The position numbers and the translations under genes were made by a program. This document shows positions 1 to 64,000 of a DNA stretch of 64,000 nucleotides, piece by piece. The DNA lies in assembly GCA_964036045.1 (NCBI GenBank), contig OZ038378.1:15686001-15750000 (forward strand), given 5' to 3'. The notes beneath the pieces were generated by a model. It did no database searches, was not told the origin of the DNA, and saw only the letters and a list, made by a program, of their open reading frames with translations. Source of the DNA: Eutreptiella sp. 'Long Island Sound 2002'. Its lineage: Eukaryota > Protista > Euglenida. Position 1 is the first letter of the stretch; the number at the start of each line of letters is the position of its first letter.

Positions 1-1427
1 CGGGCACGGACAAGTGCCCGATGTGCTCTCAAAAGGAGACGGTCAAGCACGCGATGGTCGAGTGCCCCATGTTCAAAGCGGCGGCGGCGGTTATACAGCA
101 CTATTATGGCCCGGTAGAAACTGGGAACGGTAAGTCTGCAGTCCGAGACATGATGGAGTCTGACCACCAGGAGTGGTTGCTGAACGCGAATCAAGGCTGG
201 GCAATGTGGTCGGCAAGAAGTGCCCACTAGCGATACCGATGCGAAGTCAAAGCGGGAGCATCACCGGTGTTCACATCATACCTGACAACCCGGCTAAGGG
301 AGCTGTGCGAATGGGTGGGGTTTTACTCAGGAGAGCGCAGGGAACAGTGGAGAGGCTTCCAACAGTCACTGGAGCAACTTCGAGATACTAGAGTGCAGCC
401 GCGACAAGGGGAAGTACGAGCACATGGGGGATTGAGTGCATGGTGGCAAACACGAACGGAATGCTTCACGCAAGAGCGCACGGCCGACAAACACAGCTGG
501 CATAGGGAAACGGAATCACGCCCGAAGCGCCCGAGGCAGGCAGGCCCGGGAGTGCTACAAGGAGTGCAAGATCTGATTGCAAAACTAGTTGCAAAGGGTT
601 ACACGATTGTGTACACGGACGGGTCGTCAAAACGACTGAGCCACAAGGACATGCGCAGGGCCGGGGGCTTTGGCGTATTCGCAGCAGAAGACGAGCAAGG
701 TCCAGAGGTGCGCTTCTGCGGCTATGTACCAACACGCCACAGGCAAACAAATAACGGAGCGGAGCTTTGGGCAGCCCTGGAAGCCCTACAGGGGTTCTGG
801 GTGTCAAAACTGGCAATCCTCACCGACTCACAGTACCTGCAGCTGGGAGCGACTGGCAGGGCCCAGCACTGGAAGTCAAAGGGATGGACAACCACGTCTG
901 GTAAGCTGCAAGTCCACGTTCCCGTCTGGGAAATGCTGCTCCAGGAAATGGCGACGCCAGGAAGAGAAGTCAGGTGGGAGCATGACCCAGCACATGTCAA
1001 CGTGCAACGGAATGAGGTGGCAAATGGATTGGCGATGGAAGGCATGTGCTCGAGCCCGCTGTGGTCTCAGCATGTTGCACCGCACTCATCATCAGGGTCG
1101 GAATCCACGGTAGGGTTGAGGGGAGGGTCAGGATCCGAATCAGAGGACACCAAGGCACTCTGGTCATCCCTGGGTATGGTACCCATGGATAGTGATGAGC
1201 AGACAGGGAAAGCATCCGGCGAACCAGCGCCACGTGGAATGGGTCCATACACCTCAAGCAGTTCGGAAAGTGAGGACATAAGGACAGGACTCACACACCA
1301 GGGAGGTTTGCTGAATGAACTGTCTGCAGCGGAAACAATGTCCTTCAGCACAGATGTGAGCGACACCAGGCGGCAGCGTAAGAAGCGAAAGCTCAGGAAA
1401 AGCAGGAACTCAGGACAGGGTCGATAA
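1..1427 (+). mobile_element. Non-LTR (L1/Tx1-like) retrotransposon, 3' part of ORF2: zf-RVT zinc knuckle followed by RNase H; one in-frame stop; 5'-truncated by the window edge
   Basis: ORFs 21-230 and 267-1427 are in the same frame, separated by a single TAG (228-230, probably a mutated Trp codon). CPMCSQKETVKHAMVEC matches the non-LTR C-terminal CCHC knuckle. RNase H motifs YTDGS, NNGAELWA, ILTDSQY and PAHVNVQRNEVANGLA are present; the last catalytic Asp reads as Asn. Confidence 0.85.
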
Positions 1428-1630
1428 TGACAGAGCCTGTAGCCCCTGCATTCTGGTGCGGATATCTCACAGGTTTCAAGCCCAGCAATGCCTGCATGTC
1501 TGAAATCTGCGTTCTGACGCAAAGCATTTCGTCACAAGAGCCGCGTCCTGTCGCGGCGTGCAACAGCACACAGTAGCGACAACAAAGCGGCTGAACTCCG
1601 CGTCCTGTCGCGGAAGAGCTTCCGGGCGTA

Positions 1631-2272
1631 ATGCCGCCGGGAAGGACATGGAAGGAGCAGGGACCACGTCAGCAACGGCATGGCCCTTACACACACATCC
1701 AGCCAGCCCCAAAGAAGGTTAAGCCTCAGCAAGAACACCAGCGTTTCAAGGTGCAAGCACTGAGCCAGCTGGACACCATTGCGAATGAAGGATTGAGGGC
1801 GGTCGAAGCAGAGCTGACCACAATGGCCTGGGCCCGCAATCAGCAGATCTGGCTCCGACTGGACCAACCACACAGCACCAGGATGCACTGTGAGATTGTG
1901 GACAATCATGGGGAACCATTGCTGATGAGCAATCAGGAGCTCTACTCGGTGATGGTCCAAATCAATTGGACCCCGAAGACTCAGGCTCTGGCGAACATGC
2001 AGGTCCAGTGGCGACCCAAAAGTGCAGGCAAGTGGCACCCGTTCCAGTGGGAGGCGACCCTCCACTGTCCGACGGCAGAGGGACACAGAGCGGTGCCCTC
2101 CTCAGTGAGCATAACTGGAGACTGCATGCATGTGTGGCTGGCGGGCCGAGCTGACCTCTTGAGGCTGTTCCAGAGAACGCTCTTCAGGCAGGCGGACCCG
2201 GTACCCGGGGACGCTGTGCGGTTCCTCTACACGCTGCTGAGCACACCCCCATGCGAAAGGCGATATGCATGA
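1631..2272 (+). CDS. 213-aa ORF of unknown function downstream of the retrotransposon RNase H ORF
   Basis: Uninterrupted ATG-to-TGA ORF with ordinary, non-repetitive composition and a basic NLS-like PAPKKVK. No family recognised. Confidence 0.5.
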   Translation: MPPGRTWKEQGPRQQRHGPYTHIQPAPKKVKPQQEHQRFKVQALSQLDTIANEGLRAVEAELTTMAWARNQQIWLRLDQPHSTRMHCEIVDNHGEPLLMSNQELYSVMVQINWTPKTQALANMQVQWRPKSAGKWHPFQWEATLHCPTAEGHRAVPSSVSITGDCMHVWLAGRADLLRLFQRTLFRQADPVPGDAVRFLYTLLSTPPCERRYA

Positions 2273-2436
2273 CAGGGGACGACACACGGGGGGAAGCTTG
2301 ACGGATCCGAGCAGCGATGCAGACAACAACTCGTCGTGGCCCAGTGGATATACCGCACCTCTTCTGTCCTGTAGAGGAGGGTTCGAACCCCAAGGGAGAT
2401 AGAGAACCACCGAACGTCCCGAAACCCCCTTTTATG

Positions 2437-2532
2437 CGAGAGAGAGAGAGAGTGGGGCGCAATGGGAGGGGGACGGAGAGGAGAGAGAGAGAGAGAGAGA
2501 GAGAGGGACGCTATGGGAGAGGAACGGAGAGA

Positions 2533-2567
<35 letters not shown>

Positions 2568-2600
2568 GGAGAGAGAGAGAGGGAGGGAGTGGGAGAGAGA
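2437..2600 (+). repeat. (GA)n purine-rich tract, possible 3' tail of the retroelement
   Basis: Interrupted GAGAGA runs, seen directly. Confidence 0.85.
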
Positions 2601-2622
2601 CCCACAGAGCAGGAGACGGGGG

Positions 2623-3314
2623 CTAACCGGCGCAAAGGGAGGGTGGTGGGTTTGAGCTGACCAAGGAGTGTGGGGCGCCATGGCAGTAAAGAGCAGTTCA
2701 ATGACGAAACAATGAGGCGCCTTTGCGCCCCAGGAGCACGGGTGCGACACGTCGTGCCGTGTCGGGAAGCCCGAACATGACAAGGGTAGCGAGAATGCGG
2801 CCCATGTGAGGGTATTGGGAGCGAGTAGACATGGAAATGTAGGCGGCCAAAGCACGCAAGGTGTGGGGCTGAAAAGGTATGCGCCACACACAGAACGGCA
2901 ATGACTTGTTGAGGTGTCCAGCCGAAAAACTTTTGATACAACGTTGGGACGCCTTTGCGTCACCACAGGCGCCTTTGGGCCCCCGAAGTTCGGGTACGAC
3001 ACGTCCTCACGTGCCGGAGAGCTAGTGCAAGACAAGGGCAGCATGAGCGCGACCTGCACGGCAAGGGGCAGGGACTAACCAGCACTATGGGAGGGTGGTG
3101 GGTGCGAGCTGACCTCAGTGTCCAGATGACCGAAGTCCAAGCACAGTCAGAAACCACCTGGTGTGGTACAGAACTGCTCTGCGTTGCAGTGCAGCGAGAG
3201 AGACAGAGAGAGAGGGAGAAGCCCACAGAGCGAAAGGCTAGAGAGAGAGAGACCTACAGAGCGAGGGTTAGAGACTAACCGGCACTGTGGGAGGGTGGTG
3301 GGTGCGAGCTGACC
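2623..3314 (+). repeat. Three dispersed copies of a ~40-bp motif (CTAACCRGCRC...GGGAGGGTGGTGGGT..GAGCTGACC)
   Basis: Copies at 2623-2662, 3075-3114 and 3275-3314; the first and third follow GA-rich tracts. Confidence 0.75.
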
Positions 3315-4500
3315 CAGGTGTACAGATGGCCAAGGCCAAAGCACAATCAAAAGCCACAGAACTGGTCTGGTGTGCGCTGCAGTGCAGCAAGGCAAAACAC
3401 TGAACTGAGTGGTGATGACCATGCGCCTGTGGCACGGGGGCGTATGCGAACCCAGTATCCGTTGCCTCATGGCCCCATGCCAATGGACCCCCCATGCCAA
3501 TGCCCCCCCCCCCCCGTCTCGAAAGAAGAAACATGGCCCCCCCTAGCTACCCCCTCTCGAAGGAAGAACCACCATCCTTGGTGTCATGTGTTTGGTTTCC
3601 AATGCAGATTTTCATTTCTTGAAGTGTTCCAAGTCCCGTATGGAGCAGCCTGAGATTGTTTGGTAGGTCATGCCTGCATTTTGTAAAGCCGAGTACTTGG
3701 CCATGTTGGCCAGAGCCCATGTGCACAATTGCCTGTTTCAGGGGAACCAAGGTCTTGGGTTTGAGGAAGGGACTGAATGATGGCAGCTGGTGGCCGTGGC
3801 ATTGACGGCTTTGCTTACTTTGACAAGTGACGTGGGCACTGGTGTTAAGGGGGGCATCAGTCTTTTCTCTCAGGGGTAGCTTAGTTGTGTCCGTGATGGC
3901 CGTCATGCCCAGGCTACCCTTGGCCCGTCAAGTTGCTAGCCTCTGTGGAGAATCCGCTTCTGCCATGCTAGCCCCATGGCAGAATTTAGCTGCAGCTCAA
4001 GTGACCACCACAGGGACAGAGACGCCACAGCTGCACCTGCGGCAAGGGCCCACGACTTGGGGCGCATCCGAACGCAAGTGATCATTGAGTATGATGCCAA
4101 AAGTTACTGTGGAACAAGCATCCAGAAGCCACTAGGAATGAACAGCAACCATCCGTAAGGCATCAAGAAGTAACAACAACCATGAAGCAGCCACCAGGAA
4201 TGAGCAGTAACCTTCCAAAAGCCACCAAGAATCAACAGCAACCAAGTAGTAACCGTCAAAAAGTTTTAAAGAATAACCGCAAGCATCCAGGGGCCTCAAA
4301 GCATTTTCAACAAGCACCCACAAACCTGTAGAAAGTAGCAACAAACACCCCAGAAGCCTCTAGGGTACACCTCTTTTAGGGGCTCCAACGATTGACCATT
4401 TCCCCATACTTCGTTGCAACATGTTACGCGGTGCGCGCGCGGTGCAGGTAACCCTACACTGCTCACATGCCCGGTTTCTGCCTTTGTGGATCGTCCCCCC

Positions 4501-7500
4501 CACGGGGGGGCCGTCTCCTCGGTCCCGGTACGCGACTCCCCCCCCCCCCCCCCTTCGGGCCCTCCGGGCCCACTTAGTTACCAAGGGTCAATGGCTACTG
4601 ACCATACATATGGTGGCGCCGAAGGCGCCCGAAATTTTTTTTTTCATTCCCCTTGCCCACGTAGCATCCCTCCCCGCCCAGGCGGTGGAGCACCCCAACG
4701 CTATACTTGAACCCAACCTTGACTGTAACGCCCACCCCAACCCTCAGCCTGCTCCTAACCCTACACCTAACCCTACCCATGACCCTAACCCTAATCAAGA
4801 CTGAATATTGGGACCGAGCTGGTGGGGGAGGGAACATCAGCTATGATTGGTGAAGGACATCAAGAATGATTCACACATTGATGGCTCTTGACAAAGTGAA
4901 ATCAGCTTGCAAGTGAACCCCATCACCATGAGGCCCACTTTCAAGGCTTTTTGGACTTCTGAGGGGCCAAAATGCCCCAAAATGGGCTCAAAATGGGCTC
5001 ATTTCACCCGTTTGTGCACCCCAAATGGTCTAGGATGAGGTTTGGAAAAATGCGTTTTTGACCCATTTTTGGTCCCAAAACAGCCCATTTTCAAGGCATT
5101 TTGGGATTCTCGGAGGACCAAAATGGGCCACCACAAGCTCAAAACGGTCCAAAAACACTTGTTTTAGCGTCGCACATGGTCTAGGATAATTTTTGAGAAA
5201 AGTCATCTTTTTGCCCCTATTGGACCTTGTTGACCCATTTGGGCACCCACCTGTTTGGGCTTGAGCTTGCAGCTTGCTGCAGCCGAGTGGGCCTAGGTAT
5301 TGGGGTCTAGGTGTCCGTTTGGGCAATTCTGAGGGGTGGAAACCACAAAAAGTGGGGGGTTGCGGGTGGTGTAGGTGCCCTCGGAATCGCATTTTGAGCC
5401 ATGTAGCCAAAGATATGGCCTATTCTTGGTTTTTGGCTGTCGGCATTTGGAGCTTCTGGGGGCCTTTTTGAGCCGTTTCCGGGACATATCATGAAGTTAG
5501 AGGGCCGCTAAGAGCTCGTTGACACGGGGAAGTCAAGCCGCAGGTGCAATGTACCCACCGTTTCCCTTCGTTTGGCCGTTTTGAATGTGTTCCAGGGCTT
5601 TTTTGGCCGAAAAATGGCTGATTTTGGCCCTAAACTGCAGTTTTTGAAACTGAGGTCCGCCACTTGCGAATCCCGTTCCCGGCCGCCACCGTTGAGTTTC
5701 TGGCTCAAACTTTGTGTGATTGTACTTCACACCCATAGGTATCATCCACCAAAATTTCACTGAAATCCAAAGCACCACGACGGAATTCTGATTTTTACCC
5801 ATTTCGCGCGTGCTGTTGCTTGCTGCTTGCTGCTGTTGCTTGCTGCTAAACCTGGTAGGTCCACCCTAGACACTAAAAAGGGTTATAAAACCAAGACTGG
5901 TTCCACCAGCTCGGTGACCCTAATCAAGACTGAATATTGGGACCGAGCTGGTGGGGGAGGGAACATCAGCTATGATTGGTGAAGGACATCAAGAATGATT
6001 CACACATTGATGGCTCTTGACAAAGTGAAATCAGCTTGCAAGTGAACCCCATCACCATGAGGCCCACTTTCAAGGCTTTTTGGACTTCTGAGGGGCCAAA
6101 ATGCCCCAAAATGGGCTCAAAATGGGCTCATTTCACCCGTTTGTGCACCCCAAATGGTCTAGGATGAGGTTTGGAAAAATGCGTTTTTGACCCATTTTTG
6201 ACCCATTTTTGGTCCCAAAACAGCCCAGTTTCAAGGCATTTTGGGATTCTCGGAGGACCAAAATGGGCCACCACAAGCTCAAAACGGTCCAAAAACACTT
6301 GTTTTAGCGTCGCACATGGTCTAGGATAATTTTTGAGAAAAGTCATCTTTTTGCCCCTACTGGACCCTGTTGACCCATTTGGGCACCCACCTGTTTGGGC
6401 TTGAGCTTGCAGCTTGCCGCACGCAGCCTAGTGGGCCTAGGTATTGGGGTCTAGGTGTCCGTTTGGGCAATTCTGAGGGGTGGAAACCACACAAAGTGGG
6501 GGGTTGCGGGTGGAGTAGGTGCCCTCGGAATCGCATTTTGAGCCATGTAGCCAAAGATATGGCCTATTCTTGGTTTGTGGCTGTCGACAGCCAATCTACA
6601 CAAAATTTGGAGCTTCTGGGGGCCTTTTTGGGCCGTTTCCGGGACATATCATGAAGTTAGAGGGCCGCTAAGAGCTCGTTGACACGGGGAAGTCTAGCCG
6701 CACGTGAAGTGTACCCACCGTTTCCCTTCGTTTGGCCGTTTAGAATGTGTTCCAGGGCTTTTTTGGCCCAAAAATGGCTGATTTTGGCCCTAAACTGCAG
6801 TTTTTGAAACTGAGGTCCGCCACTTGCGAATCCCGTTCCCGGCCGCCACCGTTGAGTTTCTTGCTCAAACTTTGTGTGATTGTACTTCACACCCATAGGT
6901 ATCATCCACCAAAATTTCAGCCGAATCCGAAGCACCACGACGGAGTTCTGATTTTTACCCATTTCGCGCGTGCTGCTTGCTTGCTTGCTGCTGCTTGCTT
7001 GCTGCTGCTGCTGCTAAACCTGGTAGGTCCACCCTAGACACTAAAAAGGGTTATAAAACCAAGACTGGTTCCACCAGCTCGGTGACCGTAACCCTAACCC
7101 TAATCAAGACTGAATATTGGGACCGAGCTGGTGGGGGAGGGAACATCAGCTGTGACTGGTGAGGGACATCAAGAATGACTCACACATTGATGGCTCTTGA
7201 CAAAGTGAAATCAGCTTGCAAGTGAACCCCATCACCACGAGGCCCACTTTCAATGCTTTTTGGACTTCTGAGGGGCCAAAATGCCCCAAAATGGGCTCAA
7301 AATGGGCTCATTTCACCCGTTTGTGCACCCCAAATGGTCTAGGATGAGGTTTGGAAAAATGCGTTTTTGACCCATTTTTGACCCATTTTTGGTCCCAAAA
7401 CAGCCCATTTTCAAGGCATTTTGGGATTTTCGGAGGATCAAAATGGGCCACCACAAGCTCAAAACAGTCCAAAAACACTTGTTTTAGCGTCGCACATGGT

Positions 7501-9932
7501 CTAGGATCATTTTTGAGAAAATTCTTTTTTTTGCCCCTATTGGACCTTGTTGACCCATTTGGGCACCCACCTGTTTGGGCTTGAGCTTGCAGCTTGCCGC
7601 ACGCAGCCTAGTGGGCCTAGGTATTGGGGTCTAGGTGTCCGTTTGGGCAATTCTGAGGGGTGGAAACCACACAAAGTGGGGGGTTGCGGGTGGAGTAGGT
7701 GCCCTCGGAATCGCATTTTGAGCCATGTAGCCAAAGATATGGCCTATTCTTGGTTTGTGGCTGTCGACAGCCAATCTACACAAAATTTGGAGCTTCTGGG
7801 GGCCTTTTTGGGCCGTTTCCGGGACATATCATGAAGTTAGAGGGCCGCTAAGAGCTCGTTGACACGGGGAAGTCTAGCCGCACGTGAAGTGTACCCACCG
7901 TTTCCCTTCGTTTGGCCGTTTAGAATGTGTTCCAGGGCTTTTTTGGCCCAAAAATGGCTGATTTTGGCCCTAAACTGCAGTTTTTGAAACTGAGGTCCGC
8001 CACTTGCGAATCCCGTTCCCGGCCGCCACCGTTGAGTTTCTTGCTCAAACTTTGTGTGATTGTACTTCACACCCATAGGTATCATCAACCAAAATTTCAC
8101 CCGAATCTGAAGCACCACGACGGAGTTCTGATTTTTACCCATCTCGCGCGTGCTGCTTGCTTGCTTGCTGCTGCTGCTTGCTTGCTGCTGCTGCTGATGC
8201 TGCTGCTAAACCTAGTAGGTTCACCCTAGACACTAAAAAGGGTTATAAAACCAAGACTGGTTCCACCAGCTCGGTGACCCTAACCCTAATCAAGACTGAA
8301 TATTGGGACCGAGCTGGTGGGGTAGTGCCTATGCTTCTGTGCGTACTAGGGTGGAGGAAAGTCAATTGGTTGGGGAATGGCGATTGAGGCCCTTAGCTTA
8401 CTGCATATGTTGTGTTGTTTTGGACCACGTTCATCCTAACCTTGAAGCGAGCAACCTAACCCCGTACTCCACTCGGAATGAATGTGCTCCCCAAGCTTCG
8501 TGTTGACGTCCGCGCTCGGCTTTCGCTTCACCGCGATCCCGTTCCTCTTTCTCTTGTTATGAGCAAATCGATGCATATGTACAATGCATTGTACTTCCTG
8601 CCACATACCTGTACCAAAAAATTGATGTCTCTATCCGGCTATTGTGTGCCTGTCAAGTGTTGCATGTTCCTTGTTTCACGCATTACGGGGTGCCACGAGG
8701 CCCACTTTCAAGGCTTTTTGGACTTCTGAGGGGCCAAAATGCCCCCAAAATGGGCTCAAAATGGGCCCATTTCACCCGTTTGTGCACCCCAAATGGTCTA
8801 GGATGAGGTTTGGAAAAATGCGTTTTTGACCCATTTTTGACCCATTTTTGGTCCCAAAACAGCCCATTTTCAAGGCATTTGGGATTTTCGGAGTACCAAA
8901 ATGGGCCACCACAAGCTCAAAACGGTCCAAAAACACTTGTTTTAGCGTCGCACATGGTCTAGGATAATTTTTGAGAAAAGTCATCTTTTTGCCCCTATTG
9001 GACCTTGTTGACCCATTTGGGCACCCACCTGTTTGGGCTTCAGCTTGCAGCTTGCCGCAGCTTAGTGGGCCTAGGCATTGGGGTCTAGGCGTCCCTTTGG
9101 GCAATTCTGAGGGACGGAAACCACAAAAAGTGGGGGGTTGCGGGTGGAATAGGTGCCCTCGGAATCGCATTTTGAGCCATGTAGCCAAAGACATGGCCTA
9201 TTCTTGGTTTGTGGCTGTCGGCATTTGGAGCTTCTGGGGGCCTTTTTAGGCCGTTTCCTGGACATATCATGGAGTTAGAGGGCGGCAAAGAGCTCGTTGA
9301 CACAGGGAAGTCAAGCCGCACATGGAGTGTAGCCACCGTTTCCCTTCGTTTGGCCGCTTTGAATGGGTTTTAGGGCTTTTTTGGCCGAAAAATGGCTGTT
9401 TTGGCCCTAAACTGCAGTTTTTGAAACTGAGGTCCGCCACTTGCGAATCCCGTTCCCGGCCACCACTGTCAAGTTTCTTGCTCAAACTTTGTGTGATTGT
9501 ACTTCACACCCATAGGTATCATCCACCAAAATTTCACTCAAATCCAAAGCATCACGACGGAGTTCTGATTTTGGCCCATTTCGCGCGTGCTGCTTGCTTG
9601 CTGCTTGCTGCTTGCTTGCTGCTTGCTTGCTAAACCTGGTAGGTCCACCCTAGACACTAAAAAGGGTTATAAAACCAAGACTGGTTCCACCAGCTCGGTG
9701 ACCCTAGCCCTAACCCTAGCCCCAGCTCTCACCCCAGAGGGAGGCCAAGGGGAGGTAACGGGAGCCTGTGCCCCCCCCCCCCCCCCAACTGACCCTCCCG
9801 ACCGCCCCCCCCCCCCATCGCCCCTCCCTGAACTCCCCCTCCAATGCCCCCCCCCCCCCCCCCCAGGGGCCTTCGGCCCACTTCTACTGGGGGGGGGAGT
9901 CGCGTCTAAAAGCGAGGGGACGGCCCCCCCGT
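4501..9932. mobile_element. MITE-like DNA element (about 510 bp without its insert) with ~45-bp imperfect TIRs and an 8-bp TSD; hosts the 4-unit array
   Basis: Left end CACGGGGGGGCCGTCTCCTCG...ACGCGACTCCCCC is the reverse complement of right end GGGGGAGTCGCGT...CGAGGGGACGGCCCCCCGTG. GTCCCCCC flanks both sides (4493-4500, 9933-9940). A related copy lies at 34054-34992. Confidence 0.75.
4795..9701. repeat. Head-to-tail array of four non-coding units joined by CCCTAA hexamers
   Basis: Units 4795-5917, 5924-7085, 7104-8277 and 8290-9701 each begin TCAAGACTGAATATTGGGACCGAGCTGGTGG and end AACCAAGACTGGTTCCACCAGCTCGGTGA. Each has a variable (TGCT/TGC)n microsatellite near its right end. No credible conserved ORF. 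Confidence 0.95.
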
Positions 9933-10004
9933 GGTCCCCCCCATTTCCACAACTTGTAGATCTTTGAATGGGCTCGCAAGGGTCGCATTGGACATGGGCT
10001 GACC

Positions 10005-10027
10005 AATCATTCCTCCCATCTTTCCAG
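10005..10027 (+). promoter_or_regulatory. 3' splice-acceptor-like site 9 nt upstream of the IPT start codon (trans-splice or 5'UTR intron acceptor)
   Basis: CTGAC branch-like motif, pyrimidine tract TTCCTCCCATCTTTC and CAG ending at 10027. The first downstream ATG is 10037. Confidence 0.45.
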
Positions 10028-10036
10028 CGCTGACAC

Positions 10037-10759
10037 ATGGCCGTGCCCTCCAGACGGGCGGTGGTGTTTGTTATTGGCACGACGGGGGCCGGCAAGAGCA
10101 AGTTGGCAGTGGACCTGGCCCTGCAAGTTGAAGCTACTCTGGGCATTGGCTGTGAGATCATCAATGCCGACGTCATGCAGATGTTCAAGGGACTGGACAT
10201 CATCACAAACAAAGTGACCTTAGAGGAGCAGCGAGGCGTGCCCCATCACCTGCTGGGGTTCCTTGACGCTGCCACCGTCGACTTCAACGTCGTCAAGTTT
10301 TGTGAACTGGCAGTGCCGCTCATTGAAGACATCTTTTCCCGACACCGTCTGCCCATTGTGGTCGGAGGGTCCCATTATTACGTGGAAAGTCTGCTGTTTG
10401 ACACTCTTGTGGGGACGCAGGAACCCCCACAGTCGCTCATCTCCGCCGCAGCTGTCGATGGTATTGCAGATCCCGCAGCACCCTCCAGCACTGCTGATGC
10501 GGCTGTGGGCCCTGGCGCCGTGGATGAGGGGACCGGCGTGAGCGATGCGTGCCCACCCACCAGCCTGGGACACAGCACAGGCAACAGCGATGACCCCAGT
10601 TCACGGCCCCGTGAGGCCGCCTTGCCTTGGGGGCATCTGAGTGAAACCAGCCCTCTGGAAGAGATCCAAGCCGCCTATGCCAAACTGCAGGAGGTGGACC
10701 CAGCCATGGCGCAGCGGTTGCACCCCCGCAATGCACGGAAGATCAAGCGAAGCCTCCAG
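10037..10759 (+). CDS. TRIT1: tRNA isopentenyltransferase exon 1
   Basis: P-loop and N-terminal IPPT motifs; ends CAG/GTGCTT. Confidence 0.92.
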
Positions 10760-13700
10760 GTGCTTCCCTCAGCGTCCGTACAGCACTGAATCCTGAATCC
10801 CCTGACCCCCCCGAGCTCCTGCATCACAGTCAGCCCCCTTTGTGCTGCTGGATGTTGGTTGAGAGGGCGGTGGGGGGGTTTGCCATTGGGGTAGGGGTCG
10901 GGGCTGCGGTGATAGGTTGACCCCCCCCCCCCCCCCCAGGCAGTGTAGCAGAACAGGTGAGAGAGCCACCGCGGCAGAGAGCACACAGGTGGGAAAGGTT
11001 CTGGTTCGCGGGATATCAGTGGTATTCCCGGCCGGGCGTCCTTGAAAGGAATCTGACGCCCTGATCCATGTACCCCCCCCCCCCCACCCCACAACGAGGC
11101 GTTGTGCCAAACCCCCCCCACCCCGTTGTAAAAGCCACGCCCTTGTCCAAGCTACAGCGGGCATATTAATTTGGGACCTAATTTAACTCGGTACCAAATG
11201 TTTAGCTCTGATTTTGGGAATATTTCTGCACTATATCCCCCTTTCTTGCACCGGCTCACCATGGAATCATCTCTTTTTGAACCTGGGCATCTACGGTCTT
11301 GTCCAAGCTACAGTAGGCGTAGGGACCGCATAATTTGGGACTTTTGCGTAGCTTTTACCAGAACAACCCCAACAAACACCAGTGACAGGTCAGTTTGTAG
11401 ATTTGGAGACATGTGCAAAAGTGCCCGGTGCCCCTGGCACCACCCAACTGCGAGTGGGACAACCCGACAGCCACAATGGGATGCAGGGAGCGACATGCTC
11501 CCCCCCCCCGGCGCCACACACCAGAAGCAGTGAGCATGCCAGCAAAAAAAGAAAGCGCCCGAAACTGGGAGCAACGCAAGCAGCAAAACAACTGGGCACA
11601 GGGCCGCCCCACACACGGCAGTGAGACGAGCCCCAACAGGACACACAACAATACACAAGGGAACCATGAGGTGCGAGCACTGCAGCAACCACCAAATGCG
11701 GCGCACGCCGAGCGAGCCATCAGCAAACACCCCCCCCCCTCCCTCTACAAGGTGCCCACGTACTCCACAAGGGCGGGGGCTGCACCCCGCGCGCCGGGAG
11801 GTGCCTGCCACGGGGGTGGCAACAGGGCTGTGACCAGCCAACCGCGCACGGGACAGTCCACGTCGTACGGAGATGTGAAATCCTCGTGCGGGGGGGCAGG
11901 CGGGTGGGACAGGAGGGGGTGCGCGACATGGGCACCCAGGAGCGCCACCAGACATGGGGAGGAGCAACACAGACACACAGAACGCGGGAGCCACACCAAG
12001 AGGGACAAGGGCGGGCACAGCAGACAAGGAGGAGGGGCACAGCAAGGCAGGAGAGGCAACCAGAACAGCGGGAACAGGGAACCAGAATGGAGGGGATGGT
12101 GGAGCGTGCGCATGGGAGGTAGCGACAATAAAGGGGATGGCTTGGCCAGCCAGCCCCGTCGCTACCGGGTGCCAAGGGCAACCCCTGCTCAACCGGCATC
12201 AGGTGGGGGGTGTGTCCCGCAGCCCAGATGGGCTGTTTGCGCAACAGGAGCGGGAGCCCATCAGGGGCAGACCAGCCGTGAGGGGGAAAAGCACATATGG
12301 TGGACGGCCCGGACAGCGCGTGGAGGAACAGGGCACCTGGGCCTCACAGAAACACAGCAAGGCAGGCTATGGACGGCCTGTGGACAGAGGCGTGTGGACA
12401 GCAAAAACAGTCAAACGACCCCGGCAACAACCAGCACATCCTCAATACGCCAATTATTGGGCGCCGCTGACGCCCAAACGGCACACCAAGCCACATTCAG
12501 CACAGCCCCATCACACCAACTACTGGGCTCCGCGAACGCGGAAACGACACCAGCAAGAGCACCGGCCACAGCGGCTGACAGACAGCAGCGACCCGATGCA
12601 ACATGCGAAGGGAAGAACGGGTGACCGTCCAGGGCCCCGTAAAGGAGCAACAACCAGACGGAATGTCACACAGGGGGTCGTCCACCGGCCCACCGCGAAT
12701 ATCGTGCTCCGGTCACATCATGCTGGTCCCATCCACACTCGCCTTAAAACGCAATACCGCAATACCTCCACACCTCCCCACGAGGCACCCACATCTGCTG
12801 CCAATGCGTGCCAAAGCCAACCGTCCAGCCCAGAAGCAGTATACAAATGGTCAACAATTTGGCGGCCTTTTAGACTGCCTCGCTCCGCAGCCGGGCTGAT
12901 GGCAGAGCTCCGATCATGCAATAGCAGCGCAGCAATGCACGCACACCACTATGCCCGGTGCCTTGTAACGGTACCGGCCGGAGCTCATCCACCTTTACGA
13001 TCACTAAGGCCATCGCCGTGTTCTTGCTCACGGGTGTCCTTTGGATGGGCTGTCCCTCGTCCCTCGTGCCATCAGTCGACAGCATCTTGACCCGTTCAAG
13101 ACTCCGTCTCCTGTTTACCACTTGCCCCATCCGTTCCCCCGTCCCCCTCGCTACAGGTGCATCATGAGACCGGGGTGCCCCACAGCAAATGGATCGCGGA
13201 GCAACGGCAGTATCAGCTCCGATACGCCGATCACGTGCTGCTGTTCTTGGACGCGCAGAGCGAGTGCCTCAGCCGCCGCCTCGATCAGCGGGTGGAGGGG
13301 ATGATGCGGCGGGGCCTCAGGCAAGAGATCGAGGCATTCAATGCGGCGCCGGGTCCCAGACGCCCGCCGGACACCTCCGCCGCCGTCGCGTGTGCCCCTG
13401 CGGAAGGCACACCCCCTGCGTCATCTGCTGCGCCGGCGCGTGCGGAGCCGTGTGCAGCGCCGGTCTCCGAGGCCTGCGGCAGCTCCGAGCGGTCCGATGC
13501 GCCGCAGGTGCCGTCGGGCTCACCGGAGGCCCATGGCTGTGCCTTCACGGACTTCACGCACGGGCTCCTGCAGTCCATCGGGTTCAAGGAATTCGAGCCA
13601 TACTTCAACGCGGCGAAGGCGCCCGATGGCGCGGAGCCGCGGGACGCAGGCGCCGCGGCGGCGGTGTGGGAGGGCTGTGTGGCCAGCCTGCAGGCCCACA

Positions 13701-14209
13701 CCCGCCGGTACGCCAACCGCCAGCGGCAGTGGGTCCGCAACCGATTTGCCGTCCACGCGCACGTGCGGCTCCTGGCGTTTGACTCCACGGGGGCCGTGGA
13801 GGAGGGGGTTGACCTGGACAGCGACGCAAGTTGTTGGCGCCGGAACGTGGTGCTGCCGGCGGCCGGGGTCGTGCGGGACCTGCTGGAGGGGGGGGACGTG
13901 CCGCGGCTGCACGCGGGGCGGTGCGTGCACAGCGACAAGGCGGCCGCATCCTTCGACAGTTGGAAGATGTACCGCTGTGATGACTGCGAGCGCGATATTC
14001 ATGGAGCCCTTCAGTGGGAGGCGCACCTGAAGTCCAAGGGACACAAAAAGCGCAAAGAGTGGGCCAAAAAGAAGGACATCATTGAGTTCTATAAGCGGCG
14101 GAGGCTAGAGGCTGCAGAACCCACGATTGCACGGGACGAGGCTCAGGGTGAGGCACCGCAGCCTGCGACTGCACAGGACCAACCTGGACCAACCCGACCG
14201 ATGGTCTGA
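10037..14209 (+). CDS. TRIT1: tRNA dimethylallyltransferase / isopentenyltransferase (eukaryotic TRIT1/Mod5 type), 2 exons, about 591 aa
   Basis: Exons 10037-10759 and 13157-14209 with a phase-0 GT-AG intron 10760-13156. Motifs: P-loop VIGTTGAGKS, INADVMQMFKGLDIITNK, PHHLLGFLD, VVGGSHYY, HPRNARKIKRSLQ, QSIGFKEF, TRRYANRQRQW, and a C-terminal zinc finger CDDC...QWEAHLKSKGHKK. Confidence 0.95.
12538..12676 (+). repeat. Dispersed repeat (SINE/MITE-like), copy 1, in the IPT intron
   Basis: GCGGAAACGACACCAGC...CAGCGACCCGATGCA.CA.GCGAAGGGAAGAACGGGTGAC.GTCCAGGGCC...GACGGAATGTCACACAGGGG aligns colinearly with 48539-48678. Confidence 0.85.
13157..14209 (+). CDS. TRIT1: tRNA isopentenyltransferase exon 2
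   Basis: Follows the pyrimidine-rich acceptor CCCCCTCGCTACAG; contains QSIGFKEF and the C-terminal zinc finger. Confidence 0.92.
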   Translation: MHHETGVPHSKWIAEQRQYQLRYADHVLLFLDAQSECLSRRLDQRVEGMMRRGLRQEIEAFNAAPGPRRPPDTSAAVACAPAEGTPPASSAAPARAEPCAAPVSEACGSSERSDAPQVPSGSPEAHGCAFTDFTHGLLQSIGFKEFEPYFNAAKAPDGAEPRDAGAAAAVWEGCVASLQAHTRRYANRQRQWVRNRFAVHAHVRLLAFDSTGAVEEGVDLDSDASCWRRNVVLPAAGVVRDLLEGGDVPRLHAGRCVHSDKAAASFDSWKMYRCDDCERDIHGALQWEAHLKSKGHKKRKEWAKKKDIIEFYKRRRLEAAEPTIARDEAQGEAPQPATAQDQPGPTRPMV

Positions 14210-14234
14210 TAATGTGCACAGGTTACGGATGTAG

Positions 14235-14750
14235 GGACCGGCTTGCACGGGGGCAGTGAGGGTCCGCTGACGGGATGTGGCCGCACGGGGGCACCCGGTC
14301 GCCGCATAGAGGCAGTATGCCATTGCACATGGGCCACGCGGCTGCATGGGGGCAGTATGTGACTGCACAGGGGGAGGGGCAACTGCACAGGGGTTTCCCC
14401 TGCATTGAGGCATTCCGTGCACTACCCTTCCCCCTTGCGCGGTGACCAACCCTTGTCAATGGCACTTTCTGCGACGCTGTTTTTCAAAAAAATGAAAAAA
14501 GAAGTGCTCCTGCCCCTGTGTAATTCCATACTGACCCCATGCAATCGCGCCGGTGTGAGGTTGCAGGCCATCCTAAGCAGTCATATGCTGCCCATCTGCC
14601 GTCACTCGGTGCCCGTATGCGGTCACTTGCTGCCCCTGTGCAGCCCCACACTGCCCCCATGTCACACCTCCTGCCCGTGTGCAGTCGCTTGCGGTACCTG
14701 CACAGTCGTGCCTTGTGCAGTCGCATGCTGCCCCAATGCAGTCACTCCCC
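14235..14750. repeat. Degenerate ~20-bp minisatellite (CTGCCCCTGTGCAGTCACAT-like) arranged as two inverted arms
   Basis: Minus-orientation units at about 14235-14400 and plus-orientation units at about 14505-14750, immediately after the IPT stop. Confidence 0.6.
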
Positions 14751-15904
14751 CGTGCCTGAGGTTTTGTGTGGATCGAGATTTGGTGTCGTGGGCAACTTCA
14801 CACTTCGCATCTGCGATGAACGGCCTGCAGGAGAAGTAGTCAGCAAGGAAATTGGATGGGACGTTGGGGTTATTGGATGTAATTTGGGTGCAGTCGTCAA
14901 GTGTGTGGAGACACTGCTCAGTGAGGGCTTTTAGCGGACCTCTGGCGATTTGCAATAGAACTGGAAGGGCCGCATTGCATTGGGGATGTGCTGCATGGGG
15001 GATTGGCATTGGTGGAGGGACACATGACATGGCGGATTGGAGGATGTTGTAGAAGGGATGGGACCGGCAGCTGTGGAGTCCCAGTCGACGTTGACACAAA
15101 CATAGGACTCAAAAACCTGTAACCTTGAGGGCCCTCAACCTCTTTGGCAGTTTAATCCTGACCCTGACCCTGTAAGCCCTAACCTCGTGAACTGCATGCC
15201 TTGTGAGGTGTCCATGTGCCCCCTCATCGGCCACACGTTTTGTAGTCGCTTCATCGTGACATTGAACCTGTAAGCCTTGACCTCGTTGAAAACAACGTCT
15301 CTGATGTCCCCCCCCTCCACACCCCCTTTCCAATAGGCAGCCTCTTAGCCCCACCAAGAACACCTGAGAGCCCGGACCCCTCCCCCGAGCATCAAACAAC
15401 AGCCGCAAGTCCCTTCATAGCCTGAGACGCACCTCGTAACCCAGAGTGCAGCAATCGGCAGTGGGCCTTTTGACGCCTGGCAAGACGGCTGTGCCCTGGG
15501 CTTTACCCCTGGGAGCACCCCTTTTGACAAATGTAGGGAGGATTCGTGGCGCTATCTATGTTCTGCATTGATATGTAAGCGCGGGTCTTGCTCTGTGCTG
15601 CAACCTCTTGTATTTCACTCTGCTATGCAACAAAATGTTCGACGCCTACTGGTGTTGTTGCACTGTCATGTCATTGCTTATGTTCTGTCAACTGCTGTGT
15701 CTGAATGAGGGGATAGGGATGCAGGGTGCGCACTGATTCACGCTGAGGTTGTGAGTGATTTTATTTGAAAGCCATGAGGAGAAACACACAAACAATGAAG
15801 TATGGTTTGCCCCCCCGCAGTATGTATCATATGCCACCCAAGTCAAGATAAGGTTTAGGGTCGGAGGATCTCAATCCACACCCATGAGACATTTGATAAC
15901 ACTC

Positions 15905-16690
15905 CGGGGGCGTACCGTGCGCTGTGCGCGCGCTGTGCGAAAAGTAGGCCATTCTCTACCACCGGTAGGCAGTTTTTTGGGTGTAGGATTGCCGCAGGGT
16001 ACCATTGCCATTGTGTATCCTTGTAGCATCAACCCTCCCCCTTCTTGCGTGTATGTACCCTTGCAAACGGGCACCCTGAGGCCGGTATATGGTGATACAT
16101 TCTCAGGGTGTCTGCCGCGGGGCATCATCTTTTGCTCTCATTTCTCAGACCCTCTATTGCATTCACCATGGACTTTAATCTTGGAGATAGGGTGTTCTAC
16201 ACTCGCTCCAATGGGGTGCGAGTTCCTGCCACAATGGTGGGGTTTGCGCCCGACGGATTAGTCCACTTGGAGTATTTCCAAGACGCGGTGAAGATGGTGA
16301 ATCGGGAGTGCAAAGTTGAGTCCATCTCCTTTGCCATCCAAAGTGCCGTCTCACCGCCCCCCTGCTCACGCAGCCCTTCGCCGCCGCCGAACGATCGGGG
16401 AAGGAGTCCATCAAAATCGGCAATTCCACCACCCCGTGCAAGCAGCTCGCTGCCACCGTGAAGACCTTGAAGGGTGGGCTGAGTTCGGTAAGTTCGGAAG
16501 ATTGGAAGGAAGTTATTGAATGGCTTGTTTTGGACATTGGATAATTCAGAGAACACGGCACGTTTGATTTTCGGAGTTTTGAATTGCTCATGCATGCTTC
16601 TAGAGGTGGCAAGTTTTCAGGGCTGTTACCGGGGTAAACACCGTAATAACTGACGCTGTGCGCGCGCTGTGCGAAAACGCCCCCTCCATT
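15905..16690 (+). mobile_element. Decayed transposon fragment bounded by GCTGTGCGCGCGCTGTGCGAAAA direct repeats, with a small Tudor/KOW-like ORF (16168-16461)
   Basis: Repeat motif at about 15914-15937 and 16655-16677. MDFNLGDRVFYTRSNGVRVPATMVG resembles an SH3-barrel N-terminus. A shorter relative lies at 22640-22942. Confidence 0.5.
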
Positions 16691-18369
16691 GAAACATTTG
16701 GGTGTTTGCACTGAGGTTAGGCAATTTGGCAGATAGTCATGATGCACTCTGGTTACCTTTGACTTCAGTGATCTCATTATCTTGCAATGCTTGGTTGAAG
16801 CATTGAAAAGAACGGGTTGGATGCAATTCTCCCGGGGAAAACATATTCAAAACACCTGTAATAGACACTCCTGCCTGTCAGACTGTCAGTATCGCTGTTG
16901 ACGGTTGTTGTTTCTTTGGTGGTGAGTTGAATGTAACCCCCCTTTCCTCTTGGTATACAACTGCTCTTGGCGTTAGTTGTGTATATTTCTTTGCTGTAGG
17001 TCGCATGCACTGTTTTTTATGGTTGGTCGCATGTGGGGGGGGAAAAATTATAATGGCGCCGATACACGGCGTACGGCAGAATAAAAGTCCATGAGTTATG
17101 TATTTTTTTTGCCGCAACCTACATCAAACGAAAAAAAAGTGCACGCGCCCTGCAGGCAAACCAAAAAAAAGCATGCAATTTACGCCTTTTTTATATGTGA
17201 CCTGCACAAAAAAAGGTGTACGTGACGTAAAGCAAAAAACAAAATTGAACTTGGCCAAGCTTTTTTTCTTGTAAAGAGGGCTTCGTGGCCTCTTTGATTC
17301 CTGCCTGCCTTTGGGACCCCCCAACGTCAAGGGTCACATAGCCATTTTGATTTCCTCCTTGTTTTGGGGCGTTCGCGAGACAGTAGGGGTTATGTAGCCA
17401 TTTCGATTCTAACCCCCCTTCTGGGCACCCTGAGACGAGAGGGGTTGCGTAGCCACTTTTGCCCACATTTGGGCCCCCTAGACGGCAAGGGTTGTGTAAC
17501 TAGTTCGCCCACATTCGGGCCCCCACGACGGCTATGCGCTCTAGCATTGTGGTGATGAGTAATTGAAGAAGGTAGTGATAGTGAATGGGGGAATAATCGG
17601 TTGCACAACGGTCCCCTTACACCCCAAAGGGGAAAACAACGAATACGTGATGACCATGCACATTTACGTTGTGGTGTGTGCTCAAGTCTCTTGCAAAATG
17701 GGCCCTGCGCTACTTTTTCTGGCGAGAATACTTGACCTTGAAGAGCCGAGCATAACAACAGGAGCCACTGGCATAGGCTCACCTGCTACAAGTTTGGGTT
17801 TCAGCTTGGCTGCCACCTTGAGGGTTTGGCACAACGCATGGTAGCAGCATTGAGAGGGGGCTTGGCAACGGAGCCCCTGTGATCTTTTTTTTTTGCCTGA
17901 AGAATTTCTCATGTGATGTGTAATTTCTCCTCAACAATGTGTGCCAAACCCCATATTTCACAAGCCACCCTTGCCGACATGGCCTTGGTGGGGCGAGGGT
18001 GGGGGCTGTGAGGGAATTTTTGTACGTTGAATGCGAATTGAATGAAGGTGGAGAGGGATGGCTCCATGCAGGTTGGTAGAAAGCGCTCCATGTAGGTTGA
18101 ACGTCGAGAGTGGAAGTGCTTTTTGGGACAGCGACAGTTTGTTTAGGAGAGTAGCATCATATGCAACTGAGCATCATGTTGCACTGAATTTGTGGTGCTC
18201 ATGCACATGCCTGATGGCAAAGAGCATCATATTGCAGTGAGCTCGTGCACATGCCCGCACATCTTTGGCACGTGGCATGTGCATGAAGTCTGCAATTTGC
18301 CGGAAACATGATGCTCTTTGGCATGTCGTATGTGCAGGAGCCCCGCATATGATGCTATGCGCAGCTCAA

Positions 18370-18660
18370 ATTACATGCTCATTTTGTTGATGCTATGGAT
18401 TGACCAACACCACCACCACCAGCATCGGCACCAATACAAACACCAGCACTCACAGCGGTAGCAGGAGCAACGGTAGCAGCAGCAAGAGTAAGAGAGACCC
18501 ATGGGGCAGCTGCATGACCCCAACAGTAACAGCACCAGTGCCAGCAACACCAGAAGCAGCCACGTCGACACAACAGCAACATCATCTTGCCAACAGCAAT
18601 AGCAGAAGCACCAGAAGCAGCAGCACCACCATCACCAGCAGCAGCATGGCATCAGCAGTA
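18370..18660 (+). repeat. CAG/CAA/CAC-rich low-complexity tract
   Basis: Degenerate trinucleotide repeats giving spurious Ser/Thr/Gln-rich ORFs. Confidence 0.7.
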
Positions 18661-19214
18661 GGAAGAGCAGAACACCATGATGCTATTGCCCTCATGCCCT
18701 TCCTTGTTTTTGAATGAGACACACGTAGAGTCGCGGCTGTTCTGGAAGGTTTGGGTTGTGGGATGCTTTGCTTCAAAATGGTGTGACCATCCGAATCTCG
18801 GGGCTTGCGCTTTAGGCTTGCCTCTGCCATTGGACCCCGAACATGCGGACTGGGCTGTCACAGCCCCCCGAAGGGCTGACATGGTCCATGGCGGGGACAT
18901 TCAGCCATTCAGGACCGACCATTGAGCCCCCTTTTCCAACTACCAGTATCCGCTTTGGCCGCTTTGGCAACTGCTAGTAACCGCTTTGGCAACTACGTTT
19001 GGACCTGCCCTTTGGGCTGCCTGTCCCCTCAATCCCTGGCCCAGAGCCCCTGCCATGTGTACACATTTCTCATAGGGCCTGTCTTGTGTTTGCAACGCAT
19101 GGGCAGCTCTGACTCACGGCCGGCCTCCGTCACTGAGTGCATCCCCGTCCCCAGCAGCTCAAGTTCAAACCCCTCCACAGGGCACTGGCTGCGCCAGCGG
19201 CGTTGGCTTCCGGG

Positions 19215-19325
19215 CATGTGGTGCTACGAGGGGTCGGTCTGCTCCAAAGACCGCCAGCGGAGCCTCGAGGGTTATACGGTGTTCTACGGGGGGCCCCAGA
19301 CCTGCAATCAAGCGGGGTACGCGAC
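19215..19325 (+). pseudogene. Possible degenerate RNase H remnant of a retroelement
   Basis: CYEGSVCSKDRQRSLEGYTVFYGGPQTCNQAGY loosely parallels the RNase H N-terminus (YTDGS...AGYGVFYG...N); catalytic Asp absent. Confidence 0.3.
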
Positions 19326-22300
19326 AACGTGGGGGTCAGAGGACCGCTTCGATACCACAGGCACATGGTATCAGCCCTAACCCAGACTCCCCATTAACGT
19401 TCGCCAGATCAGATGCGATCAGCAGGAGCTGGCCCTACTGAGTCGATTGAGGGGGCAGCGGCGGATCCCACTCAGTGGCACATGGTACCCGGCTGATTCT
19501 TAACGAAACCCGTTCCCCTGGCGGATAGTGGCATACATGGCCAGAGGGCCTCTGTCTGTCACAACAAGCGGGGCATGTGGCACTGGGTATGGGGCATGCT
19601 GAAAGTAAATGTTCAGGCAGTGACGGTGCGACACGAGGCTTCACTGGAGTGCCCATGACCGGACCCGCATCGGCACGGCATTCAGCCTCTCTCAACATAT
19701 ATTGTTGAGTAGCTGTGGTCTTCAGTGACAGACTGGAAGGGTCAGACACATGGTCTGAGATTATATCGCAGTCACTGTACCCTACCCGATGTATATTCAG
19801 GGAACAAATGTAAGGCTGTGGTCAAATATATCCGATGCCTCTGTCCTGGAGGCCATCCCTCTGTATTTTGTGTTGCTTGGCGACTGTCAAGCAACTGGCC
19901 AACCCTTTATGATCGGCGGGGTGGGGGCTTTGGGCTAAACATAGGACCCCCCCCCCCCCCCTGGCCTTGTGCAAGCAGCACCCAGTTCAAACCGCAGAAG
20001 GAGGTCACCCCTCCCCCCATGTCCAACGAACACTGCCGTTCAGACTGTGTCTTTTTGCGACCTAATTAATCAGGTACTTAATGAGGTTCTGGGCTTCAGA
20101 ACCGCTGCTGAAGGATTTGGGAAATGAGGGGTGGTTGTGATGTATCCTGCGGTGGGCAAATTGATAAAGCAGGATGTGAGGGAATGGCGTCCCTCAACTA
20201 CACAACCTGTGACAAGCCTGGAATTAATGGCACTTTTAACGGGGAGTTGGAGGGGGAGTATGCAATGTGGCAGAAGAAAACATCACGGGGCAGAACAAAA
20301 AAGTGGTGTCGATGACTCTGATAGTGACACTGATGGGCACTGCAACGTGATTTGGGGCCAAGGCAGGGCATGGGGTGTGGGGCTTGTGCCCTGTTTCTGA
20401 GAACACCCTGTACCTAAACCATGATTTGATGGAGGACAGTGCTGTCCCATCAAATCTGTCCGTCCCAAAGGTGCCTGAGCCGGAACGGGCTGCCACTTCT
20501 GCCCGTGCCAAGAAGGGCCCGAAGCCCGAGGGGCATGTTCAACTTTTCCGCATGAAGTGGGACCGCAACAAGGGCTTCTACTCTGAAACGTGCTAATTGG
20601 AAGCCTCAATCGCATTGTGTTTTGAATGGGCTGGGCAAGTTGTGCCTCGGGATGTGTTACAGTGTTTCACAATATTGTCGTGTGCACTGAACGGTGTGTC
20701 AAACAGACACTCCTGTTCGGACCGTATTTTTTAAGGGCCAAATTGTTCGTTGGACATGGCGTGGGGGGGTTTACTGTTTCCGTGACTTTATAGGACGATG
20801 CAGTTAACGGTTTGGTTTTTCTGTTGAGGTGGATGTCCTCCACATTGTCCTGCTATCCCCCTGTCCTCCTCCACCCACAGGAGACGCTCAGGTGTAGCAC
20901 TACACCCCACGCCCCCACATCTCCACTGCATCCAGAACTGTTGGTGTGGTCAGACCCAAACTTGGCGCCCAAGTGCCGGAAAATTTTTGCCTTCCCCTCC
21001 AATTGTGCTTGCACTTTTTTGGCTGCCCCCGCTTGTGTACTCCAAATGGTCAGAATGTGGTAGGGATGTCAAATGTGGGATTGAAGGAAGAACACTGACC
21101 CTCCCCCCCCCCCCCCGACACCCCCTACTTCGCAACAAGACCCCCCTTCTAATGGAATTCGAGAATTTCGAATTGAATGACCATGGCACCCCCGCCAGAT
21201 CCTGCAAGACCCTAAGCTCCAGCACCTTCCTCTTCCATGAACGGTAATGCTTTCATTTCACTGCCTGCACTTGTCTGTGGGTCAAAATTGTCAGAGGTCT
21301 GTGGGTATCTCAAATTTGCCGTGTTGGGCTATGGGTTGGCCACCTAACTCGTATCGGTTCTGTGTCAAGGTCGCCAGTTGACCCGTCTGCTCGCAAATAT
21401 TTAACCCTCAAGCGTTGCATGCATATCAAGGGCGTTTCCTTATGGTGGGTCCAATGGGAGTGTGGGGCTGGGGGTGGGAGTCAGAGGGCCTGCCTCTTTC
21501 GTAGATTTTTCGAGTTGCCGAAGAATTTTCTCATGTGGGTGGCCGGGGGGCCAAATCAGGTCAGGCAGGGTCCCAAAATGGCGCCCCCTTCCTCTCTCTT
21601 CCACCTCAAGTAAGGTACTCAAGAACGGTGATGGTGACTCAAATGTGATTTATAGCCCTTCGCCCCCCAGTGGAAGGATATCCACCAACTGATGACTGCC
21701 ATCAGCAAATCTTGAATGGTGAATGGGGGGCATGAAACCATTTGAGGGCTCTCTGGGTGAGTCTAAGGCAGCATTCGGTTGATGTCACGTGTAGTGTGGG
21801 GTGCCCTGCTTCATGCCCATTTGATTGCTTGGAGTAGAAGAAAGGTTGCGATGATGTGATGTGTCATGATATGGTGTGATATGACGTAATATGATATGAT
21901 GTGACATGACTCTGCTGCTGCCTCATTGAGGCCGTATGTCCTCCATGGGGGGTAAGGGCATGCCAGTGCGATGCTTTTGCTCTAATCTTCTTTCGTACTG
22001 GCCGCTGCTCTGTTGGTGTTGATTTGGATGCCTTTCTGCAGTTCCCTTATGGCTCTTAGTGTATTGAGACCTTCCTCGAACTAGCCTTTTTTTTGTTGCT
22101 ACTAGCAGCCACTTATTCATCTGCTGTCCATAGTGCGGGCCTGCTGCGTGCGTGCATGAGTGAGTGAGTGCGGGGGCGAGTGGGTGAGTGACCTACCAGG
22201 GAGGTGAGTGAGTCGGTTTGAAGGTGCTTTTTCATGTTTTGTCCAGTGCATTTGACTCAGGGACACCGTATCAGGTGGTCTGGACCAGCACGAAGCAGCA

Positions 22301-22639
22301 TGTGTGCACAAATGATGGCAAGTGAAGCTGGTGCATGTGCAACGTAGGAGGAGGAAGTGGAGGGAAGTGCATTGGTAGTATTGGTGATGTGCTGGTGATG
22401 TGCTGACGGCACACTGGCACTATATGTAATGCTGCAGTGCACCGCTGATGTTCTCGAATGCACAAGGTGCCCTGCTGCCCACAGTTAGACCCCAAAATTG
22501 TTAATTCCACCCAAACACAACAATCGGTCACCCATTTGTGATGCTACAGTCCCTAGGATCGCTTGTGGGCAACATTCCATGGTATCGCCATTCTACGCCA
22601 ACCGTGCGCCTGCACAGCGCGCTCAAGGCACCTCTATGG

Positions 22640-22942
22640 GGACGCACCGTGCGCTGTGCCCGTGCTGTGCGTGCACTGTGCGAAAAGTCAGCTGTTTTTC
22701 ACCACCGGTAGTCACGGGTCCCAGGGTCCTGAATTCTGCACCCTACAGCCTGCTGGTACACCATGGATTTTTTGTTTTAGTCTGATCCTTACCACGGGTC
22801 CCAGGGTCCTGAATTCTGCACCCTCGATGCTGTTTTGAATGGATCATGCACGCTTCTGTAGGTGGGTGGTTTGCAGGGGTGTTCCCGGGATGAACAACGT
22901 AATAATTGGTGCTGTGCGCACGCTGTGCGAAAACGCCCCCTA
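22640..22942 (+). mobile_element. Short relative of the 15905-16690 family, with an internal 33-bp direct duplication
   Basis: Shares GTGCGAAAAGT...ACCACCGGTAG at the left and CGTAATAA...GCTGTGCGC.CGCTGTGCGAAAACGCCCCCT at the right. CACGGGTCCCAGGGTCCTGAATTCTGCACCCT occurs twice (about 22712 and 22793). Confidence 0.6.
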
Positions 22943-24535
22943 TGGGCCCGATGGCAAGTGTGTGCGGAACCTGACTGTGAGAGGGGTGGAAAATCAGGAC
23001 CACACCCGGGAACAAACAAAAGCGCCATATTTTAATATTTAATTTTGCATGCCGCAAAGTCAAGAAAACACCAAGTGCAGGGACAGACATGACTTGCCCC
23101 TCAATGTGTTCCAATTTCCGCCTCCTAGTTTTGGCCCCCTTCCACAAGTTTTTTGTTCCATACTAGGGTTTTTCGTCCTCCTATGCATTGGGGATGTGGC
23201 ATATTTGAATTGTCATCCATTTTTACCCATTTGCAACCATTTTTACCTGTTCTCCATCCCCCTTTTCTCCCCACCATGGGGACCCCGAGAAGGGAGGGGT
23301 GACGTAGCCATGTTGATCTATCCCCATTATCTGTTGGGGGTGATATTCAACAAAGGGACAGGTGTAAGCTTGATTTCCTGCCCGAGCTTTGGTTTCGTGT
23401 TGTTGAGCAAGAGTTATTCAACGTACGGTCTGTCCTACATAACAAATGTCGTCTCCAAACCAAGAGGTCAACAACTGTCCAACCTAGCAGTTGTGTACAA
23501 CGTAGGCGTTTGGCTCACATGGGTCAATGTTCCTATTCCATACCATCCTTCGTTGTTCAAGCACGGAAAGTTCGTACAAACCTATTTGAAGGTAAATTCA
23601 GTATTATCTTGTGGGCTTTGCTGCTTTGCCGTGCTACTATCAAACAGGTGGTAGGTGATCTTGGGTGAGTTTCCCGGTAGGTGCATGCAATGCGCACACA
23701 GTGCGCACACAACAACATGCCCCTTATTCAAGTATTGGTTGGCTCACGTGGGGAACACTTATGCAGGGTGGGTGACACCCCCTACTTTGACTTTGCAAAC
23801 TGCCCACCAAGCTTTGTTAAAGAGGACACAGTTGTGGCCTCAACATACAACAAGGAACTAGAGGCTGTTCACAACATCGGCTACTACTTGGGCCGAGGAA
23901 AGGGCGGGGCACACAAACCGTGCCTTCTTGGGGTTCCCAAAGCATGGATGAATCACAATTGGTGCCTAGGGGAAATCCTTGCAATGCGAGCTACTTCTAG
24001 ACTAACCCCCCCCCCCCAAAGAGCCCAAAAACACCCTTTCCAAATGCCCTCAAAATTGGACCACTCCGGCTACCCTAGCTACACACAATTGCGCACTACC
24101 TCCCTTCCCAGAAGATGTCATGCAAAATGGAACAAGCCATGAACATTTGGATAACTTCTTTCACACTGAGGTCGCTCTCAAACATCGGTTATAGCTCTCA
24201 AACGTCGGGTATAGGGTTTCCGGAGCCATTAAGACTTCGCCAAAATCTTGGCATCTTATCAAGGTCCGTTTAGCTTGCTTCTTGGCATACTTGTTCTTGC
24301 CTTTTGATGAGATTGCACTTAGTGCGGCGGCTGCTGCCACAGCTGGGATCGGTTTCATTGGGATCCACGTTCATCAGTGATTCCAGTGATTCCAGTGTAG
24401 TGAGTGGGAGTTGTCTCAAATCCTAGGCAGTGTTCTCTCTCACCTCAAAGTAGAATGGGGAAGAGAATGTCCAGAGTGCACGGGATTGCGGCCAACATAG
24501 ACAAATGTACATAGACCAGTTGGGGCACCATGCAG

Positions 24536-24715
24536 AGCATAGGAAACCATGGTTCCCCCCCCCCCCCCTTGCAAACTCCTGGGTTAGTGCGCGACGGTCT
24601 CCCGGGTGGGGGGGGAGACGGTTGCCAAGTGACGGTCTCCCCGGGGGGGGGGGGGGGGTTGCAAGGGTATTTCAAGGCAAACTGTGGTACCCTCCATAGC
24701 ATAGGAAACCATGGT
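24536..24715. repeat. Poly-C/poly-G-rich insert flanked by an 18-bp direct repeat AGCATAGGAAACCATGGT
   Basis: Direct repeats at 24536-24553 and 24698-24715; internal inverted CCCTTGCAA/TTGCAAGGG. Related segments at about 26275-26360 and, reversed, about 50225-50270. Confidence 0.6.
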
Positions 24716-27284
24716 ATGAGAATAGCCAACTAGTTTACTGGTAACCGCAAATCAAGGGTCCCTATAGTGGGAAGTAATCAACCTAGAAAAGAGAACATGC
24801 AACGAAAATGAGCAAAGAATGTGTGAAAAGGGGTGAAATTTGGTGAACATTCAAATCCACATCCCCAGTGCAGAAGAAGCATCAAAAATGCATTGTCAAG
24901 CAACAATGACACCCCACAGAGTATGGGGCTCTAGTATGGCCAAAAGCCCAAATAGTTGCACTTTGCACACACTTTGCTCAAGGCGCCCCCTTAGTATAGT
25001 GTTGGTTGGGGACATGTCGGCAAAGATGCCCCACGCGCAGTACACTAGGATTCCCTCTTCACTTCCGAAAAGATACCCAAAGCATTGGCATCTGATGGCT
25101 GTGCACGAGGGTTCGAGTATTTGCTGACGTACCAAACTTTGCATGGTGTGCACGGCATTCCCAAGAAGTGGAACCTTTGAACCCCCCCCCCCAAAAAAAA
25201 CACCTAGCCATTTTTTCACTTTGCGATTGTGCATTTTTCTGTTTCCAGCTATGTGCTTCTATTTCTTTACTCCCCCCTATTGTTGGGCACACATGAACTC
25301 AAGAGGTGATAATGCCTCATGTTTTTCCTGAACCCTTATTGACAAGGTTTTGGCGAGTGTTGTTGGTCCGTCACCTCCCGGGTCAGGGTTTCTGCACATT
25401 CAATATCCCAATCTCTGCAAGGTCATTGACCATCACAATACGCAATACCCCGTGGTGATTGCTTTGCCCAAGTGTCCACATTGCCCAGACTCTTGGATGT
25501 CACCCCCCTCCCCTTGATTATGTATGGCAATATATACCGAGTAAAATTGGGGTGCAGTAGGGCGCAATTTGTATTTGGTGGACTGTTGCTTTTGCGACCA
25601 AATTCTTGGCTGTTGTTGCAATAGCATAGTGGCCGGCATGACAAAGACGTGGGTTCTTAGAGGCGGCACCGGCGCTGCCAGGGGGAACCCGGTTTTGCTT
25701 TTGTCCCTATGCAGGCAGTGTTTTTGGTACTTCTTCGTACGGGCCATGCCACTTCGTGTGACCTGGTACGCCAGCAAGCACCCTATCGGTATTCGTCTAA
25801 AGTCTTGGGCCATTGTTGTAGGATCGAATCTTCTAAACCTCAAGGCTGATTGGGATGCACTGAGGGGACTAGACTGGTGCCCGTGCGTGGTGGTGGCAAC
25901 AGGGATGAGTTTGTTTGCAGGGGTGTTATGATGATGACAGCACGGGGGACGTGTTTTGTGCAAATTAGGTTGGCAAGGGCTGATCCTACTCTGTGTTGCG
26001 GAATGAGAGAGCTAACCCAGACTGCCCATGAAACATTCGGTGGCCGTGGGTGCACAGTGACCTGAAGGCAATATGCGGTGCAGATCTGGTTTGCGCTGCG
26101 AGAGCGGCATGGCAAAAGATGGTTGAGATACGGTGATTGAACCGGTTGAGCCTGGCATGAGGTCAGGATCATGCTGGTTATTTCAAAACCTGACATCATG
26201 GCCGTACATTTGTTCATTGTGTACTGCAGGTGGATGGGGATGTACCCTCCCCCCCGATTGAAATCTCCCCAGTAGTGCGTGACGGTTCCCCCACAACCTG
26301 CGGGGAACCGCAACAAAATGATGGTTCCCCCTGGGGGACAGGGGGCGATTGCAAGGGTACACAACCCCAATCCCAACAATTGTCCATTGCCCAACCATTT
26401 CCGTTTCAATTTTAGTTTTAGGTCTCCCCCCCCCCCCAAGAACCATTGCAAGCACTACTAGAAGTGGTTAGGGCGCAAATCCCGGATCACTAGCCTCTCC
26501 CAGAAGCCATCTGACTCGCCGGTATGTCTCAAAATCTGTGGCATCATGCCCTCTCATGTGTCCGAAAATGTCCCAAAGGACCAGGTGCCCGCCTTCATGA
26601 TTGAAATCCATGCCATGTACTGTGTACCGTGAAGCAGGCCCAACGAGATGATGTGCAGCTCTTTGCAGCACCAAAGAGGGAGCATAAGTCAATGAGGTAT
26701 CCCTTCCTGCAACTGAATGGCTGCCTGCATGGCTGCCTACTGAACGTTGGGGACCTGACCCCGGCAGTGGCACCGCAATCATGGCACGGTGTCCCACTAG
26801 AACAATCCACACTGGTAAAATTGTGCAACGCGTTCCTTTTAGGCAGCATGAAGATGATTACACCGGCACACACACCCATCCACACACCCCAAACCCCTGT
26901 AGGTATATCCAAACCCCAACCCGCAAGCACCGCCCAACGCTGTTTCAGGGGGTGGGCGCGTGGTGGCCCATTCTGTGCCTTGGACATGGCGCGCAAAGAC
27001 ATACTACGCAGCGCATTAATGCTTAATCTACCCTGAAGGCATTGTGATTCTGCTCTCCTCTACTGCCCATAGGGAAAGGGGGTGCAATAATCCGGCACCC
27101 CCCCCTCCCTGCCCCTTGGAATCCCCCCCCCCCCCCCCTAGCATGCGACGTCTCTAGGGGGGGGGGGGGCGTCGCCAAGTGACGCCAACCCTCTTCCGCG
27201 ACCCCTGACAGGAACAGACTGGAGAAATGGAAGATTGTCTGTTTCTTGTTCCAACATGTGATACGGTTCAGCAGTGTCATCAGT

Positions 27285-27510
27285 GAGGTCCATGATTACC
27301 AACATCACTAGCTGGCATGAACAACATCATAAATCAATGTTTACACAATTTCACAAACAAATATCACCCCACATCACCAACCAACATTACCAACATCACC
27401 AACAGATCTCACCATCACCAACCCGCATCATCAACAGCACCAATAACAACGCCACATCAGCGCACAACGTCACCGATGTCACCAACGAACACCCCACAAT
27501 CATCATCAGC
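27285..27510 (+). repeat. Degenerate (CATCAC/CAACAT)n low-complexity tract
   Basis: Seen directly; explains the His/Asn/Thr-rich ORF starts. Confidence 0.7.
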
Positions 27511-27740
27511 AGTTTCTCGGGTACCTGGGGCCGAAGAGGTAACGCCGATCCAGTGCTCTTCTGCACCAACCACAATCACCAGACTCTTTGTCGGGGCGGC
27601 CTTCGGGTCGGGCACCGCACGCCGGAGGGTTGCGGGTTTTTCAATGCCATGGGGGATGGGGAGTTGTGCCGGCCATTGCTCTCATCTTCATGCCCCTGGT
27701 CCCACCAGCAAAGTGCAAGGCGTGCAGTGGCAGCAGCTGC

Positions 27741-28187
27741 ATGCCGAGTCTTCTGGACAACCAAAAATGGAGAAAGCAGATGGACGCGGACAGAGTGGAA
27801 GAGTGGAAGGACCGCTACATTGATTTCCGCGCCATTGCCGAATGCCCCCCCGACCCCCAGTACCAGGGCAACACCGGGATGGCACTTAAGGATGTGGCCG
27901 GGGCTTCTCCTCCGGGGACTCTGGGCGCGCCAAACGACGGGCGCAAGCGGTCCACGCATTGGGCCGAAGTGGCCGACTATGTCTCGGAGCGGTCGCCGCT
28001 GCTGGCGGAGCGTCGCGTGAGGAAGCAGCAGGCAGCCGCCCGTCGCAGCGCGATGCAGCACCTCCTCGAGGACGAGGTTCGGAAGGTCAATGAATGGGCA
28101 GAGCAGCAGCTGGCGAAATTCTCCGCTGCTGTGAAGAATCTGGAGAAGTATTCCCGTCAGTACAAAGGAATGCCCGCTCAGCATCAG
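27741..28187 (+). CDS. XPR1: SPX-EXS exon 1 (SPX N-terminus)
   Basis: EEWKDRYIDF and LLEDEVRKVNEW; donor CAG/GTTTGT. An alternative in-frame ATG exists at 27690. Confidence 0.8.
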
Positions 28188-31100
28188 GTTTGTTGTGATT
28201 CTAGTGCTTGCAGAAGTGCTGCTGCTGTTCTTGTTGCTGCCATCGTCGCTCAGCACCTCGTCTACCTCTGACTGCCCTGTTTGATATTCCAAGACATCCT
28301 GGGCACGCCCTGCCTTGATTGCCTTTGACTGGGTGAGGACCCCTAAACCGGACATTACTTTGCTGCTTGTGCCTTTTCAGGGTGTGCACAAACGACGCCC
28401 GTGTCAGAACAACAGGAGGTGTTGCTTCCGTCCTTTTCAGTGCTTTAACCGTTGTTCTTACCGGGAGGGGGGGTACATACCTCAAAAAATCAGCTCACGA
28501 GGATGGATATAAATGGGGTGTGTTGGATGTAGACCACAAGGAGGTGTTGGAACATAACGGAGGGGGGGCTGGATACAAGGGGGGTGCCTGGATTTTCAAT
28601 CGTGGGGGGGTATAAAGGGGTTGGGTGAATATGGGTCGCCCATGGGGTGGGCAATCCCCCAATACAGCGTAAAACCCCTTTGGGTGTGATTTGTGGCTTG
28701 AACGTTAAGTGCATTGTTAATGCTTGTCGCTGTTGGCCAGGGGGAGGGCGGTGCAGGAAATCATAACCACATATGTGGGGAGGGGGTGTTTTTTGAAACG
28801 CAGATAGCATGCTTACCCCCCCCCCCCCATTTCAAAAGGTGAATTGAAAGAGGGCGAGGGAGTACACGGCAGAGGGCCGGAAAATGTGGGCGCTAGTGTT
28901 GGCACAGCACAAAGTGCATTTTCCACGAAAAGGGGATTGGGTGTGGCAAATGTGTAGAGTGGGCGACAGTGGGGGGGGGGGGGGGGATTGAGGTCCGCAA
29001 TTTTCCCGCAATTTTCCGCAATTTTTTCCCCACAATTTTCCGCAATTTTCCCCCGCAATTTTCCGCAATTTTTTCCCCGCAATTTTCCGCAATTTTTTCC
29101 CTGCAATTTTCTGCAATTGGATTGGACCCTGCCTGACCGTCACCCCCCCCCCCCTGGCGACAGGCCCTGAAGGGAGCCCAACCCAATGGAGGGGTGTTGG
29201 GGGCGGGGAAAGGGGGGCTGGCAGCAATGGAGGGCTGGAGGCTACAGAATGGACAGCCCGCCCCGTTTGGTATGGAGGTTCTCTGAGGAAGGTCCAGGTG
29301 GTTGGGGATGGAAACGGGTGGTTCCGCAACCCCCAACCACCTCTGCATGGGCAGGCACGGCAGGGCACCGCGACGCAGGCGTATGGGCATGCCCCTTGCC
29401 GAAGCGAAGGGCACCCAGCCCACATGCTACATTGCAAAGCATACCCCAGAGGCGCACCCTGCGCAGAGCTCAAAGCAACAGGATCTCTTCCGTGCAATGC
29501 ACACGGGACATTCGGGATGTTTTCGCCGATTCCTGTGGCAGCCCCCTACACAGTTCCGCGTTGCTGCGATGCACCATCATTGAGGCACCTCCTTCTGTAC
29601 CACATTGGTACTGAATGCAATGGGGCATAAATACTGACGGCATTGCAGGACACGGCAGGATAGAGGGGCCCACAGAGCTCCTTCGCAGGCCCTTCCATGG
29701 CTCCCTGCAGGGCTCAAACTGGACGCACTCTGGGTCGCACTCAACTGGGCGGAGGAGGAGGGTACGGGGCGGCCTTCGTAGACCCCATATTAGAAGAGGC
29801 AACATGTCACGGTCAACAGCGTGAACTGCGGGGCTGCTGCGACTGTGGCCACCTCCCAGCTGCAGTGTGGTAACCCCGCCTTTGCGGAGCCCACGCTTCT
29901 GCTTCTTCGTTGGGCCTTCACAACGAACAGAGTTATCAAAGAACACAAAGACCAAAAGAATACGCGAAAATGCGGGAAAATTGCAACCCACCCCCCCCTT
30001 CCCTTGCAAAGCAATGCACCTCCTTCGTATGCTGCAGTGGTGAGCAGCAGGGCATTGCGAACTCACCCACAAAACTGCAGTCTTCCTCCGACACTTCGGA
30101 TAGACACAAATGGTCAACGAAGGCCGGTCACACAGCAGACAACTCACTGGACGCCGGTTGTACGACAGGGTGCCGAACCAGCCTTCAGGGACCCTTCCCG
30201 AAACACAAACAAGTGCACCCAGGCGCCGACCCCTATTCAGACTGCGGTGACAGAAGCCCTGGAGCAGACCAACCGGGCCTTTGAGGTGCTGACCAGTTAC
30301 TGCTCCTTGAACTCCGTGATCTTCCACGAAGTAGGCAAGGCCCTGTACGAGGACTCTAGTGAGTACTGGCGGTGGCTGGCGCACCACGCCACGCATCCGC
30401 CGGGGTTTGTGAAGGTGATGACGGAGGACATCCCCGAACAGCGGCTGCTGGTGTACAAGTACTACGCGCAGATCGGGGACATCACTTTGCAGCAGGTGTG
30501 TGAAGCTGGAGTCAGGGCTGGGGTGTTGCAGTGCCCCCTGCAGTGCCCCTTACCCGTCCTCACCCTGAGATGGCCCCTGGGCTGACCACGGGAGATGCAC
30601 AAGGACCTGGACCGCAAGCTGGCGGGTGAGTCGATGGACACGCACATTTGAATCCGGTCATGGCCCCGTCCCCCTTGGTTCTCGGACCAGGGATTGAAGA
30701 GACCACGGCTCACGATTGCAAAGTCGAGGGATGAGATGGAGGGTTCTAAGGCGACCCACAAGGACCCGGATGGTGAACATGAACCATGGCCAAGACACTT
30801 CTTTCTTGCCCCCCCCCCCCCCCCCACCCTCACCACCGCCCCTCCCACAGCCGCCGATATGGCGGCAATCCTGATAGACATCCGACGTCATGTACCTCCG
30901 CAAAAACGCATTGCATTTGACACCGGCGACACTGGTCCCTTTTGGTGCTCGTGCACTTGCATTCGCATGCTCCTCGTGCTATCTTATGCGATAGAGCAAG
31001 TGCTTCCCCGTGACACTGGGCAATGCACCCCCTCTCTTTCTTTATGATAGAGTGAGGACCGACTGCGCGCAAAGGTCAAGCCTCCAGCGCTGGGCTTCGA

Positions 31101-34100
31101 GGCGGGCGTGAACACGGGCCTGTCCGTAGGGATGTGCGTGCCCCTCGCCGCCGCCGCCATCCTGCTCCTCGTCCTCAAATGGGACCAGTCCGCGCAGAAG
31201 GAGGCCATGATCTACGCCACCGTGCCCGTGTTCCGTGGGTTCCTCGTGCTCATCGTGGCGGTGTGGCTCTTTGCGTGGGTGGCCAAGATGTCTGTGCGGT
31301 ACCGCGTCAACTACCCCTTCATCCTCGACCTTGACCCCGCCACGACGCTGCACTGGAAGGAGATCTTCACTCTGGGGGCGTACTGGTGTAGTGCGTGGCT
31401 CTGGACCTACTGCATCTTCACCCTCCAGGTCCCGCGCTGTGGTGGAGGCGGGTTGCGGGTTCAGGGTTTCGAATTTGGTTGTGGGTGTATCTGTGAGTTA
31501 TGGGTGAGTGGACAGGTTCAGGTCTTGGGTGTAGGTGAGGATTTTGGTTCACCCACGCGAAGGGCATAATGTGTAGATTTGCACCGAGAAATGGAAATAT
31601 CCAGAGATACCTCTGGAACGGAAGCAGCAGTACTGCTGCGTCCATGAGGATGTTAAGCCGTAGGGCAGTTTGAGTAGGTGGTGAATTGTGCTCAACTCAG
31701 TCCACCGAGGCCCCACCCAAGCCCTAACAAAGCCCCTACAGCAGAGCTGACCTATGACTTCCGACACCCTTTGTTTTCTGGAGACTTACCCCGTTTCTGG
31801 AGACCTCTTCTTAGTGAAACCAGCCACCCCACCGGAGCAGGGCCCCTTCTTTCATGGTTCTATGCTGAGACCTCTCAGGGAGGAGCGCACTTTTTGATAG
31901 TGATTGGCGATTCACCAGCGGCGGTTACTGGTCAATCAGGGTAGCTACTGATCGCCTGGTGATCTGTTGAGGTTCCAGTATATCGCAGTTTTTTTTCGAG
32001 GCATAAAGGATGGCCGTGCCCCCACAGGCAGATCTATGAGGATTATGAAACCTCCTGATCCTCATGCCTCCATAGGTCAAGCACGGGGTCATCGTCATCT
32101 CACCGAATCTTATTCCGACTGCGCTCATCCCCTGCATCTTCATGGTCGTTTCCCTCTTGAGCGCCTTCTGTCCCTTCAACATCATGTACCGACACACACG
32201 GTGGTGGATCCTACGGCAGGTGTCTGGGCTGGTGTGGTGTAGTGTGGGGTTGTTGAGTTGAGGTGGCCTAATGTGATGTGATGTGATGTGATGTGATGTG
32301 ATGTGATGTGATGTGATGTGATGTGATGTGATGTTGTGTGATTTCGCGTGGTGTGGTGCAGTGTGGTGTGTTGTTATTCAATGCTGTTCTCGTAGTGCAC
32401 ACAGGTTTGGGTCTTTCCCACAAAGTTCCAGGTTTTTCATTTTCAGAGTGTCTGCTACAGAACTTTCGGCGTTTTGTACCGCCATTCTTAGAAGGCACAC
32501 ATCACATCAATCCCTGTGGAGCTTGGTGAGTACCCGTTTGTGTGCTATTTCCACCACGCCGCCGCCAGTCACCATCAACAGATGCCTCACGCTCACACCC
32601 ATGTGCTTGAGTCTCTGTCGGCACAAGAGGAAGGCTTGGAGGATGAAAAAAAATGATGACGGTGTTTTTTGCCAAGTGCGTGTGCACTGTCCAGGTGATA
32701 TCTCTGAGAGTGGCCGTTGCAACTTGAAATGTCTGCCTGCTGCATGTCATTGCATAGTTGTGCTTTGGATGTGTAATTGGGTTGTTCAGATGTGTTTTCA
32801 AGTACAAGGTTGGAGACAGTAGAATATTACACCTGTTTCTCTTGCTGCTTTGCCCTGTTGTATGGAGGTGGTGGGTGCTTTTTGGTAGGTTTCCCATCTG
32901 GTGGGATTTGCTGAATATGCATGCAGTGCGCACGCAGTGCCACAACATTTCCTTGCGCGTAGCCCCTCTCCATGCTAGAGGAGGGGCACAAGAGGGAGTG
33001 CCCCAACCGCACCCAGCACCCGCTGTTGAGCGAGCTGCCGCATTGGATGGTGCGCCGAGACACCCCTCCAACGCACGTAGGCCGACAGCAGGAGGGAGGG
33101 AGGGAGGCAGAGCAAGACATGCACCGCCTGCAGCCGGTTGCGGTCATCAATCCCTTGCTCAGGAGGCATTGTGTGCCCCGCGCACCGGGATGTAATCCCC
33201 AGGACCTGCCTCCATAGACCTCTTCCAAATGGCCCGCAAGGGGAAACCTTGCCCAAAGCATCCACCTGCAACAGATGGTCATGAACCAAAAAGACCCAGA
33301 GTATTAGAAAATCAGTGGGGCCTTGGCGTGGTCAACAGCACCCCGCATGCACGTGACGTGCTGGAACTCATCAAGGGGGGGGAGGGGGATGAGGCCCAGA
33401 ATGTTTTACAATTTTCCGCAATTCCGCAATTTTTCGCAATTTTCTGCAATTATCCACAATGTATTGCAATTTTCTGCAATTTGCCGCCATTTTTCTGACG
33501 TGTTCATCTTACGTACCTGTTGGTGCTCCTTGCTGTCAATCGTGAACCATACTGGTGTGCACAACTATGCAGAGCAATGAGACTCAATTTTGTCCACGCT
33601 TGAAGGGGACTGAAGAGGCCATGCGGCAATGGTCACCTGTCACCTGTCATTTGCTGGTGTGCTGCCCGTGGGCCTTTCGTACGACCAAAAGAAATGCAGC
33701 CTGTCCAGAGTTGTTGCACCTTGAGGGTTAAGGAGGGTTGCTTCCGGTATCGCAACTTTACCGCATTTTCCCCGCATTTTTTCGCAGTTGGATTCGAGCC
33801 CCCCCCCGACCCCAATTTACCCCCCCCCCTGAAGTCATTCCCATGTGGCGAAGGCCCAACAATGTGCGCAATAACAACGTCACCACTGGAGCGCATGTAC
33901 TGCTACAAGCGTGTTTGGAAGAAAATGTGGTCTGCAGTAGGTGGCACACAAACTATGAAGAAAAGTGCAGCAGAATATCGTTCCCCACCCCACCTCTTTG
34001 CAACATAGCGACATGTTTTGAAATACACTAAGCGTCGACAAGATGCCCTGCGCCACGGGGGGGGGGGGGGCGACTCCGCGGGTCCTAGGACGCCAACTAC

Positions 34101-37100
34101 CCCTGCACCCCCACCCCCCCCTGCCGCCCTTAGGGGCCTCCGGCCAACAGTTAGTTGCCAAAGGTGTCACCCTTAGGTGTCCATGGTCGCCAAAGGCGCC
34201 CGATGCTCCATGAACACCAAAGGTGCCCTAAGGAAAATTTTTTCTACTTTGCACCCCAACACTTTCCTGAAACCCAACCTTGACTCTAACGCCCACCCCC
34301 AACCCTCAGCCTACTCCTAACCCTACACCTAACCCTAAGCCTAACCCTAGCCCTAACCCTAGCCCTAGCTCTCACCCTAGGCTAGTGTCAGAGTGAGTGT
34401 TGGGGTCCAAAATGGAGAGCAATGATGTGGCAAAAGCAGCCATGAACAAAGTTTGGGGGATCTTGTTCAGCCCAATCAGCATGGCTGGCATGGCCAAACC
34501 AGCTGGCTGCAAAGGTTAGGGTGAGGTTTATGGTGATGGTATGGTTAGAGGGAGGGCAAGGAGAGGTAAGGGGAGCCTGTGCCCCCCCCCCCCCCCCCCA
34601 CCCCACCCCAAATCGCCCCACCTGAAACCCCCCCCCCCAACCAACCCTCCCGGAGCTCCGGTCGCCCGTCGTCTGGGCGAGCAGTCGGGGTCCCCTCTAC
34701 CCGCGGTTTGCTGGCGTGGCGTGAGGCGTGCGGGCGTGGGCACCCGTTGCTTCCCCGGCTGTGCGCCCCTCTTGGCCGCTTTTGCGCTCCGCGGGGGGCG
34801 GCGGGAGACTGTCCGGCGGGGGGGGTATCCTGCCGCGGTGAGGGGTGCCTGAACACAGACACTTGCCCTCCCCGGCCCATGTGCTCCTCCCTGAACCCCC
34901 CCACTCCAATGCCCCCCCCCAAAGGGGCCTCCGACCAACAGTTAGTTGGGGGGGTAGTTGGCGTCCAGAACCAAGGGGTCGCCCCCCCGGGGCCCTGCGC
35001 GCCCCACGCAGCAGGATTCCCTCAAGGGCATTCTCATGTAGCCCCCTCCCCCTTGGGTCTCCTGTGCATGAGGGAGCCCCCATGTACACATCTCCAGCCC
35101 ACAGACGTAGTGAATTTCAGCATCACAGCCCGGGTACGTCTGCCATCCGTCAGCATGTGCTCACCGCCCCCATGTTGCGCATTTCTCATGTGTGGACGGG
35201 GGGCCAACACGAGCCGAGCGCGTTTGACGACAGCACAGTCCACCCGCGCCGAATGCGCCCTTGGCCTGTGTGTGCTCTGCCTGTGCGTCGTTCATTTGTG
35301 GTGCAGGTCGGGGAGGTGATGTGCAGCCCTTTTGTGGCCGTGACCTTTGCCAGCAATTTCATTGGGGACTACCTCACGAGCCTCGTCAAGGCCCTGATCG
35401 ACGTGCAATTCAGCATCTGCTTCTACGCCAGCGGCAGTTGGCGCACGCTGGACACGCAGTACTGCACCTCCGACCCCTGGATCCCGTTCTTCATCACCCT
35501 CCTGCCATTGACCTGGCGGATGCTGCAGTGCCTGCGCCGATTTTATGATGACGGCAAACGGTGTTGCCATGTCGTTGCACCCGCGCATCCCTGCGGCCCG
35601 CACTCTGTTGGCGAAGGGACCGGACCGGGCATTCCCAATGTGCTGGCGGGTACCAACGACGGCTTGGGGGGGCCTCGGGGGATGGAGTCCCATGAGCACT
35701 CCTGACCTGCGAGCGCACCGCAAGGCGTGATGCGCCGCGGGGCCTGAACAGCTTGCCCCCCCCCCCCCCCCACCCCTGAGTCCAATGCGCCGTATGAACA
35801 GGGATCGTCCTGGGCCACCCCACGGGGGGTGTTTCGGATGCCTTTGAGGCAAGGCTTGAGCCAGACCTCCACCATCGCCATGGGTTTGGTGCAACGGCTT
35901 CGTCCAGCAGCTCAGCTCGCGGGTTTGGGGTGTCTGGTCCCGCGACTGGTCAAGATATCGCACCTCAGGCCCGCCCCCACAACATTGGGGTCTTCGGGGG
36001 AGTGCCGGCTTTCCTCTCGAACGGGGATGGCACCCCCTTGCGGGGGTTGGGGCCTGGGGTGTCATCGTTCCCTGGGAGGGCGCCTGTTCGTGTCGCCGGA
36101 GGTGTGCGCGAGGGCCTGAGTTTCCTTGGCTGTTGGTGTCTGCAAAAGGGCAGGACCCCTTACCCCTTCAGGAACGATACCTGCGGTCGCTGTCATGGTC
36201 ATCTGCGGGGTCAAGGGCTGTGATATGCGAAGGGAGAAGAGCAAGAGCACGCGGTACACTGGGACCTCAGCAGAGCACTGGCCGACGGTTCCAGATTCTA
36301 GGGGCACACGCCATCGGTCGAGCGGCGAACGCCGTCGGTGTACCACGATCATGCCACCTTAAGCGGCTTGGGCAAGGGAGATGCGTGCGGGTGCGGTGTG
36401 CTGAAGAGAGAGACACATGCGCGGTGCGCGCATTTTCGACACGTGCGGACAACATTTTCTTTCCCCTTGTGTTTGTTTCCGCACCTCACCACCATCCTCC
36501 CCTCCCCCGTGGTGAGCCCGTGTGCCGCCGCTGCGGGACAGGGCGCCAGGCCAGGTTGCGATGGCTGGGGTGTGGGCGGCTGCAAGCACCAGTGGTGGGG
36601 AGGTAGAGTGGAGGCCTTCGTTGTTGTATGCTAACCCCTGAGGCCACCCTGAAAATACACAGAAATTCCAGAGATGGGCTGGTAGACACGCACTCGCCGC
36701 GCGCGCGGTGCATGTGTGTCTCTCCAAGCCCAGCCACAATGCGTGTTTCCTGCTGCGGCACCTTACTACAAGAGCCGGCTGCTTGTCAGGCGTTTTTGAG
36801 GTGCCCCGCAGCCACTGGCCTTGCCCGTCGTGCCCCAAGCCCATCTGCAATCTGCGGTGGTGACGCGCGTATATCCGCTATCGTCTGTTTCATTGTTTTG
36901 GCGGTCGTCCCCCTTCGGGACCCCCGGGTGCGTTGCAGTGTACGCGCCCGCGCTGCAGCCCCTGCCCCAAGGGCCAGAGTCCGGGCGGGTGGCACGATGG
37001 ATCACAGGAATGCCTCCCACCAAACCCCTCCTCCAGGGCCCATTTGGTGAACTTCGGCAAGTACGCCACCTCCGTCGCCGCCGTCGTCATCGGCTCGGCG

Positions 37101-38349
37101 CATCCGGACTTCACCTCGGCCTCCAGCTACTGGCCCATGCAGCGGGTGCTGTACATCGTCCTCCTGGTGGCCTCCACTGTGTACTCGTTCGCGTGGGACA
37201 TTCTGATGGATTTCGCGTATTTCCAGCGCAAGCCCGACGGCACTTGGGCGCCTCGCAAGCTGATCGTAGGCCCCAGCCGCAAGTACCTGATGACCCTGGA
37301 CCTCATCGGCCGCTGCGCCTGGGGCTATACCATCATCGTCAGGCCGCCGGGCGACAGGTACTGCCCGGAGGGGCCCGGGGCCGGCGCTTGTGCGAGTTTT
37401 GTTGAGTGGAGGGTGTTGGGCTGCGCCCTGTCGTTGCCCCTCTCAGCAACAGGGGGCAAGCAAGCACAGCGGTGCGCTGGAGGGCCAGGGAGGCCGGGGA
37501 GGGATTTCCAGAGCGGCTTCAAAAGCGGTTAGTGGCGGAAGTGCTGGCGGCTGCACAATCCGTTGGCGGCAGATCAAAGCAGTTGGGACGGGGCTGGCCG
37601 GCACCCGGGGGCCTCAGGGAACCCGCCCCCAGCCCCCCCAAAACGGTCAGGCAGGTGCAATGCAGCAACGGTACCGCAACGCAAACAAGTTGTTTGATTG
37701 CGTGATCAATTGTTTGATGTAATTCATTGGCAAACTCAAACTGCGTACGCCCGGGTGTACCAACCGGCACACGGACTCGGCCTTGATGCCCCCCACCCCC
37801 GCACCCGACCACACCACCTGACTGCTTTGCGTGGGGCACGCCATGCCCCCCGGTCAGGACCATGGAATGACATGGTGTGTGTGTGTGTGCGTGAGTGTGG
37901 GCCGGAAGCCCCGGACGTGACGCCGACCAGGGTCCCCAGGGAGTGTGGGTATGGAAACTTCACCCGCCAGTCTCGGACTGGGTCAGTGGTGGTTTGCGTG
38001 GCTCCGAGTCCTGGCGACGTGTCTGGCAGGTGTTGGACACACTCCCATCCCATCCCATCCCCCACCCGACCAGCCCCGCTCTGCTGTTGTGTACCACGCG
38101 TGGCGCAGGTTCCAAGTCGCCTTGACAGTGTTTGTCACGGCGGTCGTGGAGGTGTTCCGGCGGTCCCTCTGGGCGGCCATCCGCATCGGCAATGAGCACT
38201 ACAACAACGCGTCGGCGTACCGCGTGGTGAAGGAGATGCCGTCCCTTCCTCTGGACACCGCCGGCTGCCTCCGCGGGGATGCTACTGCGGAATGGGGCAA
38301 GCTCGCGTTTGAGGGAGCGCTGGATCGTGGAAAATCGGCCCCTGTGTAA
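27741..38349 (+). CDS. XPR1: SPX-EXS domain phosphate exporter (XPR1/SYG1/PHO1 family), 7 exons, about 685 aa
   Basis: Exons 27741-28187, 30223-30495, 31051-31428, 32076-32219, 35307-35560, 37037-37357 and 38109-38349; all GT-AG and phase-consistent (2058 nt). SPX start EEWKDRYIDF, RYRVNYPFIL, PFNIMYRHTRWW, and EXS motifs GDYLTS, QCLRRFYD, HLVNFGKY, YSFAWDILMDF and EVFRRSLWAAIRIGNEH. Confidence 0.92.
28970..29155. mobile_element. Small G/C-tract-ended MITE-like element with (GCAATTTTCC)n internal repeats
   Basis: Flanked by GGCGACAG (28962-28969, 29156-29163); same family as 33372-33830. Confidence 0.65.
30223..30495 (+). CDS. XPR1: SPX-EXS exon 2 (SPX C-terminus)
   Basis: LTSYCSLNSVIF; phase 0 at both ends. 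An alternative in-frame acceptor exists at 30240. Confidence 0.75.
31051..31428 (+). CDS. XPR1: SPX-EXS exon 3 (TM1-3)
   Basis: Acceptor CTTTCTTTATGATAG; PVFRG...RYRVNYPFIL. Confidence 0.88.
32076..32219 (+). CDS. XPR1: SPX-EXS exon 4
   Basis: 48 codons VKHGVIV...CPFNIMYRHTRWWILRQ between TAG and GT. Confidence 0.85.
32271..32333 (+). repeat. (ATGTG)n microsatellite
   Basis: About 12 perfect units. Confidence 0.95.
32920..34020 (+). repeat. Dispersed repeat family copy, interrupted by a MITE at 33372-33830
   Basis: 33175-33371 plus 33831-33860 is the reverse complement of the contiguous 46755-46980; 33860-34015 matches 46308-46432. Confidence 0.75.
33372..33830. mobile_element. G/C-tract-ended MITE-like insertion with GCAATTTT repeats and an approximate 8-bp TSD
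   Basis: Flanked by GAACTCAT and GAAGTCAT; the uninterrupted site GCTGGAACTCATTCCCATGTGG is present in reverse near 46770-46795. Confidence 0.65.
34054..34992. mobile_element. Second copy of the 4501-9932 MITE family, containing the empty telomere-like tract
   Basis: Ends CACGGGGGG...CCCCCCCGGG, flanked by (G)CCCTGCGC on both sides. 34271-34378 aligns with 4710-4787 joined to 9707-9735; GGAGCCTGTGCCCCC and CTCCCTGAAC...CTCCAATGCCCC segments are also shared. Confidence 0.7.
35307..35560 (+). CDS. XPR1: SPX-EXS exon 5 (EXS)
   Basis: NFIGDYLTS...MLQCLRRFYDD; ends in phase 2. Confidence 0.9.
37037..37357 (+). CDS. XPR1: SPX-EXS exon 6 (EXS)
   Basis: AHLVNFGKY...YSFAWDILMDF...DLIGRCAW; phase 2 at both ends. 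Confidence 0.9.
38109..38349 (+). CDS. XPR1: SPX-EXS exon 7 (EXS end)
   Basis: EVFRRSLWAAIRIGNEHYNN; TAA at 38347-38349, though a further exon is possible (see findings). Confidence 0.85.
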
Positions 38350-40979
38350 GCGATGATCAGCAGTAGCCGAATGGGGCCCGTCCCCCCTCATTTGAATGAA
38401 AAGGCCCGGCAGGACCCCCAGATCGCCCCTATCCACGGGCATCGCACGGTCCTTCCAAAGGATTGGGGGGGTTGCAGGCGCGCTGCCCCGAATGGAAGGG
38501 CTCTCCGCATGAAGTGGAGTGGCGGTCCCATGCGACCTCACTGGAGCCTAAGTGTGAGGCCAAGCCCCCCCCCCCCCCCCACGCCCGCCCACCGTCTGCA
38601 AACCACAAATTAAAAAAAACAAGACCGCCAGAGATGGCGCCGTGTGAAAACGGGTGTCAGTTCCGCAAAAGGTGTGTGCGTGTGCTCGTGTGTGTGCGTG
38701 TTCAAGCGCAGCAGCGGACCAGGGAGGGGCGTGGCGTACAACGGTGCCTGCAGTGCCCCCCCAAATGCCCAAAAACCTTCGGCGGAGATTCGGCACCAGT
38801 TTGCAAACCCAAAACGTCCCCATCCGACAATACCCGCCCCTGCCCCTGCGTCTGTACGGACCATGAGTTGTGATCAGTGGGGGAGTGGGCACTGGTGACG
38901 CTGTCATCGACTTTTGACGCCCGCGTGAATCGTGAAGACTCTGGCAGAGTCTGCGTGCAGTGGGGCGGGGGGGTCAGAGCCCACTGTCTCTCACAAACAG
39001 AACGATCCGGCAGCCCCTCCCTGTCTTCGCGTCGGGCTCCCATTGCAATGGAACTTCGCTCCGGTTTTCTCTGTAAGTGCAACCGCCCCACGCCAGAGGC
39101 AGTCCCACCGCCGCGGGGCACGGGCGCCGCGAGGACGTGGGCAAGTCCGTGGGCTACAGCAAAGGCGAACAGACAAAGTACGGAAGCAATCCGGATGATC
39201 CACCCCCCGCCCCCCGGGCCCCTCGCGCAAGCACAGCCCTCGTCTACGCAGGGCCATCCCGTGTGACCGTTGGTTTTGCGATCGGAGTCTGTGTGATCGA
39301 GAACGTGTGATAACACGGATGTGGGGCTCTGGCCGGGGGAGGGAAGAGGGGCTGGGTCATGCATGTCGGAGTTATCGCTGCTCACAGCACTGCAGTGCAC
39401 CCCCAGTGCTGCGTGCGCTGCTGTGGACTGGGAACGTGGGGTGAGCCCACAATCGTCCGCGTGCTGCGCCTTGTCCGAGAAAGGCCTCCAAGTCTGATCC
39501 GGGTTTCCACCTCCGCTGCGGCGCTGCTTCCGCAAGGGGGAGGGGGGGGGGGGGGGGGGCTGGGCCAAGCCTCAGGCGGGGCGGGTACACACCGCTAGTG
39601 ACACCGGGGGGCTGTGCCAGCTCAGCCGCTCAGCCCCCGCTCTGCAGTCCAAGGCACGTTCCCTCTCTCCGCCGGCAGACCCGGAGGGGCCGACATCCGG
39701 GACTACGCATGCGATGCGCACTGAGCGGGATGCGCAGAGCGCGGTCCCCGCCTGAGGACGCATGCCCTGGTCGTGGACCGACCCTCTTTTGATCTGCAGA
39801 GTGAGGGCTGAGGGGCTGTCTGCGCTTCTTGAAGGGGGTGGCTGCACGACGTACCTCCTCCCCCTTGTGCAAACATGGCCATGGGCAAACAGCCCAGAGG
39901 ATGTGCTGTTTCTGTCACAATTTTGGACCACGGAATTGAGGAATCGTCTCTTTTGTTGAGCCCAATGTGGAGCATCGCGGCTTACACAAGTGCAGCCCTC
40001 GTGCAAGTTCTGCGCCCCCCTCATGTACGGCAGTGGAGCCCACGGCAAACAGTAGAATGGCATACCTCATGCCGTGGAGTGCCGGTGCCCTGGGCCGCAA
40101 CCTTTTCACGGATCAGCTCTACTGGGGAGGATGCGTTTGGATTGCAGACATCCCCCCCATCGCGTGCAAGGGCCCCGGAGACGAAAATTCATGGGGGCGT
40201 TTGGGTTTCACAGGGTACATTTGGTTTTCGTCGCGCAGGTTGGCACTACAGGGTGCCAGATGCGAGTGGCAGCGACGTGCACAGACAGTTTCATATATCA
40301 CCGACGCACTCTGTGGGCAACTACAGGCATTTGGTGAATGGGTTGGGGTAGGTCTGTTTTTTGTGTGGCTGTGCGTGTGTATGGGTAAGTGTGGAAGTGT
40401 GCGTATGGTTTGCGCTTGTGTGAACGGGTTTGTGCGCAGTGGTTGGGTGTGTTGTTGGGCAGAATGTTTGTGCCAGTGGTGGGCACACACTCTATGACAA
40501 CTCATATCCATTGACCCAGCCCCCAATTGATTGCATGCTCAAGTCACAAGGCGAGGGCAAATTAATATTGGGCCCAGAGAAGCCCACAGAACGCATCGTT
40601 TCATGCCCCTCCAGCCTCACGAGTACCGATACACACGTCCACGTCATTGTACAGACAGGGATGACAGCCACCATTGGTGCAGAACCCAGTCAATCAGGAC
40701 AGGTTGCAGCCCTGAGGCTACCAATGCATCGATTCGGTCCTGCATCATTCGACGATTTTGGATTTCGTTTCGGCCTTTGTGCACTATTTTGATACATTGC
40801 CTCGTGTCATTTTGTTGTTGTGTGTGTTGGTTAGTCGCCGTGTGGGGATCATTTAGACAAACCTCGCCCTGTTCCAGGGGGGTGAGAAAGTTCTAGGGTA
40901 GACGTCCTTTTTCTGCAGGGTACTGGGAGATGTAGTTGACTGGGTGAAATTATGCCGCCAGTAAGTTTTGTCCAAACCC

Positions 40980-41345
40980 AAAACGGGGGCAAGGAAACCA
41001 AAGTGGCAACATAACCCTTGCGATATTAGAGCCCAAAACAAGGACAAAAAAAATGAAAGTGGCGATGTAACCCGTGCCGTCTCGGGGACCCCAAAGCAGG
41101 GGAAGCAATTAAAATGGCTTCGTAACCCCCACCGTCTTGGCAACCCCAAAGGGAAAGACATCAGAGTGGCTACAAAACCCCTACCGTCCCCGTGACCCCA
41201 AAGTGGGGGAAGAAATCAAAGTGGCCAGGTGACCTCTGCCGCCTAGGGGACCCCAAAGCAGGGAAAGAAATCTAACTGGCCATGTAACCCCTGCCATCTC
41301 TGGGACCCCAATGGTAGGAATGAAATGAAGCTCGCTACGTAACTG
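40980..41345 (+). repeat. Degenerate ~57-bp minisatellite (AAAGTGGC....TAACCC...CCGTC...GGGACCCCAAAG), about 6 units
   Basis: Seen directly; reverse-orientation relatives at about 17320-17530, 52545-52900 and 58400-58495. Confidence 0.7.
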
Positions 41346-43334
41346 TTGCCAGTAACTATTACTAGGTACCTCAAGCCCTACCATCATAAGTCACTCCGGC
41401 GTTTGTTTGGGCCAGTCCTCGCCTGGTTGCCCAGCACCGTATACTATGTCGTTTTGCCCACAGGTTGCGGTGGATGGGGGCCAGCCTTCAACTTTTCCAT
41501 GTGGAGTCTCCTCTCAATTTTGCGGACCCCATCAGTAGGGTGTTGGACGCACGAGACCCCAAATCCATCATCCTTGAGGCTCATGCCAGGCAAAATCTGT
41601 ACTATAAGCAAGGGCCACACATTTGCTAGGGCTCAATTGCTGACAGAGCTACATATGTTCAGTGTCCAGTTTACTTGTAATTCTGGCTGTCATGATTTTT
41701 TCCCCCATATCCAGTGGAGCTAATCTGTGGCTTTGTGCTGGAGTTCCGTGTACTCGTCAGTGCAGGGAGGGTCAAGTCGGCTGCATAGGTGCAAGATTCG
41801 GGTCGCAGACACACAGTTATTCAAATAGATTTAGTTTTGCCACCCGACGGGGGGGGGTGGGGTTGGATATGATAGTGGCATGAGGTCCAGTGCTTGTGTG
41901 TGTGTGTGTGTGTGTGTGTGCGTTGCTGGATTAACTCTGTACGACAGTTGATGATTCTTTGCTGCTAGTCAGCCCAGCCCCCGTGGGGGCCACTGTTACA
42001 TGCCAACCAAAGGTACATGCCTTCTTGGTACATAGCTCAATCCCACTGTCGAGCAGCTCTGTCCCACAGACTAGGTACCGCCAGCCCTGGCCGATGGGGT
42101 GTGCAAGGTGGGGCTCACTCATGTCGTCGGAGTGCTGACGGGTGGGGATTCCAGAGCAAGGGCACCACTCAGAATTCCTCTCCTAGGGGCAGTGATGCTG
42201 TGTGTGGCCGCATTCACCGGCGTGCTGCTACAAGTCTACAAAATCAGTAAAGCGGCCGCTGAGTAATGTGCATTCCCCAAGCAGACTCCCCTCATTACCG
42301 GCCTGTAGCACCTGCCACATTCCGGCCATTGGTGTCTCACAAAGACATCTATTAATCCCAAGCTGAAGATGCCGCTGCACCCGCCGCTCAGCACCGGCAA
42401 GCAGTACAGTACACAGGGACAACGTCACCGCCTTCTGCTTCAGCAAAGGAGGCCAATGGCAGAGACACGTTCCACATACCCACAGGGGACACATGCGCAC
42501 GCAGGCCGGCGTGCACAAACCAGGCAGAAACTTACAGAGCAAGAATTTCCAAGGTCATCAGACACATGGGGAGTACTCTCCAATACAGCATACAGTGGTA
42601 ACCTGGCGTTCTTGTGGTGCAGGCTGGAAAAAAAAAGATGCCAGGCAGTGCATAGTCTCCAGAATTGCTCCACAGAGGGAGCCTGCCATTACCAGACCGC
42701 ATGTTGTTGCACCGATTGAACAACAGACCAATGCTACGCACACCCCCAACACACCAGAAGACGCACGGTATGTTTCCATGAAGTGTCCACAGCCTTGTTC
42801 AACAGGGGTACCCAAACCAGACCCAAACCCTGCACAAACTGGTTTGGGATGTTGTCGTTGTTGTCATTGTTGTTGTTGTTGCATCGTTCAACACGTCATG
42901 GTCAAATGGTGACCCATAGTTGGTCATTGCGCAGGGTTGGGGGGGGGGGGTACATAAGGCGTCCCTGGGGATGCGGGGTGGATCTCCTTGTGTTCGTTGG
43001 TGGCCGCTCTCAATCGGTAAGGCTTGCTGCCAATGTCACACGACCATCTAGAATACACCATCCCAAATTCCCCATCCCCTAAACTCCCTCCCACACTCCA
43101 TGTCAACTGTGTCAACCGACAAGCAGAGTGGTTGGGGCGCACCGAAAAGTTTTTTTCCGTGCCTGCGGTGCACATTGAAGTTGCAGGCTTGTGATCGCAA
43201 CAGAAACAGCACCATGAGACCGTGAGGTGCGTTGCTTGGGGCCAAAAAAGTTTTCCCGCCTCCCTTCTGATGGTCGACCAGATCAAATGGATCGTTGCAA
43301 ATGGATTGATCTACAATTTGTTTGACACCTCGCC

Positions 43335-44249
43335 ATGTCAGCCTCCGCCGACTCTAGCGAATGTCCGGCTGTGACTGTCTCCGAATGGGGTGGTGAGGAT
43401 GTGATGGAGCCTTTTCCGGATCTCGATAAGAGAGCGAAGACTGTGTGGATAGAAAGCTCTCAATCGCAGCCATTTTCCAGCGCTGCGGCACTACCTCGTG
43501 CCGAGTACGCCTCGTTCCTCAAAGCACTGTCGGAGGACGAGAGCCTCACAGTAGTACACGAGCAAGACAACTTCCTGACGGAGCAGAACGAGGTCACCGG
43601 GGACGGTCTGGCTTGGGGTCGCGTGCGCCGTTACGAAAAGGCCATCATTTCCCCCAAACCCGCCACATCCGTCGTGTACGAGGACGCGGTCGGCATCGGT
43701 CTCATGGACCCCTCCTCGGGTCCAGGCACGCCCGGGCCCAAACCCCTCGTGTCCTGCTTCCCCGTGCAACAGTCCGTGAAGGCAGCCGCCGCCGATGCGT
43801 GGGTTCGTGTGTTGGGAGTTGTCAAGTACGCCAACGTGTCGTTCGGGATCATGCAGGAGTACGATGGCGACGGCTTTGTGGTGGCGCTCCGGGGCGGGGA
43901 GCTGCGGCCGCTGTTCATGTTGGAGGTGATCATGGCGTTCTCCGACGCCCTTTACCGCCAGACGCACGCGATGTGGATAGGGGCGCGGTACGCCAAGTTC
44001 CGGCACCGCTTCGCGACGTGGACGGTCCCGGTGGTGTCGGACCTCGGGCCCCGGGCCTCGGCCTTCCACGACTGCCTGAAGGCCGCGTTCACGCAGATGG
44101 GCCACCCGCAGGTCGGGGCGGCCGTTGTGCAGCAGCTCGAGCGCGTGAAGGACGGCTTTGCGTCCGCCAGCGCCACGAAGTTGTTGGAGGACGCAAAGGC
44201 CTCCGCCGAGGCACATGCGGCGGCCTTGCGCAAAGCGTTGGAGGAATGA
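43335..44249 (+). CDS. Intronless hypothetical protein, 304 aa
   Basis: Long ATG-TGA ORF with the strong third-position G/C bias of the neighbouring host exons and a helical, Ala-rich C-terminus. No family recognised. Confidence 0.8.
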   Translation: MSASADSSECPAVTVSEWGGEDVMEPFPDLDKRAKTVWIESSQSQPFSSAAALPRAEYASFLKALSEDESLTVVHEQDNFLTEQNEVTGDGLAWGRVRRYEKAIISPKPATSVVYEDAVGIGLMDPSSGPGTPGPKPLVSCFPVQQSVKAAAADAWVRVLGVVKYANVSFGIMQEYDGDGFVVALRGGELRPLFMLEVIMAFSDALYRQTHAMWIGARYAKFRHRFATWTVPVVSDLGPRASAFHDCLKAAFTQMGHPQVGAAVVQQLERVKDGFASASATKLLEDAKASAEAHAAALRKALEE

Positions 44250-46289
44250 TCGAGGCCCGGCTGAACGGGGGGTGCGGCGGGGGGGACGCCTCGTGCGCGG
44301 CCCCCTTTGTGCCGTCGGCCCCGTGTCAAAGCCCCATTGCGACGGGCCTCTGCAGGGGAAGGCCAAGTCGATTGCCGTTGAAAGGGCTGCCTCCCCGCTT
44401 CATCGCCCGCCTCAATGCACCAGAGCCGCTGTCCCTGTGCTGCCTTACCCATTTGGACCCTGAGAACTGCACGTCACGTGAGGCTTGCGGGCGACGGCCC
44501 GGGATGGGGTGCCTCGGGGGCAGGGGGGCTGTGTGCATGAGGAGCTACAGATCATGTCTTCCCCCATCCCTCCATCTCTAAGCCAACAGGCACACCCCCG
44601 GGCACCCACAGACATTCGTGAAGGGACGCATGCCCTTGAATAGGGCCCGCAGTCCGATTGCGGCGGCGTGAACGTGGCCAACCCGCTGATCCCCGCAACA
44701 TATCCATTTACCACGGGCCCGTTTGGTGGTACCAATGCTCTCTCCCCTTGATGCCCCAGTGCGGCCTATCCTGTCGGGGGCCGGGCGGCGGGGCTTGGGG
44801 GCTGTCACGGCTTCGCCAGACCTGGGGTTTGTACTTTGGAGAGCAGCGTGGAGGCGAGGGTGAACCGGGAAATGGATGCCAAGAGTGTGGGGTGCGGGGA
44901 GGCCAGGGTCTCGCCCAAAAATCAGGTCAACAACGCTATACCATTGCCCTCTGTGCCGTGGCTGCACATGGGCAATCTGGCCGGACGGGTCCTGGGCCTA
45001 CGAGCATTTTGGCTCCCTTGGACCGTGGCACTGGTCCCCCCTGATGCTGCAGCATGGCACGCTCAGGGAGTGCCATGCCCCACGGGGGGTAGCAACGAAT
45101 CGGCCCCGCAGTGCTTGCGCAGGCGCAGGTGCCGCTGGTTGCTCACGCTGACGGTCTGTAGACCCTGGAGCACGAGTGCAGAGCCGTGTGCGGCGGGAGG
45201 AGGCGGCAGCAAAGGCTGTCTGCTGACCCGAGAGTGCCCAGCACCGCGAGCTGGCACGCAGCACAGGTCCTACCCTGAACCCAGGGGCCCGTCCGCCAAG
45301 GGTTTTGCTGCACCTCAAACCAGCACCAAATACAGAGTCAATGGTCATGCAACGCAGGCTACAGCGCAGCATCGGAGGTAGTGCAAGGCCAATATGATTG
45401 CTGCCATGCCTGTCACCAGCATCACGTTCTCCAATTAGTCCTTTTGCCCCACGCAGCAGTGCCCCCTGGAGCCGTCCAATTTGGTCCCTGTGTTGTTGCC
45501 TTGACGAAGGGCCGGGCTAATGGGGGGAGGACACCCCCCCCTCCCCCTCTTCGGCAACAAACAGCAACACTCTGTAACATGTGGTGTGCCTCTGCAACAA
45601 ACGTTCGTCCACAAAGTGCATGACAAGGGCACGCACGAGCAGCGTGGCAACTGCTTTGTGGCCGTATTATACCTAAGGCCTTCCAGTCTGCCCCTCTGGG
45701 CCCTTGAGTTCCACTTGTTTATACAGTAGCATCCTGATCAAGGCACCCGCATGCAGAGGCCCTTACTCTACCATATTTTGAGTCCGTGAGGATAGAGGGT
45801 AGGCTATGCTGCGACCTGACAGTCTCTCTCTGACGTTCTGCGGACGGCACAAAGCACAAACTTCGCGAATTCTGCTCTCTCTCAGACTTGAAACACGTCC
45901 TTTGCTGGGGATGCTCTGCTGCGTGCCCTGTGTTCTGATCTGGCTCGGGGTTTGTGCTTGTGCTAGGGAATTATCGTGTGTTGATGTCCCAAGTGGGGCC
46001 TGAGATGAGGCCCAGCCTTCCGCTGGGACATCAGGAAAGGCAGTAGGGACCAGCGTGGGTGCGAGTACAATAGGTCCACTGAAGGGACCTCAGCCTTGTC
46101 ATGGTGTGCCGGTGAACCTAGAAGCCAAGAGGCACATGAGGCGGACCCTATGGTAACACTATCTGAATTGGGCCATAGCAGGGAGGGGCCACGAAGCATG
46201 ACTGCCAACAACTGTGACCCTGCCCCGGCAGCCACTCCGTAGTATCATTACAAGACGCCTGCCATCACACTACCGGATAATATGCGGAA

Positions 46290-46985
46290 TGTGCTGTGTC
46301 GGGGAAGGACAATGTGCGCAAAAAAAGCGTCACCAGTGGAGCGCATGTACTGCTATGGAGCGGGCTGCAACAGGTGGTAATATGCAGCCGAATGTGGTTC
46401 CCGACCGTCCCTCTTTGCAACACAGCAACGTGTCGTGAGGTACACAAAGTGCCTAAAAGATGCCCCGCGCACCCTGCGCGTACCCCACGTGTGCCCCGCG
46501 TAGCAAGATTCCCTGTGACCCTACATAGGTCCAGCCCTGTGGTCAAAACTGCAAACTCTGATTGCCCGGTCACTTTGTTGCAGAAACGTTGCAGTTGGAA
46601 CCTGCTCACCCCACAGAACAAAGAAGTCATCGTACTGCTCAGGTTCCTTCATTCATTCATTCTGTGGCGGCTTATACCCCCGCCTGGGCCGCTGATGTAC
46701 CCTCCGATGGTGCTTGACCCAACAGTGGGCACGTACGCCATTCCCCTGTTCTCCAAAGTTGTTGGGCCTTCACCACATGGGAATGAGTTCCAGCACGTCA
46801 CTCACATGCGGGGTGCTGTTGACCACGCCAAGGCCCCACTGATTTTCTCATACTCTGGGTCTTTTTGGTTCATGACCATGTGTTGCAGGTGGATGCTTTG
46901 GGCAAGGTTTCCCCTTGTGGGCCATTTGGAAGAGGTCTGTGGAGGCAGGTCCTGGGGATAACATCTCCGGTGCGCGGGGCACGTG
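46290..46985. repeat. Two fragments of the 32920-34020 repeat family in opposite orientations
   Basis: 46308-46432 is direct and 46755-46980 is reverse-complement relative to the copy in XPR1 intron 4. Confidence 0.7.
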
Positions 46986-48538
46986 CCGGGTACGCACGGG
47001 GCAAACAATACCTCTCAGGTGACAGCCCCAGCCCTACCGGTGTGTTACTGCCAACATTGCCCCCTTCCCCCCCCTGCACAGTCCTGGTGGGGGGGAGAGG
47101 ATCGTCACTTACCCCAAAAGTCCATGGCACCAAAGGCTCCTAGTCCACATGGAGGGGGTTGTCCTTTGGTGCCTGTTGCTCCCAAGGGTGGCAATGTTAT
47201 TGATGCAGTACCCATGTTTGTGCGGAGACTGTGCAAGGGGGGGGCAGGCTAGGCATGCGTCACTGGCTACAAATACGCCGCTAGCCAATGGATGCCCGAT
47301 GCTCGCCCACTCAGGTCACTCTTTAGAGTCACATTTTACTGCTTTGCTGCTTACTGTTGCCTCAGAGCCCTGTTTTCCCTGCACGGAAGGGCCTTGGGAA
47401 GGCGCACAAATGGAGCTCAGATACTTGTTGTCTGCATCTTTGGAAGGCGAGACCGCCGGTCACCGGGGCCGTTACATGTCTGGGGCACGATTTGTCTAAC
47501 GCACAGGCCTTTCAGTTCTCAACGAAATGTCAATGCTGCTGGACTTGCTGGAGAAAGAGACAGTGCCATTTGCCATCACCGCAACCCACCCCCGTTTCGG
47601 CCCCCAGCCTCTGGCCCTGGTCCGCGTCCATCAAATCCCTGCGCCGAGCAACGGCAAGAACTGCCCTGCCCTCGGACGGTTGCTGCTGGTCTGTGATTAG
47701 GGCTTTGGTACTGCGCTTTCAGTCATTTTGCTGATTGACGAGTGCCATGCAGACGTGTGCCATTTGTCGCACTGGAGGGAACAGTAGCATGCCAGGTGCT
47801 TCTACCCAAACCCCAATGCCACAAAGCAGAGAGGAACTGAGTGGCTACAGAACCCTGCCTTCTCGGGGTCCCTAGGGCGGGGAAGTCCTGGGTAGCGCTT
47901 GGTACGGAGCCCGTCGGGGGCATTTCGGCCTACAAATATGCCCGGCGTGCACCCGCGGTCCACCTGAGCTGCATCAGTCTGTCCGTATTTTATTGCATTT
48001 TTGCACAAATTACCGTGCACATAACCTAATGACCCACACACTTTGGGGGACGAAACCCTTTTTTAGGCACAGCAGATGTCACATTTGTTGTGCAAACGGA
48101 ATTCATAGATTTGGTTTTATATTGTGCGCTCTGTTGGGCAGGGGGTGATTCTGGCTTGCTTGGAGGGGCTTCTCCAAGGGAGGGTAAGACTGGGGCCAAA
48201 GTTAGAAAATTTTGGCTCCAAAGCAGGGCACCAGGCACGCGGCGGACAGCCACTCCCTCTTTGGGCGGCTCATTCTTGCACTCTGTTTTGACAGAAAACA
48301 TGCGACCACACATTTCGAGCCTGAGGCCGAAGCTGTAAACATGCGGACATCCCCTTGAGCCACGGAACATTGCAAGCGTGGAGCTGATGGGCCTCTGGGG
48401 CGCTGTGCCAGCACACTAATATTCACGACCACCACCCCGAGGTGTGTGCATTGTCCGGTGTTGCTGTTGGATTTTCGGGGTGATCAAATTGGTGGTTGAT
48501 GGGCAGATGCACATTGGGGGAGGGGGGGCTCCGCTAAT

Positions 48539-48678
48539 GCGGAAACGACACCAGCGGGAACATGGGCTGCAGCGGCCGTCAGAACACAGCGACCCGATGC
48601 AGCACGCGAAGGGAAGAACGGGTGACTGTCCAGGGCCGCGTGAAGAAACAGCAACCCGACGGAATGTCACACAGGGGG
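48539..48678 (+). repeat. Dispersed repeat, copy 2 of 12538-12676
   Basis: Colinear alignment by eye. Confidence 0.85.
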
Positions 48679-49444
48679 TTGCACCGTGTACACACTGTGC
48701 GTATTTTAGGGGCTTGTGGAACGGGTGCAGCCTGTCGTCCTCAGTGCTGGTATAAGGCGTAGGAAAAAAGGCTGGTGTGGCATGTCCTTAACTTCGGAAA
48801 CTGGATGGCATGAAAAAGAGGTCGAAAGGACGGTCATTCACTCCTCAAACTCTGCATGTTTGTGTTGCCCCAGCGCATCCTCCGCCGCGCAGTTTTAGTT
48901 GCCGGAGTCACCGCCACATCCTCTAGATAGGCGGGCGCATGTCTCCAAGACGCTGTGCCGATTTTTTGAAAGCTCTGGAGCCAAAGGGGAGTCGCGGGCG
49001 GGAGTGGAGTGCATAAACGCATCCCCGTGCGTGTGCAACCTCATCTCTTGCGTACGTGTGTTCTACCTGTGAAGACCGACATCCAGAGGGAAGTGGCTCG
49101 CATCCTAACCGGAATAGACACCTGCTCAATTTGACTATCTTTGAGGCTGGGTGTTCTCCTCGGCCACTACTTTGGGGGGGGGCGGGGGGGGGGGGAGACG
49201 GGTCGCGTCATTACCCGAGGAGCCCCCCCCCCCCCCCCGCTAACTGTACTCCAAACAAAATCGCCCGTTTTGTCTGGGCTGACTTCGGTCTGAAAGACAA
49301 GCAACGACGGTGAAGGCGCAGCTGTGCTGTGGACATTCACAACTCGGTCCTCAGGATGCGTTCTCAGGGGCTGCGGAGATGTATCTCTCTCATGTCGTCG
49401 CAGGGCGCCTCTTCAACGGTGGCCGACGTGGAGCTCGCCCTGAC

Positions 49445-49902
49445 ATGAGGGACCGGATCATGGGGCTGCTGCGCCCGCTCGTGCAGAGCACCGCCTACAG
49501 CACCGCCGTCCTCCTCCTCATCATCGCCAACTCCATCCAACTCCTCTTCCAGAACGTCTGGGAGAACCCCCAGACGCAGCACATCTTCTTGATCTTGGAA
49601 TGGGTGTTCCTCGCCCTCTTCACCCTCGAGGCCGTGCTGGGGGCCTTGGCCTACGGCCTCCTCACGAGGCCGGACGGGTACCTGCGGTCCCTATGGAACG
49701 TCCTGGACGTGCTGGTGGTGCTCGCCGGGTGGGTGACGATTCTGAGCCCCGTGGGAACGAGCCTGACGGGGCTGCGCGCCTTCCGCGTGCTCCGGCCCTT
49801 GCGCAGCATCTCCCGCGTGCAGAGCGTCAAGCTGCTGGTGCACACCGCGGCGCTGGCGCTGCCGAGCGCCACGAACGTCGTCCTCCTCCTCATTGCCTTC
49901 TG
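49445..49902 (+). CDS. Channel exon 1 (DI S1-S5)
   Basis: S4 LRAFRVLRPLR; donor TG/GTACGC in phase 2. Confidence 0.85.
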
Positions 49903-52900
49903 GTACGCCCCGTCCGTTCGCCTGCTCATGTTCGGTTGTTTTAGAGCTTGGGGCAGTGGGTTTGGACTCGGGGCGTTTGCTTGTTGATCCGTCCGTACCC
50001 CCCCCCCCCTCCGGATGGGGGTGAATCATAATGATGACGGTCAGGGGGTGGAACCCGTCAAGAAGGGTTGGCCCCGTTGGAGGCACTCCTGCTAATTTTG
50101 GACCAGCATTTGGGCTGCTGGCGGTTCACCAGGGACTACATCAATAACACCGGTACACCATCACTAACATGCGTACTACATCAATGCAAAAGTACGTTCA
50201 CCCGTGTTCTGTTTCCTTGCATCATTGGATGGTACCACCCTTTGCCTTGAAATACGCTTGCAACCCGGGGGGGGGGGGCATTGTGCGCGGGGGGGGGATT
50301 CCAAAGGGCGCGTGGGGGGGCTATGACTCAGCCCCCCCCCCCCCGCCCCTTCGGGCCCCAGGTACTGCGGCTCGCATTGCTGCAGCATAATATCACATTG
50401 CAGGACACTTGTCTGTTTCCCCTTTGCTCCCAGAAAGTTATCAAGTGATGCGGGCCGGATGTCTAAGGGTTGTGTGTGGTACTTGATGTGTTGGGCCTCC
50501 TGCCGGGAAATCCGCACGGACCAGATGTTTGTGCCTTTGGGGGGCCCAGCCTGGTCGTCCTTCAAGGCGCAGCCGCCTTCCCGGTGCCGGCGTAGCCAAG
50601 ATAGCTGGACGCAGGGCCAAGGATGCACCCGACCGGCCTGTGTGTCACCCCTCGCCCCCCTCAATCGCTGCGTGCGCCCTCACCCAAACACGTGCAGTGG
50701 GGCAGAGGGCAGTGGTGTGAGGACGCTTCTTGTCACGCATGTTGTTGGCTCGTTCCTCATTGTCAGCCCGCAGGATGACACACAGGCAGGCGGGTGAGGG
50801 GGTGCAGGGGGGGGGGGGGGGGCAGGGGGGACTTGGTCGGGATGTGGTGTGGCTGCCCCGTACAGCACAGCACCGCCGGGGGTTTGCTCTGAGGGGGTGA
50901 CGAGTGTCCATGACAGACAGCCTGGGCTCTGGGCAGTGTGGGGGGAGGGGGGGCAATCTGACACGGGGCGCACATCCGGGCCTCAGTCACCTCAGCGCTG
51001 TGGCGGCATCCTCTGCCTTGTGGTTCAGGTACCTCCTGTCCGTCATCGGCCTCCAGTTGTGGAACGGCATCGCGCACCGCCGCTGCTACGCCCCCATCCC
51101 CAACACCACTTTGCACACGCTGCTCCCGGACCAGCTGTGGCCCTGCAGCCCCAGCGCCCTGGGGCGGCAGTGCCCCGCGGGGTCCGTCTGCCTGGACCAC
51201 GCCACGTTGCTGTCTCCGCTGTCCGCCGAGGCGTGCGCGCCGGGGCAGACCATGTGCCCGTACACTGCGGTCAATCCTCTGTTCGACAACATCGGACAGA
51301 GCGCCGTGACCAATATGCAGTTCCTGAGCCACGACGCGCCGGACAAGATCCTCTTGAACGTGCAGAACGGGTGGGCGGACTGGAGCTGGCCGTACTTTGT
51401 GGTCATGACGTTTGCCGCCAACATCATCACAAACCTGTTTGTGGGCGTGTTCTACACGCAGTATGCGAAGCTGCAGAGAGCGCGGAAAGCGAAAGCGGAG
51501 GTGCGCTGCGGTCCCGATGTGCCTGTCCATTCGCACACACACTCCCGCACACACGCCTCTTCGCGCATGCTCTGTCACGTGTTCATTTATGGTTCCAGCT
51601 GCCGTCGATTGCCCGTCCATCGCCGTCAGTCAACTTCCGACTGCCGTCGACCGCCGGTCTGGGTGGGTCGGAACGGAGTGTTGTTGCTCTTTCGAGCCGC
51701 GCAAGCAGCACACCACCACCGAGACAGAGTGGGTGAGCTACAAGGGACACATCACTGCACGCCAGAGCAAGGAGGGCCCCCCACCTCCCCTATCCCGGAA
51801 GCTGTCGCCCACCAAACCTACCATCATGCCCCCCCTACGACCGCCCCCTGTTCGTCCATTGATTCTGTGGCGGCCTAGGCCCCCGCCTGGGGACAGTCCG
51901 CCTGTAGTACAGGAAAGGCAGGAGAAATGAAGAAGAGGGTTGTTAGATCAAGCATAGGCATGAGAGCCACATACCTCCTATTTTGGGGGGTATTCGCGTA
52001 GCACACCCCAAATGTATGATATCAGATGTCTCACCCCATGCCAAATCAGCATTTTGGAAGACAAAATTATCCCCCAAGGAACTTTTCGATTCTTACCCCC
52101 TCTACATGGGTACCGCTTTTATGGGAGGGGGGATGGATGGATGGATGGATGGTTGGTGCGAGAATTGAGGGCGCCCCTCCCAGCAACACGGGCCAATAGC
52201 TCAGATCTCTCGCGGTCCCTACCAGCAGCGGTTGATTGTTTTGTGTCGACACATGTGAGCAATTTTCAAGCTGGTACCACCGCAGCCGAGAGACATGGCC
52301 GAGAGACATGGCATTCGCACCAGGTACACAGGGCACAGGGACGCTATAGGCTCATCACACGTCGATACCCGTGTCTGAAAGAGAGTGACACGGCAGACGA
52401 TTACCTGTGAGGCTTGACACCCCCCCCCCCCCCTGGACCCCCCCCAGCCCATACTATTTAGAATGTGGTTGGAACTGCCAGAACTCCCAGAAATTTTGCA
52501 ATTAGCCCACATGGGTCATTTCTTTCTTACCCACGCCTTGGACTGGCCCCTTGAGGTGGGTGAGGTAGCCACTTCCGTTTTTCTCCCCGCGCTTGGCGTT
52601 GGGGCACGGAGGCCATACCTGGCCAAGGCGGTGGCACAACGGACCCCGCCACCTGTTGCTCCGTACCAGCCTTGGCTACATGCACAGCATTGCCTGCGGC
52701 CTCCGACAGACTTCTTGGTCCATGTTTCAAGACGGGCAGGGGATGTCCCCGAGAATGCATGGGTTACGTAGCATTTCCGCCCTCTTTTGGGCCCCCGAGA
52801 AGGTAGGGGTGAGGTAGCCACTTCTGTTTTTCTCCCCGCGCTTGGCGTTTGGGACGTGGGGGCATGGAGACCCCCGAGAATGCAGGGGTTACGTAGCAAT

Positions 52901-55900
52901 TCCGCCCAAAGCATAAGCAAACCCATTGTCAAGATTGTGGCCATCCTAACCCCAAGTGCACTTGTGCATGGGCTGTGGGCCCCTGTATCACCCGGCCCAA
53001 TTAAACTGTTCATCCATATATGGACATATATATGTTTGGTTGTGTTTGTAAGGCCTGGGAACATTACTGCTAGCCGGGCCGGGTAATTCATGGGCCTGTG
53101 AGACACTAGCTCAGCTTTCAATTGAGCCTTAATGATAGGAAAATCTAATCCTTCAGAGCTGACCTAACTCAGAATGGCAAAATTTCTTGATTTCAGAGCA
53201 AGAGTATGTCATGTTGCTGAGGTGACTAGGTGACCGTGATACCCTGCAGCTGCCTCGTCATCAGCCCCACTTTTTGAAGCACCGCAGCATCGCCCATGGC
53301 AGACCACCATTGACTGATCTCAGACAGATTTTTGGGGGCCAACACATACATGATGTGATGGTACATGTTCATGCACGTGGCTGGGGGCCACTCATCCACC
53401 TGAGCCCAAGACGGGAGAACGGACCATGGACTTTTGTGGGTTCGTGGCATGATAATCATGAAAAACCGCGAATTGCCACAAATTTCGGCCATTTTCAAAA
53501 CCAGAAATAATCAAGAATAACCATGAATAATCAAGGCCACGAATAAAACCACAAATAAAACCACGACTGATTATGACTACATTCGAATGATCACGAATGA
53601 CATTGGTCGTCCACCACCACAAACCTGAACGGACAGACCGCTACCATGAGCTCTTTGCGCTACCATTAGCTCTTTGCGCCCAAGAGATGTGCTCTTGAGG
53701 TTAAACACACGCCCAACACGGTCTTGGTGCCCAGCTTGTGCTTGGTCAAACACCCTGCACACCGGCTGAGCCAAGTGTGTGCTAAGGCCCGGAAGTTGGT
53801 ACCCGGTGTAGTGTGTGCAGGGTTGGGCTGGTAAACACCAGCAACCAGTCAATGAGTTCTTGAGATACCGACCTGGCCTTGCCACGTGGACGTATGTGGA
53901 TTATGTTGGACAGGGATCTATCAGTGTGAAAGTCACTCTTCGTCTAAGCGCCTAAAATTGTGACCTTGATTGGGGTTCAAATGGTGGATGATGATGATGC
54001 TATTGGGGCTTGGATGATGGATGATGATGACGGATAATCTCAAAATCGGAGATGCTAAATATGAACTAATTAGAAGAACCACTTGTAAAGTTGTGTCTGC
54101 AACAGTATAGAGCGGGCCGATTTGAGGTGGGTTTCGTATCAAAGTGAGAATCCACAAAGGGTGGGGGGAGGAGCTGGTGGACTCACAATGCATGTCCCAA
54201 CAACATGAGCAAAGCCATTACAAAAATCCCTCTTCGAGGTGCCTTGCTGAAGGCACCCCCTGTGTGCACACAGGCCACCTCCTTTGCAAAGGATGGGTAG
54301 ACCTTGCGGTGGTGGATTTTCTAGTGCTCTTGCTACTGCTTAGGACTCCGTACTTGCTATTGGAAACCAAGACCCAGGGCTGAACCTACCCGGATGGACG
54401 TAGATGTTGGTCAACTTGTTTTTCTGCCCTTAGCGAGGTCCCTAGTACATGATCTCATGTGTGTGGAGGTAACAGGAATTGGACAGGGCACGCTTCAGTT
54501 TGCCTGCACCATGATGTCTAATACTTGTTGAGTTTGGTGTGAAATGGTTTGTCTTTGACCTCAAAAACAAGGATGAGGGTCATCAGCGGGGATCACAGGG
54601 GTATCCAGACAGTCTTGTGGTTGCAGTAATGCTCCTCCTTGGAGTATGCACTGTGATTGCACCATGACCAAGCCTGAGTTGGAATTATTGGCAGTCCCTA
54701 AGAAGAAAGCCAGTCAAAACAACTATGCTGAAACACAAACAGCTCTCATCCCAGCAAGAGCGAACAGCAGCACAGCACGGCACTGCCTGGCTGAACGCAT
54801 GGCCGTAATCCCTGCACTAGCATGACCATGCTAGGCGGCGTTTGCCCAACCTACCGTCCGCATGGGCTGCAAGGTCATGAGGTGTGCGCCTGGCTTCCCC
54901 ATAAGAGGCAAGCTGTGGCCCCTAAGGCCCTCTGGACCGGGCCGGGAACAGCAGCCCAAAGGACAAAGCCCCATAGCTGGTAAGGCCACCTTGAGGTGCA
55001 ATCCACCCAATCCAACAACGTCAATGATCTCCACCACGAATTATGTCAGTTGTGCTGTTCTGTACTGTGTTGTGCTGTGTGGTGTTGTATTGTGTTGTGT
55101 TGTGTTGTGTTGTGTTGTGATTTCTTGTGTTGTGTTGTGTTGTGTTGTGTTGTGTTGTGTTGTGTTGTGTTGTGTTGTGTTGTGTTGTGTTGTGTTGTGT
55201 TGTGTTGTGTTGTGTTGTGTTGTGTTGTGTTGTGTTGTGTTGTGTTGTGTTGTGTTGTGTTGTGTTGTGTTGTGTTGTGTTGTGTTGTGTTGTGTTTTTT
55301 TGCGTTGTGTTGTGTTGTGTTGTCCCATGCCGTGGCGTGTGGTGCCGGTTTGTTTTCCTTGACCTTTGTGATTAACCCTCCTTCCGACCTCCTGAAACCC
55401 GCTCGCAAAGTCGCCGGCACTGCTTCTTCTTAGGGACGGGTGGCGCCAACAGTTTATGACACTGATGTTTCCGCTGCCGCCACCGCTGCCGCCGCCGCTC
55501 CTGGGGGCGCTTCGGGGGCGGCCGCTTCCACCGCTGCCGCCGCCGCTCCTCAAGATAAGCACAGAACCGTTGCAGCGGAGGAAGCGGCCGCAGCGGAGGA
55601 AGCGGCCGCCCCCGAAGCGCCCCCAGGCCGCAGCGCCTGCACGCAGCGCGTCTGGCGCGTACTGCACCACTGGAGCACCAAGGCCCTGCTCAATGCCGCC
55701 ATATTCCTCAACATCGTGGTGCTGGCCCTGGACCACTACAAAGCCCCAAACGCAGTGCACGAACTCATCTCCGTCACGAACACCGTGTGCCTGGCCATCT
55801 TCATTGTCGAGGTCCTGCTCCAGTGCTGGGTGCACGGCCTGCGGCAGCACTTCAGCGTCCCCTTCAACGTCCTGGACTTCCTCCTTATCGCCATGAGTTG

Positions 55901-58900
55901 CGTGGAGTTTGCGCTTTTCGGGAACGGCGCCATGTCCGCCCTGCGGTCCCTCAAAGGCCTGAAGGTCTTGAGACTGCTGATGATAGCCCGGCTGGCACAG
56001 AACATCAGAGCGCTCTCCCTGCTGATAGGTGTGCTGGCCCGGTGGGTCTGTCTGTCTGTCAAAGCACTGCGTGCATCATCTATCCACTGGGCTTTATCCT
56101 CGTGCACTAAGGGACCATCGTTGCGCTGCAGGCACGTTTGGTAGAACCCCTCATGTGCATCATCCCCATCTGGCACACACTTATGACGCTGCAATCCCCC
56201 CCCCCCATTGGCCTGTGGATTGGGTTGTCCTTGTGGTACGGGGTCCGCCCCTCAAACAACACATGCACTGCGGGGGGTACTGATATTTCATGGGCATTGT
56301 GGAGAAGGCCCAAAATTAGGGCTTGTGAAGTCGCCGCCGACGTATATAACTTTGCAGTTTGCGTGCGCACTGCGTACATGCGCACGGCATTCCCAGAGAC
56401 TCCCTGCGGTCGCCACCCGTCAATGCGCAATGGCGGTGGACGATGCGCCGACGGACGTGACTTGACGTCAGTTGGTGCGTCACGACGGCGGTTGGCAGTT
56501 GACCGACAGCGGTGGTTGGTCACCCCACGACGACGGGCGGCCTGCTGTTGGCATGGAACGGAACAGGAGCGGGGTAGGGGCGTTTTATCTTGAACAGTGC
56601 GGTGCCTCAGAGCCACCCCCTCCCTTGTCCGCTGAGTGCGACAAGCGGCCGTGTCCGTGTTGATCACATGCATTTGTGTGTCGGCCGCGTTCATGGGCTC
56701 AGGCAATGCGCCGGGGCGTAGGCTTGGGCCAGCGTGAAACAGGGCCCGCGCCCAACATCACGTGCAGTCCTGGGGCATTTGGAACACGCCCTCTCACGCT
56801 TCTGGTGCAGGCGCACTGGGTCAGGCGATCCGGGGCGCACTCGCCACGTTCTTCATCCTGGGGCTCATGATGTTCGTCTTCGCGGTTTTGGGGGTGCAAC
56901 TCTTTGGGCAGCTGGACACGTCCGACAGTCCAATCCGCTTCAGCTTCCGGACGCCGTACATGGCGCTGTTGACGGTGTGTTTGCTTTTCGCGGGGGAGGA
57001 TTGGACAGACGTCGCAGTCTACACGATGCTGCAGTCCAGCAATGCGGTGTACCTGTACTTTGTGGCGGCCTTCGTCATGGGGCAGTGGATCCTCGTATCC
57101 CTCTTCATCTCCACGTTTGTGGAGGCGTTTACGTCCACCCGCAAAGCGCAGAGGGCTCTGGATCGTCGGGTGAGCAGCCTCCGGCGTATCAGCATGTTGA
57201 AGAGCAGGGTATGGTTGCTGTTGTTGTTGGTGTTGGTGTTGGTGATGTTGTTGTCATTGCCATTGCCATTGTCATCGCCATTGTTATTTTTGTTGCTGCT
57301 GCCAGTGCTGCTGTTGGCATTGTCTTTGCTGTTGTTGTTGTTCATGTTATTGCTCATTCTAAGAGTTCTGTTGTTGCAATTCCTTCTGACATGAATGCTG
57401 ATATGCAGTAAAAGTGGTCCTTGGAAGGAAAGAGTCCCGATCCGAAAGCAAAAGCAGACACGTGGAGTTCGAGACGAAGCTGAGGAAGCTGATGTGGGAT
57501 TCCTGGAGAAGTCCAGAGAGTCGCAACGCTGGTCCCAGACGGTTGCAGTATAACAAAATTCAGTTGAAGTGCAAGCGTAGAAGAAAAGTAAAAATACACA
57601 AGACTCACGATGATAGTGATAGTGAAAATGATGGTCTATGAGCACAATTCGCTGAAGAGAGGGGGGCGAGTAAGGGGGTGTACACATTTGTGCGTTGCGT
57701 TTTATGGCTCTCTTTCCACAGCCGACGGAGCTCCTGAAAGTACGGAAACCTTGACCCACACAATGTGAACCGCCTGTAGGCAAAGGGGCGGGCGCTGAAG
57801 TGATGGGCACTCGTGTTTGTGCATGCATGCCGGGTTGCTTCGTGCAACGGTGAGCGTGTTGACCCCCCAGTTATGGTTAGCAGCCCTTGCTTTGCTTTTG
57901 AAAGTGAACAACAATGTGGATGAGTATGATGTGTGTCCCTCACCAATGTGGTTGCACACATTTACCGGGACAAATAGTGATTGTGGGTGTGGTGGACATG
58001 TGCTTCTGTGTGCATTTGTGTACACCCCTGGTTTCCATTTTACCTATGGGATTGAAGGATTCCAGGCCTCCCATGTGAGCAATAGTGGATGCCTCCGAAA
58101 GCGACAAAGTATTTCAAGATGGACATTGCCATTCAAATGCATGGATGATTGGATTTGCAACTACTAATGCTGTATTGTTTTTTTGGATGTAGGTCGAGTG
58201 AACGAAAAGTGTAAGTTGCGTGAATTGGCTATAAGTCACAAGCATTTTTTTTTCCAAGATGTAGGTCACAAAAAAGCGTGAGTGGCGTATTTTTCTTTGG
58301 CGTAGTTCGCGTGCCCATACACAAATTAAAAGTGCACGCGGCCAAAAAAACAACAATAAGCGACTTACGCCGAACACCCTTTGCAGCCCCGAGGCGGTAG
58401 GGGTGATGTAGCCATTTTGCCCACATGTGGGCCCCCAAGATGGCAGGGTTGATGCGGCCACTTCTGATTTTGTCCCCACATTGGGGACCCTCATAGGGCG
58501 GTCCTCAAGGATTTTCTTTTACAGACTGCCCTTAAGGGCATTTTTCCATCGGCTTGACACTGGCCATTTTTGTCCTTGCGCAAGATAGAGAAAGGCAAAT
58601 TGGTCCAATGGAAGCTTTGTTGCCTTCTTGTCAATCCACCAGGTGACCGCAAAGCACTACACCCGCCCATCCTACAGTACGTGTGCCATGTTTGAAGGCG
58701 TTCTTTTGTGGCACATTATGAAGGTTCTAGGGTTCAAGGTGCCCCACCAGTACTCCCGGAAGTTGATTGCCCAATAGCCCTTCAAGTTGGGATGCGTGGA
58801 ACGCTTGATGACCGCTCGGGAGGAACCACCAAAATAGTCTTCCTGAAAGAAAGTGTGGCACAAGGGAGCGAAAGAACAAGGCCCACACACCACCCAGGCA

Positions 58901-60726
58901 ACCCGTAGTGGTTTGGCTCGCAAGATGGCATGTATTTAATGTCAATAGTGACAATCGCGAAGGGCTCCACTGGTTTGTTTGTGCCATGGATTGCAGTGTG
59001 CAACTATGGGTGTTCAAAGTGTGGATCTGGGTGCCATTGGTCCATGGTGAGGTGATTGCCCATTGGGGAAGCTTGGAGGGCATCAACATTAGCCCGACGC
59101 CTTTGCCAAAAGGATTCATCCATAAAGCAATGCAAATCATTAATGCGGATCACTTTGTCCGACTCCCAGGTGCTATGGATTGGAGGAGGACCCGAACTGC
59201 TGAAAAATTGGAGAATCTCCTCCTGTATAAGCCTCCAACTCCGAGTCCCTCCCCCCATCTCCTTTGCCCCTCCTTTTTTATGTTGAGGATCCTCTTTCAT
59301 AGCCCAAGGACAATATTGCAATCAACCCCTCCTTGCAGCCAAAAGTTGGAGAAAATTTTTTCTCCCTAGCCTCCAACACCGAGGACCCGATGTCCATATG
59401 TGGGCCGTGAGTCCACGTCCCTGAGGGGTATCCAAAGGGTGCACAAGGCCGGTTGGTGCGGGATCAAATCTTTTTTGATGACCTAACCAAGGACCTCAAG
59501 CAGAATCTCTATCCTCGCGGAACACCAATCCGTGTGCAAAGCCCAATTCATTAGACTCAAAGTTTGATTTGATCTACAATTGTGTGTTCGCCGACTCTAG
59601 TAGTTGGTGCATGTTTTGTAGCATATCCTCCTCTTCTCTTTTGTTGTCTCCTCTTCTCTCCACTCCTCTCAAGTCACCGACATTATTTATTTATTTCCGC
59701 CATCTTTGGGCATGCAAGTCACCCTTCACGCCACAGCTCCATTGCTTTACCCATGCCGGAGGTACCCAAAATGTCCGTTGGGGCTATATGCTTCACCTCC
59801 TCTGTACAATGGCCGTTGTTGGGTGGTTCTTGTGGTTTTTCTTGTTGTTCTCTTTTTTTCCTGAAAATTTTTTCCATGCACGACCTACACACCCTCCAAA
59901 AAAGTGCACGCGGTTTACACCAACGCAAAAGTACGTGACTTACGCTTTTTGCCGCACTCGAACTATGCTTTCCTCCTGCACCGGTGTAGGTTGCTCTGCA
60001 AGAAATGGGCCTTGAAGCGGGCGGCAACCATACATCTCAAGCGTCTGCATTTCAGTATTACCGTAGAATACGTTTTGAGCACCAAGCAGCAGCTTTTACT
60101 ACTCCAATACTTGCAGCAACAAATTTACTGACAAAGGGGGTTGGATCAATTTGCCTCCTTGGGCATGCATGTACACACAACCTGATCCACCCTAATTGCA
60201 TTGCAGGCGATCCAACGATTGCGCAGCCGGGTTCTTACGGTCCAAACAACGCCTTCTGAGTCGCCCTGCCTGTCAGCGGACACGCTCTCGCCGCCGGCCG
60301 GTACTGTTGAGTCCTCGTCCCTCTCCATGACAATATCTTCGCCACCGCCCCCCCTGACCTGTGTGTCTTCCCCTGAAGCACCGCCCCTCGACCCGTCTCT
60401 GCTGGACTCGCCGCACGCACCCCAGAGCCCTGTTTCGCCGCTCCCCCGTGTGCAGTTTGCCACAGACGTATGTATTGCTATTCTGTGCTGCTGGTGTCCC
60501 TTCCTGTCCCTGTCGGTCTGCACCTCCCTGGTTGCCATTATTCTAGTTCCATTGGTTATATGCCATCTCCTTCCTCTCGCGGAACAATGTGCAGAGTGCA
60601 GAGTGCATGTTGCAGGGGACGGCTGGGGCACGCACATTCATATGTATGAACGTGCAATGTCGCACGATTTCACTCGCAGCATCTTCGGGGAAGTATCGAA
60701 GGCCAATGATGAGAAACATCGCTTTG

Positions 60727-60793
<67 letters not shown>

Positions 60794-61453
60794 GGCACGC
60801 ACGCAGGCACGCACGCACGCACATATGTCTCCTGTCGTGCTGAGAGGGCCCAAGGGACGCACGGAAAGCTTGAGAAATCCAGACATCGCTGAGCGGACTG
60901 CATGCTGTCATTCAATCATATTGGGAGTACACACACGCGCGCACGCACGCGCGCACACACAAGTGTATTTAGTCACCCTTTACCCCCGCACTCTCCCACC
61001 TCTTACTCGCTCCTTCAGCCCCTCCCCCCCCCCGCCCCGGCCCATCCCATCTAGGCCCAGGTCCTGGACGACAGCAGAGCAGCTGCCGGGCCCACAGAGG
61101 CTGTGCAAGCTAACCCTGAGTATGACAAGCCAGACGCAGTGGAAGACCGGGCCCAAGGCAACGACAGGAGAATGACCACGTCGGTGCTGTCTCTTCTGGG
61201 GATGATCTGTGAACGAAGCTCAATGCCGCCCTCTCCAGAAAGGAGGCGCTCCAGTGCATGGTCTTCGCAACGGGGCTCAAGTGGTCTGCCCGGGATCAGA
61301 GGGTCGTTCATCGGCTTTCAGCACTCTCGGTTCGACCCCCTTCGAACAAGGCTCCGCATGTTCATCGAAAACACTTGGACCAGTCGGTTCATATTGACGG
61401 CCATCTGTCTGAGCTGCGCAAGCCTCGCGGTAGTCAGCAATACTACGCAGCAG
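49445..61453 (+). CDS. Four-domain voltage-gated cation channel alpha subunit (Nav/Cav-like), 5' partial: domains I and II and the start of III (about 861 aa)
   Basis: Exons 49445-49902, 51029-51500, 55434-56028, 56811-57208, 60207-60467 and 61055-61453; phases consistent. DI: YLRSLWNVLD, S4 LRAFRVLRPLRSISR, Cys-rich turret, NPLFDNIG. DII: PFNVLDF, S4 LRSLKGLKVLRLL, filter AGEDW. DIII S1: FIENTWTSRFILTAICLSCASLA. The start codon and last donor are less certain. Confidence 0.9.
51029..51500 (+). CDS. Channel exon 2 (DI turret, pore, S6)
   Basis: YLLSVIGLQLWNG...FDNIG...WPYFV...ITNLFVGV. Confidence 0.88.
55046..55322 (+). repeat. (TGTGT)n microsatellite
   Basis: Long near-perfect pentamer array. 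Confidence 0.95.
55434..56028 (+). CDS. Channel exon 3 (I-II linker, DII S1-S4)
   Basis: Acceptor CTTCTTCTTAG; donor G/GTGTGC in phase 1, giving LLIGALGQAIR across the junction. Confidence 0.88.
56811..57208 (+). CDS. Channel exon 4 (DII S5-pore-S6)
   Basis: FVFAVLGVQLFG...FAGEDW...YFVAAFVMGQWILVSLFI; donor AGG/GTATGG. Confidence 0.9.
58730..59200 (+). pseudogene. Decayed transposon-type coding fragment with a Ulp1/C48-protease-like His motif
   Basis: WHVFNVNSDNREGLHWFVCAMDC (58926-58994) resembles the N...HW catalytic-His strand of Ulp1-like proteases; flanked by stops. Confidence 0.4.
60207..60467 (+). CDS. Channel exon 5 (Ser/Pro-rich II-III linker)
   Basis: Open frame between CAG and GTATGT, phase 0 at both ends. 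Confidence 0.65.
60728..60822 (+). repeat. (CA)n/(GCAC)n compound microsatellite
   Basis: Seen directly. Confidence 0.95.
61055..61453 (+). CDS. Channel exon 6 (linker and DIII S1)
   Basis: RLRMFIENTWTSRFILTAICLSCASLAV. The acceptor could instead be 61060, and the donor (GTTCTC) is weak. Confidence 0.65.
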
Positions 61454-61989
61454 GTTCTCCAGGACAGTCCTTTCTCAGTTTGATATTGCTCTGTTTTTTC
61501 CCCCTTCAAGACAGGATTGAGGTGGTGTGATTGCGGGACCAATGGCTGTTGGTGGTTGGCCTCAGGATAGTTGATAACTACTGTCGCCGGTCTGACAGTA
61601 ACCGACAACCCTTCCTTGTCGGCCGACGCTCTGCTGAGGTCCCGATGTCCCCGAGGTCTGCAGTTTGGCGGTTGGTGTCTGCGACCCCCATCACTCATGG
61701 TCATAATAGTTTGGTGTTTCAGCGGGGAAATCAAGGCTGAGCGAGCCTGCGAGTGAGGCGGACAGGCGGGGCCTCAGGGGTCGCTCTGGTCTGGCTCAGG
61801 GACTTTGAATAAATCTGGAGCTCAACGGTTGAATTGCCCTAACAACGGGCCGAGGGTCGTTGAGGGCTGAGGGCAGCATGACCCATTTGTTTTGGGGGCG
61901 GCGGCGTTGTGGTGCAGTGTGGTGTAGGGTGTGGTGTGGTGTTGTGTTCTGTGGTGTTGTGCGGTGTGGTGTGGTGTGGTGTGCCGAAG

Positions 61990-63450
61990 GCGCTGTTGCC
62001 AAATGGCAATGGCCGGGGTGTCTTGCATACTCTGACGGGGCAAGAGTTGTCCCTGCGTATGGCGGCCGTAGTTCAGGGCCACCCTTGGGACTCCCTGTTG
62101 CCCCGCCTGCTGGTGTAGTTGAAGTTCTCGCAATGCCCACGCCATAGTGCCCCGTGGCCCCTGACCCTCCCAAGCCCTGGCGTGGGCCAGCCAGACCTTC
62201 TGTGACTCCAACGACACCTGCCGGACGAAATCCGTCCCCATATCGTGTGGGCCTGCTAGTCCCATATGCGCCGCCGGCAGGGACGGTATCGCGATTGCCA
62301 ACGACCACTGTTCGAGGACTATGGAATCCCATAGTTGGCCTTGCACCTGCGACCCTCGTGGCCCTACGTAGGTGCTCAGCCACGTGTGCAGGCGCTGCCA
62401 GGCTGGGTGCCATTCATGGGACCACACGGGGCATCCCCACAGGTGACAGGCTGTTTCTGGACTGTTGTCCCATGCTGTCCCATAGCAGACACTGCGTGCA
62501 CAATCGTATGTTTCAGTGTTCGGAACGCTTCGCTAGCACCATCATGGTGGGGAGGTTGCGCATTCGATGGGCCAGTACCTGCCTCTGTTGGTCACTGGTG
62601 AAGCAGTGCAAGAGGAGGCCAAGGCCCGGCCAATAGTTTGGTCCCCATCGGTTTGTGGTGTCCCTAAGCGGGGATCCCACCTACTCTTGCAACCACTCTT
62701 GCAGGTTGGTGGGGGCTAGTTGGCAGTGGTCCCGTGACTTCACCGGGGGCATGAAGGCATAGGGGCGGTGCACCATCCAAGTGAAACATGCCTGCAACCC
62801 CTCCCTTGTCACTGCATTGGCCCACACATTGATGGCCGTGATCCACTACGGCGAGGTGACCACGATTTTGATCGCAGCATTTGGGGCCAGGCGCTTAGCC
62901 CCTAGAGTCTGCGCATATTATGTTTTGTCTCCACAATGCCTGCCCTTATGGTAAGTGCGTAGGGCGCCTACAACAGACCCAGAATCCGGCACCACCTAGT
63001 AGATGCCTTCTTGCGGCGCCAGCTGCCTGGGTAGAGCAACAGGGTCATGGCGTCGCCCTTCTAAGAGGTCCCCAACCCCGAGGCTACCTTGGTTTTGTAC
63101 CGTTCTAGCGCATGCTCATATGCAAGAGCCACGGCCATTCTTGCCGGGGTGGTTCCGGCGTCGGTAATTATGATGGCTCCATGGATTGTGGCTAGCGGTG
63201 ACAATTCATGGAACTCCCTGTTCCATACAGGTTGCAGATACAGGGTCGGAGCCGCAGGAGCCCACTGGGGGTATAGCGTGCTATGGACCCCAAAATGCTC
63301 CCGTAGGTGTGTCCCCAGGGCGGGGTCCAGCTCCGACAGCGGTGCACTTGGGGCGTGGAGGGCTATGTATAGGAGACTTTTGTTGGGGTTCTGGCACTTG
63401 TGAGTTAGGCATTGGGCCGGGTACCTGAAACGTGCCACCGCCTCCACCTA
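61990..63450 (-). mobile_element. Degenerate non-LTR retrotransposon fragment (RNase H-like remnant, then zf-RVT), antisense in a channel intron
   Basis: The minus strand reads GAIIITDAG (about 63156-63176), then RNLPTMMVLAKR, CTQC and, after a frameshift, ETACHLWGCP, a non-LTR C-terminal knuckle. Stops and frameshifts are present. Confidence 0.6.
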
Positions 63451-64000
63451 GAGCTCTATCCATGGCTCCGGTGGTTGGGCGGGCGTGTATGCCCGCTACT
63501 TGTAGCCGTGGGAGTGTGGCCACCTGCAGGTGCAGGGGAGGCTCCACCTGCACCTGGATGTTGTGGATGTTGTGCACTCACGGATGCAGTTATGTTTCTC
63601 ATGTTGCTCCCCACTTCGAGTTGAGCAATGGAGTGATTTTTTTTCCTTCGATGCAGGCACGGTCAGAGATACACACCATGCATTGAGCGACAATCTGCGC
63701 TGTATGCGTTTCATGGCACAGTTCAATGGTGATATTGAAGAGTGTTGGGTTTATGAAGTTTGGTGCCTGCCATTGGCTGTTTGATGACTGCACATGGGAC
63801 CACTTCCAAAAACCCTAGCCTTGACAACATACATGGCACTACGGCACATTTACATCCCTTCGGGCAGATGCTATTGCATACCATGACTAAAGTTGCGGTC
63901 TTTTTGCCTTTGCAGTTTTCAAAAGGTTTTCGCATATTTTGATTTTCCGTTGCACCCCCCCCCCCCAATTGTGCGGTGCTGTGCTGTGTTGTAGCATGGC

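Follow-up and report, generated by a model that had tools for sequence, protein, structure and literature searches.

Probable non-autonomous Helitron copies chained in telomere-type hexamers of a Eutreptiella genome

Four head-to-tail non-coding units of 1123, 1162, 1174, and 1412 bp occupy positions 4795-9701 of the analyzed 64,000-nucleotide stretch of Eutreptiella DNA (hereafter, the window). In all probability, this array is a chain of non-autonomous, telomere-hexamer-specific Helitron copies with Helitron2-type termini, which have a 24.6-kb master element encoding a Rep-helicase (RepHel) and insert strand-specifically and without a scar. The anatomy of the array, the copy number, the target statistics, the absence of a target-site duplication, and the termini common with a RepHel-encoding element are direct observations.

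The original prediction described four non-coding units joined by whole hexamers in a telomere-like tract, and our re-reading confirmed these units and junctions. All features below are given on the plus strand. The left flank (4700-4794) is a degenerate telomere-like tract of a dispersed host repeat, the last two hexamers of which (4783-4794) are exact CCCTAA. Then follow unit 1 (4795-5917), a single CCCTAA (junction 1, 5918-5923), unit 2 (5924-7085), CCGTAA-CCCTAA-CCCTAA (junction 2, 7086-7103), unit 3 (7104-8277), CCCTAA-CCCTAA (junction 3, 8278-8289), and unit 4 (8290-9701). On the right flank (9702-9725), the telomere-like tract of the host repeat resumes with CCCTAG-CCCTAA-CCCTAG-CCCCAG. 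Both termini are intact in each of the four units, as had been claimed: every unit starts with TCAAGACTGAATATTGGGACCGAGCTGGTGG and ends with CCACCAGCTCGGTGA. The predicted divergence between units was also observed. Units 2 and 3 are 94.4% and 92.4% identical to unit 1, respectively, and unit 4 has in common with unit 1 the positions 1-36 and 132-1123 of the latter, and carries its own 367-bp inner segment (8326-8692). A (TGCT/TGC)n microsatellite, located in unit 1 at 5812-5848 (69 nt inward of the GGTGA end), differs in length among units (6971-7009, 8151-8207, and 9588-9631 in units 2, 3, and 4).

The terminal layout of the family includes a 13-bp asymmetric terminal inverted repeat (ATIR) placed 2 nt inward of the GGTGA end and 18 nt inward of the TCAAG end, with T as the 5' base. 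The plus strand of unit 1 corresponds to the sense of the master RepHel gene; under the Helitron2 terminal convention, its high coordinate is the 5' end. The GGTGA end of unit 1 (5889-5917) consists of the hairpin AACCA-AGAC-TGGTT (5889-5902), the ATIR CCACCAGCTCGGT (5903-5915), and a final GA, so that the minus strand reads 5'-TC, ATIR, hairpin, which is a Helitron2 5' end. At the TCAAG end, the ATIR ACCGAGCTGGTGG (4813-4825) lies 18 nt inward and is equivalent to the 3' ATIR on the minus strand; the outer 18 nt contain a weak TCA-AGAC-TGA hairpin (z = 0.25 to 0.6). The DNA fold of the unit 4 segment homologous to 5889-5917 is a twin hairpin of -8.7 kcal/mol (z = -3.0). The ATIR positions agree with the Helitron2 layout as defined by Bao and Jurka 2013 (PMC3627910). 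The master genes run antisense to this terminal convention, an arrangement reported for some Helitron2 elements that is not the rule (Bao and Jurka 2013, PMC3627910).

A search for a longer element with the same termini identified the 24.6-kb master on ENA contig ctg9176_31x_l; only in this second public assembly, from the same organism or one very near to it, was the element read completely. It encodes an HUH Rep-helicase, in agreement with the predicted non-autonomous and DNA-type nature of the units. The master resides in the same kind of target, with the same host tract on both flanks. Its 5' end is at L085:7140, the first 115 bp being 99-100% identical to unit-4-type copies (99% for the first 100 bp of unit 4 itself). 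Its 3' end is at L083:14442, where GGTGA is followed by CCCTAACCCTAG, and its last 1.3 kb are 96.7% identical to positions 100-1412 of unit 4. The RepHel gene (L084:10982-18961, minus strand) encodes 2660 aa with a zinc finger, DUF6570, a Helitron_like_N domain (residues 825-1047), and a Pif1-type helicase (PIF1, 1805-1945). Its catalytic motifs are intact: the protein carries HUH and YxxxY, the Rep domain including an HFH motif and KYVVGYCSK. An accessory SF1 helicase of 958-974 aa (P0003) and several small ORFs with satellites between them complete the master. The long form encodes no reverse transcriptase, and since the apurinic/apyrimidinic endonuclease domain is absent, it falls outside the strict definition of a Helentron.

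RepHel copies with at least 91% identity number approximately 35. In L086, a second RepHel copy ends in the same terminus, and a single CCCTAA links it to a unit of 1.13 kb. Judged from coordinates, identity, and open-frame lengths only, a copy of the master on C11 of G000 has a 100% identical Rep region inside a 2845-aa open frame and, 18,352 bp downstream, a 974-aa helicase frame at a spacing equal to that in the ENA copy. In longer relatives, 79/85-bp satellites and then the master genes are inserted after position 100 of unit 4, the member of the array nearest to the master. The 1.1-1.4-kb units would be internal-deletion derivatives composed of 36-115 bp from the start of the master and approximately 1 kb from its end. 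Because they keep only its end segments, they would need mobilization in trans by the master RepHel.

The family is dispersed through the 2.28-Gb source genome, which the original prediction had set against a single local amplification. CCCTAA or CCCTAG comes directly after 6,313 of the 8,619 exact 3' termini (73%), and CCCTAA immediately precedes 5,344 of the 7,049 exact 5' termini (76%), compared with a chance expectation of about 0.02-0.05%; reversed-pattern controls of this genome-wide search gave no hits. The polarity was identical in all 115 distinct junctions inspected (52 + 63). The proposed site specificity for TTAGGG/CCCTAA repeats is thus upheld, with fixed phase and polarity. (CCCTAA)n is the telomere repeat of the organism itself, since the starts of contigs C2, C5, and C10 consist of more than 1.2 kb of it. 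Most of the copies seen lie at interstitial positions, within short degenerate tracts that form part of another repeat.

Comparison with host sequences clarified the mode of insertion. An unoccupied paralog of the host tract, with about nine degenerate hexamers, lies at 34271-34379, and the left flank of the array is homologous to 34251-34356 (87.7% identity); the same host sequence adjoins many other copies and the master. The claim that the site with the array removed does not differ in length from this paralog was wrong by one hexamer: in a MAFFT alignment it is 12 nt longer (two hexamers, not one), and therefore the paralog is not an exact empty site. The host copies read contain from 9 to 17 hexamers. 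Two copies at non-telomeric sites (E, element), ccttaaa-E-cccaacc in L012 and gggcaa-E-acactcc in L027, bring no hexamer, and the CCCTAA core suggested for the junction of the intermediate is thus apparently absent. At the empty host position matching the L012 site, the window (34268-34281) has cctgaaacccaacc and L085 has ccttaaacccaacc. The filled site therefore shows neither duplication nor deletion, and no target-site duplication accompanies family insertions as judged from the L012 copy and its empty paralogs.

Insertion would be strand-specific and scar-free, with a single fixed phase relative to the telomeric hexamer: CCCTAA^CCCTAA on the plus strand of the window, and GGG^TTA or GGGT^TA on the Helitron2-sense strand, with one base ambiguous. 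The target was said to be regenerated; instead, the hexamer tract would be split, not duplicated. Since a split tract retains usable hexamers on both sides, these could be hit again, and later insertions would stack head-to-tail. By analogy with known Helitrons, we infer that cleavage is HUH-mediated, that the DNA intermediate is single-stranded or circular, and that the units are mobilized in trans. Such an intermediate would be the expectation for the class, because the family is of DNA type with an HUH Rep-helicase master; the expectation reportedly comes from published Helraiser work.

At least three separate insertions gave rise to the array, those of unit 1, unit 2/3, and unit 4. It is improbable that the array arose mainly by local amplification, with a single inserted copy multiplied by unequal crossing-over or as rolling-circle concatemers, although several observations point in that direction. 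In the tree of sampled copies, units 2 and 3 pair as sisters with 98% identity; they possibly represent one local duplication, the alternative being a second insertion of the unit 2 subfamily. Elsewhere, spacing is constant across highly regular arrays of 9-10 units. Some of the very regular arrays, for example nine units at exact 1161-bp spacing on C1 near 22.17-22.18 Mb, look like local amplification, and hence not every chain reflects serial insertion. In L087, copies of a distant Helitron family are joined directly into head-to-tail multimers. For the array as a whole, however, subfamily membership refutes local amplification, since unit 1, unit 2/3, and unit 4 represent three subfamilies, and copies of each are spread over many chromosomes. 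Unit 1 belongs to a young abundant subfamily with a star-like clade in the tree and matches dozens of dispersed copies at 98% identity, as opposed to only 92-94% for its neighbors. Unit 2 is marked by a 20-bp insert, gacagccaatctacacaaaa (6587-6606), common to a dispersed subfamily with 526 first-look candidates across many chromosomes. Moreover, the junctions are unequal (1, 3, and 2 hexamers), and of 18 pairs of neighboring units in sampled arrays, at least 12 combine members of different clades.

Two other explanations, each very unlikely, concern the nature of the units and of the hexamers. The units might be non-autonomous retroelements (SINE-like or PLE/terminon-like), the RNA of which ends in CCCUAA and anneals to nicked TTAGGG for target-primed reverse transcription as in TRAS/SART, MoTeR, and Athena. 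The target type and fixed polarity fit such elements, an L046 chimera can be read as a template switch, and DNA and protein searches with the long-form ORF gave variable starts all reaching the 3' end, resembling LINE-style 5' truncation at first sight. However, the readable "truncated" copies with a partial helicase ORF (L080:9883 and L047:2859) retain an intact 5' terminus and therefore are internal deletions. This reading is largely refuted by the long form, with RepHel and SF1 helicase in place of reverse transcriptase, by the Helitron2 layout of ATIR and hairpin, by the lack of both poly(A) and target-site duplications at inspected copies, and by an Rfam search that found neither ribozymes nor other RNA families. 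Alternatively, the hexamers could be borne by the element or added by telomerase to a linear intermediate, as in Tetrahymena Tel-1 and Oxytricha TBE1, rather than chosen as a target. Hexamers do flank nearly every copy on both sides, and filled host tracts have 13-17 of them versus 9 in the one empty paralog read. Nevertheless, the same strand (CCCTAA) is found on both flanks, whereas addition at two ends would yield opposite polarity; the flanking hexamers are variable and continuous with the degenerate tract of the host repeat, and the L012 and L027 copies lack them.

Helitron copies directed to telomeric hexamers, the reading that we prefer, can be compared with several known systems. TRAS/SART, MoTeR, and Athena/terminons use reverse transcriptase, and many of their copies are 5'-truncated or poly(A)-tailed. 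The present family resembles them in what it targets, in its fixed polarity, and in forming head-to-tail chains with short telomeric-repeat spacers, but differs by an HUH Rep-helicase master and by derivatives that retain both ends. With IS200/IS605 and IS91, prokaryotic HUH transposons with small transposases devoid of a fused helicase, it shares strand-specific scar-free insertion beside a short defined sequence and subterminal hairpins, whereas here the host is eukaryotic and Rep is fused to a helicase. IS608 recognizes its target through base-pairing with an internal guide, and by analogy we considered that the unit family might do likewise. The Helentron-derived HINE/DINE-1 elements are likewise non-coding passengers of very high copy number with subterminal inverted repeats, an internal microsatellite/satellite block, and a terminal stem-loop; they show T^T-type insertion, and DINE-1 is not known to have telomere-repeat specificity.

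Similarity to Helitron2 (PMC3627910; e.g., Helitron-1N1_CRe) includes short 13-bp ATIRs 2 nt and ~18 nt from the ends, the latter with a hairpin-bearing tail next to it; T as the 5' base and insertion beside T without target-site duplication; a RepHel master with short non-coding derivatives in abundance; and a gene block that can run antisense to the termini. The present family is Helitron2-like in its termini, and the Eutreptiella master is very large (24.6 kb) with an extra SF1 helicase; moreover, the described Helitron2 targets are T-rich (TTTT^T/C), in contrast to a defined hexamer repeat.

A DNA-type telomere-repeat-specific element had been called unusual; this still holds, but a precedent is now published, the telomere-capping Helitrons of Paramecium aurelia, which insert into telomeric repeats, and specifically, as their authors infer, into one strand of the repeat (BMC Biol 2026, PMC13085455). 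The present family would be the second well-defined case of telomere-repeat-specific DNA transposition. Both systems combine RepHel elements with ORF-less derivatives, same-strand telomeric repeats on both flanks, absolute orientation bias, and abundant internal satellites (PMC13085455). They differ in the repeat, which is TTAGGG-type here and C4A2/C3A3 in Paramecium, and in classification, the Paramecium elements forming their own clade and the present ones being Helitron2-type in their termini. Further, the flanks here are the G-strand in the Helitron2 sense, most copies seen are interstitial rather than at chromosome ends, the insertion phase is resolved to the single base, and the copies number ~8,600.

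The four-unit array with hexamer junctions described in the original prediction proved to be real when the units and junctions in the window were re-read. The non-coding units are arranged head-to-tail at positions 4795-5917 (unit 1), 5924-7085 (unit 2), 7104-8277 (unit 3), and 8290-9701 (unit 4), and all of them start with TCAAGACTGAATATTGGGACCGAGCTGGTGG and end with CCACCAGCTCGGTGA. One CCCTAA hexamer lies between units 1 and 2, three hexamers (CCGTAA in first place) between units 2 and 3, and two between units 3 and 4; the array is flanked by two CCCTAA copies on the left and, on the other side, by CCCTAG-CCCTAA-CCCTAG. Identity to unit 1 is 94.4% for unit 2 and 92.4% for unit 3. Unit 4 has in common with unit 1 only unit-1 positions 1-36 and 132-1123, and carries a 367-bp segment of its own (8326-8692).

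The array lies in a degenerate telomere-like tract within a dispersed host repeat. Host-repeat loci were delineated at 34160-34440 of the window (empty), at 4600-4794 together with 9702-9840, and, around the autonomous element of this family, at L085:6960-7139 together with L083:14443-14560 (sequence segments of an ENA contig). Such short degenerate tracts inside the host repeat are the usual landing pad and comprise approximately 7-9 hexamers when empty and 13-17 hexamers in the filled copies that were read; either tract length is highly variable, or long tracts gather more insertions. The unoccupied copy with its telomere-like tract at 34271-34379 had been presented as an empty site without length difference, but the array-removed site is longer by two hexamers, not one, and this paralog is thus not an exact empty site. 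The sequence to the right of the array is C-rich and of low complexity, with runs of 10-18 C, one of them closing in G, at 9760-9880 and a 30-bp repeat at 9775-9839 detected by TRF.

The target preference was quantified in the genome assembly that includes the window (G000; 2.28 Gb, 2,317 contigs). The exact 19-mer of the 3' terminus occurs 8,619 times and is followed by CCCTAA or CCCTAG in 6,313 cases (73%), while the exact 21-mer of the 5' terminus occurs 7,049 times and is preceded by CCCTAA in 5,344 cases (76%); reversed-pattern controls for these searches gave 0 matches in the same assembly. Two genome-wide expectations of the original prediction were thus borne out: with thousands of exact termini the family is dispersed and target-specific, and most copies (73-76% of exact termini) adjoin CCCTAA-type hexamers. 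Nearly all the remaining junctions among the 52 distinct 5' and 63 distinct 3' junctions that were read are hexamer variants with one or two mismatches, and polarity is identical throughout. The unit family is therefore characterized by same-strand telomeric repeats on both flanks and an absolute orientation bias. Chains of 2-10 same-strand units account for 51 cases among the first 100 3' termini listed on contig C1. The CCCTAA-type repeat is the organism's own telomere repeat, (CCCTAA)n tracts of more than 1.2 kb being found at the starts of contigs C2, C5, and C10; the contig starts that were read (1.2 kb each) consist of pure telomere repeat or of other sequence. The terminal tract of C10 (positions 1-1200, segment L034) contains one interruption, GTTCACGAGTCCCTAAATCCCTAA, which lies roughly 190 bp into the contig.

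Two kinds of exceptional site are informative. In segment L027, the element is found in the context gggcaa-element-acactcc, with no repeat in its flanks. One copy in segment L012 is inserted inside the host repeat in the context ccttaaa-element-cccaacc, and the empty counterparts of this site read cctgaaacccaacc in the window and ccttaaacccaacc in L085. Comparison of the filled and empty copies of the L012 site reveals no target-site duplication, a hallmark of Helitrons. These two sites together demonstrate that insertion is precise, that it proceeds without target-site duplication, and that the hexamer is not carried in by the element.

On the minus strand, the unit starts with 5'-TC followed by ACCGAGCTGGTGG, and CCACCAGCTCGGT is followed by 18 nt to the 3' end. 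These sequences form a 13-bp asymmetric terminal inverted repeat (ATIR): the 5' copy begins 2 nt from the end, with a hairpin after it, and the partner copy stops 18 nt from the 3' end. Helitron2 elements possess ATIRs of 8-15 bp, the 5' copy located 0-2 bp from the end and the 3' copy about 20-30 bp from the end directly upstream of a hairpin, as well as hairpins at both ends, a 5'-terminal T, and insertion at T^T/C (Bao and Jurka 2013). The unit termini show this ATIR layout, and the 5' base of the element is T on the minus strand. In the DNA fold, the 5' end in the Helitron2 sense forms twin hairpins (-8.7 kcal/mol, z = -3.0), and the opposite end forms only a weak 3-bp TCA/TGA stem (z = 0.25 to 0.6). 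The insertion site on the minus strand is GGG^TTA or GGGT^TA, one T being ambiguous, and the off-target sites are also next to T: GTGT^TTGCCC in L027 and TTGGG^TTTAAGG in L012. The main site is consistent with the Helitron2 preference for T^T/C, and the ends of the family, as assigned by terminal layout, appear to match the Helitron2 type.

The segment specific to unit 4 led to longer relatives, some with expanded 79/85-bp satellites. One of them (L041) contains 419 codons of an open frame that extends to 974 aa in four copies in G000 (C11:10409241, C12:10918440, C6:27620161, and C5:146977198). With the SF1 helicase protein as a lead, we located the master, a single autonomous element of 24,615 bp, on contig ctg9176_31x_l of another public assembly (ENA ERZ25074135), which stems from the same or a very closely related organism. 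Its 5' end lies at L085:7140, with the first 115 bp 99-100% identical to unit-4-type copies; its 1.3-kb tail matches positions 100-1412 of unit 4 at 96.7% identity; and its 3' end at L083:14442 reads CCACCAGCTCGGTGA directly followed by CCCTAACCCTAG. The two flanks of the master are the two halves of one host-repeat tract. Thus, the longer element with the same termini and an HUH/Rep-helicase that the original prediction had proposed to look for was found. Its RepHel protein of 2660 aa, encoded after the satellites, contains a zinc finger, DUF6570, Helitron_like_N (825-1047; 76 bits), and PIF1 (1805-1945; 87 bits) according to Pfam, and retains the catalytic motifs HFH and two-tyrosine KYVVGYCSK (YVVGY). 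The autonomous copy therefore encodes, as expected for a Helitron, a Pif1-like helicase in fusion with a Rep domain that carries HUH and two tyrosines. Next come small ORFs, which gave no family matches, and then the gene of the SF1 helicase P0003 of 958 aa (L083:10001-12877; AAA_11/AAA_12). The genes are antisense to the Helitron2 terminal convention, as is true of some Helitron2 elements (Bao and Jurka).

Contig C11 of G000 appears to hold the same element: its Rep region is 100% identical and belongs to an open frame of 2845 aa at 10,390,889, and the 974-aa helicase frame follows at 10,409,241; the ENA copy shows exactly this spacing of 18,352 bp. Identity reaches at least 91% in about 35 RepHel copies, and frames of 2861-2863 aa occur at C22:38,781,988, C22:38,838,185, and C11:806,190. 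The same terminus is present in a second, older RepHel copy (L086), which one CCCTAA links to the 1.13-kb unit in front of it. More distant homologues of the SF1 helicase (33% identity) are present as frames of about 1013 aa with one in-frame TAA, and in 8 of 26 cases RepHel genes of a different Helitron family are no more than 20 kb away; the protein looks like a conserved Helitron accessory gene. Its C-terminal 419 aa matched no Pfam family, and feature matches in the ESM Atlas were only weak and unrelated (at most 0.87). A DNA-binding N-terminus shared by RepHel and the accessory helicase, prompted by the matching of predicted protein P0002 to DUF6570 proteins, was rejected, since P0002 comes from a fusion and P0003 and RepHel have nothing in common. 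The fusion belongs to an older deletion derivative (L081:9842-13407 and 13408-15906), in which the RepHel N-terminus (~220 aa) is joined in frame to the SF1 helicase, hence the misleading gene model; this derivative is broken by about 2.5 kb with a protein-kinase-like ORF (14148-15059).

Satellite arrays of 79/85 bp with the motif GGCTTTCGCTTCACCGCGATCCC precede the genes of the master (L085:7250-9000; L083:650-1756, 4442-4995, and 9173-9958) and in some non-autonomous copies exceed 1.4 kb (also L044:94-1500). They recall the satellite-rich Paramecium Helitrons and also the oyster Helentrons, which bear satellites. In a chimera at L046:286-2828, the 5' part (694 bp) of a 1.13-kb-type unit is joined at non-homologous positions to the 3' half of a long-form element; recombination, nested insertion with deletion, and aberrant replication are its possible origins.

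The assignment of the family to the Helitron mechanism class is well supported, and other explanations of the array fared worse. Telomere-targeting non-LTR or Penelope-like retroelements were suggested by matches to the long-form ORF with variable starts, which hinted at LINE-like 5' truncation. However, the long form has neither a reverse transcriptase nor poly(A), no reverse transcriptase family was found among the gene calls inside the 24.6-kb master, and an Rfam scan of positions 4500-10000 by E-value detected no ribozyme, tRNA-like, or other family except a chance miRNA match (E = 0.55). The seemingly truncated copies that were read retain the 5' terminus (L080:9883, L047:2859) and the upstream gene is RepHel, and for these reasons the LINE-like reading was dropped. 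The notion that the hexamers are part of the element or were added by telomerase is rejected as well, given that the hexamers have the same strand orientation on both flanks, prolong the tract of the host repeat, and are missing from off-target copies. Within the Helitrons, a Helentron in the strict sense is excluded because RepHel lacks an AP-endonuclease domain; the Pfam scan of the 2660-aa protein detected no endonuclease/exonuclease/phosphatase family.

Other Helitron families were considered as partners of the units. A blastn comparison of the units with 31 RepHel loci of two other families and with 20 kb around copies of family B (L078 and L079) revealed neither similarity nor telomere hexamers nor shared termini; thus, these families are not the partners. 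In a distant RepHel family of the same organism (L087, 1-7500 and 11500-13300), about 12 direct head-to-tail units of ~610 bp precede RepHel, and the ends of these units share homology with the termini of the telomere-targeting family. Its junctions join AGTCTTGAT, also given as GGTCCTAGTTCGAGTCTTGAT, to TACCGAGCTGGG, followed by an (AGC)n microsatellite, and no telomere hexamers occur between the units. The termini are in sense orientation to RepHel in L087 and in the opposite orientation in the telomere-targeting family.

The units of the array belong to three subfamilies: unit 1 belongs to a young, star-like clade and has dozens of distant relatives at 98% identity; units 2 and 3, sisters that are 98% identical, carry a diagnostic 20-bp insert that marks a dispersed subfamily (526 first-look candidates); and unit 4 represents the third. 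Hence, at least three independent insertions built the array, and units 2 and 3 may result either from a local duplication or from two insertions. Clade membership differs within at least 12 of the 18 adjacent pairs of the arrays sampled, which supports serial insertion into the hexamers flanking each copy. Very regular arrays of 9-10 units at C1:14122411-14133009 (1177-1181 bp spacing) and C1:22173958-22183265 (exactly 1160-1161 bp; nine units are spaced at exactly 1161 bp) resemble local amplification more than serial insertion and indicate that the former also occurs.

By analogy with known Helitrons, the units would be mobilized in trans through HUH cleavage and a single-stranded or circular intermediate. 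The circle joint predicted for a Helitron is hexamer-free, ...CTCGGTGA-TCAAGACT... (minus strand ...CTTGA-TCACC...). IS608 recognizes its TTAC target through pairing with an internal guide. We consider it improbable that the hexamer is likewise chosen by nucleic-acid pairing of subterminal sequences with the flanking CCCTAA/TTAGGG rather than by protein alone. At the GGTGA end the candidate guide would be ...AGGGT..., about 35 nt inward, and at the TCAAG end it would be ATTGGG, 12-17 nt inward. The DNA fold draws guide-like pairing at one end, where the statistics are carried by hairpins, and the other end is non-significant; terminal conservation is uninformative on guide pairing. If such pairing were true, the family would constitute a reprogrammable eukaryotic HUH insertion system.

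As a rule, Helitrons insert at AT or TT dinucleotides that are only loosely defined. The first report of their sequence-specific insertion into telomeric repeats dates from 2026 and concerns a ciliate, in which it was difficult to pin down the exact site and the element ends (PMC13085455); a full-text literature search for Euglena and Helitron returned nothing relevant. The family described here, which explains a large proportion of the 1.1-kb arrays found head-to-tail in the genome, provides a cleaner system, with a single-base site within TTAGGG, approximately 8,600 copies, and near-identical young copies. New here is a complete master element for the non-autonomous units, with ends shared between them and with open reading frames and catalytic motifs that look intact. 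Three subjects become testable: (i) target reading by a eukaryotic HUH transposase, (ii) seeding of interstitial telomeric sequence or interplay with real telomeres, and (iii) reuse of the specificity for targeted DNA insertion. The telomere-targeting Paramecium Helitrons have same-strand telomeric repeats on both flanks and an absolute orientation bias (PMC13085455), and the present family resembles them in both respects. It differs from them in its Helitron2-type ends, TTAGGG-type target, exactly defined phase, and mostly interstitial distribution, and the Helitron2-type ends suggest that its telomere specificity may have arisen independently of the ciliate elements.
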